Shown here: positions 1 through 64,000 of the stretch, piece after piece
How positions within the stretch are numbered: position 1 is the stretch's first letter
Layout: each line of letters starts with the position of its first letter
IMG/VR virus record: IMGVR_UViG_3300037725_000018
Span: 62,001 to 126,000 of that record
Direction: 5' to 3' (one strand)
Length of the DNA: 64,000 nt
Notes under the pieces: model-generated
What the model was told of the DNA's origin: nothing
Seen by the model: the letters and a program-made list of their open reading frames with translations, nothing else
Databases searched by the model: none
Program-made: the position numbers and the translations under genes

Positions 1-3000
1 ACGTTTATGTCTGTTTCTTTTTGAAGGTCTTCTTTTTCAATGCCTGTGTTCTTTGCCCGATATCTTTCTAAAAAGTGTGGTTCGAGAAGTGAGCCGTATG
101 TTAAGCTGCTTCTAGCGGGAATGATGTTTTGAAGCTGCTTAAAGAACGCTCGGTTAAACTGGTCAATGTAACGAAAATACGTGTTCCAGTCAATATCGTC
201 CGGGTACTTCTCCCAATATTTTTTGTTTAGAGATTCAAGTTCTTTGTATCTTTCGCGCCGAAGATTTTCCGGGTCTGCAAGAAGATCGTTTAGATCGTCG
301 TATCCAACCAAAGCGTTTATGTCTCTGTTGACCGCTTCATTTGGAGAGAAGTAGACTCCAATCTTGTTGCTGTCCTTTCTGTTTAGGTCAAACTCTCCAC
401 GCTCTCTTTTCTCTGTTGGGCTAAGAGATCCAAGAAGGTTAGACTCTTCGATTCGAACCTTCGTTGAAGAGTTTGATAGGCTCCCAATCTTTAAAGGCGT
501 TACGTAGTTTAACCTGTTGTAGTTAACGAAGTCTTCACTTATGTCAATGTAGCCGTTTTCGGTGATTGTTCCAAGGTACGGGTTCGTTTGATTTGGGCTT
601 TCATTTTGAAGATCGTTTTCAGAAAAGTCTAAGTTCACGTAAAGAAAGCGGTTTAAACCAACGCTAAGGTCTTTTCTTTCCGGCCCAAGAATAGACTCTT
701 TGTTATCGTAGTCGTACTTGTATGGGGCCAACACGTGCTCTTTGAACTTCGATTCGTTCAACTGCCGCCTCCATATCTTCACGTTATCTACCTCTCCACG
801 GAAAGACTCTCCAACAAAAAGCACGTCTCCGGAAGAAAGGTCAAAACTTGGGTCAAACGTAAAGTCTTCGAAGTACCAAGTTACGCCCTCGGAAGCTGTT
901 TTCGGGTCGTCAAACTCGTATGGCCCAAGTTCCCCAACCTTTCCAAGTCTTAAAGAAATAAAGTCTTCATCCGGGTTGTAATTAACGTTTAGAGAGTTGA
1001 AGTTTCCATCAAAAATGGGAACCTTGTCTACCCCTGTCCCCACAGAAAGAGTATCCCCACCAATGTTCATCTCGACGTAGCCAAACTCTTCTTTAACAGC
1101 CGGGGATGAAAACTTCTTTAAGTCTACGGTAAGAACGTCTCCACCTCCAGATTCAAGACGCAAAATTCGAAGATCCGAAGACCCTTTGTACTCTGTCCGG
1201 AAGCGAGCCTCGATGCTTTGAACTTTGTCGTCGGGGAACGTCCAATCGATTTCTACGTTTTGACTCCCCATAAATTCCAAAGCCGAAGTTTCGTCTTCGT
1301 ACTCGAAAAACCCCGGATCTGCCTCGGAACTTCCACCCCCATACTCTCGGATTGTAAGGCCGATCTTTGGAACCCCATACATCGAAAGAAGAGCTTGAAC
1401 AGACCTCCGTGTTCCCTTTGTTTTTCCAATGTACGGAACGTTATTTAGAACGCGCCTCCAAATTTGTTTTTGAACGTCTTCTGCCTCGTTTTCTCCACCA
1501 AGAAGAACTTTTTGAAGGTCTTGTTCGCTAAATCCGTTGTAAACTTCAAACCCGAAGCTGTTTGTGATAAACTGCGTCAAGTCTTTAGAAAGACTTTCTA
1601 CTTCATCTATGTCTTCGGAACGGTCTTTGATGTACTGGACATGTTTGATGTATGTGTAGATAATATCAAAGTAGTGGCCGATCATTGAAATGAAAAGCTC
1701 AAAGTTTTCATTTCTCTGGTCGGTCTTGATGTACTCCGGAAGGTTTGTTTGAAGGCTTGAATCGTTATTTCTGTCGTATAGGTCAGCCTCTTTTTTATAC
1801 TCTTCAAGGAAGTTTTGAACGGCTGTGTCACTTGTTGGAAGAAGGTCCCCATTTCCATCCCGGATCTCTTCAGACTCGAAAAGAAACGTTTCAAATCCGT
1901 CTAAGCCTTCAATAAGTGTTGATTTTCGGTCTTGAAGCCGTTGAAGTTTGTTTTGCTCGATAGGGTTGCTTGGGTTGGCTACAGACCCGGAAAAAACCAA
2001 AATTTCATCTATGTCTTGGTTGATGCTTTCGATAAGTCCAAGCTTGTACTCGAAATTTAAGACCCGTTCTTTCGCGCTTGAAAACTTTACGAAGTTTTCA
2101 AATTCAGAATAATCTACATTTAGGTCAACCGAATCTTCATTTTCAAAGATTTGCTCGATGGTTTCTCCACTTGTTTCTTCTTGGCTGTCAAGAAGCGATT
2201 CCCACGTTTGAACGCCTGTGTCTCTTAGGTCTGTCCCGTCTACATCCACAGAAAAGTCCGGTCCCCGAAGAACGGTTTTCGGCTCTTCTTCTCTTTTTTG
2301 CACAAAACGCACGCGATCTATGTACGCCGGGAAGACTTCTTCGTTTACCCAACACTCGCCTCCAGCTTCCACGTCTGGTGGAATTGTTTCATACGTCTTC
2401 AAAACAACAGAGTTTGGGTACTCTGGAAACGTTTGCCGATCAATCGTCCAGTTTACGACATGGAAAGCCGTGTCGTTTCCAAAATTAAGCACATAGCGGA
2501 ATTCTTTTCCGCTTGCGGGTTGGTTAAAGAAAGAGACGAAAGTTTCTTGAAACGGAATATCATACGCCTCAGAGCCAATAAGTTTCGGGCGAACCCGAAT
2601 CTCTTGCCTTGTTTGTGATATCTCGTCAACAACAAGTTTCATTCCAACCTCTGACCCCAAATTTTTGCGAAGAAGCTGCCTCCTTCTCGGTCCCCGGATG
2701 TTCGAGAAGTCTTGGGGAAGGCTCGGATAAAAGACCTTTCTTAGAAACTCATACTTCAAAATATAGCTTGTTTCATTGAGAAGATCAAGACCGTCTAAAT
2801 GCCTGTACGTCGGAAGAAGAAGTTTTCCTTCTTCGTCAATCTTAAACGAGTCTGTGTTTTTCCAGTCTACAAGTTGTCTGTCTTGGTTAAACACAGAAAT
2901 TTCAAGAAAGTCAGACGTTGTATCCCCGAAAAACGCAGTTTCTTTCCCGCGCCCGAACTTTTTTAAGTCCCGTTGAGATACAATTCTCCCTTTAAACGGT

Positions 3001-3050
3001 TCAAATGGGTTTTGATCTACCTGCGAAATGTTTTCTATATTTTGAAGCAT
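1..3050 (-). CDS. Large virion structural protein (baseplate/tail-associated), partial, over 1000 aa, runs off the window start
   Basis: ATG at 3050 (MLQNIENISQVDQNPFEPF). The same frame reads NVDYSEFENFVKFSSAKERVLNFEYKL near 2100 and FFKQLQNIIPARSSLTYGSLLEPHFLER near 100. It is absent from the ORF track, consistent with no stop inside the window, and sits in the baseplate cluster. Confidence 0.75.
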   Translation of the reverse strand, partial: MLQNIENISQVDQNPFEPFKGRIVSQRDLKKFGRGKETAFFGDTTSDFLEISVFNQDRQLVDWKNTDSFKIDEEGKLLLPTYRHLDGLDLLNETSYILKYEFLRKVFYPSLPQDFSNIRGPRRRQLLRKNLGSEVGMKLVVDEISQTRQEIRVRPKLIGSEAYDIPFQETFVSFFNQPASGKEFRYVLNFGNDTAFHVVNWTIDRQTFPEYPNSVVLKTYETIPPDVEAGGECWVNEEVFPAYIDRVRFVQKREEEPKTVLRGPDFSVDVDGTDLRDTGVQTWESLLDSQEETSGETIEQIFENEDSVDLNVDYSEFENFVKFSSAKERVLNFEYKLGLIESINQDIDEILVFSGSVANPSNPIEQNKLQRLQDRKSTLIEGLDGFETFLFESEEIRDGNGDLLPTSDTAVQNFLEEYKKEADLYDRNNDSSLQTNLPEYIKTDQRNENFELFISMIGHYFDIIYTYIKHVQYIKDRSEDIDEVESLSKDLTQFITNSFGFEVYNGFSEQDLQKVLLGGENEAEDVQKQIWRRVLNNVPYIGKTKGTRRSVQALLSMYGVPKIGLTIREYGGGSSEADPGFFEYEDETSALEFMGSQNVEIDWTFPDDKVQSIEARFRTEYKGSSDLRILRLESGGGDVLTVDLKKFSSPAVKEEFGYVEMNIGGDTLSVGTGVDKVPIFDGNFNSLNVNYNPDEDFISLRLGKVGELGPYEFDDPKTASEGVTWYFEDFTFDPSFDLSSGDVLFVGESFRGEVDNVKIWRRQLNESKFKEHVLAPYKYDYDNKESILGPERKDLSVGLNRFLYVNLDFSENDLQNESPNQTNPYLGTITENGYIDISEDFVNYNRLNYVTPLKIGSLSNSSTKVRIEESNLLGSLSPTEKRERGEFDLNRKDSNKIGVYFSPNEAVNRDINALVGYDDLNDLLADPENLRRERYKELESLNKKYWEKYPDDIDWNTYFRYIDQFNRAFFKQLQNIIPARSSLTYGSLLEPHFLERYRAKNTGIEKEDLQKETDIN

Positions 3051-3053
3051 CTG

Positions 3054-3308
3054 TTAAGAAATTTCTCGCGTCTGAATTTCTTCGTTAGACTCTTCGGAAA
3101 GCTCGGTAATTTCGGTGTTAACGGTTTTTCGAAGTTCTTCGTAATCATATGTTTGGCGAAGAAGGTCTACTTGAAGTCTTTCGCTTGGGGCTTGCTCTCC
3201 GTCATACTTGATCTCCCCCTTTGGATTACGCTCGTATTCCGATATTGGAGTGTTTTCGGTTTGAATAATTACGTCTTCAAGCCGGGGATCATCTGTTGGA
3301 ACTGCCAT
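3054..3308 (-). CDS. Hypothetical acidic protein in structural operon
   Basis: 84-aa ORF tightly packed between co-oriented genes. Confidence 0.7.
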   Translation of the reverse strand: MAVPTDDPRLEDVIIQTENTPISEYERNPKGEIKYDGEQAPSERLQVDLLRQTYDYEELRKTVNTEITELSEESNEEIQTREIS

Positions 3309-3699
3309 CGATTGTTACCGTTGTTGTTTTGTCTTCTTGCTCAATTTTTGGACCGTTAAAAACTCTGTTAAAATACCGTTTATAAATCCGATTTCTTCTA
3401 GGTTCTGCCCGGTACTTCACGCCTCTCATGCCTGAACTTTGAAGGAAGTCCCGAATGATTTTCATATTTGTGCGAATGATCTTCATCGGGTTCCCTTCAC
3501 CTGTAAGGTCGTTAAAGCCCCCTTCTTCGGTTTTGAAGCTCCAGTCTACGTATCCCCCGCCTACGTCTTTAAATATCGTTTCATAGCTATTCTCGCCGCT
3601 CTCAAAGCCGAACACAATCGGCCACCTTGCCCGAACTTTACTGTATGGGTAGGTGTCTTTTAAAGCGGCTTCAGCTAGAAGGTCGTTGAAGCGTATCAT
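3289..3699 (-). CDS. Hypothetical protein, MIxFxDLLxE paralogue family (candidate internal head protein)
   Basis: N-terminus MIRFNDLLAE; shares LT(G/N)EG and RxxxY motifs with 9359-9829 and 9826-10329. Confidence 0.7.
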   Translation of the reverse strand: MIRFNDLLAEAALKDTYPYSKVRARWPIVFGFESGENSYETIFKDVGGGYVDWSFKTEEGGFNDLTGEGNPMKIIRTNMKIIRDFLQSSGMRGVKYRAEPRRNRIYKRYFNRVFNGPKIEQEDKTTTVTIDGSSNR

Positions 3700-4715
3700 C
3701 GTGAAGAGACTTTGAATCTATTTGTGTTAGGGCTAAAGTCTACCGTTCGCCCATCGATGTGTTCAAACTGAAACTCGATAGAATAAAACCGCTCGGGCTG
3801 TACGTTTTTTAAGTCCACGTCAAAAAAGTACCCGTCTTCACCGAAGCTACATTTTGACTGCTCGCTAAACGGAATAACCCTTCTTCCATTTCGAAGGTCT
3901 TTGATCTGGTATTTTAAGTCCCCGTTTTCGATTCTTACCGGATCTTTGTCTCTTTGAAATTCTTCGACAAATTGCTGCTTGATATACTTTTCTTTAACAC
4001 TTAAACGAAACCTTTTAATTCCGTTTGGTCGATAGGTTCCCTCAATGTTTTTGATTTGGATCGTGGGGTTTGAGCCAATTCCAATAGACGTGCCTACCGA
4101 CGTGTCAATAAACGAGTCGTCATACTTTACGACAAGCTCTGGCACGTAAATTGTGTGCGTCTTATTGCCGAAGTATTTTAGCTCGTAATCAGTTTCATCA
4201 AACTCCGGGTCAGACTTTAAAAGAAACCCGTGGTTTTCAATGACATTTTCGATCCAAGCCATTACAATTGTTGTAACATCTAAAACAACATCTGTGTCTT
4301 GAAATTCGTCAAACGTTTTGAAATTGCCAAATGAAGAAATGAAGTCTCCACCGGGAGAGTCCCAATCCTCCGGGCCTCTACTTTCCCAAGAGACGCCTTC
4401 GGTCGTTTGAGGCTCGTTAAACTTCCGTCCTCTTCCGCGCTCGAAGTCTTTTTCTAACGGATGCACGTCAATATCGTATTCTGCGGGAACGTTTGACGCT
4501 TCCACGGTGTAAAGACGTAAGTCGGCCTCGAACATTTGCCCGGAAATTCCGCTTCCAATATAATTTTCAACACGCTCTAAGTCAAACTTCGATACGATTC
4601 GGCGCTCGAATCCATTTTCTCTTCCAAGCTCTAAAACCTCGTTGACCCCCACGTTTTGCGTTGGCCTGTCTTCATAGAGGGTCGAGTCTTTAAGTGGATT
4701 TAAAAAATGATACAT
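3696..4715 (-). CDS. DNRLRE/CBM96-like domain structural protein
   Basis: KDSTLYE..N.G..E.LE, W...GGDF, DVT..V.AW....NHGFLLK and P.LVV motifs. Confidence 0.6.
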   Translation of the reverse strand: MYHFLNPLKDSTLYEDRPTQNVGVNEVLELGRENGFERRIVSKFDLERVENYIGSGISGQMFEADLRLYTVEASNVPAEYDIDVHPLEKDFERGRGRKFNEPQTTEGVSWESRGPEDWDSPGGDFISSFGNFKTFDEFQDTDVVLDVTTIVMAWIENVIENHGFLLKSDPEFDETDYELKYFGNKTHTIYVPELVVKYDDSFIDTSVGTSIGIGSNPTIQIKNIEGTYRPNGIKRFRLSVKEKYIKQQFVEEFQRDKDPVRIENGDLKYQIKDLRNGRRVIPFSEQSKCSFGEDGYFFDVDLKNVQPERFYSIEFQFEHIDGRTVDFSPNTNRFKVSSR

Positions 4716-4727
4716 ACAGCTTTTTCT

Positions 4728-5111
4728 TTATTCGTCTTCAACTTCGTGCCACTGGTTGCACCATCCTTCCGGCTTTACTTTGCCGCGAATTTGCGAGCAA
4801 ATGTGGTCTCCAGTCGCAACTTCTTTATATAGATATTCACAGTTTAAACACTTCTGTTCTCCGCTGGCTTCGTCTACGTATTGAGAATCTTCTTTCGACA
4901 TTTTATAGGGTGGAGTTCCAGACCCCAACAACCAATAAAGAAGAATGTTTGTGCTTCTTTCATCCGGGTCCATGTTTTTGAACCGCTCTATGGCCTGCTT
5001 TACTTCTTCGGGGGCGTTTTTCCCGGCGTCTGGATACTCGTATTCTTCGGACAGAAGCTTTTTTACCTCTTCCTCAACAACTGAACGAAGTTTCTTTTTT
5101 GAAAGATACAT
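4728..5111 (-). CDS. HiPIP-like high-potential iron-sulfur protein domain with N-terminal extension
   Basis: C-terminal YVDEASGEQKCLNC...HICSQIRGKVKPEGWCNQW matches the HiPIP Cys pattern CxxC..C..GWC. Confidence 0.7.
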   Translation of the reverse strand: MYLSKKKLRSVVEEEVKKLLSEEYEYPDAGKNAPEEVKQAIERFKNMDPDERSTNILLYWLLGSGTPPYKMSKEDSQYVDEASGEQKCLNCEYLYKEVATGDHICSQIRGKVKPEGWCNQWHEVEDE

Positions 5112-5132
5112 GGTGTGGTTTTTGTATTTGTG

Positions 5133-7013
5133 TTATTTAGCACTTCCCTTTATATCTCGATCCGGAAACTTGATTTCGAAAACTGAAGGATCTAAAGAGG
5201 GATAAATGATATTGTCTTTTGTTGCCGATTCAATGTCGTATATATTGTCTGAGTAGTCGTCTCCAGTCTTGTTTGTAATTTCAAACCTCGAAACGTTTTG
5301 AACTCCGTCAATTTCGTTAAGCTCCCGGATCACTTGGCCGATAATGATCGGCTCTGCAAACCCTTGATTGTCTATGTCAAACAGGTCTCGAAGCTTCGCT
5401 AAACAACGGGCAAGAACTTGGTTTTTGTTATACGTAGAAAAAACCAAAACCTCAAAATTTATGCCAATATTGACCACGAACCCGTCTTTGATGTTCACCG
5501 CGTCTGTAAGCATCCGGAACTGCCGAAGGTAATTTTTCAAGTTCTGTTTGGTTGCGTCGTTTACAGGAGTAAGTTTTTTGTTATCGTCGTATCCTAAGAC
5601 GTAAAGGTTAATTGCAAGCGGGTTTTCCTCTGTTCGGTTTGTAGATCCGGTTTGAACTTCGTCGTTTGTCACATACGCCTTTGCCACCGAACCGTACCTG
5701 CTTGGCATGTTTAGGCTTCGAACCACGTAGTCTTCTTTTGTCACCGCCCGGTCTTGTGCAGAGAAAAAAGCCCGTGCGTTATTTTTGATTTCTTGAACGG
5801 ACTCCGGACCTCTACCTCCTGTTGCCGGAATCGGGTTTTGAACACTTAGGCTGTCTTGAACGTCTTGGACTTGCTGCTGTTTTGTTGAAGACAGAGCTTC
5901 AAAGTCTTGAACGTCAAAATCCACTTGGTCAACAACCGTCAAATCGCTTTTAGGAACGTTAGAGGACGCTCCACCTCCAGACGAATACTGGACCGTAAGC
6001 GTTGTGTTGTAAGGAACTTGTCCGTATGTATTCGTTTGAAGAAAGTTTGACGGGTCAAGCGGTTCTTCAAGCTGCTGTTCGGGAGTAAGAACCGGGTTTC
6101 CGATGTTTTGTGGGTTTGGAACGATTTCTTCGTTTGGTTTGTCCGAAGCTCCGGAGCCAAACTGAAGAAACACGTCTCCGCTTCTGTCTACTCTTTGGAT
6201 GAATCTTCTTGGGGTTCTTTCAAGTTTCAAAAGAGAACGAACGTCAACGTCGTCTGTGAAGTTCGGGTCAGTAACGTTTGTGTTCTTAAACTCTTGAAAC
6301 GTTGTTTCTTGTGCTAGATACGGCACTTCAAACCAACGGTTTCCATCCGAATCGGTCACTTCAAGAATGTCAATGAAATCGTCGTCTCGAATGAAAATCT
6401 TTTGATACGGCTCTGGAGAACCAAAATCAAATGTTCGCGTCCGAATTTCACCTGCAACAGCCGGAACCGTTTTTGAAAGCAAGTATTGAGTCGGTTCCCC
6501 GGAAATGTCCCGATTGAAAATTTCAACGTTCAAAGGGTCGTCAAACCGATCAATGGTAAAGTCTACTTCTCTTGTTGTCCGAAACGTAACGTCAGGGTTG
6601 CTTGAACTTGTAACGGTCATTCCCTGCTCGATTGTAGGAACCACCGAAAAGTCCGGTTCAAGTTCTCCGGTTTGGCTGTTGTTTCGAACGGGTGCGACAA
6701 CAAAAACTTCAATCTCTGTTTGTGCGGGTCTGTTTTGTTTGGGAGTATACCCAAGGACTTGCGCTAAGTCCCGGACGTTCTCTTCTTCTTCAGCGTATTG
6801 AATTAAGTTCTCTCTAAACTGCTGGTCTGTGTAGTAGGAAAGAACGTCACCAACATAAGATGAAAGCTCGATAAAGACATTTCCGATGCTTTCTTCGGAG
6901 AAGTCTTGATACGTCTCCGGGAAGTACGTCTTCGTAAATTCGATTAAACCGTCTTTGATTGAATCAAAGTCGCGGTTGAGATATCGAATGTCTTTTGAAT
7001 TTTCGTTGGGCAT
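5133..7013 (-). CDS. Baseplate wedge subunit (T4 gp6 / baseplate J-like)
   Basis: YLNRDFDSIK..L, DFSE.S.G..FIEL.SYVGDVLSYY, FGSG, GG.GPES..EIK.NA and QDRAVTKEDY motifs. Confidence 0.9.
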   Translation of the reverse strand: MPNENSKDIRYLNRDFDSIKDGLIEFTKTYFPETYQDFSEESIGNVFIELSSYVGDVLSYYTDQQFRENLIQYAEEEENVRDLAQVLGYTPKQNRPAQTEIEVFVVAPVRNNSQTGELEPDFSVVPTIEQGMTVTSSSNPDVTFRTTREVDFTIDRFDDPLNVEIFNRDISGEPTQYLLSKTVPAVAGEIRTRTFDFGSPEPYQKIFIRDDDFIDILEVTDSDGNRWFEVPYLAQETTFQEFKNTNVTDPNFTDDVDVRSLLKLERTPRRFIQRVDRSGDVFLQFGSGASDKPNEEIVPNPQNIGNPVLTPEQQLEEPLDPSNFLQTNTYGQVPYNTTLTVQYSSGGGASSNVPKSDLTVVDQVDFDVQDFEALSSTKQQQVQDVQDSLSVQNPIPATGGRGPESVQEIKNNARAFFSAQDRAVTKEDYVVRSLNMPSRYGSVAKAYVTNDEVQTGSTNRTEENPLAINLYVLGYDDNKKLTPVNDATKQNLKNYLRQFRMLTDAVNIKDGFVVNIGINFEVLVFSTYNKNQVLARCLAKLRDLFDIDNQGFAEPIIIGQVIRELNEIDGVQNVSRFEITNKTGDDYSDNIYDIESATKDNIIYPSLDPSVFEIKFPDRDIKGSAK

Positions 7014-7034
7014 TTTGTCTTTACCTTAGCAGAT

Positions 7035-7400
7035 TTACTCTTCTTCTAAAAATATTTGCATGAATTCAGATGTACCCGGCGTAAAGTCTGTCGTGAATTT
7101 TAGTTGAACCTCTACACCGTTTGTAACAAAATTGATTTGCAAGTTCTCAATTGTCAAATAGCTCATCCACCGCTCGGTTGCAGACCGAATTTCTTCTTCA
7201 ATCCGGTCGCGAGTCCTCTCGGTTTGATTCGAGTAGGTGAGCGTGTGAAGATTTGTTCCAAACTCCGGTTTCATAAGACGCTCTCCTTTCCGGGTAGAAA
7301 GAAGGTTAAACAGGTTGACACGGACCTGCTCTAGATCCGTGTCCGTCCTGTCAAAATATCCGTCTCGGCCTCTACGTAATGGATAATCCAGTCCAATCAT
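7035..7400 (-). CDS. Baseplate protein GPW/gp25 family
   Basis: NLLSTRKGERLMKPEFGTNL motif; adjacent to the gp6-like gene. Confidence 0.9.
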   Translation of the reverse strand: MIGLDYPLRRGRDGYFDRTDTDLEQVRVNLFNLLSTRKGERLMKPEFGTNLHTLTYSNQTERTRDRIEEEIRSATERWMSYLTIENLQINFVTNGVEVQLKFTTDFTPGTSEFMQIFLEEE

Positions 7401-7405
7401 TTATT

Positions 7406-8134
7406 TTATTGGCCGTTTTTATCTCTGTTAATTTCTGCCTTTTTCGCTTTCGAGCGTTTTGGTTGGCGCTGACGTTTTTTCTCTTCTGTAAGCCGTTGTT
7501 TGGCGTCTTCGGAAAGCGTTTGGTCGTCATTGAACATTCCCGGTTTCCAACTTTGGCTTACCTGTGAAGGGCTTGGGCCTTGTGCTCCACCTGCTCCAGC
7601 CGCTGGAGAGTGTCCTTTCTTGTTTTTCATTTTTTCATTTAGGTCTTTCCAACGATTTGTCAAGTTTTCATCAAGAGGAGCGGAGTGTTGGTTCATCGTC
7701 TCTTGAACTGGGTTTTGCCTGCCGCCACCTTGACGTTGCTGTTGCGGTTGGGCTTGCCCTTGACCCCCACCCCCAAAGTACTGCTGATCCATCATTTGTT
7801 TAAAACTTTGGCTTGGATCTTGCTGGGCGTTAATTTGCTGTTGGCCTTGATTTCCTTGCCTGTTGTGGGCGTTAAGCATCTGATCTGCCTGTTGACTTAC
7901 GCCACCACCTTGCTGCCCACCGCCTGCTTGACGTTGAGCATTTCTTCCGATTTCAGACTGTTTGCGGCGTTTCATGATGTTGTTGACCATTTCATCCCCG
8001 GATTGAGACGGGCCAGAGCCGTTCACCTCGTTTAAGACTTCACGAACAATCTGCTTTTTAAGCTGACCGCCCATTTTCTTAACTTCTTCTTTTACGATCT
8101 TGCGAATTACTCCTACTAGTTTTTTCTTGTTCAT
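7406..8134 (-). CDS. Gln/Gly-rich low-complexity hypothetical protein
   Basis: 242 aa; N-terminal KKLVGVIRKIVKEEVKK helix followed by Q/G-rich disorder. Confidence 0.7.
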   Translation of the reverse strand: MNKKKLVGVIRKIVKEEVKKMGGQLKKQIVREVLNEVNGSGPSQSGDEMVNNIMKRRKQSEIGRNAQRQAGGGQQGGGVSQQADQMLNAHNRQGNQGQQQINAQQDPSQSFKQMMDQQYFGGGGQGQAQPQQQRQGGGRQNPVQETMNQHSAPLDENLTNRWKDLNEKMKNKKGHSPAAGAGGAQGPSPSQVSQSWKPGMFNDDQTLSEDAKQRLTEEKKRQRQPKRSKAKKAEINRDKNGQ

Positions 8135-8193
8135 AATATTAATGTAAAGGTCTTATGAATATAGATAACTCTTGTGATTATATATAGAGGCTA

Positions 8194-8733
8194 TTATACA
8201 TATCCTGTCCACGGGTATGGGACCGGAACAGGTGCTCCGGTCGGTTGTGGGGTTAAGCTAATTGTCACTCCCGAAACAGTTTGAAAATGTGCCCGTATAG
8301 ACTGGATAAGTCCATCAATAAATATTTCTATTGATTCAGACTCTTGGGGAAGCGTATAGTTAAATGTTCCCGGAGACGTGACTTGATTGGACGTAACCTG
8401 AATGGAGGGGGGTGGAGGAACGGCAAACTCTAAAATAGCCCCGGTCCAATACGTAATCACCCCTGTTTGAAAAGCCGTTGAAATAGTTTGATATGCAGAC
8501 GCGGTTGTGTTTCCAAAGGCAGAGGAAAACGCTCCGGTAAGAGCGGTTTGAAGCCCTGCCGGGTTTGCTTGAACAACACCGTTTCCGTAAAGTTGATCTT
8601 GTCCACTTTTCACCAGAGAATCGTACCAACTTGTGATTTGGCGAGCCACTTGGGGAATCTGTGGGTCCGAATCAAGATTCCCTTCCAATATGTCCTTTAG
8701 GTCTTGCTCTTGAGACTGGAAATTTATTGGCAT
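8194..8733 (-). CDS. Hypothetical virion/baseplate-associated protein
   Basis: 179 aa, ends PVPYPWTGYV, structural cluster context. Confidence 0.6.
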   Translation of the reverse strand: MPINFQSQEQDLKDILEGNLDSDPQIPQVARQITSWYDSLVKSGQDQLYGNGVVQANPAGLQTALTGAFSSAFGNTTASAYQTISTAFQTGVITYWTGAILEFAVPPPPSIQVTSNQVTSPGTFNYTLPQESESIEIFIDGLIQSIRAHFQTVSGVTISLTPQPTGAPVPVPYPWTGYV

Positions 8734-9338
8734 ACGTTTTGATTGAAGTATTGAATCTCTTCTTCGTAGTGTCTTTTAATCATTTCTTCTGTCTCGGGGC
8801 TGTAAGTGACCGAACTTCTATTTCTTACGTTCTTGTTGTTGTGTGGAAAAGAATCTGTGTTAGAAATGCCCGTCGCCTCTTTTAAGACTCTTTCCAAGTT
8901 TTCAAATCCGTTCTTTCCGTGCCAAATTACATGGTCTACATCTTCACATTTCTCTCCCATATAATAGAAAAACCCGATGCGTCTAGGAATAAATTGCATA
9001 CTGTAATCTCCGCTCATGTTTTCGGTGTTATACGATAAATACCAATCCACATATTCTTTAAACGAATGGTCCTTTGCAAAATTGTAACACTTAGGGAACC
9101 ATTTTCTTCCGTTTCTTTTTTGGCAGTATTTATACCCGGAGTGAAGCCAGTCTACATGATTTCTTGCAATTGAAAACTTTGTGTAATCCCGGTATTTTTG
9201 CTCAACCTCTTTGACCGGGGCGTGTTTGTGTTTATATTTCTCTGTTCCTACGGATTGGTTTAGGAAATTCCGAAGCGAAGTTCCTCCGGTGTGTGGAACA
9301 TGAATAAAAATAAACTTTTTTTCATGGTTGATTCTCAT
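8724..9338 (-). CDS. Sulfotransferase family 2 protein
   Basis: FIFIHVPHTGGTS PAPS-binding motif, FSIARN..DWLHSGY, C-terminal Y.EEI.YF. Confidence 0.8.
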   Translation of the reverse strand: MRINHEKKFIFIHVPHTGGTSLRNFLNQSVGTEKYKHKHAPVKEVEQKYRDYTKFSIARNHVDWLHSGYKYCQKRNGRKWFPKCYNFAKDHSFKEYVDWYLSYNTENMSGDYSMQFIPRRIGFFYYMGEKCEDVDHVIWHGKNGFENLERVLKEATGISNTDSFPHNNKNVRNRSSVTYSPETEEMIKRHYEEEIQYFNQNVCQ

Positions 9339-9358
9339 TGTTTTCTTTTGTCTTGTGA

Positions 9359-9829
9359 TTATTTAATATCTACAAAAACCGTTCCGCTTTCTCTTCGAAC
9401 ATTTGCTTGCGGAAACTGTCTTCGAATAAATGCAAGATACAGTTTTTCCCGTTGCGTAACCGCATCTAGTGGGGTACTATGGTCTTTAGGAATCGGCATG
9501 AATTGAAACCCTTTTATCTCGAAGCCTTCTTTTTTCATGAAATCTAAAGCGTCTAAAGCTATTTTAATCGTAGTTGAAACCACCTTAAACTGCTTTCCTT
9601 CATTTGTGACCCCACCACCTTTTTTCGTCGTAAAATCAACTTCAAGGTATTTTGATATAGGAGATTTGTACACATTAGCTACATACGACCTATTTTCGGT
9701 TTTAAATCTGTATCGGAGGGCGATTTGCGTTCCATCGCGCATTTCCCGAATGTTTTCACTTACTCTTCGAAATTTATAGTAATCGGTCGTGTCTCCTATC
9801 TCTCTAAGCAAATCGTTGAATCTAATCAT
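9359..9829 (-). CDS. Hypothetical protein, MIxFxDLLxE paralogue
   Basis: MIRFNDLLREIGDT; VTNEG..FKVV.T; QRxKLY..FI..QFP.A. Confidence 0.75.
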   Translation of the reverse strand: MIRFNDLLREIGDTTDYYKFRRVSENIREMRDGTQIALRYRFKTENRSYVANVYKSPISKYLEVDFTTKKGGGVTNEGKQFKVVSTTIKIALDALDFMKKEGFEIKGFQFMPIPKDHSTPLDAVTQREKLYLAFIRRQFPQANVRRESGTVFVDIK

Positions 9830-10329
9830 TGCTGTTCCGGAATTACTGTTACTTCATTTCTTCTAACGTGAACCTCGGCGTTTGGAAATTGATTTTTAAT
9901 AAATTTGATATAAAGTCTGTTTCTTTGGTTTGTATCCACCCCTTCTTTTTCTGTGCCGGAAAACTTATAGCCTTTGTAAAACCGGGGAAATCTTCCTTCC
10001 CTCGCCATTTCTTCATGAAAATCTTTCACGATTGAAACGACCGTTCCAACGACCTTGAAAATGTTCCCTTCATTTGTAACGGCACTAAATGGAGTTCTGT
10101 TATCTGGAACTTGATCCCAACCAATTTCAAACATTACGCCAACCCGGTTATTCCACTTACTTTTTGAAAGCTCTACGGTATAGTCAAAATTTTCTGTTTC
10201 AAATTCGTAGATATAAAGTATGTGTGCTTCTTTTCTACCTGTAAGTTTGAACACGTCTTCTACATTTCGATATCGGTAGTGTCCACTTGTATCACCGATT
10301 TCTCTAAGCAAATCGCTAAACTTAATCAT
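9826..10329 (-). CDS. Hypothetical protein, MIxFxDLLxE paralogue (tandem duplicate)
   Basis: MIKFSDLLREIGDT; VTNEGNIFKVVGT; QRNRLYIKFIKNQFPNA. Confidence 0.75.
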   Translation of the reverse strand: MIKFSDLLREIGDTSGHYRYRNVEDVFKLTGRKEAHILYIYEFETENFDYTVELSKSKWNNRVGVMFEIGWDQVPDNRTPFSAVTNEGNIFKVVGTVVSIVKDFHEEMAREGRFPRFYKGYKFSGTEKEGVDTNQRNRLYIKFIKNQFPNAEVHVRRNEVTVIPEQQ

Positions 10330-11639
10330 TATTTCGTGAAGTTTCTTTCGCTAAGTGCCTGTTGTAACCGTTGCTGGATTTGTGCGTATTGGCTAGAGTT
10401 GATTGGTGGACCAGACGGGCCAACCGGAGTCGGGTGCGTTTCTTGTTGCAAGGCGTTTAGAAGGTCTGTTAAAATATCAACAAGCGTTTGCCCTAATACA
10501 ATCGGCTCGGATTGGTCTTCTTCTCCAAAGTACATTTCCGGGACCTCCCAAACAATCTTATCGCTTATGCTATTGAAAACGTCTCCCCCCACTTCTTTTT
10601 CAACAGAGCCTTCGATAGAAGCGGTTAGATTGCCCTCTATAGACCGTTCGACGTTTCCCTCTGTAAGATGTGTGCGGTTGCCCAAAACGTTTGACACAAC
10701 GTTTTTCTCAACGTCGAACGTAAAGTTAGACCGGGTTGTAAGGTTTATATCCCCGGACGCAAACTGCATGATTCGACCGCCGTTTTTGGCGTCCATCACA
10801 ATCCGGTCGGAAACGGTAATTACCTGTTTTCCGGAAAACTCGTTTGGTGGGTTCTCGATGCTTGAAAAGTGAACGTCAGAGTCTTCTGTAGACGGGGTAA
10901 GCTCAAATGTCTTATCTTCCCCCATTGTAATCGAAGCGGGGTCTTTGTTTATATCTTCACGAATTCTTTCTAAATCCTCTAAGTCCGAAGCCTCTTCCGG
11001 CTGCCCACACCGGAGCCGAACAACTGGTTTACCTGTCTCTGTGTTCGAGCCAAATCGGAGGCTGTTTGAAAATCGGCCTTCAAAAATAACGTCTCCCTCG
11101 TCGTGAACAAGAGGTTTAAAATTATTAGTCGCTTCGAAAGTTTCCCCCAACACAACATCGGAGTTTGACCCTTGGCTGTTTCCAAGCCCGGTGGACGCCT
11201 CTTGGTAGTTTTGGTTTTGACCAGAAGATCCCTTTTGAAGATCCGGGTCAATGCTAACAAACGGAAGCTCGTTGTGGTTTTGATTTAACCTGTAGTTTAC
11301 AACCCCAAGGTAGTAGTAGTTTCCCACAAACCGACCAACCAAAACCATTTCGTGACGAAGCGGATACTTTTGAACGTTCCCATTAAACGGCTTCGCATAG
11401 AAAAGCTGGTCTTCTGGTTTGTTGGTTTGGCTTTCGACAAACCGAAACTTCACCTTCCCAATATCTTCAAACCCTTGAAAGTCTTCGTGATCTTCGCTTC
11501 GAATCACGTCTACAACTTCTCCCGTTTCAAGCTCGAAAAACTCTTGTGCGGTGTTGTCCTGTGCAAGCTGCTGTTCAGTTCGAAGACCGGGGCTTCCAGT
11601 TGCTTGGTACCGTTTTTGCCTTGTCTTCTTGTATGCCAT
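10329..11639 (-). CDS. Baseplate hub/central spike protein (gp5/VgrG-like)
   Basis: N-terminal OB-fold-like region, EGD.IFEGRFSNSLRFG, 8-residue VxGN beta-helix repeats, C-terminal HPTPVGPSGPP. Confidence 0.75.
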   Translation of the reverse strand: MAYKKTRQKRYQATGSPGLRTEQQLAQDNTAQEFFELETGEVVDVIRSEDHEDFQGFEDIGKVKFRFVESQTNKPEDQLFYAKPFNGNVQKYPLRHEMVLVGRFVGNYYYLGVVNYRLNQNHNELPFVSIDPDLQKGSSGQNQNYQEASTGLGNSQGSNSDVVLGETFEATNNFKPLVHDEGDVIFEGRFSNSLRFGSNTETGKPVVRLRCGQPEEASDLEDLERIREDINKDPASITMGEDKTFELTPSTEDSDVHFSSIENPPNEFSGKQVITVSDRIVMDAKNGGRIMQFASGDINLTTRSNFTFDVEKNVVSNVLGNRTHLTEGNVERSIEGNLTASIEGSVEKEVGGDVFNSISDKIVWEVPEMYFGEEDQSEPIVLGQTLVDILTDLLNALQQETHPTPVGPSGPPINSSQYAQIQQRLQQALSERNFTK

Positions 11640-11641
11640 TA

Positions 11642-12142
11642 CTAGTTGCTTTCTTTCCTGTTTTGTTTAACCTGTTCTTTCGCGCTTTCTGCCTTTTGCT
11701 CTAACGCTTTAATTTCTTGATCGATCTTTGAAGAATCTTCACTTGCAGTTGAAGGTTTAGTGTCGTTTTTTGATTTTTTGTCTTCTCGGATCTCTTTTGC
11801 AAGGTCTTGAAGCTGCTTCTTTTCTTCGTCGGAAATCTTTCCACCACCGCCCATCGAGTCGAGTTCTTCCGCATTTCTCATTCCGGATGTTACAAGCCTC
11901 TGGACGATTGTTGCAACCTTCACAAGCTTCTCGTCGTTTTGAACGTCAATTTCAAGATACTCTTTTACAAGCGGAACCAAAATTGTAGCGTCGTTTACGC
12001 TGTCAATCATGTCGGAAAGCTCGTCAATGAGTTCCTCGATTTTTTCGGCTTTCCGGGTAGAGTTTTTATCGATTCGCTCTAAAAGGTCGGCAAAGCTTTG
12101 ATTTCCGTATATGTCTATACTATCTAAGTCAATCATTGGCAA
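11642..12142 (-). CDS. Conserved hypothetical coiled-coil protein
   Basis: 166 aa; LVPLVKEYLEIDVQNDEKLVKVATIVQR. Confidence 0.65.
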   Translation of the reverse strand: MPMIDLDSIDIYGNQSFADLLERIDKNSTRKAEKIEELIDELSDMIDSVNDATILVPLVKEYLEIDVQNDEKLVKVATIVQRLVTSGMRNAEELDSMGGGGKISDEEKKQLQDLAKEIREDKKSKNDTKPSTASEDSSKIDQEIKALEQKAESAKEQVKQNRKESN

Positions 12143-12175
12143 TTTTTGTTTGATGCATTTTATTACTGTCTATGC

Positions 12176-12189
12176 ATAAATATATAGCC
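12176..12189 (-). promoter_or_regulatory. Candidate late promoter CTATATATTTA
   Basis: Lies between a terminator and the structural operon; the TATATAT(T/A) core recurs at about 8180, 20045, 27415, 36320, 46605, 57105 and 58085. Confidence 0.45.
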
Positions 12190-12230
12190 AAAAAGAAAAG
12201 GCCCACCGGAAAAACCGATGAGCCTTCTTC
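12190..12230 (-). terminator. Rho-independent terminator
   Basis: GAAGGCTCATCGG-TTTTT-CCGGTGGGCCTTTTC hairpin followed by a T-run. Confidence 0.65.
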
Positions 12231-12430
12231 ACTTGTTTCGCAAATCAATCGTTTTGCATTTATCCTTGTTAAACTTTACAGAAGAAGATGCAAGATACTT
12301 AGCGTCACCGTCTTCAAGTATAAGCTTAACAGGGACGTTGTTTCTAATGCAACTGTTTATTTTTCTAGAAACTTGGGGGTATTCTTTTGACAGTCTTTTA
12401 GAAAGTTGTGACTCTGGCGCTTGCGGCATG

Positions 12431-13204
12431 TTAGAAAAATTCGTTTTCTTCTTCTCCTTCAGGCGTAATGGTTCCCTCTTCTTTAAATCGCTCGATGCAC
12501 TCGAAGTAGTGGTCTTTGAATTTCTTAACGACCTTTGTAATGTACTGTGCCTTTTCTACTCCGGAATACTCCCGGATCATAAGATAGAGGTTTCTCTTTT
12601 TAAACGTGTCAATGTTGTCTCTCTTTTTGAAGATATCAATAAGAGCGTTTGCAATTCGAATGTCCCGGTCTTTGTTGAATTCTTTGTAAATCCGTTTTTC
12701 CCAATGATCGATGAAGAGGTCCATGAACTCTTCAAGTTCTTCGCTCATTTCATTGTCCGGATCAATCGGAATTTGAAAGTCGTAATCCTCCTGATCGATG
12801 GACTGTTCTTTCTTTTGCTTTTTGTAGTTCTTCTTATTTAGGCTAATTCCTTTCGTGTAAGCGATGAACGAGTAGTACGAAAACGCCTTCCCTTTATCTT
12901 CATCGTAATTTGAAAGCTTTGAAACAAGGTGAGAGAGAATGCGCTGCTTGAAATCTTCTTTTGATACTTCATAATAGTCAAAAGAGTTCATGTTCACGAC
13001 GTACTCGACAAGCTTTTTAAACGGCTCTTTGATACGCTCCCGGTAAATGTTTGAACGCTCCCTCTGGTCGTCTGTAGCATTGTACTCTAAGATTGCATCA
13101 TCTACGTCTTCGGTGAAGTAGTAATCATCGTTTTCTTGGTTTTCATTTTCTTGAACTTGATCCGAAGATACAGTTCGAGTCTCTTTAACTTTCTTTGTTG
13201 ACAT
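12431..13204 (-). CDS. Phage sigma-factor-like protein (T4 gp55-like, putative late sigma)
   Basis: YYFTEDVDDAILEYN, and KLSNYDEDKGKAFSYYS resembling sigma region 2.3 (FD..KG..F.TY). Confidence 0.6.
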   Translation of the reverse strand: MSTKKVKETRTVSSDQVQENENQENDDYYFTEDVDDAILEYNATDDQRERSNIYRERIKEPFKKLVEYVVNMNSFDYYEVSKEDFKQRILSHLVSKLSNYDEDKGKAFSYYSFIAYTKGISLNKKNYKKQKKEQSIDQEDYDFQIPIDPDNEMSEELEEFMDLFIDHWEKRIYKEFNKDRDIRIANALIDIFKKRDNIDTFKKRNLYLMIREYSGVEKAQYITKVVKKFKDHYFECIERFKEEGTITPEGEEENEFF

Positions 13205-13275
13205 ATGGTATCTGTAAAATTTAAATGTTCATTCGTCCGTTCAAACCGGAGAAAGCAAGATTTGTTCCAAAACCT

Positions 13276-13569
13276 TTACTCTAAGTCAAGATCAATTTCT
13301 TCTTCATCATAAAATCCCATTCGATAAAGATCATACATGAGGCGCTTTAGACTTTTAAAAAAGAATCCAACCTCGTCGTCAGATTCAAAAGCTCCAATCC
13401 GGTCAAGACGTTCAAGTTGAGACTTGTTTTCTTCGATCCGGGTTGCAATCTGCTCGTACCATTCCTCGTAGAAAACAACCTTTTGGTTTAGGTTCCATGT
13501 GGCATATCCCAAAATCAGAGATATCCCGAAAAAAAGACCCGCAAGTATCGAAACAAATGTGTAAGACAT
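13276..13569 (-). CDS. Hypothetical membrane-anchored protein
   Basis: N-terminal TM helix; FESDDEVGFFF motif. Confidence 0.65.
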   Translation of the reverse strand: MSYTFVSILAGLFFGISLILGYATWNLNQKVVFYEEWYEQIATRIEENKSQLERLDRIGAFESDDEVGFFFKSLKRLMYDLYRMGFYDEEEIDLDLE

Positions 13570-13587
13570 GTTTTGAAAACTTAAAAC

Positions 13588-14241
13588 TTATTCATACATC
13601 GATCCGAAAACTTCATCAAAGTCCTTGCTTGCCTCGTCTTTCTTTGGATTTTCGTTTTCAGAAGAACTCTTTCTTCCATCCCCGTCATATACCTTATCGA
13701 TACCTTCGGTGCCCCCGGAAAGCTTCTTTCGAAGCATCTTATCAATCATGTGAAAGTATTTATCAAGCTGGTCTTTAGACGCCCCGGACATTTTTTTCTT
13801 GATAAAGACGTAATACTTGTCTCCGGGGTCAAGATCCCACTTGTTTGCAAGCTCTTCTGTCCGTTCTTCTCTAAGAGTTTCGATTGGTGGGTTTTGGTTT
13901 TTCCGGCTCTCCCTCTCAACGTCGTAATTCTCGTCACCTTCAAGAGCCTCGTCTTTTGTTTCTGAGGCAGTTTCTTCTTCGGAAGTGGCTTCGGTCGGGT
14001 CTTGATTTGAATCAGTTTCAAAACGGCTTTCAAGCCTTTCAAGATGCTCTTGGAAGTCTACCTCTTTTTCAATGGATTGTGCTTTATCAGTGACCCGCCG
14101 GATCACGTCCAAAGCATCTTCGGTGTTTAAATCAGAGAGGCTTTGGTTAACACGTGAATCGATTAGATCAGAAACTTCGTCAATCTTGTTTTCGATCCTT
14201 TGTTTTGAAGCTCGAATATATTTTTCGTTTGATGTTGTCAT
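13588..14241 (-). CDS. Hypothetical acidic protein
   Basis: 217-aa ORF in operon. Confidence 0.65.
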   Translation of the reverse strand: MTTSNEKYIRASKQRIENKIDEVSDLIDSRVNQSLSDLNTEDALDVIRRVTDKAQSIEKEVDFQEHLERLESRFETDSNQDPTEATSEEETASETKDEALEGDENYDVERESRKNQNPPIETLREERTEELANKWDLDPGDKYYVFIKKKMSGASKDQLDKYFHMIDKMLRKKLSGGTEGIDKVYDGDGRKSSSENENPKKDEASKDFDEVFGSMYE

Positions 14242-14265
14242 AACTCTTTTCTATCTTATGTATTC

Positions 14266-14523
14266 TTACTGCTCTTTAACTAACCGTTCTTTCTTTTGTT
14301 TCGAGTAACCTTTAATTTCATGCTCTCTTTTCAAAGCGGTGCTTCGAGTATGTCCATCTTCGGTGTACACAACTTTTGCCGGAAGCCTGCTTCGGACATA
14401 TTTACTTCCGGTTCCGTTTCGATGCTTTTCAATTCTCTTTTCAACGTCTTTGGTGATTCCACAATACAGAGAATCGTCTCGACACCGAAGAAGATAAACT
14501 TTCCACTCCTTTTTGTCTTTCAT
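14266..14523 (-). CDS. GIY-YIG nuclease (UPF0213/YhbQ-like)
   Basis: VYLLRCRDDSLYCGITKDVEKRIEKH, GSKYVRSRLP, ALKREHEIK. Confidence 0.9.
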   Translation of the reverse strand: MKDKKEWKVYLLRCRDDSLYCGITKDVEKRIEKHRNGTGSKYVRSRLPAKVVYTEDGHTRSTALKREHEIKGYSKQKKERLVKEQ

Positions 14524-14584
14524 GTATAAATACGTAATTTAATTTTGAAAAGACTCAATCCCCGGCAGGTTCACAAAAACTTCA

Positions 14585-16084
14585 TTACCAAAAGCTATGA
14601 TCGTTTACTTTTGTCTGTTCTTCTGTGATTTTGTTTGACGGGTCTTCATATAGGTCTCTTTTCACTTCCGGAAGGTTTGCCTTCACGTATTCGTTTCTCT
14701 TTTTTGAAATTTCTGCGCTTTCTTCGTCTTTTTCAATGAGAGTGCATGAAACGCCTTCAAGTTGAGCGGCAATACCTGTTGTTCCACTTCCGGCAAAGGG
14801 ATCTAAAACGTGACCGTCTTTTGGCGTTATAAGCCGCACAAGGTATCCCATAAGCTCGATTGGCTTGACCGTGGGATGTGTGTTTTTTTCAACTCCCAAG
14901 TGCCTGTCTTTATCGCCGTTGGCTTTCGGGCAATAGAAAAATCGTGAAGCGCCTCCAGAATCTCCGTGCTGGTTTTGGGGACTGGAAACACCTTCGATAA
15001 ACTCTGTGGAGGGGTCAGATTCGTAACCGGAAACTGCCTCTTTCATCGCTCCTGACTTGGTTTCTCCACTTTGATCATCAAGCATCACCGAAGCCCTTTC
15101 ATCGAGAAAAAGGTTTGCTGGATAACGCCCTTTATTTTCTACTGTGTGGAAAAATCGTGAAGCGCCTCCAGAATCTCCCCGATTTGATGGAGAATTTGGT
15201 TTGTTGTCTGGAACAAATCCTTCCACTTCATAACTTTTTTCATCTGAGTAGTCGTAGGTTTTGCCACCTTCATCAATCCCGCTTTGATCGTCAAGAATCA
15301 CCGACGCTCTATCATCGAGAATCAGATTTGCGGGGTAACGTCCGTCGTTTGACATGTTCCATTCTTTTCCTTCCATAGTGCCTTCGCCTCGCCCTTGATT
15401 TCCCATAAACTTCCCTTCACTAAATCCAGATCCGGTCGTGACGGAAATAGAATCTTGAGTTGTGATTCTACAACCGTCAATATTGATTGCACCTGTGCCG
15501 TGTTTTAGGACGGTTTCAACGACCGTTCCACTTAGAGGCTTCCGGGCAAGAACAATAGGCTCGTGAGCGGGTTTTAACGCAGTCCCCCAACCTTTCCATT
15601 TCTTTGCCTCTTCGGTGGCGGGGGCGGTGATGTCAACTTCTGTTTGCTCAACAGGCTCTCGGCTGATAGCCATATCCCCTTTTTTACCGTTACGTGAGAG
15701 ATCACGGCTAACAGTTTTTTGTCCGACCACCTCGCGCTCGACGCCTGCTGCCTTGTCGAGCGCCTTTGAAACGTCGTGGTTTTTTGGAAATCCTCCACCA
15801 TATATCCACATAAGCGTGTCTCGAATTTCAAATCCGGCGTCTTCAATTGCAACCATCATTCGGTGGTGGGTCCGTGTCCCTCCAAATGCCAAAAGATGTG
15901 CCCCCGGTTTAAGAACGCGGTACACTTCTTCCCAAAATTCTTGGTTGAAGGCAATCCCGGACTCGTCCCACCGCTTGCCCATAAATCCAAGCTCGTAAGG
16001 AGGGTCTGTCACACACGAGTCGAATGTGTTTTCATCTTGATTTTGAAGTTTGTTTAAAGAGTCTCCGCTAATAACATTTACCAT
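14585..16084 (-). CDS. Orphan DNA N6-adenine/N4-cytosine methyltransferase (beta class) with internal 71-codon duplication
   Basis: DPPY near the N-terminus; HPTVKP and DPFAGSGTT near the C-terminus. Confidence 0.92.
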   Translation of the reverse strand: MVNVISGDSLNKLQNQDENTFDSCVTDPPYELGFMGKRWDESGIAFNQEFWEEVYRVLKPGAHLLAFGGTRTHHRMMVAIEDAGFEIRDTLMWIYGGGFPKNHDVSKALDKAAGVEREVVGQKTVSRDLSRNGKKGDMAISREPVEQTEVDITAPATEEAKKWKGWGTALKPAHEPIVLARKPLSGTVVETVLKHGTGAINIDGCRITTQDSISVTTGSGFSEGKFMGNQGRGEGTMEGKEWNMSNDGRYPANLILDDRASVILDDQSGIDEGGKTYDYSDEKSYEVEGFVPDNKPNSPSNRGDSGGASRFFHTVENKGRYPANLFLDERASVMLDDQSGETKSGAMKEAVSGYESDPSTEFIEGVSSPQNQHGDSGGASRFFYCPKANGDKDRHLGVEKNTHPTVKPIELMGYLVRLITPKDGHVLDPFAGSGTTGIAAQLEGVSCTLIEKDEESAEISKKRNEYVKANLPEVKRDLYEDPSNKITEEQTKVNDHSFW

Positions 16085-16114
16085 AACGTTTTGTTCGATT
16101 TTGCATTTATACTT

Positions 16115-16441
16115 TTATCGGACCCGGATTCCCCCCGTATCTGTGCGGCTATATGTTCTTCGGTTTGGTCGGGTGTTTGAAACTCCGGAGTCTTCTTTTT
16201 CCTCTTCGCCCTTGGAAACGGCCTTGAAAAACGTTCGGACGCGCTCTTTTGTCTCTTTCTCTACGTCTAAAAGCTCGCTGTCTGTCATGTCAACATCTTC
16301 TTGATCTACAACTTCAAGAATTGAAGCCGGGGCCTCGTCGTTGTCAAGATAACTTCCTTTTCTATTAACAACTCCAAACTTCTCTGCCCAGCCAATACTT
16401 ACATAGTTTCCAGACTTGGGGTTTAGGATTTCCTCTTTCAT
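16115..16441 (-). CDS. Hypothetical protein
   Basis: 108-aa ORF in operon. Confidence 0.6.
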   Translation of the reverse strand: MKEEILNPKSGNYVSIGWAEKFGVVNRKGSYLDNDEAPASILEVVDQEDVDMTDSELLDVEKETKERVRTFFKAVSKGEEEKEDSGVSNTRPNRRTYSRTDTGGIRVR

Positions 16442-16463
16442 AGGCTTGTAAATTAAATTTTAG

Positions 16464-16943
16464 TTAATTTTTGATTTTTTCAAACGATGAGGGGTAGTCT
16501 AAGTCTTCACACGAGTCTGTTGTCGGTTTTGTTACAACCACATAGTCGTCTTTCATCCATGTTACACAAACAACTCCATCGTGGTTGGGGAAAACATGTT
16601 TTTCGGTAAGAGTTGGGTCGTCAATTTGATTCGGATAGCAGGACACAATGAGGTCTGCAGGCTCTGCCTCTTTTTGAATTTTAGACACTCCACGCTCTTT
16701 GAAGTGTTGAACCCAAACAGATATAGTGTCTCCGGTTATTGGCTCCTTGTTTTCATTAACTTCAATCAGATTAGCATACGCGCCTTCACAGCTTAGGCAG
16801 TTTAAGGCGTTCCACGTCTGTTTTCCATTTGGCTCTTTGAAATATCGTTGATTTACCTGTGGTCCAGTACATGAGACAAGAAACAAAAGAGCCAAAACAC
16901 AAGCTACACGGCCCCAAACTCTTTTACTTTTCACGTTCTTCAT
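16464..16943 (-). CDS. Putative lipoprotein
   Basis: Basic N-terminus, hydrophobic stretch, lipobox LVSC. Confidence 0.65.
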   Translation of the reverse strand: MKNVKSKRVWGRVACVLALLFLVSCTGPQVNQRYFKEPNGKQTWNALNCLSCEGAYANLIEVNENKEPITGDTISVWVQHFKERGVSKIQKEAEPADLIVSCYPNQIDDPTLTEKHVFPNHDGVVCVTWMKDDYVVVTKPTTDSCEDLDYPSSFEKIKN

Positions 16944-17184
16944 CAGCTTTCCAGTTCAAAAATCCATAAATCATAATCCCCATTGTGATGAATGAAGATA
17001 CTACAAATCCGTATTGTCCTGCAATATAAGCTATGATCCCCGCACAAAAAATTGATATCCCTTGAAATACAAATCCAAGCTTGTTCTTCCGAGAAAGAAG
17101 CCACATCCCAAAAAGCCCGAACACAAGGGATATCCAGTCTAATCCATAGTATACTTTAAAACTTTCAACAAGCAGTTCAAACAT
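16924..17184 (-). CDS. Short PnuC-like (nicotinamide riboside transporter-like) 3-TM protein
   Basis: LDWIS..FGL.GMWLL..K..LGF and IYGFLNWK motifs. Confidence 0.55.
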   Translation of the reverse strand: MFELLVESFKVYYGLDWISLVFGLFGMWLLSRKNKLGFVFQGISIFCAGIIAYIAGQYGFVVSSFITMGIMIYGFLNWKADEEREK

Positions 17185-17210
17185 ATTTGAAGCAGAAACA
17201 CTTTTGGTTG

Positions 17211-17250
17211 TGGACCCGGTAGGACTTGAACCTACGACCTTCGTGTTATG
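17211..17250 (-). pseudogene. 3' half of a split resident tRNA(CAT), probably Ile2
   Basis: CATAA-CACGA-AGGTC-GTAGG-TTCAAGT-CCTAC-CGGGTCC-A; truncated at the anticodon. Confidence 0.85.
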
Positions 17251-17297
17251 TAACTTTTCATAGGTCCAATGATATATATTAAAAAAGGGATAACATA

Positions 17298-17828
17298 ATG
17301 AAAAATAGAAACAATTATGAAGTTCAAAAAAAACGTGCGAAGTACCGTAAAATGATGCTTATTGAAAAAGCGGGTGGCGAGTGTAAAAAGTGTGGATATA
17401 GTAAAAACATAGCAGCACTTGATTTTCACCACACTAAAGATAAGAAATTTAGATTAGACTCCAGACACCTTTCTAATTCATCTTGGGATAGAATTTTAAG
17501 AGAGTTTGAAAAGTGTATTTTACTATGTGCAAACTGCCATAGAGAACACCACAACCCGAATTTTACAAAAGATAAAGTAAAATTGGAGTTAGACGAAACC
17601 TACAATCCAAAAAAGTCCACTGAAAATAGATGTTCCGAATGTGGCACTATAATATCATCTAAAGCTAAAATGTGTGTTCCATGTTTTCGTAAAAGTCGTG
17701 AAAAAATCAAATGGCCGGAAACATCTTGGTTAGAAGAAAAAGCTTTAGAATATTCTTTTTCTGCTTTATCAAGACGTTTGGGGGTTTCCGGTAACGCAAT
17801 TCGTAAACGAATTAAAAATCATAAATAA
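17298..17828 (+). CDS. HNH homing endonuclease
   Basis: CKKCG..LDFHH..CILLCANCHREHH, a second CxxC/CxxC zinc finger and a C-terminal HTH; AT-rich; the only clear plus-strand gene. Confidence 0.85.
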   Translation: MKNRNNYEVQKKRAKYRKMMLIEKAGGECKKCGYSKNIAALDFHHTKDKKFRLDSRHLSNSSWDRILREFEKCILLCANCHREHHNPNFTKDKVKLELDETYNPKKSTENRCSECGTIISSKAKMCVPCFRKSREKIKWPETSWLEEKALEYSFSALSRRLGVSGNAIRKRIKNHK

Positions 17829-17837
17829 TCTTCGTCG

Positions 17838-17909
17838 TTGGCCCGATGGGATTCGAACCCATAACCAGTCGCTTATGAGGCGAACGCTCAACCATTGAGC
17901 TACGGGCCA
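17838..17909 (-). tRNA. tRNA(CAT), Ile2 or Met
   Basis: Cloverleaf TGGCCCG/CGGGCCA, loop CTCATAA, TTCGAAT T-loop. Confidence 0.85.
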
Positions 17910-18174
17910 AAATGTATATGCTACGGGTCCTTTCGCTACTTTATGTATTCGACAAATTCAAAAACCGTGCTTGAAGATTTTGCCTTTTCAATCAAACCGG
18001 GAAGGCTGTTTGTATCGTCAACCCGTGTCCAATCGGTCTTTTCCTCTTGACCTTTGTTAGACACTCCAACCCAAGTTGTTCCCATGTTTGTTGAAACTCC
18101 TGTGCAACTACCCGGTGGCTTCTGGCAAGGAGACGTTCCGATCTTTATCGTTCCATCGCTTTTTTCGAAGATTC

Positions 18175-18750
18175 TCATGTCCACATCCACGGAATAAGTT
18201 TTGCGATTCGTTCGTATGCTTCTTGGTCTTTTAATCTAATTCGGCGTTCAAGGCGTGAAGCTTTTGTTTTATAGACTTTTCCTTTGTCTGTTCGCTTGTA
18301 GCCTTGCATTTCTTCAAGCTTTGTGTTTTCTTGTCCCAAAGGAATTCTTTGGTTTCTTTCCATTTCCCTGTATTCGGAGATCACGTCAAGAAGACGCTCC
18401 CGGTCTTCTTTAAACCATTTATACACGCGGTAAGCAGTTCGGTAATACCCGTTTGAACGGCTTGAATTTGCGTTTTGATCCAAAGCGGACAAAACTTCCT
18501 CTTCGGTTTCCGCTCGCCGCGTAGAGCTTTCTTGCTCTTCTACAAACTTGAAGAATTGCTTTTTCATAACAGTTGGCAAACGGTCGGAAGGCTCTGCCCA
18601 CATTCCAACCGGAACGTCTGTTCGGTACAGGTGTGTTCGGGTTTTAAAGTTTGACCGAAATATGCGGAAGGCTCTACGTATTCCACTTGTTTTAGCGTTG
18701 GAAAGAAAATACTTCAAGCCTTCCCACCACATTCGAATCCAATAGATCAT
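18175..18750 (-). CDS. Hypothetical protein
   Basis: 191-aa ORF. Confidence 0.6.
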   Translation of the reverse strand: MIYWIRMWWEGLKYFLSNAKTSGIRRAFRIFRSNFKTRTHLYRTDVPVGMWAEPSDRLPTVMKKQFFKFVEEQESSTRRAETEEEVLSALDQNANSSRSNGYYRTAYRVYKWFKEDRERLLDVISEYREMERNQRIPLGQENTKLEEMQGYKRTDKGKVYKTKASRLERRIRLKDQEAYERIAKLIPWMWT

Positions 18751-20307
18751 GGCAAGTTAAAAATTGTGTTTAGCTTGCAGATAGAAGGCTGTGTGTTGCT
18801 ATTCCATTTCCCGCTTGCTTATGTCACAACGGCGAATTTCCAGTTCATCGGGATCATACCCTTCATATTGAACCAAATCCCGTTTAAGATCCAATACCGT
18901 GCCTGAAACCATTGATTCTACCGGGGTTCCGTTGGCAAGATAAACGTATCCCGCATGAACCGGATAGTTATTTTCAAGAACGGTTTCAGTTTCGTAAATC
19001 ACGCCTTCATCTTTGCTCATTGGTCTTTACTGTTTAGTTGAGATACAGTTTCACTTTCGTTAAAACGCTTTCTCCTCGCCTTTGGTGAAAACACCGAAAC
19101 CCCACGTGTGGGGGAATACTTTCGCCAGAGAGTATTGCCCCAACGAAAGCGTTCCCCCACCGAAAGGGAACCAAAATTCACCTTCTCCTTATTGTTATTA
19201 GTCTTCATTGACCACCTCGAACTTGTCGTTTGGGACCCAAAGCGTAACGTTGTCCGAACGCTTCAAAAGCGTGTACACGTTGTCTTCGGAAAGAACCGTG
19301 CAAACCTCATGCTTTTCAAACGTCACGTTTCCGAATCCGTACGTGTCGTTCATCTTAACCTTTTGCGTACTCATAAGTTTTAAGGTGTTTGTGTCGTGAA
19401 AGTTAGTTGTGAAAAAGGCCCGCCCCCAAGTAGCTAACCTAAGCTACAACCTCTCGCTTCTTCTGGTCTTCCCGCTCGATCCGGGCACGCTTCCGTGCAA
19501 CCTCCTGAATTTCGTCTTCGTAGTCGTCTACCATACCGGACTCGAAGAACTTGGAAGTCACGTCCACGTCCCGGACGTTTCCGTCTTGAAGCGGATTGAC
19601 GGAAAGCAGGTCAACGGTTTCCCCGTCGAACCGTCCGCGAATCTTGTATGCGTTATCGCTGGTCTTGAAAGTAAAAACAGTCATTGTACTTTGTAACTTG
19701 ATTTTGCCTTGTGTTAGTGAATGGGGCTTCCCCCGTTGATCCACCCTTTTTAATGATCTCGGTTAAGAAGGGTTCCAATGTTCTCTGTGAAATTTGTGTG
19801 ACCGCGCAATTCGTTTATCTTCTCCTGCACGTCCAGCTCAATTGATTTTGTTGAATAATCTGTGGATTCAAGTAAGCTCTTGGCCGCTTTAAGCCTTTTG
19901 AGATTATCCGCAGTTTCTAGTAGCTTATTTAGTTTCATTTTCCTTTGTGATTTTGTAATTGACTTCTATTAAATGGCCGTATGCATTTATTTCATCTACT
20001 CTGCAAAACTTGACCTTTGTTGTGTCCTTTGCATTGTTATAAATATATACGTCGCTAGAAGATACAAGATGATCTTCGTATATGTACTTTACCTTAGATT
20101 CGTTTTTAATAACGGTGTACTCGCTGCGTGGGAGACAATTTTTTTCGGTATGTCAAGGCTCAAAATATGTCCCAACCGCAAGCGCAGAGAGGATAACAAA
20201 AAACACGGCAACGCCGTTTTCTTTCTTCCCAATCACCCCAAATACAAGCCCGATTATAAAGGCTACGGAAAAAATTATTAGCCAAAGGCCAAGTACAAAC
20301 ATAATTT

Positions 20308-21312
20308 TTATAGGTTATTTACAGATTTAAACCTTTCTACCGCCACTTCTCTACCTTCCTGCAAAAGAAACGTGTGATACTCTTCAGTTGTTTCAAATTG
20401 GTCTTTGAAACGCCCAAGAGCCGTTCCAAGTTCTTTTCCCGTCAAGTTCGAATGATTCATGGCGACGTTTCCGTTAAACACTTCACGGGCTTTCTCGCGC
20501 CTTCTGTGCTCTTTTTCAAGCCGGGTTTCCCAAGCGTTTAGGTCCACTCCGGTCATTGAAAGAACCTTTTCTTTCATATGGCTTTTTGAAGGCCGGGTCT
20601 TGTTTTGACTTTTAGGAACGCTTTCAAGATACTTCATCCACTTCTGGTAGGTCTTTCTTTTTGTGTCCCGGTGCCTCTGGTCTGCCGTTAAATTTTCGGA
20701 CACGAAAGCCTTTCTATGAAAATACTTCGAACCTACGACGTATTCGAAAACTTCTTCTAGGTCTTCAAAACCTTTCTTGAACCGATCCCATGAAAACCCA
20801 AGAAGCCCAAATGCAGTTTCCGGGTCGGTCGTAACTGCAAGTTCTCCAAGCTTTACGCTTTTGTCTTCGGTATAATGCGTGTACCGAACGCCTTGAAACC
20901 CATGCTTTAGGCCAACCCACCGGGCAACCTTTCCCATAAGGTTCCCAAGGTCGTTATAGGCAAAAAACGCCTTTGCCATGTCCCACCACTTATGCCGCAT
21001 AAACACAAGGTCAAGTTGAAATGGGGCTCCTTTAACGGATGTGTAGTCTAAAGACACAACGTTTCCGTTGTTGAACGTTTCTTTTGGCCCAAGGGAGTTA
21101 ACAAGCTTCCATTTGTCAACAGCAGGTTTCCGGACAAGAACATCCATATCCCCGTGACTTGACTTTGAGTGATATGGGCGAACAAAATGATAATCGGTTT
21201 CTTCGGAAAGTCCAAACCTACGGCTAAACTGGTTTGATAGCTTCTGTTGTGTCCGGTAAAAATCAGAACTAAGAAGCCTCTCTGTATGTGTATCAAGTGC
21301 GTTTCCACCCAT
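20308..21312 (-). CDS. Nucleotidyltransferase-superfamily protein
   Basis: MGGNAL start, SHGDMDVLV (hGDhD) and FQLDL third acidic motif. Confidence 0.65.
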   Translation of the reverse strand: MGGNALDTHTERLLSSDFYRTQQKLSNQFSRRFGLSEETDYHFVRPYHSKSSHGDMDVLVRKPAVDKWKLVNSLGPKETFNNGNVVSLDYTSVKGAPFQLDLVFMRHKWWDMAKAFFAYNDLGNLMGKVARWVGLKHGFQGVRYTHYTEDKSVKLGELAVTTDPETAFGLLGFSWDRFKKGFEDLEEVFEYVVGSKYFHRKAFVSENLTADQRHRDTKRKTYQKWMKYLESVPKSQNKTRPSKSHMKEKVLSMTGVDLNAWETRLEKEHRRREKAREVFNGNVAMNHSNLTGKELGTALGRFKDQFETTEEYHTFLLQEGREVAVERFKSVNNL

Positions 21313-21797
21313 GTCTTCTTTGCCATTTGTTGTTAAAACCGTTCACCATTTTATATTACTGCCTCACTTCTTCGGTGTTCCCGCCTTCGCAACGAAAACT
21401 TACAGGTAACGTAAAACTCTTGGCTTGATATAGCTATTGTAGTAGTAACGCACGTCAATCGGAATTGGATATTTTCCATTGTTGTGATAATAGCATATTG
21501 GGCTTGAAATCTTAAACACAACTATATTTTTCTTTCTAGACCACCGTTTAAAGTCTGAATTGCTTAAACCAGTATCATCTTCGTTAGACACTATTACCAT
21601 TGTTAAGGTGTTATCAAATTGTAGAGTCTTCATTTAGAAAGTCAAATTTGCGCTTCGCCTCATCTAGAGAAAGCTTGTTTAAGTCTTGAAAATCCGGTAC
21701 TTCGTAATAGTAGATTACAGAAACTTCTCGCCTTTTTTACGCTTTTTGGATAAAGTGTAGTCATTTTTTTGTTTGTTTTTTAATTGATAAATTCTTG

Positions 21798-22934
21798 TTA
21801 AAGAGTTCCTTCTGCAGCTTCAATGAGAACCTCTTTATCTTCGATTCCAGTTCGAAGCTGAAAGCTATGTGCCCGTTCGATCATTTCTCCAAACTTCGGG
21901 CCGGGTTTGTGCCCACGATCAATGAGGTCTTTCCCTTGAACAATCGGGTCAACTTCTACGCCTGTATCCCGAAACCACCGAAAATCTCCCAAACGAATGG
22001 CGCAAATAACCTTCTTAAAGTCTTTAAAGCGGTCTCCAAGTCTGTGTTGAAGCATTCTTACCTCAAAAGGGGTAGGGTTCGGGCTTGACGTTTGAATCGT
22101 TTCTAAACCCTTCTGGAAAGCCTTAACGCGACTTACCAAATTATTTGAAAGTTTGAGGCTTTCTCCAAGAGCCTCCGGGTCTTCCGCGTTTAAAAGAAAC
22201 GTTTCCATCCGGAGACGTTTCGGGGCCGAATCAATGGCAATCTTTCGAAAAACGTCCGTTTCCGGAAATCCAAAGTCTTCAAGAAGCCCAACCTTTTCCA
22301 TAATCGAAAGAAACCGGGAAGGTTTTTTGTCTTTAAACGCCTTCTTAACTTCCATGACCACCCGCTCGACGGAAACCACATTGGAAACGTCCGGGCCGAA
22401 TCGCTTCATCATTTGAAACGTTTCCGGTTCAATGTCAAACCCGAACCTTCCGGCAAACCGGGCTGCGCGAACAATCCGAAGGAGGTCTTCTTTGAACCTG
22501 CGCTTCGGAGCCCCAACGGTTTTTACAATGCCGTTTTGAAGGTTTTCTTTTCCCCCAAAGGGGTCAACAAGGTTTCCACTTGCGTCTATTGCCATTGCGT
22601 TGATTGTGAAGTCCCGGCGAGAAAGGTCCGTGGAAATGTCGTTTGCAAACTCTACGGTTGCTCTACGTCCATCAGTGGACACGTCCTTTCGAAAGGTTGT
22701 GATTTCAAACGGGAAACCATCGACCACGGCTGTAACTGTTCCGTGGTCTACCCCGGTCTTTTTGACGGGAACGCCTCTCTTCTCACACTTTTGAACCACA
22801 GTTTTCGGAACATCAGATGTTGCAAGATCAATGTCGTCAAACTCGCGGCCAAAAATTGAGTCCCGAACGCACCCGCCAACCGCATGAATATCGGAAAGAA
22901 AGTCAAACGTGTCAAGCGCCTCGTTTACTGTCAT
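21798..22934 (-). CDS. cca: tRNA nucleotidyltransferase (CCA-adding enzyme, class II)
   Basis: VGGCVRD, DIDLAT, EITTFR, DLSRRDFTINAMA, RFKEDLLRIVRAARF. Confidence 0.9.
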   Translation of the reverse strand: MTVNEALDTFDFLSDIHAVGGCVRDSIFGREFDDIDLATSDVPKTVVQKCEKRGVPVKKTGVDHGTVTAVVDGFPFEITTFRKDVSTDGRRATVEFANDISTDLSRRDFTINAMAIDASGNLVDPFGGKENLQNGIVKTVGAPKRRFKEDLLRIVRAARFAGRFGFDIEPETFQMMKRFGPDVSNVVSVERVVMEVKKAFKDKKPSRFLSIMEKVGLLEDFGFPETDVFRKIAIDSAPKRLRMETFLLNAEDPEALGESLKLSNNLVSRVKAFQKGLETIQTSSPNPTPFEVRMLQHRLGDRFKDFKKVICAIRLGDFRWFRDTGVEVDPIVQGKDLIDRGHKPGPKFGEMIERAHSFQLRTGIEDKEVLIEAAEGTL

Positions 22935-22962
22935 TGTTTTTTTTTTTTGTTTAGATTAAAAC

Positions 22963-23002
22963 AAAAAACGTGGAAACAGGCCATGCAAGACCCATTTCCA
23001 CG
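22963..23002 (-). terminator. Rho-independent terminator
   Basis: CGTGGAAA...TTTCCACG stem followed by TTTTTT. Confidence 0.65.
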
Positions 23003-23041
23003 CCAATGCCCTGTAGGAGGTGATTACAAGAGCAATTTGAT

Positions 23042-23608
23042 TTAGCCGATCATCGGTCCATCGGTGCGAATCACGTCGTACGTCTCACCGAACATGGTGA
23101 TTTCGTCAACGTTTTCAAGGCGATAGTCCCGGAGAATCACCCGGTCTTCAACGCCTTGCCGACTAGAACCGGACGAAGAATAAAGGTACTCTTCGATTTC
23201 TTCCCGGTCGATTTCGTTCCAGTTTTCATCGTAGTAAGTGGACGTTGCCGATTCCACCTTGACTTCAAGGTAAAACCGCTCTTCACCGTTCTTGACGTGT
23301 CGCACAAGCGGCGTTCCGTCAACCCGGCTACCCCACCGACGCGGTTCCGGTTCAAAATCCGGCTCGACGCCTTCTCGCTCCCTCTGGTTGTTCACAGAGT
23401 TTGCGTAGACGAAATTAACAAGCCCCCGAACTTCCGAAACTTTTCGGACGGTGCAATTTCCGTCTTCGTCGTGATACTCGTTGTAAGGAGTACCCCGACC
23501 ATTGACGGTTTTCCGCATACGCGGCGTTGTCACCGTTCGGAACGAAACGAACGACGCCCGTGAAGGCACGTTTTCAAGAACCGCTCGCAAGTCTTCAAGG
23601 CGAATCAT
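23042..23608 (-). CDS. Conserved phage hypothetical protein
   Basis: 188 aa with YANSVNNQREREG motif; own promoter and terminator. Confidence 0.7.
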   Translation of the reverse strand: MIRLEDLRAVLENVPSRASFVSFRTVTTPRMRKTVNGRGTPYNEYHDEDGNCTVRKVSEVRGLVNFVYANSVNNQREREGVEPDFEPEPRRWGSRVDGTPLVRHVKNGEERFYLEVKVESATSTYYDENWNEIDREEIEEYLYSSSGSSRQGVEDRVILRDYRLENVDEITMFGETYDVIRTDGPMIG

Positions 23609-23660
23609 AACTTCAAAAGTTTTTTGTGACCGTTTCTGTTAACCCCTTCCCTCCCTGACG

Positions 23661-23694
23661 CAATACTTACACGCAGGGAAGAAAGGCTGGTTTC
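23661..23694 (-). promoter_or_regulatory. Promoter of the recurring G(G/A)AAC-N16/17-NRT(T/G)WA class
   Basis: GAAAC-N16-CGTGTAA; near-identical copy at 61080-61108. Confidence 0.65.
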
Positions 23695-24356
23695 GCTTTG
23701 TATGTGAAGACGGGGTGAAGGTTTTATGAAGACCCTTCAATGTCGGTTTCAGAAAAGTCAACCCCCAACATAAAAGACTGCACTTCCCCGATGTTCATAA
23801 ACACATACTTTCGACCGGACGGTTTAATTTCGACGTATGCCCGTTCGATCCGGTTGTTTTTAAAAAGACGTTCAACTCCGGATAGGTCGTTTATAAGGCT
23901 GTCTACGTCTTCAAAACCGTTAATTTGAAGCATTCCGGTTTTGTTTGACGTAACCTCATTTACGACCAAATTTCCGGTTTCGTATCTTGAAAGATCGCTC
24001 ATAACAGGGAAAGGTTTTTTAATTGAGCTTGTGGTTTTCGATTCCAAAACGCCCAAGAGCACCGGACGCTAAACGCTGTTCCCGCTTCGTTTCAAACTCC
24101 ATCCGGTGAAACTCTTTATCGGACGGATGAGGATACGATGCATACGGAATAACGTCTTCTCCAGTATGCGTCGAAATAATGTCTGCCGCATTGTCCAGAT
24201 CGTCAGCGGGAACGTCAAGGTAGTAGTGAGCAGAAGAGTTCATCGGCTTGCTTTTTTATTAAAAGTGGTTCTTTGTCTATCTACCGTATAAAATGCGAAA
24301 GGCCGGGAGCGGTTCCCGGCCTTTCGGTGAAGATTCTATTAAGTGTTTTTCGTTCT

Positions 24357-24902
24357 TTATTGGACAAGTCCTTCTCTACCTACAGTCTTTTGGACATAAT
24401 CATACATCCCAATCCCGCTTGACACGCCTGCGTTTAGGCTTCGAACACTTCCAAACTGCGGGATGGATACAATATGGTCGCAAAGGTCAAGAACATTTTC
24501 GGACAAACCATTTCCTTCGCTTCCGAAAACCAAAAGAGGGTTTTCCGGCCAATCAAAAGAACGCAGGTCTTCGGTTTCGTAGTTTGAAAGTTGGTTTTCA
24601 AACCCAACCCATGTAAATCGGGTTTTCAAAAGACGGGCTTCAATTGGTACCTCGATGTGTTGCACGTCTGTATAATGATAGGTGCCAACCGCCCCGCGCT
24701 TGTCCCACTGCCTCTTTCCTACGTAAAAAACTCTTTGCGCCCCAAACGCATTTGCGTTTCGGACCAAGCTTCCGATATTAAAGTCTCCTTCCCAATTTTG
24801 CATCAAAACGGCAAAACCGTTGTTGTTTTCGGAAAGGTGCTTACGGATCTTTTCAGTTTCGTGGGATCGAAACTGGTCAAGTACGTTTCTGTTTGCTGAC
24901 AT
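24357..24902 (-). CDS. TrmH/SpoU-family RNA 2'-O-methyltransferase
   Basis: NIGSLVRNANAFG, LVFGSEGNGL and SIPQFGSVRSLNAGVS SPOUT motifs. Confidence 0.92.
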   Translation of the reverse strand: MSANRNVLDQFRSHETEKIRKHLSENNNGFAVLMQNWEGDFNIGSLVRNANAFGAQRVFYVGKRQWDKRGAVGTYHYTDVQHIEVPIEARLLKTRFTWVGFENQLSNYETEDLRSFDWPENPLLVFGSEGNGLSENVLDLCDHIVSIPQFGSVRSLNAGVSSGIGMYDYVQKTVGREGLVQ

Positions 24903-25648
24903 ATGAATTGAAGTAACCGTTTTGTTATAAAGAAAGCGCGTTCTTAAAAGTGCTCAAATGGCTTCGACTCTGAATGCCCGGTACTTAACCGATTTTTAGC
25001 CCAACCCAAAACGTATTTTGGATCTTCGTCATTTGAAATTGTGGTTAGGTTCACGACAGGAATAGCTTTGCCTTCTAAGCCTGACCGATACTCTTTGAAC
25101 TCTTCATAATTTGAGTTTTCATCAAACACAACAAGCATAAGCAGAAACCTTCCATTTACGTGATTTTGAAAAACTCGCGGTCAATTTCTCCCATAACGTA
25201 CGTTCCGTTTGAAGTGTCAAACTCGACGTAGGTTCTTCGAATTCCGGTCTTCACATTCCCGGCGTCGTATTCTTTCTTTTCTATAGAGTTGACGGTATAT
25301 TCACTGCCGCCAAGGGTGATTGTAACCGTTTTTCCATCATCAAGAGCCTGCTTTAATACTTCAAACATGTTCGTTATATGTATTTATTTATAATTGTTTT
25401 GGTCTTTCTGTAAGTAGGGACAAACGTTCTTGGCAGAAAACCTCTACCCTCTTGCTTTGGAAACTTTTGAACACAAACAAAACTGTCTTCTTCTTCAACC
25501 TTAAAGTCAAGAATGCAGAGAGGAAAAACTATATCCACTTTCCATCTTGTGCCACCATCTTCAGGATCGACCCGAACTGTAAGTCCGATTTCTTCTTTTA
25601 TCGAATCTTCAAGGTCTTCAAAAACGATAATCATACCTGACAAGTTAT

Positions 25649-25726
25649 TGGTACACTTGGGAGGACTCGAACCCCCAACCCCGGCATTAGAAGTGCCGTG
25701 CTCTAATCCAGTTGAGCTACAAGTGT
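25649..25726 (-). tRNA. tRNA-Arg(TCT)
   Basis: Cloverleaf, loop CTTCTAA, encoded CCA. Confidence 0.92.
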
Positions 25727-26003
25727 ATTTTTTTCATTGACTTTTTTGAAACTGGTTCCACCTGTCGGCCCATTCTTTGAAAGCTTGCCCGATCTCTTTT
25801 TCGTCTTCGGTTTTGTTACCGCAGACAAAAACGTTTTGTTCCCTGTCTACGGAGAGAATTTCTTCCCCTTCCGGGGATTTAAGGTCAAACGGGAAGATGT
25901 CCCAATACACACTTTCTTTATCGATTTTGACCTTGTTAAATTCAAAAACCTCTTTGTCATTAGACATGATCTATGAATTTGGATTTGTAATTGGGTTAAT
26001 ATG

Positions 26004-26076
26004 AGCGGGTGATGGGATTCGAACCCACGACCTTCTGCATGGCAAGCAGACGCTCTAACCACTGAGCTACACCCGC
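26004..26076 (-). tRNA. tRNA-Gly(GCC)
   Basis: Cloverleaf, loop TTGCCAT. Confidence 0.92.
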
Positions 26077-26216
26077 TGGCTCCTATTTGGTATAGCGCCG
26101 GGGGGCGCTCCATTAATGAGAAATCCTTAATGGCTCCACCTTTCTTTACTGTAAGGTCCGTGTGGCCGCGATCTTTTTACTAACTCGACACGCCTTCCGG
26201 TTGGCAAATCAAGCGT

Positions 26217-26540
26217 TCAAAAAGATTCGTTTGAAAAAATGATTTCATCCGGGTCTACATATACCGTTCCATCCCATCGGATATACACGCGCCTTTCTCC
26301 ATTTGTTCCTAAAGCCCGGTACATTTTTTTAAGCGTGTAAGAGCTATTTAGCTTTCCGGTGTTTAAATCTTTTTTTACAACCCTCGTTCCATTTGTGGCA
26401 TAGTATTTGACTTCAACAGTTTCAAGCCAAGCAAAAGTTCTATCTTCGTTTATAAGGCGAACCGGACGCCACGCAAACCACTTATGCCAGCCTTTTTCTA
26501 TCTTAGCAATTCGGTCTACGAAACTCTCTACGCCATTCAT
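26217..26540 (-). CDS. Hypothetical protein
   Basis: WHKWFAWRPV...AWLETV motif. Confidence 0.6.
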   Translation of the reverse strand: MNGVESFVDRIAKIEKGWHKWFAWRPVRLINEDRTFAWLETVEVKYYATNGTRVVKKDLNTGKLNSSYTLKKMYRALGTNGERRVYIRWDGTVYVDPDEIIFSNESF

Positions 26541-26595
26541 TTTTGACTTTTTGACTTTTTGACTTTAAGGGGTCTTTAAAAACTGAAAAATGCTG

Positions 26596-26667
26596 CTGCT
26601 CCGGATGGATTCGAACCATCACTGACGGGTCCAAAGCCCGTTGTCCTGCCAATTAGACGACGGAGCA
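26596..26667 (-). tRNA. tRNA-Gln(TTG)
   Basis: Cloverleaf, U1-A72, loop CTTTGGA. Confidence 0.9.
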
Positions 26668-26676
26668 GTGATTGAG

Positions 26677-26964
26677 TTACATTTCGTTTTCAGAGTCAAA
26701 AGAACGAACAAGAGCGTCTTTAACAACGTGAAGACTGTTCGGGCCTTCAAACTTGTACTTTTCTTCGAAGCGGTCAGTTCCAAGAGCTTCTATCGATTCG
26801 TAAAAAACGCCTCGAAAGAAAGAACTTGTTACTGCCATTACAAAATCCGGGAAAACGAACTTGTAACTTTGATTGTCTTTGTCAAGTGTTGAAAGCCCAT
26901 AAGATTCTCGGAAGCTTTTCCCGTTTTCATAGCCGCTAAAAATCGTTGCATCTTCAGGGATCAT
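26677..26964 (-). CDS. DUF4325/STAS-like protein
   Basis: FSG.ENG..FR and VTSSFFRGVFYESI..LG..F..KY.F motifs. Confidence 0.6.
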   Translation of the reverse strand: MIPEDATIFSGYENGKSFRESYGLSTLDKDNQSYKFVFPDFVMAVTSSFFRGVFYESIEALGTDRFEEKYKFEGPNSLHVVKDALVRSFDSENEM

Positions 26965-27188
26965 TTTTTGTCTTGGATTTTAAAAATCGTTTAAGAGCAT
27001 AATGGGCGTCTAATTCCAATGCTGCTTTTGTTTCTGATGAAACGCCGTCTCTCTTAGAGCCAAGCAAAGAGCTAATGAACGTTTTAACATCACTTTTTTG
27101 ATTGGCTCGAACTTTAATTTGATTTTGAACAACTTTTTTTACTTCGTCCATTTAGATGTTATATATCAATTTAAAAGATAAAATAAGG

Positions 27189-27263
27189 TCGGGTGAGTTG
27201 GATTTGAACCAACGGCTCCCTGCTCCCAAAGCAGGTGCTCTGGCCTGACTGAACTATCACCCG
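27189..27263 (-). tRNA. tRNA-Pro(TGG)
   Basis: Cloverleaf, loop TTTGGGA. Confidence 0.92.
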
Positions 27264-27419
27264 ATGTTTCCGTGAGACCTGTTTAACTAAAAACCCTTGC
27301 ACTCCCACAGGTCATGGGGGGACCAATTCGCCACGTTCGGTGACATAGCCGTATTCTTATCGACGGAAAGCGAAGATTTCGGCGTCGGGATTATCACGTG
27401 TCTACCAATAATATATAGC

Positions 27420-27557
27420 AGATTGCCAATTTTAACGCCTTATTTGGCGAATGCGTTTAAGTGTTTTCTTCACCTTTAAAAGAACTTTCAATCAAGTCCT
27501 TCTTGGAATCGAACCAAGGTATCCGTATATTTAAGGATAAATTGCTGTAGGCAATCT
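27420..27557 (-). ncRNA. ACAGCA-motif RNA 1 (Y-RNA-like, degenerate permuted tRNA domain)
   Basis: Stem AGATTGCC/GGCAATCT, TACAGCAA, T-arm CTTGG-TTCGATT-CCAAG followed by a closed acceptor-like hairpin. Confidence 0.7.
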
Positions 27558-27559
27558 TG

Positions 27560-27633
27560 CGATCCCTCCCGGATTCGAACCGGGGACCTCTTCCGTGACA
27601 GGGAAGCATCCTAAACCACTAGACCAAGGGACC
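27560..27633 (-). tRNA. tRNA-Asp(GTC)
   Basis: Cloverleaf, loop CTGTCAC. Confidence 0.92.
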
Positions 27634-27881
27634 GTTTCATTCTTCAATCGCTTCCATCCAAACGGACGGTTCGTTTACCGTAAACCGAACAACGGTTCCG
27701 TCTTCAAATTTTAATCGAACGATATTTCCAGAATTTGCAAACCGCTTTGTAATCGTTGTTGATTCAACGGTTTTTCCTTCCATCCAATCGGCAATTTCTT
27801 CTTGGTAGTTTGAAACCATCTTCTGTATATTTGTTAACAAAAGCGCAAAGAATTAGTTCCTACTTTATAGAACTTTAAAAC

Positions 27882-27943
27882 AAACTGCTTTTTCTTTTTT
27901 TTGATATATGTAATCAAAGAGAAAAGTTGCTGTTAGCAGCTTT
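27882..27943 (-). ncRNA. ACAGCA-motif RNA 2 (minimal, no tRNA domain)
   Basis: Stem AAGCTGC/GCAGTTT, TAACAGCAA, then a simple AT-rich hairpin. Confidence 0.6.
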
Positions 27944-27944
27944 G

Positions 27945-28018
27945 TGTGGGTGGTGGGGATCGAACCCACAGCCTCCTGCTTGGAAGGCAGGCTATCTAGC
28001 CAATTGATATACACCCAC
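27945..28018 (-). tRNA. tRNA-Gly(TCC)
   Basis: Cloverleaf, loop CTTCCAA. Confidence 0.9.
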
Positions 28019-28023
28019 AAAAC

Positions 28024-28139
28024 AGGCTACACAAGAAAAGTGTGCTACCATTACACCATACGGGTTAAACCCGCACTTGGATTCGAACCAAGACCTTCTG
28101 CTTATAGGCAGATAAAAGTATGTCTGCTGCAGGTAGCCC
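28024..28139 (-). ncRNA. ACAGCA-motif RNA 3 (circularly permuted tRNA-like domain)
   Basis: Stem GGGCTAC/GTAGCCT, CTGCAGCAG, anticodon-like hairpin, T-arm, acceptor TGCGGG/CCCGTA closed by TTTAA, D-arm GTGTAATGGTAGCAC. Confidence 0.8.
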
Positions 28140-28200
28140 TATGTTTATCGTACGTCTATATATAGACTTTAGAAGCACTTGGTTCCGTAAGTCTATATAT

Positions 28201-28467
28201 TCACTTGTTCTTAACTTGGACTACAACTTCGTCCGAGTTTGAAACATATGCGTAAATTGCATATCCTAAATTACCGAGACCGAATGTGAACCACACAGTT
28301 AGTATGAACCAGATGAAATGAACAAACCCGGACCCGTAACTGTTCTTTCTAACCCTAACGTGTTTATCACTTTGTTCGGATACGGAATAGCCTTGGATTT
28401 GGTAATCGTCTACTTTGTTGTGAAGTTCTTCTTCGGTAGAGACTTTTCTAATTCTAACGTTTGGCAT
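28201..28467 (-). CDS. Small membrane protein
   Basis: HFIWFILTVWFTFGLGNLGYAIY TM hairpin; own promoter. Confidence 0.65.
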   Translation of the reverse strand: MPNVRIRKVSTEEELHNKVDDYQIQGYSVSEQSDKHVRVRKNSYGSGFVHFIWFILTVWFTFGLGNLGYAIYAYVSNSDEVVVQVKNK

Positions 28468-28548
28468 AACTGTATTTTAGTTTATAAATGATAGGAAGTT
28501 AAAATTTAGATGAATATATTTGTTCATCTGTTACTTTTATGCTATTCG

Positions 28549-28621
28549 GGTGAGTATCCGGATTTGAACCGGAACTAAGGCGACCACAACGCCTCGTGCT
28601 ACCAATTACACCATACCCACC
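28549..28621 (-). tRNA. tRNA-His(GTG)
   Basis: Cloverleaf, G-1:C73, loop TTGTGGT. Confidence 0.92.
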
Positions 28622-28679
28622 ATGTTTGGCGATTGTTTCACGCCAAACCGTCGCACGCAACCACGTGAACGGAAATATG

Positions 28680-28753
28680 TAACACGGGTGGGACTCGAAC
28701 CCACTAAAGACAGCTTGAAAGACTGCCTACGCGACCGCTTTGTATTCCGTGTC
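28680..28753 (-). tRNA. tRNA-Glu(TTC)
   Basis: Cloverleaf, loop CTTTCAA, atypical A8A9 and D-arm. Confidence 0.82.
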
Positions 28754-28761
28754 AAATATTG

Positions 28762-28834
28762 CACGGGTACTAGGACTTGCACCTAGATCCCCGGTTTTGG
28801 AGACCGGGATGTTTCTAAATTCCACCATACCCGT
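28762..28834 (-). tRNA. tRNA-Trp(CCA)
   Basis: Cloverleaf, loop CTCCAAA, T-loop TGCAAGT. Confidence 0.85.
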
Positions 28835-28849
28835 GTACCAATTCTAATT

Positions 28850-29155
28850 CTAATAGTCTTCGAAGCGGTCGTGAACCTTAATCGGATCATCGGAAGGAAA
28901 CCGCTTGTCGCTGGAATAAATGAAGTTTCCACCGAACATCGGTCCCCGCTTTCCATCCGGAGTTTCAACCGGAACTGCGTACGTGACCGTTTTACCGAAC
29001 ACGGTCTTTTCGGCAATCCGAACGGCAGGGGAATCTTCGGAAGGCTCAAACGGCCCTTCGGCGTTTACGATTACAACCGAGTCAACACGGCTCGTAACAC
29101 CGCCGTTGGTCGTGTCCGCTCCGTTTCGAGAATAAACGTTTGCGCGAATACCCAT
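28850..29155 (-). CDS. Conserved phage hypothetical protein
   Basis: TNGGVT, MFGGNFIYSSD.RF and I.VHDRFE motifs; preceded by a GGAAC promoter. Confidence 0.75.
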   Translation of the reverse strand: MGIRANVYSRNGADTTNGGVTSRVDSVVIVNAEGPFEPSEDSPAVRIAEKTVFGKTVTYAVPVETPDGKRGPMFGGNFIYSSDKRFPSDDPIKVHDRFEDY

Positions 29156-29262
29156 AGCTTCAAGTGTCTTTGATTGGGGTTTCCTTTCTTAACTTCACTA
29201 TATTCAATGCAACGCAAAGGAATTGGTTCCGAAAGAAACGGCACTTCACAAAAGCTTCATAC

Positions 29263-29541
29263 TTACTCTGTGCTATCGGAAACTTCGTCAAACGCTTCAT
29301 CTAAACTCTGCTCTTCCGGAGAGGCAAAACCTTTTTCGTCGCCACTGCTTCTTACGTCCCGTTCAACGCGCCAAATGTCGTTTACAGGGTACTTATACAC
29401 TTTTCCGTTTAGGTCCTCGATGCAGTAAAAACTTCCTTTCTCGTACGTGTTAACCGCTCCGTGATAGACCTTTTGAAAAGAAGACTTCAATTGAACTTTT
29501 ACTGTATGTGTATCTTGTTTTTCGTAACTATGCTGACTCAT
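29263..29541 (-). CDS. Hypothetical protein
   Basis: NTYEKGSFYCI and KYPV..IWRV motifs. Confidence 0.6.
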   Translation of the reverse strand: MSQHSYEKQDTHTVKVQLKSSFQKVYHGAVNTYEKGSFYCIEDLNGKVYKYPVNDIWRVERDVRSSGDEKGFASPEEQSLDEAFDEVSDSTE

Positions 29542-29568
29542 ATTGGCTTTTTACTACGGGTGAATGTG

Positions 29569-29641
29569 TGGAGCCAGTCGGATTCGAACCGACAACTTGA
29601 ACCGTGCAAAAGTTCCGCTCTACCGTTAGAGCTATGGCCCC
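29569..29641 (-). tRNA. tRNA-Ala(TGC)
   Basis: G3:U70, loop TTTGCAC. Confidence 0.92.
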
Positions 29642-29708
29642 ATAAGTCAAGGGTGACTCTACCAAAGTCCATTTAATCGGCAACTTACCGACCCTTGAAA
29701 AATAAAAC

Positions 29709-29829
29709 AGACTGCAATTGATTTAGTGCTCTGCCAGTTGAGCTACCCGTCCAAAAGCGGACGGGGTAGGACTCGAACCTACAACCTCTCCTTCCATGTA
29801 GGATATCAATGGATTGCTGTATGCAGCCT
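29709..29829 (-). ncRNA. ACAGCA-motif RNA 4 (circularly permuted tRNA-like domain)
   Basis: Stem AGGCTGCA/TGCAGTCT, TACAGCAA, T-arm GTAGG-TTCGAGT-CCTAC, acceptor CCCGTCC/GGACGGG closed by GCTTTT, then TA-GCTC-AACTGGCA-GAGC D-arm. Confidence 0.85.
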
Positions 29830-29902
29830 TGGAAATCAACATTTCTTTTTTATCTTGGCACTATTATATATGCTCTATCTATGTAAATGTTTCAAGTTTC
29901 CC

Positions 29903-30088
29903 TTATTCTTCATCTTTTTTCATGTCTTCTATGAACAACTTCGAAGCTACCTTCGCTTCTTCCACAGACTTTTCCGGCGTGCCGCCAATTCCCGACATAC
30001 CCGGAAGGTCCGGAGAAGTTGTTACGTAGCACTCGTCTTTTGAGTTCCACCGTGTTTTAAACCGAACATCTTTTATGCTTTCAATCAT
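29903..30088 (-). CDS. HicB-like antitoxin domain (orphan)
   Basis: WNSKDECYVTTSPDLPGMSGIGGTPEKSVEE. Confidence 0.75.
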   Translation of the reverse strand: MIESIKDVRFKTRWNSKDECYVTTSPDLPGMSGIGGTPEKSVEEAKVASKLFIEDMKKDEE

Positions 30089-30295
30089 TGTTTTTTAAGG
30101 TCTTGAATGACTTCGTACGTAGAAGGACGATATTTTTCTCCGGAAAACCCAAACGTGTAAGAAAGCTCTTCACGTTTATCCATCACACGGTCAAGTAAAC
30201 TATCCCATAGCACTTTGGCTTCTTCTTTTGTCAAATCTACATTTTTTTCTTCTACAAAATCTACGTACCAGTCTTCAAAATCGTTCATATCACTT

Positions 30296-30751
30296 TTACT
30301 TTTGGTTTTTAAATCTCCACACGTGAACATTTTCAGGCAAAACCTCAACTGCGGGTTCTACCTTTGAAACTTTAAGCCCACCGTTTCCGATCCCCGGATA
30401 ATTTAGGTCAAAACGTTTGTCCGAATTCCGGTTCGCAATCTGTCTAAGCAAAAGAGCAGACTTTGCAATCAAAGAAAGATCGGCCTCTTCTTTAAAGTGT
30501 GTTTTTACTTGAAAGGCCACAATCTTGTTTGAAGAGGTTACAAGTCCATACGAACCCAAGTCCCCGCACTTGTTTTGAATCTTCTCTCCAAGCCTTCTGT
30601 CAAGGCCCTCGAACCTATCTCTTGCGGTTTTGGCAATCCCACGCCCCATAACAACCGCACCATTTTTTTTGATGAAGCTGTTTGTTGTTATGCAGAAGGC
30701 GTCGGTTTCTTCATAAACGCTCCACATGTCTCCAAATTCGTAGGTAGGCAT
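30296..30751 (-). CDS. Macro-domain (ADP-ribose-binding/hydrolase) protein
   Basis: GDMW, ITTN..IKKNGAVVMGRGIA, FQVK.H, PGIGNGGL. Confidence 0.85.
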   Translation of the reverse strand: MPTYEFGDMWSVYEETDAFCITTNSFIKKNGAVVMGRGIAKTARDRFEGLDRRLGEKIQNKCGDLGSYGLVTSSNKIVAFQVKTHFKEEADLSLIAKSALLLRQIANRNSDKRFDLNYPGIGNGGLKVSKVEPAVEVLPENVHVWRFKNQK

Positions 30752-31152
30752 AAGCTGTTTTTAAATGAACACGTGTAGAAGAATCGAAAGTACGGTTGCG
30801 GCCCCGGTAGCGATAAACCAAATAGCTTGTTTGTTGAAAAGTCTGTTTGACTCTTTCAAAATATCTTCTGCTTTTCGTCTAACTTCGCGACGTTTTGAAA
30901 GTTGGTTGTAAATGTGGGAGATTCCTTTCCCGCCATAGAACGTTGAAAATGCCGTTCCAACAAAACAAGAAATAACGCCAAATGGAATCGTTCCGGTAAC
31001 AAGAGAAGCTAAAATTGTCGAGAAGCAAAAAATCAACAGGGTAAACATCAACACAAAAGAAAGTGAAACTGCTATAAGGAGCGACAGTATCTTTTCGGTT
31101 CTCATAATAGTCTTGTAGGTAACTGGTTTATAGTGGGCACGTGATAAAGATG

Positions 31153-31228
31153 TACTCCCGGCGGGATTTGAACCCACGATCTCCAATTTATAAGATTGGG
31201 GCTTTATGCCAGACTAAGCTACGGGAGT
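31153..31228 (-). tRNA. tRNA-Ile(TAT)
   Basis: Cloverleaf, stem CCAAT/ATTGG, loop CTTATAA. Confidence 0.88.
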
Positions 31229-31560
31229 ATCCCACCTTTTTGCGTTTTACCCGATCAGCTTTCGCTTTCCTGCGTTTTCGTATTCCTCTTTCTCTTTCTG
31301 TACGCCTTGAAGGATCATCCGGATTCGATCACGAAGAACCCCACTTGTAGCGGAAAGGGGGATAGAGATCCAAAATAAAAAGAAATTGGTAATGAAGAAC
31401 CCAACCCAATATGGGCGTCCCTGCGGACGTTGGAAAACGTAGGTTTCAACGGACATATAAAGTGTCCAAAGAGTTGCGATAGTAAGAAGAACTACAGATA
31501 GCGTGTTCATTTTTTCTTTTGGTTTCTTTAGATTTAAAAGTTTCAACTTATAGCAAACGT

Positions 31561-32220
31561 TCACCCGTACTGGCTTACGCCTTCAAACATATCATACCGA
31601 AGCTTCGCATATGGAAGTGTGTCGATATCGGAAGGCTTAGGATGGGTGAACATGATTCCTTCTACATAGGCATTGTTTTCATGCGCCTCTTGAAAAGACG
31701 TTCCGTGAAACGTCGAATAAAACAGAGGAATCAACCCGTTTTCAAACCAGCTTTCAATTGCGTCGAACGTCTTCGGGTACTTTCCCCAACTTTCGTATTG
31801 AAGCTTTCTTCGGCTATAAGAGCTAAAAGGAATCCAGATGTGTTCGTTTAGGTCATAAGGGTTTCCTTGAACTTTCGGGCCAACGACTTCCCCAAAGTGT
31901 TGACCGTCTGTTAGCGTTTCAACATACCCACGATCTACAGAATTTCGAATTGCATCTGTGATCCTACGGTCCCCATGAAAAGCAGGAACCCGGTTCTTTC
32001 GGTTCATAACTTGAACAATTTGCCCGTTTTGAATCAAAACAGACACGTTTGTTCCGTCAATTTTTTCAATTGCCATTGTACGCGGATCATTAAAAACCCA
32101 ATCGTAGCTATTGCCGTTGTCGTCTGTGTTTACTTCGTCAACGACAAAGTATCCACCGTTTCGCTCTTCACGAACAAACGGCGAATGAATCTTCGGCATG
32201 TCTCGCATAAAAGACTGCAT
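31561..32220 (-). CDS. RNA ligase-like nucleotidyltransferase (start moved off the tRNA-Ile overlap)
   Basis: EKIDGTN (KxDG), GEVVGPKVQGNP, EGIMF and AKLR ligase motifs. Confidence 0.8.
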   Translation of the reverse strand: MQSFMRDMPKIHSPFVREERNGGYFVVDEVNTDDNGNSYDWVFNDPRTMAIEKIDGTNVSVLIQNGQIVQVMNRKNRVPAFHGDRRITDAIRNSVDRGYVETLTDGQHFGEVVGPKVQGNPYDLNEHIWIPFSSYSRRKLQYESWGKYPKTFDAIESWFENGLIPLFYSTFHGTSFQEAHENNAYVEGIMFTHPKPSDIDTLPYAKLRYDMFEGVSQYG

Positions 32221-32269
32221 ATAGAATTGACGTAGCCTTTTAATTAAGCAAATATAAAGAGAGTTTTTG

Positions 32270-32343
32270 TTGTCCCGGTAGGATTTGAACCTACGGCACA
32301 CGATGTATCAGACCGATGCTCTACCAGACTGAGCTACGGGACA
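32270..32343 (-). tRNA. tRNA-Ile(GAT)
   Basis: Cloverleaf, loop CTGATAC. Confidence 0.88.
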
Positions 32344-32681
32344 ATACTACTTTTGCTATCTATTGAATTGCTTCCTCGTTGAACTTACTAGCGGGTTCGC
32401 GGCTCACAATGACATTTGCTTCGTCGTCTTCGTACTGCATGTATTCCGCGTCAACCGCGTTCATAAACTCGTAAGCTTCCGGGTAGTGGTCTTGCATCGT
32501 AGAAGATGAAAGAATTCCACTCTTTCCGTCGCCGTTGTTGGACACGTGATAGACAACCATGATCTTGAGGCTTTTTGATTAGCGGTTAGCTTTCTTTCCT
32601 CGCAAATGCACCTATTACATGCGGAAAACCGCGTTGTGTTTCAAATAAAAGTGTGAAGCCTCTTTGAAGATATTTGATCTG

Positions 32682-32765
32682 TGTTGGTGGAGGGATTCGA
32701 ACCCACACGGTATGAAAACCACAAGATCCTAAATCTTGCGCGTCTACCAATTTCGCCACACCAAC
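32682..32765 (-). tRNA. tRNA-Leu(TAG)
   Basis: Class II cloverleaf, loop TTTAGGA. Confidence 0.92.
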
Positions 32766-32863
32766 ATTGAACCCCAAGCTTTCATTTACGTGTCTGAATG
32801 TGAACTTGGGGTTCTTGATACTTTAGGCCGCAAAGACGGCTCTTTTGGTCCATACCCAACTTT

Positions 32864-32905
32864 CTCTTTTCCATATGGAGTTCCCTCTTTTCCATATGGA
32901 GTTCC
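32864..32905. repeat. 21-bp tandem duplication (encodes GTPYGKE x2)
   Basis: CTCTTTTCCATATGGAGTTCC twice. Confidence 0.9.
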
Positions 32906-33191
32906 GGTTTCAAAATCCAAATCGGATTTGAAAATAAGATAGAGAACTGCAGAAACAAAAAGTAAGAAAAGGTATGGTCCGGTCATTTTTGATTTAAATC
33001 GAGAGAACAAGGATTGCAATGATGAAAAGAACCACCACAAGAACGCCAAGTCCAAGTGCAACCTTGGAAATTGTGTTCTCGGTAAGCTCATCTTTTACGT
33101 CTTCGAAGCTGTCTAGATCGTTTGGTTCTTGCATAATAAAAGGCGTCTAAGCTATAAGAATGGATTCTAAGGCGTAACAGTTAACGTTTAG

Positions 33192-33277
33192 TACCGGAGA
33201 CGGGACTCGAACCCGTACGCCCGTTAAAGAGCATCAGATCCTTAATCTGACCTGTCTTCCAATTCCAGCACTCCGGT
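33192..33277 (-). tRNA. tRNA-Leu(AAG)
   Basis: Class II cloverleaf, TCAGA-TTAAGGA-TCTGA. Confidence 0.88.
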
Positions 33278-33286
33278 ATAAATGAC

Positions 33287-33574
33287 CGATTTTTTTCGTT
33301 TGGCGGCTCAACAAATTTAAATGGCGCTAGACGCCAGCATAATTCATTGTCCACATACTGTACAAATCATGAAAATTAATGAACAAACAATCACAAGATA
33401 CTCTTTACGGAAGTAAATCACTCTTCCGGTTGAGCCGCCAAACGAAAAAAACCGATCAAGATTCCCTCTGGTTGGTGGCTCAACATATGCCATAGCATGA
33501 ACACCAATTCACAATACTAATAAATTTACGGAAGTAAATCACTCTTCCGGTTGAGCCACCAACCGGAGGGAACC
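33287..33574 (-). ncRNA. Two tandem long-stem RNAs (33287-33454 and 33460-33574) with an identical 33-nt core
   Basis: Terminal inverted repeats of about 25 bp; shared TTTACGGAAGTAAATCACTCTTCCGGTTGAGCC at 33404-33436 and 33525-33557. Confidence 0.7.
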
Positions 33575-33633
33575 TATTCCCTCCTTTTTACTCACTTGGG
33601 TTTAACTTACGTCGTGCCCAAGTGTTTCAAAGA

Positions 33634-34059
33634 TTACTCGACTTCAATCTTCTTCGTGACCTCTTCATCTTGACCACTCTTAGGAACAGAAACGGTCAAG
33701 ACTCCACGGTCAAGAGAAGCGGAAATCGAATCCGCTTCCATACTTGGTTGAAGCCGAATGCTCCAAGAACGGCTTACCTGTGATTGACCACGGATTACCG
33801 TTCCTTCGTTGCCTGACTCTTTTTCGGTCGAGTCAGACATTTGGACTCTCAAAACGTTGTCTTTGGTTACTTCAACGCTTACGTCTTCCCGGTCAATTCC
33901 GGGAACATCAAAACCGATTTCATATCGGTCGTCATATTCGACAATCCGATAATCACTTCGGTTTTGGCGAGTAAGTCCGTTGAAGATATCATCAAAGAAA
34001 TTATCGAAACGAGAGATTCGGTTGTTTCGATTCATCGTAGGGACAACAGAGTTTGTCAT
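33634..34059 (-). CDS. Small heat-shock protein (Hsp20/alpha-crystallin)
   Basis: DVPGIDREDVSVEV and ISASLDRGVLTVSVPK. Confidence 0.92.
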   Translation of the reverse strand: MTNSVVPTMNRNNRISRFDNFFDDIFNGLTRQNRSDYRIVEYDDRYEIGFDVPGIDREDVSVEVTKDNVLRVQMSDSTEKESGNEGTVIRGQSQVSRSWSIRLQPSMEADSISASLDRGVLTVSVPKSGQDEEVTKKIEVE

Positions 34060-34189
34060 GGTTGGTTCTTATGGTTTTTTGGTTCATTCATGAACTCCAC
34101 TGATTTATGTATACGACATTTGAGCAGCGTGGAGCGTGCTGCCCAAAACTCTTGGTAAAATCCGGTATTTCAAAGAAACAAAGTTGTTG

Positions 34190-34263
34190 TAGCGGGAAGT
34201 GGATTTGAACCACTGGCCTTCGGGTTATGAGCCCGATGAGCTTCCAAACTGCTCTATCCCGCA
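34190..34263 (-). tRNA. Initiator tRNA-fMet(CAT)
   Basis: 1:72 mismatch, three G-C pairs in the anticodon stem, loop CTCATAA. Confidence 0.9.
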
Positions 34264-34344
34264 ATGTGTGTTAATATATATCTTCTAAACCGAAATTTGT
34301 TTCGGCTTTTATATGAAGACTCTATAAATCATCACTAATGTTTG

Positions 34345-34417
34345 CTTCGGGGGTAGGATTCGAACCTACAGCAACACGGTTAACAGCCGTGCGTTCTACC
34401 AATTGAACTACCCCGAA
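34345..34417 (-). tRNA. tRNA-Asn(GTT)
   Basis: Cloverleaf, loop CTGTTAA. Confidence 0.92.
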
Positions 34418-34837
34418 GTGTAATGTGTCTTACTTGTTTCCTTGTTTCCGTGTTTTCTCTTCATTCTTCTATACCAACGGGTGTTTTCATTGGTCTTTGC
34501 GACTTTCCCGCTTCCAGAACACACGTCACAACCGTCTCCGCTGCATTTAGGGCAAGTGACAGACTCTTTATTTTTGTATTTCATACTTCCGGTTATAGGT
34601 TATTTTGACTTTGAAATAGCGTATCGAAAGTTGCTTGCATTTTCTCCGTTTTCTTCTATCCAACCACTTGCTTGAACCCACTTCCCTTTGATTGGGTTCC
34701 AAAGAAGGTCTTCTTTGTATACAGTTTCATCCGAACTTAATTTTCTATACCCCTTTGGAATCTCGTTGGGGAAGGGATGTTTCAAAGAAGGAATGCCCAT
34801 TTTAAAAGCGGTTTTCAATTTGAACGTATTTAAAAGA

Positions 34838-34913
34838 TGGTAGCCGGGGTGGGGCACGATCCCACAACATTCGCCTTGTAAGGACGATGTTCTTCCAATT
34901 GAACTACCCGGCT
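34838..34913 (-). tRNA. tRNA-Val(TAC)
   Basis: Loop CTTACAA, atypical T-loop ATCGTGC, encoded CCA. Confidence 0.88.
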
Positions 34914-34935
34914 GTGTATATGTCTTTTCTTCGTG

Positions 34936-35008
34936 TAACCCCGGCAGGAATCGAACCTGCAACTAGACGGACATGAACCGTCTGCTCTACCGATTGAGCT
35001 ACGGAGTT
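34936..35008 (-). tRNA. tRNA-Met(CAT), atypical loop
   Basis: GACGG-TTCATGT-CCGTC (G37, U38). Confidence 0.82.
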
Positions 35009-35091
35009 ATTCAAGCCATTCAGCCAACTCGTAAACAAAGAAGAAGAAAGCTGGAACGACAATGATAATTGTAACCAAAGTTTGAATCATG

Positions 35092-35166
35092 AGCCGTGTG
35101 AGGGATTTGAACCCCCGGCATGCTCATTACAAGTGAGCTGCTCTGGCCAGACTGAGCTAACACGGC
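35092..35166 (-). tRNA. tRNA-Thr(TGT)
   Basis: Cloverleaf, loop CTTGTAA. Confidence 0.92.
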
Positions 35167-35288
35167 GTGTTTGCGGGATTCGAACCCGCGATTCCTTTTC
35201 AGGCTGGTTTCCCGGCACCGCTTTGTTTTGCTATACCGAACACCGTCATGTCCGGTTTGCCTTCTACGTAGAAAACAACTTTCACATT

Positions 35289-35366
35289 TGGAGACCCCGG
35301 TGGGATTCGAACCCACGTCAACCACGTTAACAGCGTGGCGCTCGAACCTAACTGAGCTACGGAGTC
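35289..35366 (-). tRNA. tRNA-Asn(GTT), second copy
   Basis: Loop CTGTTAA, encoded CCA. Confidence 0.9.
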
Positions 35367-35377
35367 TTAAATAAAAG

Positions 35378-35451
35378 TAACACGGGCCGGACTCGAACCG
35401 ACTAGAACATGATTGAAAGTCATGCTACGCGACCGCTTTGTATTCCGTGTC
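35378..35451 (-). tRNA. tRNA-Glu(TTC), second copy
   Basis: Loop CTTTCAA; acceptor and D-arm identical to 28680-28753. Confidence 0.82.
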
Positions 35452-35472
35452 ATATCAAGTCAACTGGTTTTG

Positions 35473-35546
35473 TAAGGGTGGTGGGACTCGAACCCACTAT
35501 CCACAGATTAAAAGTCTGTTGCTTATGCCACTTAAGCTTCACCCCT
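35473..35546 (-). tRNA. tRNA-Lys(TTT)
   Basis: Loop CTTTTAA. Confidence 0.9.
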
Positions 35547-35620
35547 ATGTTTTTTTAACCCACCTTTTTACACGTAGAGAGTAAAAACCTGTTTCATGAA
35601 AAGCAATTAAACTCAATTTG

Positions 35621-35694
35621 CACGGCTGACGGGATTCGAACCCGCGACCTCTTCCGTGACAGGGAAGCATTCTAGACCACTGAACTACAGCCGT
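35621..35694 (-). tRNA. tRNA-Asp(GTC), second copy
   Basis: Loop CTGTCAC. Confidence 0.9.
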
Positions 35695-35702
35695 GTACTT
35701 AG

Positions 35703-35856
35703 GAGAATGTTGCATCCACCACCTTAGCGGGATTCGAACCCGCGACTACCGCAATCTAGCGCGGCACTCTGACCTACCTGAGTTATAAGGTGTCACCAAC
35801 GGCGGTGGGATTCGAACCCACAGATACCGATCAAGCACCGTTACAGCAACATTCTC
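35703..35856 (-). ncRNA. Double tRNA-like RNA enclosed in an 11-bp stem
   Basis: GAGAATGTTGC/GCAACATTCTC encloses an anticodon-less mini-tRNA and a cloverleaf (35719-35792) with a 6-nt loop. Confidence 0.7.
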
Positions 35857-36112
35857 TTATTATACATTGTCCTTGATTCCGGCCTACAAGGACTATAACA
35901 CACGCTTTATAAATCCGGACGTGTGGGTTCGGCTATAAACGCCTACGGGAAGTCACCGTGCTGGCGGTTTCCTGTCCCGCTCTTCTACAAAGGCCAGCAC
36001 CTTTGGAAGCAACCGTTCATAAGTATTAAAGAACGTCTTTCTCTCTTAACTTCACTACAGTAAACAACTCTGCTTGGAAGTTGTTTCGTGAAGGTCGCTT
36101 AAAGAAATTTTG

Positions 36113-36187
36113 TACTCCGTCACGGATTTGAACCGTGGTTTCATGGATGAGAACCATGCGTCCTTAGCCAGACTAGACGAACGGAGC
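36113..36187 (-). tRNA. tRNA-Glu(CTC)
   Basis: Loop TTCTCAT. Confidence 0.9.
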
Positions 36188-36192
36188 ATGTA

Positions 36193-36296
36193 AGACATAA
36201 AGCATTAGGATTCGAACCCTGTTTTTTAAGGCTTCGGCACCACATTTTACGGATTCGAACCGCGCCGGGTGCGACCATACCAACCACTTTATGTCT
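36193..36296 (-). ncRNA. Structured RNA with two T-loops in a 10-bp closing stem
   Basis: AGACATAAAG/CTTTATGTCT; GGTTCGAATCC twice. Confidence 0.6.
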
Positions 36297-36380
36297 CAAC
36301 AAGTCATGTTGGTTTTTATATATAGGCTCTAACCGATAAAGTTTCAATCCGTTTGGTTATGAAATTTTTACCTGTATGTG

Positions 36381-36456
36381 TAAGGGTAGAGGGATTTGAA
36401 CCCCCGACTCACGGATTAAAAGTCCGTTGCTCTAGGCCAGACTGAGCTATACCCCT
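36381..36456 (-). tRNA. tRNA-Lys(TTT), second copy
   Basis: Loop CTTTTAA. Confidence 0.9.
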
Positions 36457-36480
36457 AAGTGGACACGTGCTTTGAAATTA

Positions 36481-36651
36481 TTGACAAGCGGTGTGCTTTT
36501 ACGCCAAATCGCGAGAGTATTAATCACAGGACGCCTTACCAGTTACGGGGTGCGCTCTCACTTCGTTGACAGCCATCTATTTTCACATACGCGGTCAACG
36601 GCGAACTCTTTAAAGGATGGATGCTTCTAATCCCACCTTCCGCTTTGTCAA
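36481..36651 (-). ncRNA. 23S rRNA H43/H44 (L11-binding domain) mimic RNA
   Basis: GGTGGGA-TTAGAAGCA-TCCATCC-TTTAAAGAGT...GCGTAAAAGC-ACAC closed by TTGACAA..GCGG/CCGC-TTGTCAA. Confidence 0.75.
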
Positions 36652-37009
36652 CAGTTTCAAAAGAACAACGCTTCTTTCTTATTTCCAATATGCTTTACTG
36701 CGTTTTATCAAGTTTGATCCGTAGTTTTTATGAAGAAACTGTTAATTATTATCAACTCAAGGCCATATTTAGTTCATTCGAATAAGGAACGCTTGGCGAA
36801 TCTTTAGGTCCCGGTACCGCTTCTTATACTGCTCTCGAAGAACGGGGTTCGGCTCACTTTTGAAACTCTCTTTCGTTTCTTCAATGGCTTCACCAAGCTC
36901 GCCAGCCTTGTTGTAGAGGTCTTTGGTAGCTTTGCTTTTGCCAATGATGTTCATAATCAAGCTTTTTTGTGTGAAAGGATCTCTCTCTTTATCCACAGGC
37001 TTTAATGCG

Positions 37010-37300
37010 TTAGCTTGTCTGCCGTTCCGGAATCGTCATTTCAATCTCGACTTTCACATCATCTTCAATCTCTTTGTTTACAGAAAGCTTAATTCCACCG
37101 GAAGCCACATACGTTTGGTCAGAATCTTCGCTTACGTCAAGGTGCCTGTAAAGTTGATCAATGGTTTCTATAATCTTGTCTTCATCGGGAACTTTCATCT
37201 TCCCCCATGAATGAAGTAGTTTCCAATCTAAGTGTTCATAGATTGGTTGGACTTTTTTTGCAAACGAGCGAACACGTTTCCTACTAAGTTTGTCTTCCAT
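37010..37300 (-). CDS. Hypothetical protein
   Basis: 96 aa; LDW..W..VP..I..TI..L and ASGG. Confidence 0.6.
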   Translation of the reverse strand: MEDKLSRKRVRSFAKKVQPIYEHLDWKLLHSWGKMKVPDEDKIIETIDQLYRHLDVSEDSDQTYVASGGIKLSVNKEIEDDVKVEIEMTIPERQTS

Positions 37301-37351
37301 ATTATGTGCGGTTTTTGGGTTACAACAGGTTTGTTATATGACCCGCGACTG

Positions 37352-37430
37352 TGGTTCTCCCGGTAGGACTCGAACCTACGCATACAGAGATTAAGAGTCT
37401 CCAGCTCTGACCTGACTGAGCTACGGGAGA
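37352..37430 (-). tRNA. tRNA-Lys(CTT)
   Basis: Loop CTCTTAA, encoded CCA. Confidence 0.9.
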
Positions 37431-37431
37431 A

Positions 37432-37675
37432 TGTGGGCGGGAGTTGCACCCGCCTCTTTGGTTATGGCTACTTCGACCACCGATTCCGGTAAAAACGCAA
37501 GGTCTTTTCGACCTTTTTTGCCTTCCTTCGGTGATCCGGTTCGTTACGGTTGGTTTCCTGCTTACGCTTCCCGCAACCGTGGCGACTCGGGTTGGCGTGA
37601 AAGGCGCAGCAAACTCCCCGGTAATGGGCCGCAACGCTAACCTTTTGGTCAGGATGCTTCCGATTAACCTGCATA
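37432..37675 (-). ncRNA. GC-rich multi-stem RNA of about 240 nt ending in a T-arm-like hairpin
   Basis: Stems ACGGTTG/CAACCGT, AAGGTC-GAAA-AGACCTT and GGCGGG-TGCAACT-CCCGCC; abuts tRNA-Lys. Confidence 0.55.
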
Positions 37676-37734
37676 TCAATTCACCTTCTTGGCTTTCTTT
37701 GATAACGCACCCCTTTAAATGGAGCCTTTCGAAA

Positions 37735-38187
37735 CTAGTTTCGTGAAGCTTTTGTGAACGTTACGTTAGAAAGGTCAACACTTGAACCTTTTAGATACCC
37801 CTTCAAAACTTCTTTGCTTGGCTCGTCACAAGAGTAACGGATCTCTACTTCTCCGTGCTTTTTGACCTCATCTACAACGCCGGAAAACGAATTCGCAGAA
37901 TCAATGCTGTCAAAAAAGATCACTTCTGGCTCGTCTTCAACAAACCGAACGTCTTCGATGCTTTCAGGGAAGTATCCACCCCCGGTCATTTCACGAGATG
38001 AAAACCATCTATAACTCACTTCTTTTTCTTCGTAAGAAGAGACGTTGCCGTTAGCCTTTTCTAAAATAATGTTCATCATTCTAGAAATTGCTAGATCATC
38101 ATAATCGTAAACGAGATACCCGTCTACGTAGACCGCGTTCCAACTATCAGAAAATACTCGCACTATATCGTGACCCTCATTTTTCAT
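37735..38187 (-). CDS. Hypothetical protein
   Basis: 150-aa ORF in operon. Confidence 0.6.
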   Translation of the reverse strand: MKNEGHDIVRVFSDSWNAVYVDGYLVYDYDDLAISRMMNIILEKANGNVSSYEEKEVSYRWFSSREMTGGGYFPESIEDVRFVEDEPEVIFFDSIDSANSFSGVVDEVKKHGEVEIRYSCDEPSKEVLKGYLKGSSVDLSNVTFTKASRN

Positions 38188-38448
38188 AACGTGTGGTTTT
38201 TTACGTGTTTTTGAATTTCAAGAAACGTGAGGCTTTTCAAATCAATCTTGTCAAACCGGGTAGAACTTACAATAAACGAATAGCCATGTTCCCCCTCTTT
38301 TACCCTTACTAAGTCAAAATCATTTATATTGGAGGTCGTTACCTTTAGGTTGCTTGAAAGCCTATCATATAGGCCGACAACTTCATACCATTCTCCTTTA
38401 TTTAAACCCTTTAAACTATCTGTGGAACACCTTAGCTTCATGACGCAA

Positions 38449-38853
38449 TCAATTTTTGTTTCTAGTAGACGCAGAGTAAGCGGGGCCAATAAGCTCGGAA
38501 AGTTTATACTCTACAAACTTGTCGTCTTTTCCCACATCTTCGATGATAAGAAGATCGTCGCAAAATTCCGACAACGTGTGTTGACAAAGACCACACGGCG
38601 CTTCTCCAGTCTGGTTTTGGGCAGACACCGCCAACATATCAAAATTTGTGTGGCCGTCTTCAACCGCTTTGAAAGCGGCAAGCATTTCCGCATGAACAGA
38701 CGTAGACCTTCCGGAAACCTCTACGTTACAGCCCCCATAAGTGTTGTTATTGACTAAAACAGCAGCACCAACTTTGTACCCGCTATATTTGGCATATGCC
38801 TTTTCTTTAAATTTTCTAGCCACTTTTACTAACCGTAACTTTTGATCTTTCAT
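38449..38853 (-). CDS. cdd: Cytidine deaminase
   Basis: AYAKYSGYKVGAAVL, GCNVE, HAE and PCGLC zinc motifs. Confidence 0.92.
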   Translation of the reverse strand: MKDQKLRLVKVARKFKEKAYAKYSGYKVGAAVLVNNNTYGGCNVEVSGRSTSVHAEMLAAFKAVEDGHTNFDMLAVSAQNQTGEAPCGLCQHTLSEFCDDLLIIEDVGKDDKFVEYKLSELIGPAYSASTRNKN

Positions 38854-39104
38854 TTTTTCGAGTTCTTAAAAATTCGTTTCCAAACGTCTTCAATAAGCGG
38901 GGAAAGGTCTTCATTTTCTAAAACCGAAGTTACGTGACTAATAACCTCTCTTTCCCGGCACTTATCTTCAGTTTCAACACCGTTTTCTTCTTTGATTCTT
39001 TGTATTTCGTCTACAATAAGCTGGCGTTGATCTAGAAGCTTGACAATTCGTTGGTCTACATCGTCAATCTTTTCTCTGTGCTCTTCAATTCGGTTTTTAC
39101 TCAT
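38850..39104 (-). CDS. Chorismate mutase type II (AroQ)
   Basis: REKIDDVDQRIVKLLDQR..IQRIK..D..REREV. Confidence 0.85.
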   Translation of the reverse strand: MSKNRIEEHREKIDDVDQRIVKLLDQRQLIVDEIQRIKEENGVETEDKCREREVISHVTSVLENEDLSPLIEDVWKRIFKNSKK

Positions 39105-39619
39105 ATTTGGCTATTTGACTTTTTAATGAGAACTTTATCTTTTGTGTCATATCTGTACGTTAGGGAGAAAGGCAAAATGGAAAATGTTCCTTGAAAATCA
39201 AGTTCATCGACGTATTTTTCGCCTCTTCCTTTTTTTAGGTACGCAATTGTAACGTGTGGATCATAGTCAAACCGGATTTCGTTTTTTCTTTGCTTACAAA
39301 AGCTATGCTCTTCTTTAAGGCGACCGGACTTAACGTTGAACTTTAAAACATCAAACCAAGGGTTTTCAAAAAGCCCAACCCCGGTAATTTTTAAATTTGG
39401 AAATTCAAACTTGTTTTCATTTTCAACGATCCAGTCTTTTTCATCATTTATCCAACCGTAAAAGACGGTACAATGTGGAAAAAGCTCGTATCCGTATGTG
39501 TCTGCTTTTCCGTATACGTCTTTTTCATCGACGGTTTGAAGAATCGAAAGCCAACCGTCCCACTTCAAATCATACATTAAACAGCCTTTTGGAGACCGAC
39601 GTTTTTCTTTGGTTTTCAT
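39101..39619 (-). CDS. 2H phosphoesterase (Acb1/T4 gp57B-like or 2'-5' RNA ligase-like)
   Basis: Two HxT motifs: PHCTVFYG and PHVTIAY. Confidence 0.8.
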   Translation of the reverse strand: MKTKEKRRSPKGCLMYDLKWDGWLSILQTVDEKDVYGKADTYGYELFPHCTVFYGWINDEKDWIVENENKFEFPNLKITGVGLFENPWFDVLKFNVKSGRLKEEHSFCKQRKNEIRFDYDPHVTIAYLKKGRGEKYVDELDFQGTFSILPFSLTYRYDTKDKVLIKKSNSQI

Positions 39620-39629
39620 GTTTTTATCT

Positions 39630-40289
39630 TTACTTTTGAACAGTTCGTTTAACCCTTTGATCTTTAGGCTTTTCAAGAAGATAAAAGGTTCCCTTCTCTC
39701 GAATAAAGTGCTTAGAGTGAAGTTCCATATTCACCCGGACAAAATCTTGACCTTCAACCTCTTCTTTCTCTGCCACTTCATCAACGGTTTCGCCGTGCGG
39801 TTTAAAATAGAAGATTTGAAATTCTTCGTTGGAAAGCTCTTCCTCGTCGTAAATGATTTGCGTTAGGTCGTCCATGTTGCTAATGTTGTACTTTTCGTCT
39901 ACGGCGTCGTATTGATCTCTAACCCGCTCTTGAAGATCATCAATCCAACTGCCAAGGTTGTTGATCTCTTTTACTTCTACCGGGTCTTGATCGGCAAACA
40001 CAAAAGAGCCAAAACAGGAAAAATCTGTTCCGTCCGGGTTCCCGTCTTCATCTACGGTGAGGTGCTCTTTCTCGGAAAGGCTAAAGACGTAAGCTTTTCC
40101 CTTGTCTTTATTTCTTTCTGCAAAATCTTCAATGTCTTCAACAATGTAGTTACGCGGAAGGTAATATTCATCACCTATCTTCACATAGTTTTGATCTTGG
40201 ACAACTTCAATGTCCATGTTCATCCCAAGATCGATAAGCATATCTTCATCTAAAGGATTTTGCTGCTGTTTTTCAATAAGCTCAAACAT
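39630..40289 (-). CDS. Hypothetical acidic protein
   Basis: 219-aa ORF. Confidence 0.6.
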   Translation of the reverse strand: MFELIEKQQQNPLDEDMLIDLGMNMDIEVVQDQNYVKIGDEYYLPRNYIVEDIEDFAERNKDKGKAYVFSLSEKEHLTVDEDGNPDGTDFSCFGSFVFADQDPVEVKEINNLGSWIDDLQERVRDQYDAVDEKYNISNMDDLTQIIYDEEELSNEEFQIFYFKPHGETVDEVAEKEEVEGQDFVRVNMELHSKHFIREKGTFYLLEKPKDQRVKRTVQK

Positions 40290-40336
40290 ATACTGTTATT
40301 GGTTGTTTTAATTGAATATAAATAACGCAAGATGCA

Positions 40337-41812
40337 TTACACGCGAACCATGTCGTAACGATCATCCATGATCGTATTCAACGTAATTTGAATCGGGGTA
40401 ATGTTTTGGCCGGAAAGAATGTTCTTCATAATTGACGGGCTAAATCCGCTCACAAGAGCAGCTCCGCTTTCGGAAAACCGAACCGGATTATTCCCGCTAT
40501 CATCTAGGTTCCAAAACACAATGTTTGGGGCTTCGTATCCAGCTTTTTCGTACTTCTCCCGGACCATGTTCATCGCAGACACCGAACGCCCATCAATATT
40601 GTATGAATCAAACTGCATGTCGGACATAACAAGAATTGTTTCCGGCATTTGGTTTTCGGGTACGTTTCTGCTTTTTGCAAAGGAAAGCAAGCTTTCAAAC
40701 ATCGCAGAAATGTTTGTATTCATTCCCCAAGAAATTTCGTTTAGGCTTTCTACCCGATCTCGGAGATTTGAGCCTCCGATTTCAACGAAACTTGGGTTTT
40801 CGCTAAACGTCACAACCCGGTTTTGAAATGGTCCGGTGTTGTGCTCTGCCGTGTAAAGTCCAAGCCCGATAGCAACGTCAATCGGCCTTGTGGACGAGTT
40901 AGAGTTATAGGAAGCAGTCATGCTTCCGGACACGTCAACAACGGATAGAACATTATCTTCCATCCACACAGGAAGGTTCTTCCACTGCCCTTCAAGTTGC
41001 TTTAGCTCTTTGTCTCCGATAGAAGAGCCGCTTCCAAAAGCATTTCGGGATTGAAGAATGGGCTTGACAATTTCATGTGGAAAAATCGCCCCCGCACTCA
41101 TTTTTGTGTCTGTAGATTCGTCAAGCACGTCGTCTAGGTAAGCTTCAAAACGATCTTCGTCGTTTCGAACAAATGCATTCCGATACTTCCGGATTGCTTG
41201 AGATGGAACAGACTCGTAATCAATGCTATCCCAATTTTCTTCGCACATGTCCTGTTCAACTACGTCACGAAGACCGGACACAAGCTTTCTGTACCGCTTA
41301 GAGCGGTTTCCTACACTTCCACTATCAAACATGTGGTCACGGAGATCCGTAAACATGTCGTGGTCGGACTTGCCTTCAGACGGTGCCCACTTCGCCGCAA
41401 GACTGTCTCCGGACTCCAAGGCTTTTTCATAAAAATTCAAAGCGTCTTCATACACTTCGGTTCCCTTCGTTGAGTGAAGAACATCGTCCCAACGCCCGTA
41501 TTCGGGAATTAGATCAAGGTTTTTTCGGGCCGTTTCTGGATCGTTCTCTGCAAGCCACCGGAACATAATCCGAAACGTTCGCCGCTCTCCTTGTCCCCCG
41601 CGAATGTCGCGGTTATAGAAAAGTGACCGAAGAGCACCTTCCTTCGTTTCTTGATACGCCTTTCGAAAAAGGTCTTCGATGTATTCCGGGTCTTTTGAGC
41701 GAGACGCGCCCATAGAGAAGAAAAGATCCACAAGGTCTTTGCCGCTTGTGGAATGGGTCTTCATCCCATTTTCGGTCGTCTCGTCGTAAATTCCGGTTAG
41801 AATCTTGTTCAT
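40337..41812 (-). CDS. DUF2828-family helical plus vWA protein (Ro60/TROVE-like architecture)
   Basis: TTENGM, RDIRGGQGER, YGRWDD, AKWAP, MIDAS DVSGSM, WGMNTN, SDMQFD, VFWNL, VSGFSP. Confidence 0.9.
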   Translation of the reverse strand: MNKILTGIYDETTENGMKTHSTSGKDLVDLFFSMGASRSKDPEYIEDLFRKAYQETKEGALRSLFYNRDIRGGQGERRTFRIMFRWLAENDPETARKNLDLIPEYGRWDDVLHSTKGTEVYEDALNFYEKALESGDSLAAKWAPSEGKSDHDMFTDLRDHMFDSGSVGNRSKRYRKLVSGLRDVVEQDMCEENWDSIDYESVPSQAIRKYRNAFVRNDEDRFEAYLDDVLDESTDTKMSAGAIFPHEIVKPILQSRNAFGSGSSIGDKELKQLEGQWKNLPVWMEDNVLSVVDVSGSMTASYNSNSSTRPIDVAIGLGLYTAEHNTGPFQNRVVTFSENPSFVEIGGSNLRDRVESLNEISWGMNTNISAMFESLLSFAKSRNVPENQMPETILVMSDMQFDSYNIDGRSVSAMNMVREKYEKAGYEAPNIVFWNLDDSGNNPVRFSESGAALVSGFSPSIMKNILSGQNITPIQITLNTIMDDRYDMVRV

Positions 41813-41917
41813 GGCGATAATTTATAACTTTAGTTTCGTTAATAGTAAAAAGCTTCTTCTCTTTCTCTAACCTCTAAAACAAAAAAACGAAGGGATGGTT
41901 CCAAGTTCAAACACTCT

Positions 41918-42373
41918 TCACAACACGTTTTGAACAGAAGCTATTTTAGAATTGTAGTAAGAAGATTCTCCTGTAACTTCTTCTCCCGCCCACGAAGGAA
42001 CATCTTCATCTGTATTTTCCATTTCAAGAAGAATTAGATCCCGGTCTTCAAAAAAGTCTACGCTAACAGACCCGGTTTCAGTTTTAAGGTAATACCGTTT
42101 CTTTTTAAGCCCGGACACCGCAGACTTTTTTAATTCTCTGTACTGGTGCTTGTTAATCACCGTTTCATTTTCTTCCCGGCAGTGGGCATACCCGCCTTGT
42201 TTGACCGTAAGCCGATAAGACTCTCCACCGTTTCTTTTTCGAATCCGAACTTCCGGGTCACTTTGGCTTATGTAGTACTGCTCAATTTCAACAGTTTTCT
42301 CAACGTCTTCTCGGCTTACTTTCGAATTCCAATCATCTTTTGAAACCAAAAACTTTCTTTCTTTTTCGACCAT
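41918..42373 (-). CDS. CYTH-domain triphosphate tunnel metalloenzyme
   Basis: EKERKFLV, IEQYY, VRIR, LTVK, W.G.EVT..YYN. Confidence 0.9.
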   Translation of the reverse strand: MVEKERKFLVSKDDWNSKVSREDVEKTVEIEQYYISQSDPEVRIRKRNGGESYRLTVKQGGYAHCREENETVINKHQYRELKKSAVSGLKKKRYYLKTETGSVSVDFFEDRDLILLEMENTDEDVPSWAGEEVTGESSYYNSKIASVQNVL

Positions 42374-42402
42374 AACACTTGAATATAACTTTTATGAATA
42401 AA

Positions 42403-43686
42403 TTACCACCAAACCTTCTTGTTCACGTTTTCAACCGAACCTTTTCGGTCGTACGTCCAAAGGTAAGCGGTTTTTGGAACTCCAGTCCATCCGTTTTGCC
42501 ATTCGTATTTTCCGGAGTTTGTAACGCTTCGCATAAACTGGACATTTAGGCCAACAGAGTCTTTTGAGCGAAGGAATTGATACTGTTCTTCGTTGTGAAT
42601 ATCTCCAAGGAAGGCTTTTCGAATGCCCCCCTTTGTATTTGCCCAAATATCTGTTGCCTCTTCCGCAAAGTTTGAAGGGAGGCGCTGCATCTTTGAACGA
42701 GTCTTGCAATGGTATCCGTGAGCCATAAGGAATCCACATTTTCCAAACCTATAATACTTGCGCTCTTTCCGGGAATAGTCAATATTCACATGCGAAGTAG
42801 AGCTAAACGCATGTTTTAAAAGCATCCCCAAAAAGAAGTCCAAGTCTTCGTCGTGGTTCCCGTAAATCACCGGAACGGTAACAACCGGAAACTGCTCGGC
42901 TGCGTACCGGAGAACTTCAATGAGCATTTCCGACCCGGTTTCAAAACTCTCTTGAAACGGCACAATGACCCGTTGAGGCGTTCCACGCTTTGTTGTGTTT
43001 CGGTCGTCGTTTACCGTCCAAAAGTCCGATCCAACCGGGAAGAAAAGCCGTTTAACGCCTTTTTCTTTTGCCTCGTCAATAAGTCGTATAGATTTTTCTT
43101 TAAACGTCTGGACGTTGTCTTCAATCGTATCGTCTGTGTCGTATCCAGTTTCAGACGCCAAAACAACTTTGTCAATATGGGCGTCGTGAAGTCCAATAAC
43201 TCCACAAAAGTCTTTTGGGTTGGAAGGAGTCGGTTTATCAATTTTCGGCGTTGATATGTTTTCGAGCCGATCCGAAAAATACTTCGTTATGTGTTCGAAA
43301 TCTGAACGGTAGTCAGACCGGACCTTCACAGAAAACTTTGTGCTTCCGTCTGCACCTTCCCAAATCGTGTATTTGGAAACTTCTTCTTCGTCAAGCCCGT
43401 GCTGGTTTAAAAACCGTTGAAGCGGCGTAAGGTTTGAATCGTCTTCATCTGAAACGTTGGAAGGGGGAGCTGGCTTAACTTCACCTTCATACGTAGTCTC
43501 CGGGCTTTCTTCATCCCGAACCTTTTCTCTTACTTTAGACCGGATCTTTTGTACCTGAGTTTCGTCTACGTTGTCGGAGGCAAACATGTCTTTAATTTTG
43601 CCTACCCCCCACTTTAGGTATCCGGTGTTTTCTTCAAGGTACTTTCGAAGTTCTTCCGCGCTAAGATGCTTTTTTTCTCTTCCCAT
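42403..43686 (-). CDS. Calcineurin-like metallophosphoesterase
   Basis: DAH, GSD, GNHD, AHG and GDIH motifs. Confidence 0.85.
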   Translation of the reverse strand: MGREKKHLSAEELRKYLEENTGYLKWGVGKIKDMFASDNVDETQVQKIRSKVREKVRDEESPETTYEGEVKPAPPSNVSDEDDSNLTPLQRFLNQHGLDEEEVSKYTIWEGADGSTKFSVKVRSDYRSDFEHITKYFSDRLENISTPKIDKPTPSNPKDFCGVIGLHDAHIDKVVLASETGYDTDDTIEDNVQTFKEKSIRLIDEAKEKGVKRLFFPVGSDFWTVNDDRNTTKRGTPQRVIVPFQESFETGSEMLIEVLRYAAEQFPVVTVPVIYGNHDEDLDFFLGMLLKHAFSSTSHVNIDYSRKERKYYRFGKCGFLMAHGYHCKTRSKMQRLPSNFAEEATDIWANTKGGIRKAFLGDIHNEEQYQFLRSKDSVGLNVQFMRSVTNSGKYEWQNGWTGVPKTAYLWTYDRKGSVENVNKKVWW

Positions 43687-43815
43687 TTGATATAAATCTG
43701 TTTGAAACTTGTGTATATTGGTAGGTCATTCGGAGAAGTAACTTTGTTTTATAGATAGTTTAGGGTGTAGATAATACGGCAACTGCATGTTAAAATTCAT
43801 ACAGACTTCATCTTG

Positions 43816-43907
43816 CGGTAGGAGTGGGGGACGATCCCACAAGGCCATATTTCAGGTTCGGCACCTTTCCAAGATGCTACAGTCGCCAACTATCTGTTTG
43901 CCCTACC
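43816..43907 (-). tRNA. tRNA-Ser(GGA)
   Basis: Class II, loop TTGGAAA, T-loop ATCGTCC. Confidence 0.82.
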
Positions 43908-43917
43908 ATGTATGTAG

Positions 43918-43989
43918 TAGCCACGTGGAGAATCGAACTCCAACTCTCCTGCACGTCAAGCAGGCGCTTTTCCGTTAAGCTACGTGGCT
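43918..43989 (-). tRNA. tRNA-Val(GAC)
   Basis: Loop TTGACGT. Confidence 0.88.
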
Positions 43990-44188
43990 ATGGGTTTGGA
44001 ACTCCCCAACTGGCAAGTTCCAATTTCCACGTCACAACGTCGATTTCTTCGTCGTAATCGAAACCCAAAACGTAGTAATACTTTCTTCCGATTTCAATCG
44101 CGTAACACTTCTTCAAAGCGTCAGAAAACTTGTTGAGCGTTTTCGTCTGGCTTAAAGAAACATCAATCCACTTCTTCGTCATTCTTTT

Positions 44189-44701
44189 TTAGTGAAACAC
44201 ATATGGCTTCCAAGATTCATCTAATGTACCCATATTTTTGAAGATCGAGAAGTATGTTGGTCGGTAAATATCCAAGTCCTCTTTTCCGGTTCCAAGAATA
44301 TCTTCGACCTCCGAAAGCGGCTTGTCTCCTTTCGTTTGGTTGCAACTTTTGCAAGCGGTCACAAGATTTTTCCACGTGTTCTTTCCACCTTTACTTTTTG
44401 GTTTGACGTGATCTAGCGTAAGATTATCTTCACTTCCGCAGTACACGCACTCGTGATTATCTCGCTTGTAAATGTTTGAGCGGGTAAGGCTTACGTTGCC
44501 TCGGGGACGCTGCACGTACTGTTCAATCACCCGGACAATGGAAGGGGCATAAATTTCTGTAGATGGAGAGCGAAGAACCGTGTTTTCATAGCGGTTGATA
44601 ACTTCTACCCGGTTTTTAAACTCCAACGTAAATCCTCTCTCAATAGGAACAACGTAAAGTGGTGTGTAATCTTTATTTAGAACAAGTGTCTGCTTATTCA
44701 T
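44189..44701 (-). CDS. HNH endonuclease (McrA-like HNH family)
   Basis: LVLNKDYTPL, RD..CVYCG, LTLDHVKPKSKGG..W.NLVTAC..CN..K. Confidence 0.92.
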   Translation of the reverse strand: MNKQTLVLNKDYTPLYVVPIERGFTLEFKNRVEVINRYENTVLRSPSTEIYAPSIVRVIEQYVQRPRGNVSLTRSNIYKRDNHECVYCGSEDNLTLDHVKPKSKGGKNTWKNLVTACKSCNQTKGDKPLSEVEDILGTGKEDLDIYRPTYFSIFKNMGTLDESWKPYVFH

Positions 44702-45063
44702 GGCTTAACCATTATCTTGTTAGCTCGCTTGTATGAATTAGTTAATTGGTTGCTTTGATTAGATGTTGTTGTGACTATATTCTAAAGTCCTTGTTCCACT
44801 TTCAGTTTCAAATTCCCAACAAATTGAAATAAGACCCCTTGCCCATTTTCCCTGCGAATAGTTATCTACTAGCCTTGCCCATTCTTCCATAGGAAGACTG
44901 TCAAATGGAAGGGTCAATTCTGTTTTTGAATCCGCATAAAAAGGCCCATCGTATTTTTTGGTCTTCTTTTTGTCTCCCGGTAAACGGTACTTGATGGTCA
45001 AATGTTCTTTGTGTATCTTAATCATTTTTATATATCTCAACCGGGAAAAAAGTAGCAATAAAG

Positions 45064-45147
45064 TACCTCCGGTGGGACTCGAACCCACACGCCTCAAAGG
45101 ACACCGAATTTTGAATTCGGCACGTCTGCCGATTCCGTCACGGAGGC
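45064..45147 (-). tRNA. tRNA-Leu(CAA)
   Basis: Class II, loop TTCAAAA. Confidence 0.92.
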
Positions 45148-45817
45148 TTTCGTTTCTATTCTTCTTGTGTGTGCTTTGAGCAACCAAATTCGCTCCCGTC
45201 TTCTCCTGCTGGAGGGTTGAACGGGTACTTCAGACCTCCAAACTCTTGCGAAAGTTCTTTGTTCCCGCAAAGAGGAACGCCTTCTTGAACTTCAAAGAAA
45301 ACGCATGTTTCGCATGTATCGTTCATAGCAAACTCACCTTTTGACTTTTGATTCATTGATTAGCTATTCTTCATCCCAATACTTTTCCGTGAACTCTTTG
45401 AACTCTTCTTTGTCCTCTTCCCAATCCCCGCTCCAGTTTGGAAATACTTTTTGAAAGCCAATGTATCCTAAACGGGAACGAAGCTTTTCGTACTCTACTT
45501 CAAGAGTTTTTTCTTCATCGACCGGAACCAAACTTGAATGTGAAATAAGTCTTTCCACAGACCCGGCAGAAGACTTCGTTCTTCCGGTTTCAACGTTTTG
45601 CAAGATGTATCGCTTCAAAGTTATTGTTTCCCCGGCTTTTGATCCACGTCTTGCCTCTTTCTTCGTTTCTTGAACGTGAACTTCATATACTCTTTCTCCG
45701 TCTGTAAACCTATCTCCAACCTCGATCATAACAGTTTTTTGTTTTATGTTCGTCAATTATAAACGGTCTGAATTGTACCATTGTTTTTCATGTAACCGAA
45801 AAGTTAACGATGAAAAA

Positions 45818-45860
45818 GGTAGCCCCGGTGGGGATCGAACCCACACTGAACAGTTTTTAA
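45818..45860 (-). pseudogene. 3' half of a split resident tRNA-Leu(TAA)
   Basis: T-TAA-AA-ACTGT-TCAGT-GTGGG-TTCGATC-CCCAC-CGGGGCT-ACC. Confidence 0.85.
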
Positions 45861-45949
45861 TGGTACTCCCGGAGGGACTCGAACCCCCAATCCATATTTC
45901 AGGCGTCTGATCTTAAGTCAGAAGTGTATTCCAATTCCACCACGGGAGC
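45861..45949 (-). tRNA. tRNA-Leu(TAA)
   Basis: Class II cloverleaf, TCTGA-CTTAAGA-TCAGA, encoded CCA. Confidence 0.92.
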
Positions 45950-45957
45950 ATATACTT

Positions 45958-46572
45958 TTAGTTCATGTTAATGCTGTTTTCATCTATCAAACGTTTACAT
46001 CTATAATAATTTCCACCTTTCGCTGCTAATCCTACTTCTAACAATGCCTGTCTTATATTATCGTTTCGTTTCAAAGATGAAATCAATGTTGAATCACTCA
46101 CCTTTTTGCTTCCGGTATTTATATTTCTTCCTCTAAAGTAACTTGTCTGTGAATGGCAGTTGGGACAGAGAAGTCTCAAATTTTCAACACGGTGGTCTAG
46201 GCTATTGCCGTTTATGTGATCTATTTCTAAAGTTATGGGTTTTCCATTCCATGTATCCGATAAACCGCACTCATAACACTTTTCTTTCAAAATGCCTTTT
46301 TTTAATGCAAATTTTTTAACATACGCTCCCGGAAGATTAGAGTTCTTTTGAAAAACTTCTTCCTTTGATTTCAGCAGTTTTCCTTTTGACCAATCTCTTT
46401 TGCCATCAAAGTGAGAAAGGTCTTTTTTTCCCTCTTCATAAGCTTTTTTCAGACCATTGCTATTCTTCTTTTTAACTTATGGACACTTTTGATATGTTTC
46501 TTCGCAACATTTTTTTCCATTACTTAAAACATACCTTGCTTCTCTATCGCAACCATAATCGCACTTATTCAT
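45958..46572 (-). pseudogene. HNH homing endonuclease with premature in-frame TAA at codon 32
   Basis: ATG at 46572 (MNKCDYGC...KCP*VKKK) is in frame with CYECG..LEIDHINGNSLDHRVENLRLLCPNCH; TAA at 46477-46479. Confidence 0.8.
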
Positions 46573-46631
46573 TATACCTACTTTTTTAATTCATTCGCGG
46601 ATATATAGTAGGTATACGAAAGTTTTAATGG

Positions 46632-46664
46632 TTAAACTGCCTCTTCCGGTTGGGCTACAGGGCC
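46632..46664 (-). pseudogene. 5' half of the split tRNA-Leu(TAA)
   Basis: GGCCCTG-TA-GCCCAACCGGAAGAGGCAGTTT; GGCCCTG pairs with CGGGGCT and GCAGT with ACTGT of the 3' half. Confidence 0.8.
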
Positions 46665-46902
46665 GTAAAAATTATTCGAGAGTATGACTTCCACTTCCGG
46701 TAGAAAAGTAAACAAGTTCTCGGACTGAAAAAGGTTTGATTTCTATGTCAAACCGATCATCCCAATCTTCAACGTACCAGCACTTCCTATAAAGAGTGTT
46801 TAAAATCGCATCAGAGTTCGGACCGGATGTTAAAAGAGGTTTGTTAACTTCGGCCTTAAACGCTTCCTCAGAATCTTCGATTATAACAAGCATAGGTGGT
46901 TT

Positions 46903-47346
46903 TTAAAGTTTAATGTAGGCATACGCAAGCCCACAGGCGGTCAAAAACCCAAGTGCAAACGGGTTGTCAATGGGAATAGGTGTACTACAAATATTAGGGT
47001 CAATAGCACATGCTTGTCTACATTTAATATCACTTGGGTTGTTTTCACAATATTCAGCACATTTTTGTGAATTTCCATTTCCGTTGATAATTCCGTTACA
47101 AGCGTTTTTACTTCCCTTCCCCTTTCCATTATTCCAAGTTACAGGTCCGGGCGTGTAATCACCTGAAAGCCCACTAGAGCGTTCACGTTGGCTTCTATCG
47201 GGCGTTTGGCGTTCGGCCCGTGTGGTACCAAAGGAACTGTCTTCACTTGGCTCTGCCCAACTTGGAAGGTTCTGTGCGTTTGCCGGGGCAAAAAGCAGTA
47301 TAAGTGAAAAAATGCAAACGATCTGTTTTATTGGTTTCTTTTTCAT
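46903..47346 (-). CDS. Secreted protein with PID-CTERM-like sorting signal
   Basis: Signal peptide (ANA-Q), AQNLPSWAEP, C-terminal PIPIDNPFALGFLTACGLAYAYIKL. Confidence 0.65.
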   Translation of the reverse strand: MKKKPIKQIVCIFSLILLFAPANAQNLPSWAEPSEDSSFGTTRAERQTPDRSQRERSSGLSGDYTPGPVTWNNGKGKGSKNACNGIINGNGNSQKCAEYCENNPSDIKCRQACAIDPNICSTPIPIDNPFALGFLTACGLAYAYIKL

Positions 47347-48184
47347 TTTGTTTGTGATATGTATACACGCTTTATGCAAAAAAATCAAGCACAAGAAGCG
47401 TCATGGCAATTGAAGTTTGCCCGTTCCAGTAAAAGTACAAAGCGATGTTTTCTACGATGTAAGTGCTGTAGCTTTCGATTGTCTTAATCATCGGTTTTCG
47501 TTTTTTGTTGTGAAAGGCTCTCTCTATTTGTTTGTAACTACGCTCCTTCTTCAATGTTCCACCGGACAATCATTTCACAAAAGGGGTGAAAGAATCATAA
47601 GCTCTTTAATTTTTTCCGGGTTCAAGGTCGTTTCGTAAACTTTTTCCCACTTATCTGCGTACCTAACTTTTCTTTTGGGCACATTGATGATTATGTCCAC
47701 AAAATCGAAGTCTTCATCATCGTATGCGGCGGGGTTTGACTTCGTTTTTTGTTCGTAAAGGCCCCGGTTTGACCGGACACAAGAAGCCTCTTTTTTGTCT
47801 TCGATCAAAATGAGCATTTTCTACATCACTCTTGTAAGTAGCCAAAGCTTAACAGGGCCTTCAAAATAGTCAAGGTGCTCTAACGTTTCTTTTACCTCTT
47901 CTTTAACCCGTTCAAGTTTATCAATTGAATATCCAACATCTTCGTCTTCGGTGTACTTAGACCTACCGCTTAGATGTTTTCCAATGTACACGTCTTTTGA
48001 ATCGTGTCCCCGGTGTGGTTCCCCGTAAAAAACGGCTGTGTACCCGTCTAAATCGTCATTATCTTCAATGTCCGGGTAGTAAAGGTTATCGTAATCCTCT
48101 CTGCTGTCGTTTTCTATCTTTACGCCTACCAAAAGCGTATGCCGTTTATACATTCCCATAGCTTTGAAAACCGTTTGTGTTTAT

Positions 48185-48213
48185 AAAAAAAGGGTGGCGT
48201 TTGCCACCCTTTT
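48185..48213. terminator. Rho-independent terminator (potentially bidirectional)
   Basis: AAAAAAAGGGTGGC-GTTT-GCCACCCTTTT. Confidence 0.75.
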
Positions 48214-48230
48214 TGTTTCAATTGAACGTG

Positions 48231-48701
48231 TTAGCTCACCTGCTCGGTGTGCTTGCAATTCGGGTAATTGTTGCAACCGTAAAACTCTCCGTACTTCCCA
48301 TCCCGCTTGACCATAGGGCCGTGGCCGTGAGGGCAATCCGGACCAAGAAGATCCCGCCAATTTTCAAGGCGGCTTGCAAGGTTTTTGCGCCAAGTCTTGA
48401 TCCGGTTCACGCGCTTGGTTCCCCCAACGCGCTTGATTTCACCGTCACCATCTTTCATGAAGATTCCAACGCGAATTGCGTCCTTTCCACGACCACGGGC
48501 AGAACCGTCTTTGATGGACGTGTAAACCCGAACGGTAAGCGGAATGCCTTCTTCAGAACGGTGAAAGCGTCCGTACACCTTCTCTTTCGTTCCGGCAACG
48601 TCAACGGGAAGAAAACCTCGGTCGGAAAGAAATTCATCCATTTCCGACTCCGAAATGTTTGCGTAACTGCGAGCACTCATTGGTCTTTGGTTTTTTGTCA
48701 A
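48231..48701 (-). CDS. Protein with C-terminal topoisomerase-type zinc ribbon
   Basis: CPHGHGPMVKRDGKYGEFYGCNNYPNC; R..G.DAIRV motif. Confidence 0.75.
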   Translation of the reverse strand: MTKNQRPMSARSYANISESEMDEFLSDRGFLPVDVAGTKEKVYGRFHRSEEGIPLTVRVYTSIKDGSARGRGKDAIRVGIFMKDGDGEIKRVGGTKRVNRIKTWRKNLASRLENWRDLLGPDCPHGHGPMVKRDGKYGEFYGCNNYPNCKHTEQVS

Positions 48702-48728
48702 GGGGCGTCCTTTGTCAAATCCACTACG

Positions 48729-49457
48729 TTACACGCGAGCAAGCTTTCTCTGTTTCAAAACCTTGTGTGAAGATTCTGTGTAATCAATGGCGATTCTCTC
48801 TATCCCACTTTTTGAAATTTCAGAAATCGTCGGATGAATCTTTTTGTTCTTTTCCCACGCTTTTTCTGCTTTTTCTGTTTGAATGCCGGAGGCGTAAAGC
48901 CGAAGGTCGAAACAATTTCCAAGAATTTTCGCCATTGTTTCATAGAGCATAGAGCCGATCCCTTTTCTTCGGTGCTCTTCTTCTACGCAAATATAATCTA
49001 CAATAGGCTTGCCCACATGAAAATCAAAGAATTCTTCGTATTTTTCCCAATACCTCTCCTTTAGCTTTTTAACGTATTCCCAAAAAAGCGTCCTCTTTTC
49101 TTCTTCGGTCTTTTTAGAATACTGCTTTCGGTTATTTGAGATCCATTTGTCCCAAGATTCAACCTCTTTAGAGAACCCGGACGTATACGCTGCAATTGGA
49201 CCATTCATCTCCCGATCCGGGCGAATCACAGACTTTACGTCTCGTAGCCAACGAATAAAGCCAAAGTCCCCGGAATACTTCTCTTCCCAAGTTTCTTCTG
49301 GAACGTAAGAAACTTTAATGTGTCCGACGCTGGTTTTGGGATTTATGAACTTTGGGTGATCTAACTTCCCGTAAGCTTCAAGCGAATGGACGACCCAACC
49401 CCGGTCGTCAATTTCTTTCTCTTCGGTGAACTCAAATTCAACACCTGAGAGATTCAT
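48729..49457 (-). CDS. GNAT-family acetyltransferase (start moved off the tRNA-Ser overlap)
   Basis: ICVEEEHRRKGIGSMLY acetyl-CoA motif A. Confidence 0.75.
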   Translation of the reverse strand: MNLSGVEFEFTEEKEIDDRGWVVHSLEAYGKLDHPKFINPKTSVGHIKVSYVPEETWEEKYSGDFGFIRWLRDVKSVIRPDREMNGPIAAYTSGFSKEVESWDKWISNNRKQYSKKTEEEKRTLFWEYVKKLKERYWEKYEEFFDFHVGKPIVDYICVEEEHRRKGIGSMLYETMAKILGNCFDLRLYASGIQTEKAEKAWEKNKKIHPTISEISKSGIERIAIDYTESSHKVLKQRKLARV

Positions 49458-49483
49458 CGTTTCATCGGGTTTGTTCAAAAGAG

Positions 49484-49574
49484 CGGAGGGGGAGGGATTT
49501 GAACCCCCGTGACTATATTTCAAGCCAACTCCCTTAGCAGGGGAGCGCGATAAGCCGAACTCTGCCACCCCTCC
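49484..49574 (-). tRNA. tRNA-Ser(GCT)
   Basis: Class II, loop CTGCTAA. Confidence 0.92.
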
Positions 49575-50225
49575 TTGTCAACTTCAATACATAAACCTAT
49601 TCTCGCTTTTCAAGTTTCAAGAATCAAAGTGCTTCACAGCCTTTTCATACGAAGAAGAGCCTTTTGGAATTTCAATCCAGTTTTTTTCAAAACGCACGCT
49701 TTCGCATCTAGGTCTGTAGTTTCTTCGGTAGACTTCCCCGGTTTCTTTACAATACTTCACGTCCATTAAAAGTAGTTCTTTTTGTCCCCCGCTTACAGAC
49801 TTCACCGGAAGAGGAACCTTTTTGTATTCCCAATCCCGACCCCTATGCTTGCGGTTTTGTTTGTTTTTAGGGTGTATGTATTCAAAGACAAGGTTAATTG
49901 CAAAAATACCTGCAGAGGCTAAAACAACTACCGATCCCAAAAGGATAAAAAGGGTAAGATACGGTTCCATAGTCTATGTGTTAAGCCGGGTGTCCATAAA
50001 TTGATTGAAAGGATCTGTACAAACGCCGCTCTACATTTTGAACCCATTCTCTGTACTGAAACTCTTCGGCAATCAAATCGTCTTCAATAACTGAATCTGC
50101 AGCTTCGTTGACATTGATGTATGTATTAATTTCTTCGTCAACAAAAAGCTCGCCGTCTTCGATGTGAAACTTAGTTTCGGGATGATTCAATCGAAGGTCT
50201 TTCAAAAGAGATTCGTGATTATACG

Positions 50226-50771
50226 TCATTTTTGTTTCGGATTTAAATTTCTTTTAAAGTGTTTGCGGTTGAAAAACATTAAAAGACGCGCAAGAAAGTT
50301 CCGGATAGGTCCACGGTCATGCAAAAGCACAATTTCAAGAAGACGGCGTCCATCGGTTTTATAAGCCTTCCCGTTTCTGTCAATCCCTTTATTGGGGGTT
50401 AACGAACCCATTAAGATTTTCGCGTTTACAAACAGGAAGGCAAAGGAAATAGCGGACATAAACCCGTAGAAAATGCTTCCAGCCATAAAAAGCGAAAAGA
50501 AAAAGTTTACCGATTCTGCAAAAAGAGAGAACAAAATGTAAGTAAAAATCGGCCCGGAAGCCACGATCATGAGGGTGTCATTAACTGGAAGTCTTCTTGG
50601 GACATTAAAGCCTATGCACCCACTTTTTCCACTTGAAGAAATATGAAGATAGTCCGGGATGTTTCCTGTGCATATAGATCCAAAGTAATGCCCAACCTCG
50701 TGAAACGCAACCGAAATTAGATAAAACGGATAAAGAAGAAGTTCAATAAAGTTTTTTATCTTTGTTTTCAT
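50226..50771 (-). CDS. M50-family (site-2) membrane zinc protease
   Basis: HEVGH in a TM segment, VASGP, LTP..TDG. Confidence 0.75.
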   Translation of the reverse strand: MKTKIKNFIELLLYPFYLISVAFHEVGHYFGSICTGNIPDYLHISSSGKSGCIGFNVPRRLPVNDTLMIVASGPIFTYILFSLFAESVNFFFSLFMAGSIFYGFMSAISFAFLFVNAKILMGSLTPNKGIDRNGKAYKTDGRRLLEIVLLHDRGPIRNFLARLLMFFNRKHFKRNLNPKQK

Positions 50772-50809
50772 ATTGTAACTGGCTTTAATTGCTAATGTAA
50801 ACTTGGTAA

Positions 50810-50896
50810 CGGAGAGCGGAGGCATCGAACCTCAAGATTTTTCAATCTCCATCTGATTTCGAATCAGCGATAGGTGCCAAACCTACGTCACTCTCC
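50810..50896 (-). tRNA. tRNA-Ser(CGA), atypical
   Basis: Loop TTCGAAA, long variable arm, extended D-stem. Confidence 0.75.
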
Positions 50897-50900
50897 ACAG

Positions 50901-50975
50901 AGGACGGGGTAGGATTTAAACCTACATAGTTGGAGTTGCAATCCAACGCCTAAAGTCAGGTTCGGCCACCCGTCC
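50901..50975 (-). tRNA. tRNA-Cys(GCA)
   Basis: Loop TTGCAAC, U73, T-loop TTTAAAT. Confidence 0.82.
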
Positions 50976-51180
50976 TTTCCTTTTACTTGTACTCTTCGCT
51001 TTCTTCTACAAGCTCAGAGTCCCAATCTTTAATTGAAGAGCGGGGAATTCCGTGAGCAAGTTCAAGCCCGGTTAGGATCTTATCAACGTCTTCGATCCAG
51101 ATTCCGCGCTTTTCAATGATATTTCCGTTTTTCTTCTCCACTCGAACGTTAATAAAAGGCATATAATTAAGTTGGGTAAG

Positions 51181-51606
51181 TTATGATTGATTGATGATCG
51201 AATCCACGTGCGTAAACTTCTTTACACGCTTTGGGTGCTTCTTTTCGTCCCAAGGGTGAGGAACAATTATTGGCTTGATTCCTTCGGCAAGGTCTACAAG
51301 ATTAAGCTCATTTACACTATCATCAAAATGCATAACGGAGCCTAGGCTTTGAAGTTTCTCCGCTTTAAGTGAACCATTTGTGAAATGAATATCTTCTACC
51401 GGAAGGTCGTGCTTGTCAGCAAAATCGAAAACGTCTTTTGAGTGAATCTTGTTTCTTGAAGTTACGATATGAACAGTATGCTCTCTAGCCAAGTTTCGAA
51501 GAAGGTCCAGAATTTTTTCGTTTGCGTGAAGCGAAGAAACCCAAAACCCGTCTTCAAGTTTCGGCTCTGTCAACGTATCATCGAAATCGAACGTGACTAC
51601 AGCCAT
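51181..51606 (-). CDS. HAD-superfamily phosphatase
   Basis: FDFDDTL, IVTSR, K, HFDD motifs. Confidence 0.85.
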   Translation of the reverse strand: MAVVTFDFDDTLTEPKLEDGFWVSSLHANEKILDLLRNLAREHTVHIVTSRNKIHSKDVFDFADKHDLPVEDIHFTNGSLKAEKLQSLGSVMHFDDSVNELNLVDLAEGIKPIIVPHPWDEKKHPKRVKKFTHVDSIINQS

Positions 51607-51877
51607 TAGCTTTTCGGTTTTTTAATCTAAAGGGTATATTTTACTTCCTTCTTTACGCTGTTAATACCGTGTCGAGACTTAATTGTTTCACCACTTATAG
51701 AATACACAGCGTCACAAATAGAGAGAATTTCAAAAGAAACCAACCGGGCCGCAACTTCAATACTTGGATTTGGATTAAAAAAAGCCGAACGTCTTTTGGG
51801 TGAAGAAACCTCTTCAATTTGTTTATTACCAAATAAAAGAATCATAACTTACGTGAAGATTTTAAAATGCAGAAATG

Positions 51878-51949
51878 TGGAGCCAGTAGGATTCGAACCT
51901 ACAACATTCTGTATGCCATACAGACACTCTACCGTTGAGTTATGACCCC
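51878..51949 (-). tRNA. tRNA-Ala(GGC)
   Basis: G3:U70, loop ATGGCAT. Confidence 0.9.
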
Positions 51950-52291
51950 ATTTGGGGCGAACCGGGGGGCTACTCCGGCGTTTAACGGTTGATCTTTAAT
52001 CGCTCCCTACCCAACCCGCTAAGACAGATCAACTTGATTAATCGTCGCTTTCAGACGTTAGATACCATTCGCCAATCACGTGTTCTTTTTCTACGACAAA
52101 CCTACTTGGAGTCACCGTCTTTTCACGAAGACAACTTTTTGCCGCATTTTGTTTTACAATGTCACGAACTTGTCGTGGAACATTTTGAAGCGTGCGTTCT
52201 GCCTCTTCTGTAAATACAACCTTGTCTTCACCAGCAACGTCTGTCATCTTCATCACCCCTTTGTTTTTGAATTTTAGTTAGAGTAAAGTAG

Positions 52292-52373
52292 TGGATGGAG
52301 TAGGAGTCGAACCTACACAGCCAGAGGCGACAGATTTACAGTCTGCGGGGCTCGCCAAGTGCCCAGCCCATCC
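52292..52373 (-). tRNA. tRNA-Tyr(GTA)
   Basis: Class II, loop CTGTAAA. Confidence 0.9.
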
Positions 52374-52757
52374 GTTTATTCATTCATATGTAATAGCCTA
52401 CAAGTTTTTTTGTTCCCAGATCAAGAACGCGCTTTTAGTTTTAATCTGTATTTAACACGTCAATCATATTTTCAATGCCTTCAACGTTTAAAGATACCGC
52501 GTCAATGTTTTCAAACATCGAAAGCACATTAGGTTTAATGAGAGACAGGTAGAATTTTTCTCCACCAACTACAATTGCGGTTTCGTCTTCTAAGAACGTG
52601 AAATCCAATCCGGGATTTCGATGTTTTAAAACCGCAACCGTGCAGTAGTCTAGATTTTCTCTTCCTATGTCTTCTACAATTTTTTTTTCTTGATCTGTGA
52701 GTTTTGATTTTGAGATTTCTTCAATATTGAAGTTCACTTGATTAGTTATTTGTGGGA

Positions 52758-52799
52758 TGATTGCTATGTTCGCCGTCTTGATTGCTATGTTCGCCGTCT
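52758..52799. repeat. 21-bp tandem duplication
   Basis: TGATTGCTATGTTCGCCGTCT twice. Confidence 0.9.
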
Positions 52800-52988
52800 T
52801 GAACGCGACGAACCACAACTCGCTTATCTTCCCCTCCAACGTTGACGTTGCGTTCGTCAACTTTCTTTGAACAACGCTTCCCCTTAGCGTACTCTATAGC
52901 CTGCTTTACGCCTTTTACAAGTTTGTTGAAATTATTTTCATCCATTTTTTAAAAACGTTTTGTGTCCGAAATACACGTGTTTAAAAAG

Positions 52989-53062
52989 TAACCCTAGGAG
53001 GACTCGAACCCCCACTCTCCGCGTCCGTAGCGCGGCGTCGTATCCAGTTGGACTATAGGGTT
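52989..53062 (-). tRNA. tRNA-Arg(ACG)
   Basis: Loop CTACGGA. Confidence 0.9.
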
Positions 53063-53074
53063 AAAGGATTGTTG

Positions 53075-53148
53075 TACGCCCGGAAGGATTCGAACCCTCA
53101 ACTTTCTGATCCGAAATCAGAAGCTCTATCCAGTTGAGCTACGGGCGC
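53075..53148 (-). tRNA. tRNA-Arg(TCG)
   Basis: Loop TTTCGGA. Confidence 0.9.
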
Positions 53149-53234
53149 ATAATTTAAGAAAAAATTCTTGTTAACGGCTAAGTACAAGTCTTATTTGTAT
53201 TCACCAATAAGTATCTCTTAAAGAGGCTAATGTT

Positions 53235-53795
53235 TCAAGAGTGGTGGTTTTTTTCAAATGGATTGTCTACCGGGCTTGATTTTTCACATGTGGTTAGGAC
53301 CTCTTCTAAACTTACAGGTCGGTAGTTCCAAGAGTCAACGCCAACATCAATTCTATTTTTTCCCGTAAGCTTGTGTCCGGTGTGTTCATGCCCGTGCAAA
53401 TGAATGGCGCTATAGTGCCGTTTGTTCCACATTTCAATCGGGTAGTGAAAAAGAACAATCGTTTTCGGGTGCTTCGAATTTTCTTGAGGAATCGTTAGCT
53501 CTTTGTAGTTTTGAAAAGATGCAAACTCGCTACGAACGCTTGAAGTCGGTCGGTCATGATTGCCCGTAACCAGATGAACATTTCCATTCAAAACGTCGAG
53601 AAGGCTTCGAACGCGATTTGAATCTCCAAAGGTTAGGTCGCCCAAGTGATAAATATCATCGCCGCTTGAAACCTCTCTATTCCAGTTTTCAATTAAAGTG
53701 GAGTTCATCTGCGAAACCGATTTGAAAGGTCTTTCCGCATAATTGATGATATTTCGGTGATCAAAATGGGTATCACTTGTGAAGTACGTAGCCAT
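53235..53795 (-). CDS. Calcineurin-like metallophosphoesterase
   Basis: FTSDTHFDH, HLGD, GNHD, FHYP, HLHGH.H, DVGVD. Confidence 0.92.
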   Translation of the reverse strand: MATYFTSDTHFDHRNIINYAERPFKSVSQMNSTLIENWNREVSSGDDIYHLGDLTFGDSNRVRSLLDVLNGNVHLVTGNHDRPTSSVRSEFASFQNYKELTIPQENSKHPKTIVLFHYPIEMWNKRHYSAIHLHGHEHTGHKLTGKNRIDVGVDSWNYRPVSLEEVLTTCEKSSPVDNPFEKNHHS

Positions 53796-54041
53796 TCAGT
53801 TTTCTTCTAGATACTTTTCAAATTCGTCAAGAAGCTCCGGGTAGTCAGAAGGAGAACCCTTGTCTAGAAAGTAAAACAAAGAGTAAAAATTCATTTCATC
53901 TGCAATCTGTTTTACCCCTTGTCTATCAAACATGTTCGTCTTTCCAGAATTTTTTACCTTTTTCATCTGGCTAAGAACAAATGTTCGCCTCTGATTTGAA
54001 TCAAATATTTCACTTCTGTAAACCGGATGCATGGTTTTCAC
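53796..54041 (-). CDS. DUF5049-like protein
   Basis: SGKTNMFD..V..IA..M.F..L motif. Confidence 0.6.
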   Translation of the reverse strand: MKTMHPVYRSEIFDSNQRRTFVLSQMKKVKNSGKTNMFDRQGVKQIADEMNFYSLFYFLDKGSPSDYPELLDEFEKYLEEN

Positions 54042-54460
54042 CTCACTTGAAAATTTTCGCTAAAGCATAAACGCAAAAGTCAAAAGAAGAACAATCAAGC
54101 TTGCAAGGAAAGCGATAAATGTCTTCGTAAGCTTTGCGCCAGTTGTATTTTGGTTGTGACGGGCAGAGACGTCCAAAAAATCTGCCATAAGGAAAGACAA
54201 GAGCATCCCTGCCGCCACAAGAATTTGAGTTAAATTGATTGGTTAATTCGGATTTCTCCGTACGTTCGAAGGTCTTCATATGCTTCAAAAGCTACGTCTT
54301 CAAATTGAATATAGCTTTTGATTGTAGACTTAGGCGTTGAAATCACCGTTCGGTTTCCAGTGTCATGATTAGAAACCCGCGTCCACCCGTGAACTCGAAC
54401 GACACCCGGATTTGGTTTGTGAACTAGGGTTCGATTTTAGTGTGAAAAAGTTATCAAAAG

Positions 54461-54551
54461 AGGTAGGAGGGGGATTCGAACCCCCGTGACCGTATTGCAG
54501 GCCAGTCGGTTTTCAAGACCGATGCAATAAACCAGACTCTGCCATCCTACC
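54461..54551 (-). tRNA. tRNA-Ser(TGA)
   Basis: Class II, loop CTTGAAA. Confidence 0.92.
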
Positions 54552-55261
54552 TTGTCAAATATGAATGCTAAATCTTGTTAATGATTTTCATCGCCTGCTT
54601 GTGAAGCCATTTCCGGATGTAACGCTTGAGGATCTTCTTCGGGCTTAGAGAAGCCCAAGTCTCAATGTCGGAAATGTGCTTTCTAATTTTGTAAATTTTG
54701 CTTGAAAGACTCATAACAGTCTGAAAGCTGTTTCTTTCCTAATGCATTTAGGTAAACGCCGCCTCCTTTACGCTGTTCCCTTCTCGCAAGTGTGATATAC
54801 GGAGTTTACAGCCTCTTCACATTTTTTACAATAGAAACCATTTCCAAAGCCCAAAATTACAACGTTGGGATTCCCGGAAACAAGACGGTTAATAATCTTT
54901 TTCGTTTTGATCGCGCAAGTCTGAAAGAAGTTTTGTGTTTCCTCGATCATAGTCTTTTCTTGCTTGTTCAATTAGGTCGTTTAGTCTTCCTTGCCGAACA
55001 TTTTCTTCAATTTGAATGTCCCACTCGTCTTTTGCTCCTAGCTCTTCGTAAATGTCTCTCGCAATATCGTAGAATTTCGAGTCACAAAGCTTTGCTTCCG
55101 AAAGAAGAACATAAAACGCAAGACGCATGTTAGCGATTTCCCGGAGAAGAAGGTCGTTTTCTTCGTTCGGTGGCGGGTTCTTTCTTTGGTTTTTCTCCTT
55201 GATTTTTTCTGCTTTCAAAATGTAATTTTTGACCCTCTCTAGCTTTTCTCTGTCCATCCTA

Positions 55262-56014
55262 TCACTCATTTCTTTTTTTGACTATGTGTTGTAGAATATA
55301 ATTTTTAGTTTCAAAAGCAAGGCTTCTGTCGTTGGAAGTAACGTAGCCGAGCCTTCGCGTGTTCCCGACCCCTGCCTCCGGGTTTCCGTTTGAGTCTACA
55401 GTTACGATAGACTCTGCGCCTTTGATTGTTCTGTTTAGAACTCGAAGCATTTTTTGGTTCACGTCGTACTTTCCCGGACTCCCAAAAAACGGAACGCAAA
55501 CTCCGTGACCGCTCTTTTTCATTTTCTGCATCTGGTCGCTGTTTCGAAGATGAACTTCGATGATCTTGTCTCCGATGAACTCGAAGTTAAGATTCCCTGT
55601 ATATCCGACAAGATATTTTGAAGTCCAGCTTTTTGCTACCGTTAGATCCGGGTTTTTGATCTCTTCCCAACAGGAAAACACATCCTTCTTTTTATCGACT
55701 CTAAGGGCAAACACGTCACTTACAGAGCCGTTTTTAAGCGAGCAGTCAAACGTCCAATGCTTTCCCTCTAAATACTCGCTCCAAAAAAGGCCGGGATGAA
55801 GCCTTCCCTTTACAGGGGAGTTTGCTTTAAACGATTTCGCTCCTAAAGAATACAGGTTCGTAATCGGTTTGTAAAAAACCGGATAGTTTTTTGGCTCAAC
55901 GCCTGCAGGGGCGCAAGTTATGTTTTGCGTCTTTGAAAGCCAAAGCTTGTTGTATACAAAGTTGTAACCGGGATTTTGAATCCATGCTTTACCGTCTGTT
56001 TCTTTTGACCTCAA
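55262..56014 (-). CDS. ATP-grasp-like hypothetical protein
   Basis: YPVFYKP, WSEYLEG, N.EFIGDKIIEVHLR. Confidence 0.55.
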   Translation of the reverse strand: MRSKETDGKAWIQNPGYNFVYNKLWLSKTQNITCAPAGVEPKNYPVFYKPITNLYSLGAKSFKANSPVKGRLHPGLFWSEYLEGKHWTFDCSLKNGSVSDVFALRVDKKKDVFSCWEEIKNPDLTVAKSWTSKYLVGYTGNLNFEFIGDKIIEVHLRNSDQMQKMKKSGHGVCVPFFGSPGKYDVNQKMLRVLNRTIKGAESIVTVDSNGNPEAGVGNTRRLGYVTSNDRSLAFETKNYILQHIVKKRNE

Positions 56015-57112
56015 CGCTCTTGACTGAATTTAAATGCCACTACATAGTTAACCTCTTTCCCACTTACTAATATGTAGCTTTTCAGGGTAGTAAAAATTCA
56101 CCTTCGCAGAAGCGTTTGAAACTCTACATGGTTTTCTGGTCTTAACGACCGTTTCGTAAATTACGCTTCCGGAGTCAAGGTGTTTGAAGTTTGTATGTGT
56201 GTGGTGATGTTTTTCGATAAGATCAGAATCTACTTTCAACGACCAACTATAAAAATCGTCTTCAAGTTTAACGTTGTCAACAAAAAATCCAATCCACCAA
56301 AGCCCGGAAACCGTTTTTCCGGGGCCAACAAGCAGTTTTGGGTCAAAATCTATGCTACAAGGTGTGGCCTTTTTAAAGTACAGAATGTCTTTTTCGGCTT
56401 TAAGTTTATCCATTTCTTCTTTACTTTAGGCGATTTACCACTTTCTTTCTCCACTCGTTTGTAAGAAGGTCTGCCCGGAGGATATCATCTTCGGTAGGTG
56501 GACTACATGTGACCCCGTGAGTCATTGAACTCCATTTTTCCTGAATTCGAAAAAGAGTACGTTCAAGCCACTGGTCAACGTTTTCTTCTTCGATTTCAAA
56601 CTCAAAACGCCCATACGGGTGTCCATCAATGTAGTACGAAACAAGATACTTTGCGTCTTCTTCTTCTGACATTTTACTTGTTGTAATCTGTTTGTTAATG
56701 TTATCTACAAGTCTTTCAATGCGTGTAATTTAATTAGTCTACTACCATCTTGTTTCTTACATATGAATGATTGCCGTTTATTTAAAGGGTATTTTACAGA
56801 AGGTTTGCAAGAACATTGTTTACTAATCGTCAAATACGGTAGGCCAGAGTTCTTCAGGAGTGTTTGGGTCTTTCTTTCGTTCTTCTACGATTTTTTTAAA
56901 CCGTTTATTCATACCTTCTTTAAAGTGTTTGTAGAATTTTTTTCTTTCCTGTTTGGTTTCGGAAACAATATATGCGTATATTAGAGACAGAGCTTCAAAT
57001 ATTACTTCAAACTCCGGTTCAGGGATAGAATTTTCCTCCATAAATATAATTTCAAAAGGATAAGTGATGCATAAGCTTTTGAGATATTAATGCGATGCAA
57101 TAATATATAGGT

Positions 57113-57509
57113 TCAAAGTAGTAGAAAATATGAAAGTAAAGTGAGAATACTAATGAATGACCTCCCATTGGTAATCCCCCGAACGAGTTCTGCGTTTACG
57201 TATCGAAAAATCTTTTTCTCTATCGAAAGTCCCGCATATCCGGTGAACCTTCGATTTTCTCTTTCGTGAAGAGACTTACTATTTTCATAAAACCCAACAA
57301 TGTAAGTATCGTTAAACCCAATTTCAACACCCGGATTAACTTCGTTGTAGCCCTTACTACGGTCGGTATGGTAGCTACTAAACATAATAGAGACAGAAGT
57401 TATCTCTTGTGTGGGAGCCGGATTGACCGACGCCAAAAAAACAAATTTCAAGAGAACAGAAAAAACCTCTTCACGATACTTTGTAACTGATTTAAAGTTT
57501 TGTTGCCAT
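57113..57509 (-). pseudogene. Degraded PagP-like outer-membrane beta-barrel gene
   Basis: SYH....YNEVNPGVEIG and GFYENS motifs; the nearest ATG (57509) is out of frame and the C-terminus runs into AT-rich sequence. Confidence 0.4.
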
Positions 57510-57515
57510 GTTTTG

Positions 57516-57588
57516 TGCTACCGGGTGGAGTCGAACCACCGACACCTAGAGCTTCAATCTAGTGCTCTACCAACTGAGCTACGGCAGC
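57516..57588 (-). tRNA. tRNA-Phe(GAA)
   Basis: Loop TTGAAGC. Confidence 0.92.
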
Positions 57589-57891
57589 ATGTGTGATTTA
57601 TGTCCAATTTTTTGCCTTTTTGTGTGCCTTTGTAATAAACATTTTTCGGGAACGTATCGAGCAATCTTCATAAACATACCGTTCAAGCCGACGATGTTGA
57701 CTGGCAAACTCTTCAACGTATGCTTTAAAGTCTTCCCGGCTTTTAGCACGGTTGGCTTTTGCCGCTTGAACCGCAACCATGTTTATTAGCTCTTCTCGGT
57801 CTGTCATTTTTTTTCGTGTGTTTCTCTTTGTTAACTCACTCTATAAAACCGCAATCTCGACATGTTGTTCCAAAATCAAATGTGAAGAAAT

Positions 57892-57926
57892 AAAAAAGCC
57901 CCGATCCGCGCCAAACGAACCGGGGC
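57892..57926 (-). terminator. Rho-independent terminator
   Basis: GCCCCGGTTCG...CGGATCGGGGC-TTTTTT. Confidence 0.8.
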
Positions 57927-58078
57927 AAGCTGTCGCCTATGCAACGTAAGCCAACCAGTCATGGCACGAAGGTCACATTCCCATCCCGAACGCTTGAAAA
58001 GCGTGAGAAGCGGTAAAAACGCTGTTGAAATTTCTGGTTTTGAAAGGTCATGACAGTTAGCTGAATTTGCATAATGTG
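57927..58078 (-). ncRNA. Independently transcribed rod-like small RNA (6S-like architecture)
   Basis: Nested stems TATGCAA/TTGCATA, AGCTAAC/GTTGGCT and GTCATG/CATGAC; CTATATATT upstream and a terminator downstream. Confidence 0.6.
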
Positions 58079-58593
58079 TTAATATATAGGTCCAACGCCC
58101 GATTTTTTCAGTTTAATGAACGATCTCCCATTTGTATTCTCCAGAACAGGTCCTGCGTTTAAACGTTTTCAAAGAAAAACACGGAAGAGAAAGCCCAACC
58201 TTCTCGCAAGATTTTTTAATCCCGCTTCGAAACTTAGAAGGAACTGCTTTCCCGTTAACGTAATCCGGCTCTTTATGAAAGAAAAAACAGGTCCCGTCCT
58301 CGTCTACGCCAATGTATCTGTGCCAGCTTTCAATTTCTCTTTCAATTCCAAGTTCATTCATCGCATTTTTTCTTCTATTTTGCTAGAAAGTTTTGACTTT
58401 GAAACTTCAAACCCTCCAAGTCTAGTGTACCAGTCAAGCCCAATCTCACTGCTCAAAAGTCTTTTAGAAATCCTATACTTGTCGGGTTTGATAGGATCGG
58501 GCTTAATTAGATAATCGCCTTCAGAAGTGCCATTCAAAATAGCAGAGGAAACATCACCTTCTGAAATTTCTGTTCTTTCAATTATAATGAACA

Positions 58594-58944
58594 TCAAACC
58601 GCGTGTCTATTAGAATGAACATCGCCACCGCACTTCGGGCAAACAGGGTTTCCATCTTCGTCCCTATTTACGTCACCAGAATCAAACATCTGGTCCCAAC
58701 CGCAACGGCGATCCTCTTTTTTCACCTTTCGAATGTGTTTGCAATACCCGTTTTCGTCGGTGCCGTTTTGAAACTTATACGAACTACACGTGCAAGACCA
58801 ATCGTTTTGATACTTATCTTCCCGATGGTGATCGGGACCAAACTTCACCGTGTATGTCTTTGAAGAGCTTGAAGACTCTACTCCCGTAGAAAACGTTCGA
58901 GCCGTGTTGCAAGCCCACTTGTGAACAACCGTATTCGCTGGCAT
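58594..58944 (-). CDS. SWIM zinc-finger protein
   Basis: WSCTC...CKH plus CPKCG. Confidence 0.85.
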   Translation of the reverse strand: MPANTVVHKWACNTARTFSTGVESSSSSKTYTVKFGPDHHREDKYQNDWSCTCSSYKFQNGTDENGYCKHIRKVKKEDRRCGWDQMFDSGDVNRDEDGNPVCPKCGGDVHSNRHAV

Positions 58945-59064
58945 AGCTTAAAAAAGGTGTGTTTGTTCTCTTCTCTATTTCACTTTCTGTAACGGCGCAG
59001 GGTAAGTTTTGTTTCCTACTTTACAAAAACTTAATTCATGAAATTCATGGCTTCACCATTTAAG

Positions 59065-59709
59065 CTATTTATTAAGCTCGTTTGGTTCAACCTCTTTTCG
59101 AAGCCAATCTTCATCGGTTTGCACGTGATCGGGACGAACCCATTTCGCTAAATGCAGACTAAAGTCTTCAAAATCAAACCCCGAAACAGTTCGCATTACA
59201 TAACCCTCTACCGGATCTTCGGATGTTTCATTCAAACGCTTCTCGTTGAACTTTCGGATCTTACTTTCATCATACATCCCCCGCCAAATAACAGGGACGT
59301 GATTTAAATCCAAGAGGCCACACCACTCCACAGTTTTATCCCAACTTAGGCACTTGTTTTCTTCGTTCCAAATGGAAAACACGTAGAAGTATGAATCCAG
59401 ATTTTCATACTTGATGGAGTGTTTTGCGTACACGTTTTCCCCACAAATTCGCCACCCGTCCGGAAGTTGGTGCCCAACCCTTCCGGCTGTCTTTCCTGCC
59501 CATGTGCGGGAGGGGTGATACGGCGTCTGTAGGCTTCGTGCATGGTATTCGCCGTTGGAGTAGATGGTTGTGTTTTCACCGTCCATCTTCTCCGTTAAAA
59601 TGACTTCACGGCCTTCAAAAAAGCTAACGTCTTCATGGTAATCATCGTCTCTGTGCTTTTCAGGAGACCACGGAACGTGTTTGGTTGAAGGGTACTTTTG
59701 CTTTTTCAT
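59065..59709 (-). CDS. RNA ligase (Rnl2-like nucleotidyltransferase domain)
   Basis: KYPSTKHVPWS, TEKMDGEN, GEN, FYVFSIW, EGYV and AKWVR motifs. Confidence 0.88.
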   Translation of the reverse strand: MKKQKYPSTKHVPWSPEKHRDDDYHEDVSFFEGREVILTEKMDGENTTIYSNGEYHARSLQTPYHPSRTWAGKTAGRVGHQLPDGWRICGENVYAKHSIKYENLDSYFYVFSIWNEENKCLSWDKTVEWCGLLDLNHVPVIWRGMYDESKIRKFNEKRLNETSEDPVEGYVMRTVSGFDFEDFSLHLAKWVRPDHVQTDEDWLRKEVEPNELNK

Positions 59710-59875
59710 GGGTCTAACTTTAAAATGAGCCTTCTTACTACTTCGGGTTTTTGTGTTGAAGCTTCTCTGTTGCAAATGTAAACCGAATCCGTGTCGTATG
59801 TAAAAAACTTCGTGGCAACGGACTTGTTCCTAGCAACAACAACGATCATGTTATTTAAATTTCAACCAGACACTT

Positions 59876-59909
59876 AAAAAAATGGGGGCAAGCTTTTTGG
59901 CTTGCCCCC
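59876..59909 (-). terminator. Rho-independent terminator
   Basis: GGGGGCAAGC...GCTTGCCCCC followed by ATTTTTTT. Confidence 0.75.
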
Positions 59910-59937
59910 GGTATTGATTCAAATGTTTGGCGCGTTT

Positions 59938-61035
59938 TTAAAGGCCAAACGGATTCGGAACGACGTTTTCGCAATCAAGAGTCTTCTTTTCAAGAAGATC
60001 CCCGGCTCGGCGTTGAAGCCGCACTTGATCTCCGTCCGCAATATTGAATCCATCGGACGTGTAATCGTGACTTGCAAACCGGGTAATCCCGTTAATCACG
60101 TCCCAAACGGACACGTCGGTTAGAGCGTTCTTACGTTGCGTGATCGACATGTCCCGAACGTTTGGAGAGTTATCAAGGGAAGCATATGCGTCTCGAATGT
60201 GGGCAACCGGAATAAGCTTTTCAACCACCGCATTCGGCCCGTCCTCTGCCTTGTATTCATTAATAAGGCTTCGGGACTTCATTACTTCGTCCACGCTTGC
60301 GCGTGTGTTTGCGGCCCGGTCAATGTAATCGGGCAGGTCCTCTCGAATGAAGCCGTTTTGGGCTAGGGTGTCAAACTTCTCGAAGAAGCTTTCCATGTTG
60401 CGGTCGTCAAGCCCGGAAATGCTGTAATCGGAATCGTACGTTCCGATAAGCTGGTTAGTACACCACAGCCGCTCAATTTGCGGGAGAAACTTCATTTCTC
60501 CACGGTCCATCATGAACGTCATTCCCGTACTAAACATTTCATCTTCCATGCCTTGAAAACCTGTAAGGTCAAGCTGTTTGTTTGCCTTCACGCTAACAGC
60601 GACCTTATTGCTTCCCGCAAGAAAATTGTTGTCGAAAAGGTCAAGCCCGTAACGGTCCATCATACGCTCTACAAGGTCGAAAAACCCTTCGGCGGTAATG
60701 TGATTCATGTCCGTGCTAAAACCGGACACAGACCCGTTCTTGCGGTCAAGAGCAACGGACACGTTAAGGCCCTTCTTGTTTGCAAGCCCGGAACGAAGTG
60801 CCCGGATAAGGCCAACACGTGCGTCGTCTCCAAGGACCTCTTCAACGTGATTTCCAAACTTGTTGGACATACCAACAATGTCGTGAAGATCCTCTACGGC
60901 AGACCGTTCCATTTGAAGGTTCTTGCCTTCAACCGAAACAGAGTTTAGACTTTCAAGATCAACATTTGAAAGCTCTGTTTCGTAGTATACAGGCTGCTCG
61001 TCAATTGCGGTTTGCTTAAAGCTGGAGTAATCCAT
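59938..61035 (-). CDS. DUF932-like protein
   Basis: RLWCTN motif and SVWDVINGITRFASH. Confidence 0.6.
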   Translation of the reverse strand: MDYSSFKQTAIDEQPVYYETELSNVDLESLNSVSVEGKNLQMERSAVEDLHDIVGMSNKFGNHVEEVLGDDARVGLIRALRSGLANKKGLNVSVALDRKNGSVSGFSTDMNHITAEGFFDLVERMMDRYGLDLFDNNFLAGSNKVAVSVKANKQLDLTGFQGMEDEMFSTGMTFMMDRGEMKFLPQIERLWCTNQLIGTYDSDYSISGLDDRNMESFFEKFDTLAQNGFIREDLPDYIDRAANTRASVDEVMKSRSLINEYKAEDGPNAVVEKLIPVAHIRDAYASLDNSPNVRDMSITQRKNALTDVSVWDVINGITRFASHDYTSDGFNIADGDQVRLQRRAGDLLEKKTLDCENVVPNPFGL

Positions 61036-61079
61036 ATTGAAGTGTTTTGGTTTTGGGTTTCTTCGTTTAATGCACTAAG

Positions 61080-61108
61080 TTACACGCAGGCAAGAAGAGT
61101 TTTGTTTC
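61080..61108 (-). promoter_or_regulatory. Promoter of the G(G/A)AAC-N16/17 class
   Basis: GAAAC-N17-CGTGTAA upstream of the 61035 start. Confidence 0.65.
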
Positions 61109-61169
61109 ATGAAGAGTATGTGAAGGGTTGGCGGCTTTTATCACCAACCCTTCACCACATCTGTTTTAT

Positions 61170-62252
61170 TTAGTTGTTGTTCCACGTTCGACGTTCAAGC
61201 CCGTAACGGTCCACAAACTTTTGAACGTAGTATCGGGAAACGGATTCGGGAATGATTCCACGGTCCCGAAGTGCCCGGTGCGTTGCAGACACGTTGCCGT
61301 TGTTTTCGTTTAGAACCTCTCTCGCAACGTCTACGTCAAGGTCTTCCATAATGTCATACTCTTCCCCGCCCGTAGACGAACTTTCGTTAGAAGCGTTCTC
61401 TGAGGCTTGAGTGGACTCTCCATTTTCGGACGTTCCGTTAAGAAGGTCTTCAATGGAATCGAAGTTATTTTTCTTTTCGTTTCTCTTCCGCTCTTTTTCG
61501 GCAAATTCACGGGCTTCGTCGTGGGTTTTCTTTTTGTGCTCGTCAAACTCGATGCTACTGTTCGTGATTTGAAAATACAGCCGTTCGTTTCCGTTTCCAC
61601 GCCGATTTTTGTCAAACATCATATACCGTTCTTCCCCATCCCACCGAAGCATAAGGCTTGCGGTGATAAGGTGCTTTAGCATGTTTGACCCGGTAAATTC
61701 ACCGGACTTGTTTACCTGTTGGATAAGGCCGAAAGAAGTGTAGTACACATCCCCGTCTACTTCCACCCCTTCGGTCATGTCGTACATGAGGTTGATCAGA
61801 TTAAGAATCGTTGACTTTTTTGTGGACGTGTTCATCGAATAGGCAAATTCAAGAAACGCGGCCCAACTGTCAACGACCACATAATCATACCCTTTTTGAA
61901 GCTCTTCTTCAAAGTCTTCAACCGGGTTACTTCCGGTTCGTGTATCCACGTACCAAACAGGAATGTCCGCAAACTCCGGAAACCTACGTGTCATGTATGC
62001 CACGTCATTCTTCCGCATTTCAGCAGATACAAACAGGACATTATATCCCGCTTCATTCATGTTCGATAGCATGTCCATCGTAAACGTAGACTTTCCGATT
62101 CCCGGATCACCGAAAATCATCGTAACCGTTCCACGGGAAAGCCCACCATCTGCGGACAGGAAATCATCCAGAACATCATGCCCGGTCGAAAGAGGCTCCC
62201 AAAGCTTAGGATCAATCGTTTCATTCGAAATCTTCGTCGTCTCTACAGACAT
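61170..62252 (-). CDS. RecA-superfamily ATPase (RadA/Sms-like N-terminal domain) with C-terminal HTH
   Basis: GDPGIGKST, FVSAE, VVVDS, NKSGEFTGSNMLKH, KNR. Confidence 0.85.
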   Translation of the reverse strand: MSVETTKISNETIDPKLWEPLSTGHDVLDDFLSADGGLSRGTVTMIFGDPGIGKSTFTMDMLSNMNEAGYNVLFVSAEMRKNDVAYMTRRFPEFADIPVWYVDTRTGSNPVEDFEEELQKGYDYVVVDSWAAFLEFAYSMNTSTKKSTILNLINLMYDMTEGVEVDGDVYYTSFGLIQQVNKSGEFTGSNMLKHLITASLMLRWDGEERYMMFDKNRRGNGNERLYFQITNSSIEFDEHKKKTHDEAREFAEKERKRNEKKNNFDSIEDLLNGTSENGESTQASENASNESSSTGGEEYDIMEDLDVDVAREVLNENNGNVSATHRALRDRGIIPESVSRYYVQKFVDRYGLERRTWNNN

Positions 62253-62821
62253 AAAAGGACGTTGGCGTTTGTGATTGGTTGCTTTCTTTTAAATCCAATC
62301 TTTCAAACAAGCCTTTTTTAAAACAGTTCCGATTTCAAATGTGAAGCTTCTGTTTAGAAACTTAGGTTCGTTTAATCTTCATCATCTTCATTGTCGTCAT
62401 TTTGGGAGCGGCTTTTGTCATTTGCCATAGCCCGAAGCTTTTTTGAATCTTGCCTGCTCTTCCAATACTTCTTTTGACTTTCTTCAGAAGCGGTGCCTTT
62501 GAGCTTTTGCTTCATTTGATCGGTCTTCCCTTCTTTTTCTGCCTGCTCTTTTTTTTCTTTGAACTTATCAAAAAAATCTGACATTATACTACGTTACATG
62601 TTTTTAGATGTTATTTTATCAATTTAAAAGTAAATTTTCTCTCTGTATGCGGCTTCTAATAGCATATACTCGTTGAGAATATGTATACTTTACTTTGTCA
62701 TTTATATATTTTGAATTAATTGTGAAGAAGAATATACTTCTTTCTCTAAGACTTAATATTTCAAGGTCTGGGAACTCGCTGGATTCATTTTCAGTTAGTA
62801 TAACAATAGCCATCGCTGTTA

Positions 62822-63280
62822 TTAGCCATATCTGTTTTTAATTTTGTCTTTAAGCCCAAGACCACGGTTTACATCCACGATCATGTTTCTGACTCGACCC
62901 GAATGGTTTTTCCATCCGGGCTTTTCGGTGTCTTCACCATTGAAGATTTTTTGAATAGCAAACGCGGTTGCCGGGGACCTGCTTTGCCCCGCTTGACAAT
63001 GAACGAAAATATTTTCAGCTTGTGCTTTGTGTTTGTTTACAAAATCAAGAATCTTTCGGGCGTGATACTTTTGAATTGGAAGAAAACGCCCACCAAAGTC
63101 GTCTTCGGAATCGTGAAAGCTTACATAGAGAACGTCCACAAACGCTTCTTCATTAAGGCTGGCGTTTTCAATATCCGGAGAAGATATAGAAATCATAATC
63201 GTATTCAACGGAACGTCTTCTTTTGTTAGACGTTCTGCTTCTCCACGATTAAAAACCCGGATACTTTTAAACTTTTTCAT
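62822..63280 (-). CDS. Dual-specificity/tyrosine protein phosphatase
   Basis: HCQAGQSRS (CX5R) and FHD general-acid loop. Confidence 0.88.
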   Translation of the reverse strand: MKKFKSIRVFNRGEAERLTKEDVPLNTIMISISSPDIENASLNEEAFVDVLYVSFHDSEDDFGGRFLPIQKYHARKILDFVNKHKAQAENIFVHCQAGQSRSPATAFAIQKIFNGEDTEKPGWKNHSGRVRNMIVDVNRGLGLKDKIKNRYG

Positions 63281-63329
63281 AGAATATAGACATTAATATT
63301 TGAATTGAAAACAGATAAAAATTTTATAG

Positions 63330-63743
63330 TGGACCCGGCGGGATTCGAACCCGCGTCCGCAGCACCTTTGCAACATCGGTTGTCACAGTCTTAGAATGGT
63401 CTTTATTTTTGACCGACAGACTATTGTATTAGACCACACAAAAGTTTGTGGGTTTTATTTCAACCCGCTATCGGACTTGTTTTACGTTCTGCCTACCAAG
63501 CAAAACAAGTTGAAGCCCAGTAGGAATATCCGATGGTGTGTGCCTTACTCTCTATCGGAGTCGAGAAGTAAGGCTGCAGTTACGCCGCAAGAGAAGCGCC
63601 GAAGTGCTCCTCCATGTTGACGCCTGCAGGAACGCGGTTAACGTTGCCAAGTATTGATTCCGTCAGTTATTTTATGCCCACCTAACGGTAAGGGCAGACT
63701 GCCGACCTTGCTCCGCGTGCTACGTCGAAGCCGTGTCAGGCCC
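63330..63743 (-). ncRNA. ssrA: tmRNA
   Basis: 5' GGGCCTGACACGGCTTCGAC, 3' GGACGCGGGTTCGAATCCCGCCGGGTCCA, G3:U70; tag frame 63648-63580 GNVNRVPAGVNMEEHFGASLAA*. Confidence 0.92.
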
Positions 63744-63884
63744 ATTATGTGAAAGAACCAAGAGGGATTAGACCTTACCGAAACTGAATCGGGGTTGCCC
63801 CTTTGCCTCTTTTTGCGTGTAACTAAATGGTGCTGAAAACAAGTTGTTCCCCGCGAAATAAATCTTCATAGAACCTTTAAAGAG

Positions 63885-63956
63885 TGGAGGATAGGGGAAT
63901 CGAACCCCTAACTCTGCCGTGCAAAAGCAGCGTGTTTCCGTTAGCACCAATCCCCC
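63885..63956 (-). tRNA. tRNA-Ala(TGC), second copy
   Basis: G3:U70, loop TTTGCAC. Confidence 0.88.
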
Positions 63957-64000
63957 ATGTCAAAACTTAATACCAGAAAAAACCGTTACATAGATGATCA

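What the first reader, a model, noticed from the sequence alone, without database searches (positions are those of the whole stretch)
40337..41812. DUF2828/vWA protein as the likely Ro60-like partner of the ACAGCA RNAs
Seen: a 491-aa helical domain plus MIDAS vWA domain with its own GGAAC promoter, in the same RNA-rich region as the Y-like RNAs and two RNA ligases. Known: Ro60/Rsr is a TROVE plus vWA ring that binds Y RNA and is often linked to RNA repair genes; I know of no established RNA ligand for DUF2828. Inference: DUF2828, the ACAGCA RNAs and the ligases form an undescribed phage ribonucleoprotein system for tRNA repair, decay or decoying.
Basis: partly seen in the sequence, partly recalled or inferred. 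Interest (0 to 1): 0.8.

Follow-up and report, generated by a model that had tools for sequence, protein, structure and literature searches.

The report
Phage Ro60-like protein with its RNAs
This phage gene encodes a divergent relative of the RNA-binding ring protein Ro60, and across hundreds of unrelated phages the same gene family sits next to small structured RNAs that all carry a CAGCAA loop, which points to a widespread second kind of Ro/Y-RNA particle not described in the papers or Rfam release I could search.

Summary
The ORF is real: 40337-41812, minus strand, 491 aa, Pfam DUF2828 plus DUF7788/vWA, with an invariant MIDAS motif. Its AlphaFold model (pLDDT 88.7) matches only Ro60/TROVE structures over its full length in the PDB, although no sequence method links it to TROVE.

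The "ACAGCA RNAs" are also real. Four copies lie in the tRNA array at 27415-29828, minus strand. Each has a 6-7 bp covarying basal stem, then 3 nt and an invariant CAGCAA (CAGCAG in one copy) in a 5'-side internal loop. The interior is either a small hairpin or a permuted tRNA-like module resembling YrlA.

The gene and the RNA are linked across phages:
- In 79 viral loci, 92 such hairpins lie within 500 nt of the gene on its strand, against 4 on the other strand.
- 80 bacterial and archaeal genome loci replicate this (93 against 5).
- A covariance model gives 105 of 105 hits on the gene strand.
- Searching by the RNA pattern finds the gene in 20 of 118 loci, against 1 of 119 for a scrambled core.

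The RNAs are unannotated in the Felixounavirus, Listeria, Staphylococcus, Campylobacter, Bacillus and Mycobacterium phage records I checked.

The protein's Ro-likeness was already known from annotation and one preprint. I found no description of the RNA partner class. Binding is inferred, not shown. The RNA ligases are not conserved neighbours.

The parts
40337..41812 (-). Gene for the 491-aa Ro60-like protein (DUF2828 plus DUF7788/vWA)
   Evidence: ORF; Pfam and PHROG matches; AF2 model with pLDDT 88.7 and pTM 0.86; Foldseek top hits all Ro60/TROVE.
40964..41812 (-). N-terminal all-helical domain (residues about 1-283), the TROVE/HEAT-ring equivalent
   Evidence: Helices H26-H278 in the model. 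Full-length alignment to Ro60 gives TM 0.54-0.62 normalised to the query, whereas vWA-only hits give 0.2-0.26. No Pfam TROVE match.
40340..40954 (-). C-terminal vWA domain with a complete MIDAS motif (D293-x-S295-x-S297, T366, D398)
   Evidence: DUF7788 E 1.2e-52 and VWA_2; these residues are invariant in 49 homologues.
29704..29828 (-). Y-like RNA a, long form: basal stem GGCUGC/GCAGUC, loop with ACAGCAA, second helix, then an anticodon-like hairpin, T arm, closed acceptor stem and D arm, ending in a UGUUUU tail
   Evidence: Rfam YrlA 40.5 bits over the full-length model; model R1 100.9 bits (a training sequence of R1); the MFE fold reproduces this architecture.
28019..28138 (-). Y-like RNA b, long form with the core variant CAGCAG; it abuts the 5' end of tRNA-Gly (28018-27944)
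   Evidence: R1 51.3 bits, E 5e-10, not a training sequence; sequence and descriptor.
27877..27941 (-). Y-like RNA c, short form (basal stem, ACAGCAA loop, one hairpin); it starts 2 nt after tRNA-Gly
   Evidence: R2 42.2 bits, E 2e-8 (a training sequence of R2); fold; descriptor.
27415..27556 (-). Y-like RNA d: basal stem GAUUGCC/GGCAAUC, ACAGCAA loop, T arm, but no recognisable D arm; it starts 2 nt after tRNA-Asp
   Evidence: R1 31.3 bits; fold z-score -3.4; descriptor.
41898..41910 (-). TTGAACTTGGAAC motif about 90 nt upstream of the ATG, a possible phage promoter element (untested)
   Evidence: Sequence; TTGA-N3-8-GGAAC occurs 15 times against 6.5 expected.

Best explanation
The ORF encodes a highly diverged member of the Ro60 superfamily: a helical ring domain plus a MIDAS vWA domain, sequence family DUF2828/DUF7788. 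Its ligands are most likely the phage-encoded small RNAs that carry a CAGCAA motif. The motif sits in an asymmetric internal loop, 3 nt above a 6-7 bp terminal stem formed by the RNA's 5' and 3' ends. This is the position where canonical Y RNAs carry the Ro-binding GGUCCGA or GNCGAA motif.

The RNAs come in two forms. The short form is about 50-65 nt with a stem, the loop and one hairpin, like YrlB. The long form is about 115-140 nt, and its interior is a circularly permuted tRNA-like module, like YrlA.

In this phage the four RNAs are embedded in the tRNA array with spacers of 0-2 nt. They are therefore probably co-transcribed with the tRNAs and released by tRNA-processing enzymes.

By analogy with Rsr-YrlA-PNPase and with phiRo60-Yrl-PNPase of Thermus phage phiLo, the particle probably uses the RNA to gate the protein ring and to tether it to a host RNA-handling enzyme. 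That would redirect or blunt host RNA decay or defence during infection.

Shown here: the fold, the RNA family and its covariation, and the gene-RNA linkage. Inferred: binding, processing, and the effector or host target.
For: Fold:
- The 8 best PDB matches are all Ro60 or phiRo60.
- BFVD links the DUF2828 relatives to TROVE proteins and to 'Ro-like RNA binding protein' of Gordonia phage VanLee.
- In the ESM Atlas, the nearest clusters outside the family are TROVE plus vWA_Ro60.

RNA family:
- All six basal-stem pairs show compensatory changes, with 94.7% of cells paired against 35-45% when the partner is slid.
- CAGCAA is the top-ranked of all 4096 six-mers at that position next to the gene (89 occurrences in 56 loci).
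- Folds put the motif in a single-stranded 5'-side loop.

Linkage:
- 92 hairpins lie within 500 nt on the gene strand in 57 of 79 viral loci, against 4 on the other strand.
- In 80 genome loci the figures are 93 against 5.
- Model R2 gives 105 of 105 hits on the gene strand, in 59 of 79 loci.
- The RNA pattern finds the gene in 20 of 118 loci, against 1 of 119 for a scrambled core, p 4.5e-6.
- 25 loci have the RNA beside the gene without any tRNA in the locus.
- Copies lie directly beside the gene in E. coli phage allfine, Listeria AG20, Mycobacterium Clautastrophe, Campylobacter NCTC12673 and Staphylococcus S-CoN_Ph8. In Bacillus Chewbecca they lie in the adjoining tRNA array, the nearest about 480 nt upstream.

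Literature:
- Canonical Ro60 genes have Y RNAs within 4 kb on the same strand (PMC4201824).
- phiRo60 binds phage Yrl RNAs and host PNPase (PMC12135203).
- Bas63 gp130, described as structurally similar to Ro60 and lying upstream of a tRNA stretch, counters the Ppl defence system (PMC11482910).
Against: - No binding or expression data exist. No RNA-seq run holding this sequence was listed.
- In this window the RNAs are 10.5-13 kb from the gene, unlike most loci.
- 20-22 of 79 viral loci show no copy near the gene (22 lack one within 500 nt by the descriptor; 20 have no R2 hit in the locus).
- Vibrio phage phi-ST2 has only a 44-nt mini-hairpin, which overlaps the gene's own start.
- No sequence-level similarity to TROVE or to any solved Ro60 was found.
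Confidence: 0.75

Rival explanations
1. The CAGCAA hairpins are cis-acting operators in the untranslated regions of the DUF2828 mRNA. The protein binds them to autoregulate its own synthesis, and they are not stable trans-acting Y RNAs.
For: Most copies lie within 500 nt of the gene on the same strand, both upstream (40) and downstream (52). In Vibrio phage phi-ST2, the 3' strand of a mini-hairpin covers the gene's ribosome-binding site and ATG.
Against: In this window, and in other loci such as L059 and L052, the copies lie kilobases away inside tRNA arrays. They occur in tandem arrays of 2-5 copies with different stems. The long forms carry an elaborate tRNA-like module that an operator would not need. 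This rival still requires the protein to bind the motif.
Confidence: 0.1
2. The hairpins are processing or punctuation signals of phage tRNA operons, read by a host RNase or another phage factor. They lie near DUF2828 only because that gene tends to sit beside tRNA clusters.
For: 42 of 79 loci have tRNAs, 468 of 469 of them on the gene strand. In the window and in phage allfine the RNAs alternate with tRNAs at spacers of 0-15 nt.
Against: 25 loci have a gene-adjacent hairpin but no tRNA in the locus. With the same T-arm anchor, a scrambled core finds DUF2828 in 1 of 119 loci, against 20 of 118 for CAGCAA. The hairpins cluster at the gene itself rather than spreading evenly through the tRNA arrays.
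Confidence: 0.08
3. The protein is a vWA/MIDAS protein-protein adaptor or a virion component. Its likeness to Ro60 is fold-level only and carries no RNA-binding role.
For: No sequence similarity to TROVE. One record annotates a homologue as 'putative structural protein' (Erwinia phage pEa_SNUABM_12).
Against: The whole two-domain architecture matches Ro60, not just the vWA domain. A conserved structured RNA is tightly linked to the gene. The gene sits in early or tRNA regions, not in virion modules.
Confidence: 0.05

Closest known systems
Bacterial Rsr (Ro60) with YrlA/YrlB or Yrn1 Y RNAs (Salmonella, Deinococcus, Mycobacterium smegmatis; also TROVE-type Ro of cluster C mycobacteriophages)
   Same: A ring-plus-vWA protein. 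The small RNAs are encoded on the same strand near the gene. Each RNA has a terminal stem made of its 5' and 3' ends, with a conserved motif in the 5' strand just above it. A long RNA with a T arm, closed acceptor and D arm tRNA mimic occurs together with a shorter RNA that lacks it (PMC4201824).
   Different: The protein belongs to Pfam DUF2828/DUF7788, not TROVE, and no HMM-level similarity was found. The RNA motif is CAGCAA instead of GNCGAAN0-1G. The long forms reach only 34-40 bits against Rfam YrlA (gathering score 69), and the short forms match no Rfam family.
phiRo60 with Yrl1/Yrl2 of Thermus phage phiLo (PDB 9KOP, 9L5Y)
   Same: A phage-encoded Ro60-like ring with phage-encoded Y-like RNAs upstream of the gene. 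It is of similar size (463 aa) and is a structural match (E 1.8e-7). It shows that such particles can bind host PNPase and damp it (PMC12135203).
   Different: The phiLo RNAs were found by, and carry, the canonical CGAA motif. phiRo60 shows no detectable sequence similarity to this protein.
Bas63 (Felixounavirus) gp130
   Same: Described as structurally similar to Ro60 and lying directly upstream of the tRNA stretch. This matches the layout of the DUF2828 gene of the Felixounavirus allfine, where I find four CAGCAA RNAs among those tRNAs.
   Different: The preprint reports a phenotype (gp130 counters the Ppl defence system) and only guesses that some annotated tRNAs might be Y RNAs. It defines no RNA, motif or family. 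I did not align Bas63 gp130 itself.

Membership tests
Pfam DUF2828 + DUF7788 | Matches to both profile HMMs above the gathering score | tested here: met
   143 bits (cut-off 29) and 178.8 bits (cut-off 27.1).
Ro60/TROVE (Pfam PF05731 + PF25045) | Sequence match to the TROVE domain model or to solved Ro60 proteins | tested here: not met
   No TROVE hit at E <= 0.01. phmmer and a 49-sequence profile found no Ro60 in the PDB at E <= 10.
Ro60/TROVE (Pfam PF05731 + PF25045) | Helical-repeat ring domain followed by a vWA domain (the Ro60 fold) | tested here: met
   The Foldseek top 8 are all Ro60 or phiRo60, E 5e-9 to 2e-7, TM 0.54-0.62 (normalised to the query), 516-572 aligned columns. A BFVD TROVE protein matches at E 1e-9. 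Ring closure itself was not measured.
Ro60/TROVE (Pfam PF05731 + PF25045) | MIDAS motif in the vWA domain | tested here: met
   D293, S295, S297, T366 and D398 are invariant in 49 sequences.
Ro60/TROVE (Pfam PF05731 + PF25045) | Y-type RNA encoded close to the gene on the same strand | tested here: met
   Met in the family: 57 of 79 and 51 of 80 loci within 500 nt. In this window the RNAs are on the same strand but 10.5-13 kb away.
Ro60/TROVE (Pfam PF05731 + PF25045) | Demonstrated binding of Y RNA and of misfolded RNA ends in the cavity | not testable with these tools
   Needs biochemistry.
Rfam YrlA (RF02553) | Score at or above the gathering threshold (69 bits) | tested here: not met
   40.5 bits in the window; 39.3 and 34.1 bits in L201 and L077.
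Rfam YrlA (RF02553) | T arm, closed acceptor-like stem and D arm in permuted order, inside a terminal stem | tested here: met
   Met for copy a, by the alignment to the model and by the MFE fold. Copy b shows these elements in its sequence, though its MFE fold differs in part. Copy d lacks the D arm and copy c lacks the whole module.
Rfam YrlA (RF02553) | GNCGAAN0-1G motif near the 5' end (Chen et al. 2014) | tested here: not met
   CAGCAA (or CAGCAG) takes its place in all four window copies and throughout the family.

The most novel reading that the evidence does not exclude
DUF2828/DUF7788 proteins and CAGCAA RNAs form a second, sequence-distinct class of Ro/Y ribonucleoprotein with its own recognition code. 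It is carried by a large share of tRNA-bearing phages (711 GenBank phage records) and by relatives in bacterial genomes. The protein family also occurs in giant viruses and plants. In phages the particle acts as an RNA-guided counter-defence or RNA-decay-hijacking device, as hinted by Bas63 gp130 countering the Ppl system.
Probability: 0.55. Interest if true: 0.85.

Novelty: new variant of a known kind. Interest (0 to 1): 0.72.

Why it matters
Ro60 and Y RNAs are conserved from bacteria to humans, yet their function is still poorly understood. Phage versions have only just begun to be studied.

A distinct Ro-like family with its own easily recognised RNA partners gives a new and very large comparative data set on how a Ro ring reads its Y RNA: CAGCAA here, against CGAA or GGUCCGA in the known systems. 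The partners are present in well-studied and applied phages, including Felix O1-like, Listeria A511/P100-like, Staphylococcus, Campylobacter and cluster L mycobacteriophages.

It also supplies concrete RNA candidates for the reported anti-defence phenotype of Bas63 gp130. And it flags dozens of unannotated, or wrongly CDS-annotated, small RNA genes in public phage genomes.

Tried and rejected
- ACAGCA alone as a signal: not enriched.
- A first pattern with one N too many missed the three real sites.
- Megablast of the region against GenBank phages: no match.
- phmmer and a profile search against PDB sequences: no Ro60 hit.
- A first loose descriptor with spacers of 2-4 nt had a high background, 146 hits on the opposite strand. 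I replaced it with a fixed 3-nt spacer.
- The reverse test on the first 80 RNA-pattern loci was inconclusive because the loci are short pieces of long contigs. A scrambled-core control resolved it.
- Large ORFs next to CAGCAA RNAs in loci without DUF2828 were scanned for canonical TROVE: none found.
- Conserved protein neighbours (ligases, CYTH, exonuclease, 2H phosphoesterase): not conserved by tblastn.
- RNA-seq evidence: none was listed. The DNA runs are tidal-flat metagenomes, so I did not use read laying.
- A sub-threshold match to archaeal LSU rRNA at 36566-36667 did not reappear in a focused scan.
- The 100% pairing in alignment A5 follows from how the sequences were chosen and is not evidence. 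The covariation claim rests.

Full report
**Setting.** The window is part of IMG/VR contig IMGVR_UViG_3300037725_000018 (223 kb), recovered from tidal-flat metagenomes. Nearly all genes are on the minus strand. It holds 40 tRNA genes and a tmRNA, a CCA-adding enzyme, a SpoU methylase, several phosphoesterases and two PF09414 RNA ligases. No GenBank phage is close at the DNA level.

**The ORF.** 40337-41812 (minus strand) is an intact 491-aa ORF.
- Pfam finds DUF2828 (E 1.6e-41), DUF7788 (E 1.2e-52) and a weak VWA_2 hit, but no TROVE.
- PHROG 850, labelled 'RNA-binding protein', matches at 1.4e-128.
- The family is large: more than 5000 90%-identity clusters passed E 1e-5 among the candidates scored.
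- In an alignment of 49 members, D293, S295, S297, T366 and D398 are invariant, giving a complete MIDAS motif. Many arginines and lysines of the N-terminal domain are also invariant.

**Fold.**
- An AlphaFold2 model built on that alignment is confident: pLDDT 88.7, pTM 0.86. It has about 17 helices followed by an alpha/beta domain.
- Against the PDB, the eight best Foldseek matches are all Ro60: Xenopus 1YVR, 1YVP and 2I91, the 2026 Ro60/La/pre-5S rRNA cryo-EM entries 9NFA, 9NF8 and 9NEP, and the Thermus phage phiLo protein 9KOP. E-values run from 5e-9 to 2e-7 and TM from 0.54 to 0.62 (normalised to the query), over 516-572 columns.
- The next hits are vWA domains alone, at E above 1e-3 and TM near 0.2. 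The helical domain therefore contributes to the match.
- In BFVD the DUF2828 relatives, from phages and from giant viruses, are followed by a crAss-like TROVE protein (E 1e-9) and by a Gordonia phage 'Ro-like RNA binding protein'.
- In the ESM Atlas, once DUF2828 and DUF7788 clusters are excluded, the nearest clusters are TROVE plus vWA_Ro60 (score 0.93). One cluster has members that hit both TROVE and DUF2828 models.
- Sequence methods see nothing: phmmer and a profile search of PDB sequences find no Ro60.
- I conclude that this is a very divergent branch of the Ro60 superfamily. I could not measure the ring opening.

**The RNAs in the window.** ACAGCA alone is at chance level. An Rfam scan below threshold found a full-length YrlA match at 29699-29822 (40.5 bits; gathering score 69). 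Comparison with relatives, described below, defined the real unit. It is a 6-7 bp stem formed by the two ends of the RNA, then 3 nt, then CAGCAA in a 5'-side internal loop, then a variable interior, then the stem complement, usually followed by UG.

The window has exactly four credible copies, all on the minus strand:
- a, 29704-29828, long form.
- b, 28019-28138, long form with the core variant CAGCAG.
- c, 27877-27941, short form.
- d, 27415-27556, with a T arm but no D arm.

The minimum-energy fold of copy a gives the basal stem, the single-stranded CAGCAA loop, a second helix and a four-way junction. The junction carries an anticodon-like hairpin, a T arm, a closed acceptor stem and a D arm.

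Copy b ends where tRNA-Gly begins. Copy c starts 2 nt after that tRNA ends, and copy d starts 2 nt after tRNA-Asp. I infer co-transcription with the tRNAs and release by tRNA-processing enzymes.

**Linkage of gene and RNA.** I fetched 80 viral loci around homologues that are only 39-45% identical to this protein.
- A permuted-tRNA scan found long forms whose flanks all showed the same CAGCAA and a covarying terminal stem.
- A covariance model of the long form gave 177 of 178 hits on the gene strand, many of them short elements abutting the gene.
- On that model-based alignment the basal stem is 94.7% paired, and all six pairs show compensatory changes. Sliding the partner gives 35-45% pairing.
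- A strict descriptor (6-bp stem, 3 nt, CAGCAA, 20-150 nt, complement) finds 92 hits within 500 nt of the gene on its strand, in 57 of 79 loci. That zone is 5.7% of the sequence. The opposite strand has 4 such hits.
- With the core left free, CAGCAA is the top-ranked of all 4096 six-mers at that position, followed among non-low-complexity words by its own frame shifts.
- A short-form model (R2) gives 105 hits at E <= 0.01 in 59 of 79 loci, all on the gene strand.
- An independent set of 80 loci from bacterial and archaeal genome assemblies, including isolate genomes, replicates this: 93 hits near the gene on its strand in 51 loci, against 5 on the other strand.
- The link does not depend on tRNA clusters: 25 viral loci have the RNA beside the gene and no tRNA in the locus.
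- In the reverse direction, a collection scan for CAGCAA-N15-45-GGTTCGANTCC returned 118 loci, of which 20 encode DUF2828 within the roughly 9 kb held. The same pattern with the scrambled core AACGAC gave 1 of 119 (Fisher p 4.5e-6).

**Cultured phages.** The protein has homologues in 711 GenBank phage records. Some are annotated 'Ro-like RNA binding protein' (cluster L mycobacteriophages) or 'RNA-binding protein'. I found unannotated CAGCAA RNAs as follows:
- Escherichia phage allfine (Felixounavirus): four copies, alternating with tRNAs just downstream of the gene.
- Listeria phage AG20: three, just upstream.
- Mycobacterium phage Clautastrophe: three, in the unannotated gap just downstream.
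- Campylobacter phage NCTC12673: two, just upstream.
- Staphylococcus phage S-CoN_Ph8: three, just downstream, partly under a 29-codon 'hypothetical protein'.
- Bacillus phage Chewbecca: three, in the adjoining tRNA array.
- Vibrio phage phi-ST2: only a 44-nt mini-hairpin, whose 3' strand covers the gene's own ribosome-binding site and ATG.

In Rfam 15 only the long forms match anything (YrlA, below threshold). The short forms match no family.

**What is not supported.**
- Most window neighbours tested, including both ligases, the CYTH protein, the SbcD-like exonuclease and the CCA-adding enzyme, have no homologue within 10 kb of the gene in 86 other loci by tblastn. The exceptions are an HNH endonuclease (11 loci), a metallophosphoesterase (9 loci) and the 2H phosphoesterase (1 locus). 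RNA-repair genes such as RtcB do occur near the gene in some phages.
- The GGAAC element upstream of the gene exists, and a TTGA-N3-8-GGAAC motif is enriched. Nothing shows that it is a promoter.
- No RNA-seq run was listed for this sequence.

**Relation to what is known.**
- Canonical bacterial and phage Ro60 (TROVE) genes have YrlA-type RNAs within 4 kb on the same strand, with a GNCGAAN0-1G motif (PMC4201824).
- phiRo60 of Thermus phage phiLo binds two CGAA-type Yrl RNAs and host PNPase (PMC12135203).
- A 2024 preprint noted that Bas63 gp130 resembles Ro60 structurally, counters the Ppl defence system, and might use Y RNAs hidden among the neighbouring tRNAs (PMC11482910).
- I found no paper linking DUF2828 or DUF7788 to an RNA partner.

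The finding is therefore a new variant of a known kind: a Ro/Y particle with a different protein sequence family and a different RNA recognition motif.

**Verdict.** The core interpretation, that this is the Ro-like partner of the ACAGCA RNAs, is strongly supported by fold and by comparative genomics, but it has not been shown biochemically. The inclusion of the ligases and the proposed tRNA-repair role remain speculation.

Noticed in passing
L204:2933-2976 (Vibrio phage phi-ST2, KT919973): The only CAGCAA element near this phage's DUF2828 gene is a 44-nt mini-hairpin. Its 3' stem strand covers the gene's ribosome-binding site and ATG, which suggests translational autoregulation (R2 21 bits, E 0.013).
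   Followed up: partly
L203:4471-4560 (Staphylococcus phage S-CoN_Ph8, OR354831): A 29-codon 'hypothetical protein' CDS is annotated over the first of three tandem CAGCAA RNAs. It is probably a mis-annotation of an RNA gene.
   Followed up: partly
window 17206-17267, 35173-35199, 35805-35831, 45815-45847 (minus strand): T-arm-like GGTTCGANTCC hairpins lie outside any called tRNA and outside the CAGCAA RNAs. The first scores 22.6 bits as a partial tRNA. They may be tRNA fragments or further tRNA-like RNAs.
   Followed up: no
window 35719-35792 and 50810-50897 (minus strand): ARAGORN calls a tRNA with an odd two-base anticodon ('ag'), which Rfam scores at 50 bits as tRNA. A tRNA-Sec-like match lies just below threshold (40.6 bits; gathering score 47), directly 3' of (downstream in transcription from) tRNA-Cys.
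   Followed up: no
window 39101-39676 (minus strand): Two genes downstream of the Ro-like gene there is a weak 2H phosphoesterase / LigT-like protein. It also touches the anti-CBASS Acb1 model (E 0.0014), so it could be a cyclic-nucleotide or RNA-end phosphodiesterase.
   Followed up: no
window, minus strand, e.g. 62326-62338, 57867-57879, 53424-53437, 41898-41910: TTGA-N3-8-GGAAC occurs 15 times against 6.5 expected, mostly in intergenic positions on the coding strand. It may be a phage-specific promoter element of the ECF-like GGAAC type.
   Followed up: partly
window 33404-33456 and 33525-33577: Two 53-nt direct repeats, 87% identical and 121 nt apart, lie in a region without a convincing ORF near tRNA-Leu.
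   Followed up: no
window 36566-36667 (minus strand): A sub-threshold match to part of archaeal LSU rRNA (29.4 bits) appeared in the whole-window scan but not in a focused rescan. It is probably spurious.
   Followed up: yes
BFVD and ESM Atlas hits: DUF2828/DUF7788 proteins with the same fold occur in giant viruses (Pithovirus, CroV, Marseillevirus, mimivirids) and in plants. I did not examine whether those have RNA partners.
   Followed up: no
L200:6755-8062 (Listeria phage AG20): In this phage the Ro-like gene lies 1.2 kb upstream of an RtcB 'tRNA splicing ligase' and beside a metal-dependent phosphohydrolase. This recalls the bacterial rsr-yrlA-rtcBA operon, although the arrangement is not general.
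   Followed up: partly

What the first reader, a model, noticed from the sequence alone, without database searches (positions are those of the whole stretch)
45818..46664. HNH cassette 2: splits tRNA-Leu(UAA) at the anticodon loop and supplies a different tRNA-Leu(UAA)
Seen, in tRNA sense: 5' half (46664-46632), HNH gene, intact class II tRNA-Leu(TAA), whose CCA directly abuts the resident 3' half beginning T-TAA-AA. The halves pair in the acceptor and anticodon stems. The resident was a short-variable-arm type and its 5' half appears to have lost one GCA unit. A 10-bp repeat TTTTAATGGT marks both junctions. A different HNH, a different gene order and a different tRNA from cassette 1 suggest a repeated strategy rather than an accident: anticodon-matched tRNA replacement by homing elements.
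Basis: partly seen in the sequence, partly recalled or inferred. Interest (0 to 1): 0.85.

Follow-up and report, generated by a model that had tools for sequence, protein, structure and literature searches.

The report
Homing endonuclease carrying a spare tRNA
A selfish nuclease gene sits inside a phage tRNA-Leu(UAA) gene that it has broken in two, and it brings an intact tRNA with the same anticodon, so the damage costs the phage nothing; this does at the DNA level what a self-splicing intron does at the RNA level.

Summary
In tRNA sense (minus strand) the order is: 5' remnant of a short-arm tRNA (46664-46638), a promoter-like element and a hairpin over the start codon, an HNH gene (46572-45958, one in-frame TAA at 46479-46477), an intact 89-nt class II tRNA-Leu(UAA) (45949-45861), then the resident's 3' half from U33 (45860-45818). 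There is no intron ribozyme.

Relatives decide the reading. L209/L210 (about 92% identical) and L004 (a more distant syntenic phage) have the same nested layout with an intact HNH. L004's halves join into a perfect 75-nt tRNA(UAA). Each lineage carries different lesions in the resident, so it is a decaying pseudogene, not a split functional tRNA.

The HNH family lives in phage tRNA arrays. Its closest members sit directly upstream of a tRNA(UAA) gene, or inside or next to group I introns at U34/A35 of such genes. The same nested layout recurs with class II residents in L237 and L138.

Best reading: an HNH-plus-tRNA(UAA) pair inserted into its own target. The anticodon match follows from the link between nuclease and target. 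The 10-bp repeat is real but is not a target-site duplication. No empty site was found and no cleavage was tested. I rate this a new variant of free-standing homing.

The parts
46638..46664 (-). 5' remnant of the resident short-variable-arm tRNA(UAA): acceptor 5' strand, D arm and position 26. The anticodon-stem 5' strand is missing.
   Evidence: Sequence. Pairs 7/7 with the acceptor strand at 45827-45821. 89% identical to the complete 5' half in L004 and lacks 6 nt relative to it. The D arm is nearly identical to intron-containing class I tRNA(UAA) genes in L178 and L135.
46601..46637 (-). Upstream element belonging to the cassette: a TTTAAC..TTAAAAC..TACC motif followed by a TATATAT box that resembles a T4-type late promoter. 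It contains the left copy of the 10-bp repeat (46632-46623).
   Evidence: Homologous elements lie upstream of the HNH start in L209, L004, L005 and L129-L133, whether nested or not. In several the box reads TATAAATA. Promoter function is inferred, not tested.
46573..46616 (-). Hairpin whose 3' arm abuts the HNH start codon. It probably occludes the ribosome-binding region.
   Evidence: Inverted repeat of 10/10 nt with a 24-nt loop. RNA fold -13.8 kcal/mol, z = -3.0. L004 has a different sequence with the same structure, -19.2 kcal/mol, z = -2.8.
45958..46572 (-). HNH homing-endonuclease gene, 204 codons, interrupted by one in-frame TAA at 46479-46477 (codon 32).
   Evidence: Translation. Pfam PF01844 and phrog_10822. 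All family-invariant residues are present. L209/L210 have Ser (TCT) at codon 32 and an intact 204-aa ORF. dN/dS against L209 is 0.07.
45861..45949 (-). Cargo: an intact class II tRNA-Leu(UAA) with encoded CCA. It is the only tRNA(UAA) in the window.
   Evidence: ARAGORN. Rfam tRNA 51.2 bits, full length. 95% identical in L209, with a compensatory pair change in the anticodon stem.
45818..45860 (-). 3' half of the resident tRNA(UAA): loop from U33 (TTAAAA), anticodon-stem 3' strand, 5-nt variable loop, T arm, acceptor 3' strand, discriminator A, CC.
   Evidence: Orphan T arm not called by ARAGORN. 91% identical to the L004 3' half. The L004 halves join into a perfect cloverleaf.
45855..45864 (-). 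Right copy of the 10-bp repeat: the last four bases of the cargo tRNA (ACCA) plus the first six bases of the resident loop (TTAAAA).
   Evidence: These 10 nt are absent in L209/L210.

Best explanation
A free-standing HNH homing-endonuclease gene travels as a pair with a downstream tRNA(UAA) gene and has its own promoter-like element and a start-codon hairpin. In an ancestor of this phage, L209/L210 and L004, that pair inserted into the anticodon loop (around U33-A35) of a resident short-arm tRNA(UAA) gene.

That loop is the likely cleavage site of this HNH subfamily. It is also the site where related phage tRNA(UAA) genes carry group I introns. The insertion has three effects:
- It destroys the recognition site, which gives self-immunity.
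- It kills the resident tRNA.
- It supplies a tRNA with the same anticodon, so the phage keeps UUA/UUG decoding.

The two resident halves then act as homology arms for ordinary homing into any phage with an intact resident-type gene. After fixation the resident decays, and in this window the nuclease gene has recently picked up a stop codon.

**Shown:** the anatomy, conservation of the nested layout, independent lesions in the resident, absence of a ribozyme, family linkage to tRNA(UAA) genes, and recurrence in other phages.

**Inferred:** the cleavage specificity, the original illegitimate insertion event, immunity of the cargo allele, and spread by homing.
For: **Anatomy.**

**The same nested layout in relatives.**
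- L004: HNH 66% identical and intact. The cargo is a different, 75-nt class I tRNA(UAA). The halves are complete and join into a perfect cloverleaf.
- L209/L210: the HNH ORF is intact at 204 aa.
- W, L209 and L004 form one starred clade on the HNH tree.

**Different lesions in each lineage.**
- W and L209 lack the anticodon-stem 5' strand.
- L209 also has a 2-nt D-loop deletion and has lost the 10 nt that include the resident loop.
- W alone has the HNH stop codon.

**Selection on the nuclease.** dN/dS for W against L209 is 0.07.

**Link between the family and tRNA genes.**
- 77 of 80 IMG/VR loci holding homologues carry tRNAs within 2.5 kb.
- At least 8 of the 12 closest adjoin a tRNA(UAA) gene.
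- Every context fetched through the protein database does too: L004, L005, L209, L237, L238 and L239.

**The same site carries introns.**
- Group I introns sit at U34/A35 of phage tRNA(UAA) genes next to these HNH genes (L130, L132, L135, L178).
- In L163 and L167 the intron contains an HNH gene.
- In-silico splicing gives tRNA-Leu(taa) in all 8 cases tried.

**Recurrence with class II residents.** The nested pair is found again in L237 and L138.

**Target core.** All 8 assessable interrupted genes share a GA-CTT|AAAA-TC core. Only 2 of 10 uninterrupted cargo or adjacent tRNAs have it.

**Not an assembly artefact.** The window sequence recurs 100% identical in a second sample.
Against: - No relative with an uninterrupted resident gene at this locus was found, so the insertion is inferred, not observed.
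- No cleavage data exist for any member of this family.
- The window's own HNH is broken, so the element may be immobile here.
- W and L004 carry different cargo tRNAs within otherwise alignable junctions. That requires a later exchange of the pair or of the tRNA, which I cannot reconstruct.
- The halves are about 90% identical between W and L004, against 78% for neighbouring coding DNA. L209 also has a compensatory change in the resident T stem. Both could mean the 3' half keeps some role.
- The core-motif contrast is not corrected for relatedness. It could reflect the intron's own exon-pairing needs rather than nuclease recognition.
Confidence: 0.75

Rival explanations
1. Degenerate intron. 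The HNH was once encoded in a group I intron at U34/A35 of the resident tRNA. The ribozyme was later lost, and a replacement tRNA was captured inside the dead intron.
For: - Homologous HNH genes do sit inside group I introns at exactly this site in L163 and L167.
- Introns at this site are common next to the family.
- The resident's D arm matches intron-containing class I tRNA(UAA) genes.
Against: - No ribozyme remnant is detected even at E <= 10 in the window or E <= 0.01 in L004.
- Only about 65 nt and 8 nt of non-ORF, non-tRNA sequence remain inside the insertion.
- The unit of upstream element, HNH and tRNA(UAA) is conserved in non-nested homologues (L005, L129), so the pair existed before nesting.
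- The intron-encoded homologues fall in the other major clade of the tree.
Confidence: 0.1
2. Recombination scar with the HNH as a bystander. Illegitimate recombination or duplication and deletion within a dense tRNA array left two tRNA fragments around an unrelated HNH-tRNA pair. The nuclease did not cut the resident.
For: - The window and related arrays hold many other orphan tRNA pieces, so tRNA debris is common here.
- No cleavage data exist.
Against: - The break lies in the anticodon loop within one or two bases of the same position in W, L004, L237 and L138.
- That is the position used by introns associated with this HNH family.
- Resident and cargo share the anticodon in every case.
- A second HNH-tRNA-Met cassette in this window breaks a tRNA-Met-like gene at its anticodon too.
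Confidence: 0.1
3. Functional split tRNA. The two halves are still expressed and are brought together, either in trans or by excision of the HNH-tRNA insert using tRNA-processing enzymes and an RNA ligase. They would form a working short-arm tRNA(UAA).
For: - The L004 halves are complete and fold into a perfect cloverleaf when joined.
- The halves are conserved about as well as intact tRNAs between W and L004.
- L209 has a compensatory T-stem change.
- RNase P and 3' processing of the cargo tRNA would release the 3' half with a defined 5' end (inference).
Against: - W and L209 lack the 5' strand of the anticodon stem, and L209 lacks the anticodon loop itself.
- The sequences at the two junctions are identical rather than complementary, so no bulge-helix-bulge or pairing leader can form.
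- No ribozyme is present.
- Between W and L209 the halves are no better conserved than nearby non-coding DNA.
Confidence: 0.04
4. Chance resemblance or assembly artefact.
For: - Short AT-rich repeats are frequent in this region. Three unrelated 10-nt repeat families occur in 1.1 kb.
Against: - The same architecture appears in independent assemblies from at least five samples.
- Acceptor pairing is 7/7 and is followed by a D arm.
- ARAGORN accepts the joined halves.
Confidence: 0.01

Closest known systems
Free-standing homing endonucleases of phage tRNA regions with intronless homing (T4 SegB, PMC2330249; T4-type seg/mob genes, PMC2988022)
   Same: - A nuclease gene lies between or next to tRNA genes.
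- It is not in an intron.
- It is thought to cut the corresponding region of phages that lack it and to be copied in together with flanking DNA.
- It shows late-promoter-like and hairpin control of expression, as described for T4 endonuclease genes (my own knowledge of that literature).
   Different: - SegB is GIY-YIG, not HNH.
- It sits between intact genes and does not split one.
- The replacement of the target is by co-conversion of homologous flanks, not by a complete spare gene nested inside the broken target.
Collaborative or trans homing: a free-standing nuclease that targets an intron insertion site (cyanophage psbA F-CphI, PMC6083498; T4 mobE / I-TevIII, PMC2790892)
   Same: - Close homologues of this HNH lie directly upstream of tRNA(UAA) genes whose group I intron interrupts the same anticodon-loop site (L130, L132, L135).
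- This matches the arrangement in which the intron protects the carrier genome and is mobilised by the neighbouring nuclease.
   Different: - In the window there is no intron.
- Protection and compensation come from the insertion itself plus a spare tRNA.
Group I intron of tRNA-Leu(UAA) between U34 and A35 (cyanobacteria and plastids) and the intron-encoded nuclease specific for the tRNA-fMet anticodon region (cited in PMC3984707)
   Same: - The same gene type and the same site, within one or two bases.
- The insertion is phenotypically neutral for the carrier.
   Different: - Neutrality there comes from RNA self-splicing.
- Here no ribozyme is present (tested) and the interrupted gene decays.
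Genes split by a homing-endonuclease gene (Aeromonas phage Aeh1 nrdA/mobE, from my own knowledge; fractured genes with split inteins, PMC2677866)
   Same: A free-standing nuclease gene lies between two halves of a formerly continuous gene.
   Different: - In those cases the two halves stay functional, as separate subunits or by protein trans-splicing.
- Here the halves are abandoned and function is supplied by a complete cargo copy.
Split and permuted tRNA genes of Nanoarchaeum and Cyanidioschyzon (PMC3978253, PMC4390854)
   Same: tRNA halves are separated at the anticodon loop.
   Different: - Those halves carry complementary leaders and a bulge-helix-bulge motif and are joined by the archaeal/eukaryal splicing machinery.
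- None of this is present here, and the halves are damaged.

Membership tests
HNH (beta-beta-alpha-metal) endonuclease | HNH motif with the catalytic His, Asn and His/Asn and flanking Cys pairs | tested here: met
   Pfam PF01844 scores 28.4 bits against a cut-off of 21.4, and PF13392 26.1 against 24.8. All invariant columns of the family alignment are present in the window copy. The AlphaFold model of the L209 protein (pLDDT 88.7) has only weak Foldseek matches, all to HNH domains such as McrA and Cap5.
HNH (beta-beta-alpha-metal) endonuclease | Intact open reading frame | tested here: not met
   The window copy has TAA at codon 32. L209, L210 and L004 are intact.
Homing endonuclease (mobile, site-specific) | Sequence-specific cleavage of the allele that lacks the gene | not testable with these tools
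   Only indirect evidence: the insertion site coincides with the intron site used by related HNH genes and with the conserved core of interrupted genes.
Homing endonuclease (mobile, site-specific) | Presence/absence polymorphism at a homologous site (empty site) | tested here: inconclusive
   No empty-site relative was found. However, the same cassette type occurs inside non-homologous residents (class I and class II) and free-standing in other phages.
Free-standing (non-intron) endonuclease gene | No self-splicing element around the ORF | tested here: met
   No Intron_gpI or group II match at E <= 10 in 45600-46900, and none in L004 at E <= 0.01. The same search settings detect group I introns in L130, L132, L135, L178 and L207.
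Group I intron in tRNA-Leu(UAA) | Ribozyme core plus U at the 5' splice site and G at the intron's 3' end | tested here: not met
   No core is detected. The base before the 3' half is A (window) or C (L004), not G.
Split tRNA gene (functional halves) | Both halves complete, with complementary flanking sequences or a splicing motif | tested here: not met
   The window and L209 lack the anticodon-stem 5' strand, and L209 lacks the loop. The junction motifs are direct repeats, not complementary.
Integrase-type insertion into a tRNA gene (att duplication) | An integrase gene and a duplicated tRNA 3' segment flanking a large element | tested here: not met
   No integrase lies among the neighbouring ORFs. 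The insert is 777 bp, and the flanks are complementary halves of one tRNA, not a duplicated 3' end.
Class II bacterial-type tRNA-Leu (cargo) | Cloverleaf with a long variable arm, UAA anticodon, A73 | tested here: met
   ARAGORN nt, and Rfam gives 51.2 bits over the full model. The sequence shows G37, A73 and CCA. Aminoacylation was not tested.

The most novel reading that the evidence does not exclude
HNH-plus-tRNA pairs may be a general, previously unrecognised class of compensated mobile element. Carrying a resistant spare copy of the gene they destroy would be a third way, besides self-splicing introns and inteins, for a homing endonuclease to colonise a useful gene.

If so, these pairs would be a main driver of turnover, duplication and isoacceptor diversity in phage tRNA arrays, including the many orphan tRNA halves and the short-arm tRNA-Leu genes. 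A bolder version that is not excluded for L004-type phages is that the retained 3' half still has a role in processing or stabilising the cargo tRNA.
Probability: 0.3. Interest if true: 0.75.

Novelty: new variant of a known kind. Interest (0 to 1): 0.62.

Why it matters
**A different solution to the insertion problem.** Homing endonucleases are thought to persist in important genes only when an intron or intein removes them from the product, or when they sit harmlessly between genes. This locus shows another way. The element breaks a tRNA gene outright and pays for it with a complete spare tRNA of the same anticodon.

**Three states at one site.** In one protein family and at one target site we can see all three states: intron-encoded, free-standing next to an intron-bearing target, and nested with a spare part. 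That makes the evolutionary transitions between them directly testable.

**An explanation for tRNA debris.** It offers a concrete mechanism for the tRNA fragments, duplicated isoacceptors and rapid reshuffling seen in large phage tRNA arrays.

**Phage tRNA introns.** It shows that phage tRNA genes do carry group I introns, some with HNH genes. A 2014 review stated that all phage introns then known were in protein-coding genes (PMC3984707).

Tried and rejected
- **Intron.** The Rfam scan at E <= 10 over the cassette found only the cargo tRNA. ARAGORN in intron mode up to 1500 nt did not call the split gene.
- **Target-site duplication.** Removing the insert plus one repeat copy leaves a 13-16-nt anticodon loop, which is not a tRNA. 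The left repeat copy is part of a conserved promoter-proximal element, and the right copy is missing in L209.
- **Empty site.** I searched with exact DNA patterns of both halves in IMG/VR, with both flanking proteins, with a profile of the downstream protein and with a protein-database search. These returned only the window's own contig and relatives that already carry the cassette.
- **Metagenome scan with the T arm and acceptor**. It was still useful for showing that intact resident-like class I tRNA(UAA) genes exist.
- **Named relatives.** Megablast of the region against GenBank phages found no match. A PDB sequence search with the family profile found no match. The single-sequence AlphaFold model was unusable, pLDDT 36.
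- **Selection on the halves.** W against L004 suggested conservation. The closer W-L209 comparison shows the halves are no better kept than nearby non-coding DNA, so I do not claim selection.
- **Automated survey of tRNA followed by an orphan 3' half** across all fetched loci. It mixed real cases with tRNAs that ARAGORN missed, so I did not use it for statistics.

Full report
**1. Source and setting**

The window is part of IMG/VR contig IMGVR_UViG_3300037725_000018, a 223-kb phage genome (100% identity over 12 kb). All genes in the window run on the minus strand. They include 40 tRNA genes and a tmRNA. GC content is 42.6%. An identical copy of the locus, with the same stop codon, occurs in a second sample.

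**2. What is at 45818-46664**

Read in tRNA sense, the order is:

| Coordinates | Feature |
|---|---|
| 46664-46638 | 27-nt tRNA 5' piece: acceptor strand, TA, D arm, position 26 |
| 46637-46573 | 65 nt of non-coding sequence |
| 46572-45958 | 204-codon HNH ORF with a single in-frame TAA at 46479-46477 |
| 45957-45950 | 8-nt spacer |
| 45949-45861 | 89-nt class II tRNA-Leu(UAA) ending in CCA |
| 45860-45818 | 43-nt tRNA 3' half, directly after the CCA |

- The 3' half runs: TTAAAA, a 5-nt stem strand, a 5-nt variable loop, a T arm, an acceptor strand, A, CC.
- The two acceptor strands pair 7/7. The 5' piece is the only such candidate within 3 kb that is followed by a D arm.
- ARAGORN accepts the joined pieces as a tRNA.
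- The ORF is an HNH endonuclease by Pfam and PHROGs. The 31-codon piece before the stop matches the family's N-terminal zinc ribbon.
- An Rfam scan at E <= 10 finds nothing but the cargo tRNA, so there is no group I or II ribozyme.

**3. Relatives with the same layout**

*L004.* The closest HNH homologue (66% identity) lies on L004, a syntenic but diverged phage contig. Neighbouring proteins are 55-94% identical and coding DNA is 78% identical.
- It has the same order: 5' half, HNH (intact), tRNA(UAA), 3' half.
- Its cargo is a different tRNA, a 75-nt short-arm tRNA(UAA).
- Its 5' half is complete. Joined to the 3' half, it gives a perfect 75-nt cloverleaf with loop CTTAAAA.

*L209 and L210.* The downstream protein led to these closer relatives, about 92% identical in the cassette.
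- The HNH is an intact 204-aa ORF, with TCT (Ser) where the window has TAA.
- The cargo is the same class II tRNA-Leu.
- The 5' piece has the same 6-nt loss as the window plus a further 2-nt deletion.
- The 10 nt ACCATTAAAA at the 3' junction are gone, which removes the resident's loop.

*What this shows.*
- The nested arrangement predates the split of these three lineages. Their HNH proteins form one well-supported clade.
- The resident has been collecting independent lesions since then. That is the signature of a pseudogene.
- The nuclease has been under strong purifying selection: dN/dS is 0.07 and dS is 0.34 between the window and L209. The window's stop codon is therefore recent.

**4. 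The HNH family and its habitat**

The family is very large, with more than 4900 database clusters at E <= 1e-5. I surveyed 80 IMG/VR loci that hold homologues.
- 77 carry tRNA genes within 2.5 kb.
- The nuclease gene typically ends a few bases before a tRNA gene.
- Among the 12 closest non-self loci, at least 8 adjoin a tRNA(UAA) gene. More distant members adjoin other isoacceptors (Gln, Asn, Ser, Phe and others).
- All further contexts fetched through the protein database adjoin a tRNA(UAA) gene as well: L005/L006, L237, L238 and L239.

The pair of HNH and tRNA(UAA) is therefore the conserved unit.

**5. The same site carries group I introns**

- Next to several close homologues, the tRNA(UAA) gene is interrupted by a group I intron. 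Rfam RF00028 scores 53-71 bits in L130, L132, L135, L178 and L207.
- In L163 and L167 a homologous HNH gene lies inside such an intron.
- Removing the sequence between U34 and A35 gives an ARAGORN tRNA-Leu(taa) in all eight cases tried, both short-arm and long-arm types.
- The short-arm intron-bearing genes have a D arm almost identical to the window's resident. L135 has the same anticodon stem as the L004 resident.

The resident therefore belongs to a real tRNA family, and the break lies at a known hot spot for mobile insertions. Intact resident-like genes also occur in metagenomes and in Actinomycetota genome bins.

**6. Recurrence**

| Locus | HNH identity | Layout |
|---|---|---|
| L237 | 53% | Complete nested case: 5' half of a class II tRNA-Leu, the homologous upstream element, HNH, a class II tRNA-Leu(UAA) cargo overlapping the ORF end, then the resident 3' half. 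Acceptor and anticodon stems pair perfectly. |
| L138 | about 40% | A class II resident broken after CTT, holding a 77-nt short-arm cargo. The loop region of the 3' half has decayed. L138 sits apart from the window's clade on the tree. |
| L238, L133 | not determined | Only a 5' fragment is kept upstream of the HNH. |

The window itself has a second cassette at 17212-17930. It consists of an 11-nt 5' fragment, a tRNA-Met(CAU), an unrelated HNH gene on the other strand, and a 3' fragment that starts at CATAA and looks like a tRNA-Met.

In every nested case where the anticodon can be read, resident and cargo agree.

**7. Junctions**

- The sequence just after the 5' piece is homologous to the region upstream of the HNH start in non-nested homologues (L005, L129-L133). 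It carries a TTTAAC..TTAAAAC..TACC motif and then a TATAAATA-like box, which is the consensus of T4-type late promoters from my own knowledge.
- A hairpin follows whose 3' arm reaches the start codon. It is conserved in structure but not in sequence between the window and L004, with z-scores near -3.
The right copy is the cargo's ACCA plus the resident's TTAAAA.
- The repeat is exact and unique to these two places in 64 kb. However, two other 10-nt repeats occur by chance in the same 1.1 kb. L004 has only an 8-bp version, and L209 lacks the right copy. It may be a microhomology used at insertion, or a coincidence. It is not a target-site duplication.
- The resident sequence is continuous across the insert to within one or two bases. 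In L004 the 5' half runs through C32 and perhaps the two Ts, and the 3' half starts at U33. In L237 the break is between U33 and U34.

**8. How it most likely works**

1. The HNH recognises the anticodon-arm DNA of tRNA(UAA) genes.
2. All eight assessable interrupted genes share the core GA-CTT|AAAA-TC. Only 2 of 10 uninterrupted cargo or adjacent tRNAs have it. This fits a sensitive target allele and resistant companion alleles, though relatedness is not controlled for and the intron's own pairing needs could contribute.
3. The gene normally sits beside a resistant tRNA(UAA).
4. Once, by illegitimate repair of a cut, the whole unit (promoter element, HNH and tRNA) was copied into the break in a sensitive resident gene.
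5. From then on the structure behaves like an intron without splicing. It is immune, because the site is destroyed. It is harmless, because the same anticodon is supplied. It is flanked by tRNA halves that give homology for homing into intact copies.
6. Repeated homing, or exchange between different pairs in the same resident, would also explain two things. The HNH and cargo differ more between the window and L004 (66% nt) than the background does (78%). The halves differ less (about 90%).

The cleavage, the immunity and the homing are all inferred.

**9. Rivals**

- *Degenerate intron.* This is the most serious alternative. It is disfavoured because the pair exists as a unit outside residents and because no ribozyme trace remains.
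- *Functional split tRNA.* This is contradicted by the lesions in the window and in L209.
- *Bystander HNH.* This is hard to square with the same break point in four lineages and in a second cassette.

**10. Relation to known systems and limits**

The parts are familiar:
- free-standing nucleases in phage tRNA regions (SegB, PMC2330249);
- nucleases aimed at intron insertion sites (PMC2790892, PMC6083498);
- the U34/A35 intron of tRNA-Leu(UAA), and a nuclease specific for a tRNA anticodon region (PMC3984707);
- genes split by nuclease genes (PMC2677866).

Five full-text searches found no description of a nuclease nested in its target together with a complete spare copy. I therefore rate it a new variant of a known kind.

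Limits:
- no empty site was found;
- there is no biochemistry;
- the survey was small and not phylogenetically corrected;
- the window's own copy is probably inactive.

Noticed in passing
It has an 11-nt tRNA 5' fragment (17930-17920), an intact tRNA-Met(CAU) at 17909-17837, an HNH gene on the plus strand at 17298-17828 (phrog_3106 3e-22, no Pfam hit), and a 3' fragment that starts at CATAA. The fragment's T arm and acceptor strand pair perfectly with the 5' fragment. It has the same logic as cassette 2 but an unrelated HNH.
   Followed up: partly
L130, L132, L135, L178, L201, L207, L163, L167 (IMG/VR phage contigs): Group I introns at U34/A35 of phage-encoded tRNA(UAA) genes. Three are 740-780 nt long and contain ORFs, which are HNH homologues in L163 and L167. 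A 2014 review said all phage introns then known were in protein-coding genes (PMC3984707).
   Followed up: partly
window 29700-29830 and 28020-28135: Orphan tRNA pieces in a permuted-looking order. At 29782-29758 a T arm plus acceptor 3' strand is followed after 6 nt by the matching acceptor 5' strand and a Phe-like D arm. At 28134-28069 there is a tRNA-like unit without a D arm, followed by a His-like 5' half. ARAGORN and Rfam do not call them.
   Followed up: partly
window 35797-35850, 35165-35225, 27494-27558; also L005 5780-5820 and 6937-6960, L052, L120: Further orphan T-arm elements, sometimes directly after or before an intact tRNA. Several are preceded by a recurring CAGCAA(T) motif 30-40 nt upstream. 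They may be debris of earlier cassette events or an undescribed tRNA-like RNA family.
   Followed up: no
L129, L137, L138, L199, L004, L005, L238, L239; L013-L121 (metagenomes); L213-L235 (Actinomycetota genome bins): Short-variable-arm (73-78 nt) tRNAs with Leu anticodons, UAA above all, are common in large phage tRNA arrays. They also occur singly in high-GC Actinomycetota chromosomes. Bacterial tRNA-Leu is normally long-armed, so their identity and charging are unknown.
   Followed up: partly
window 44189-44701: Another HNH gene of a different family (PF01844 and HNH_5), lying between tRNA-Leu(CAA) and tRNA-Val(GAC). It is 94% identical to its L004 counterpart, much better conserved than the cassette HNH. 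In L209/L210 only a 75-aa product is called in its place; why was not examined.
   Followed up: no
window 35719-35792: ARAGORN reports a tRNA with an irregular anticodon loop (a two-base anticodon, 'ag'). Rfam scores it as a tRNA at 50.2 bits.
   Followed up: no
window 63329-63743: A full-length tmRNA gene (Rfam 91 bits) with tag peptide ending in ASLAA, encoded by the phage next to a tRNA-Ala.
   Followed up: no
L004 950-1316: About 350 nt of non-coding, GC-richer sequence lies between the resident 3' half and tRNA-Arg(UCU). It has a weak LSU-rRNA-like match (999-1049, E 2e-4) and a 32-nt match to window 36607-36638. It has no counterpart at this position in the window.
   Followed up: no
L021 about 5900-5975 and L060 (metagenome contigs): A tRNA-Arg(UCU)-like gene with an insertion of about 26 nt in the anticodon loop. 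This is too short for a group I intron.
   Followed up: no
L208 and L209 (both from sample 3300038620): The window-type variant (HNH with stop codon) and the L209-type variant (intact HNH, further decayed resident) co-occur in the same metagenome sample.
   Followed up: no
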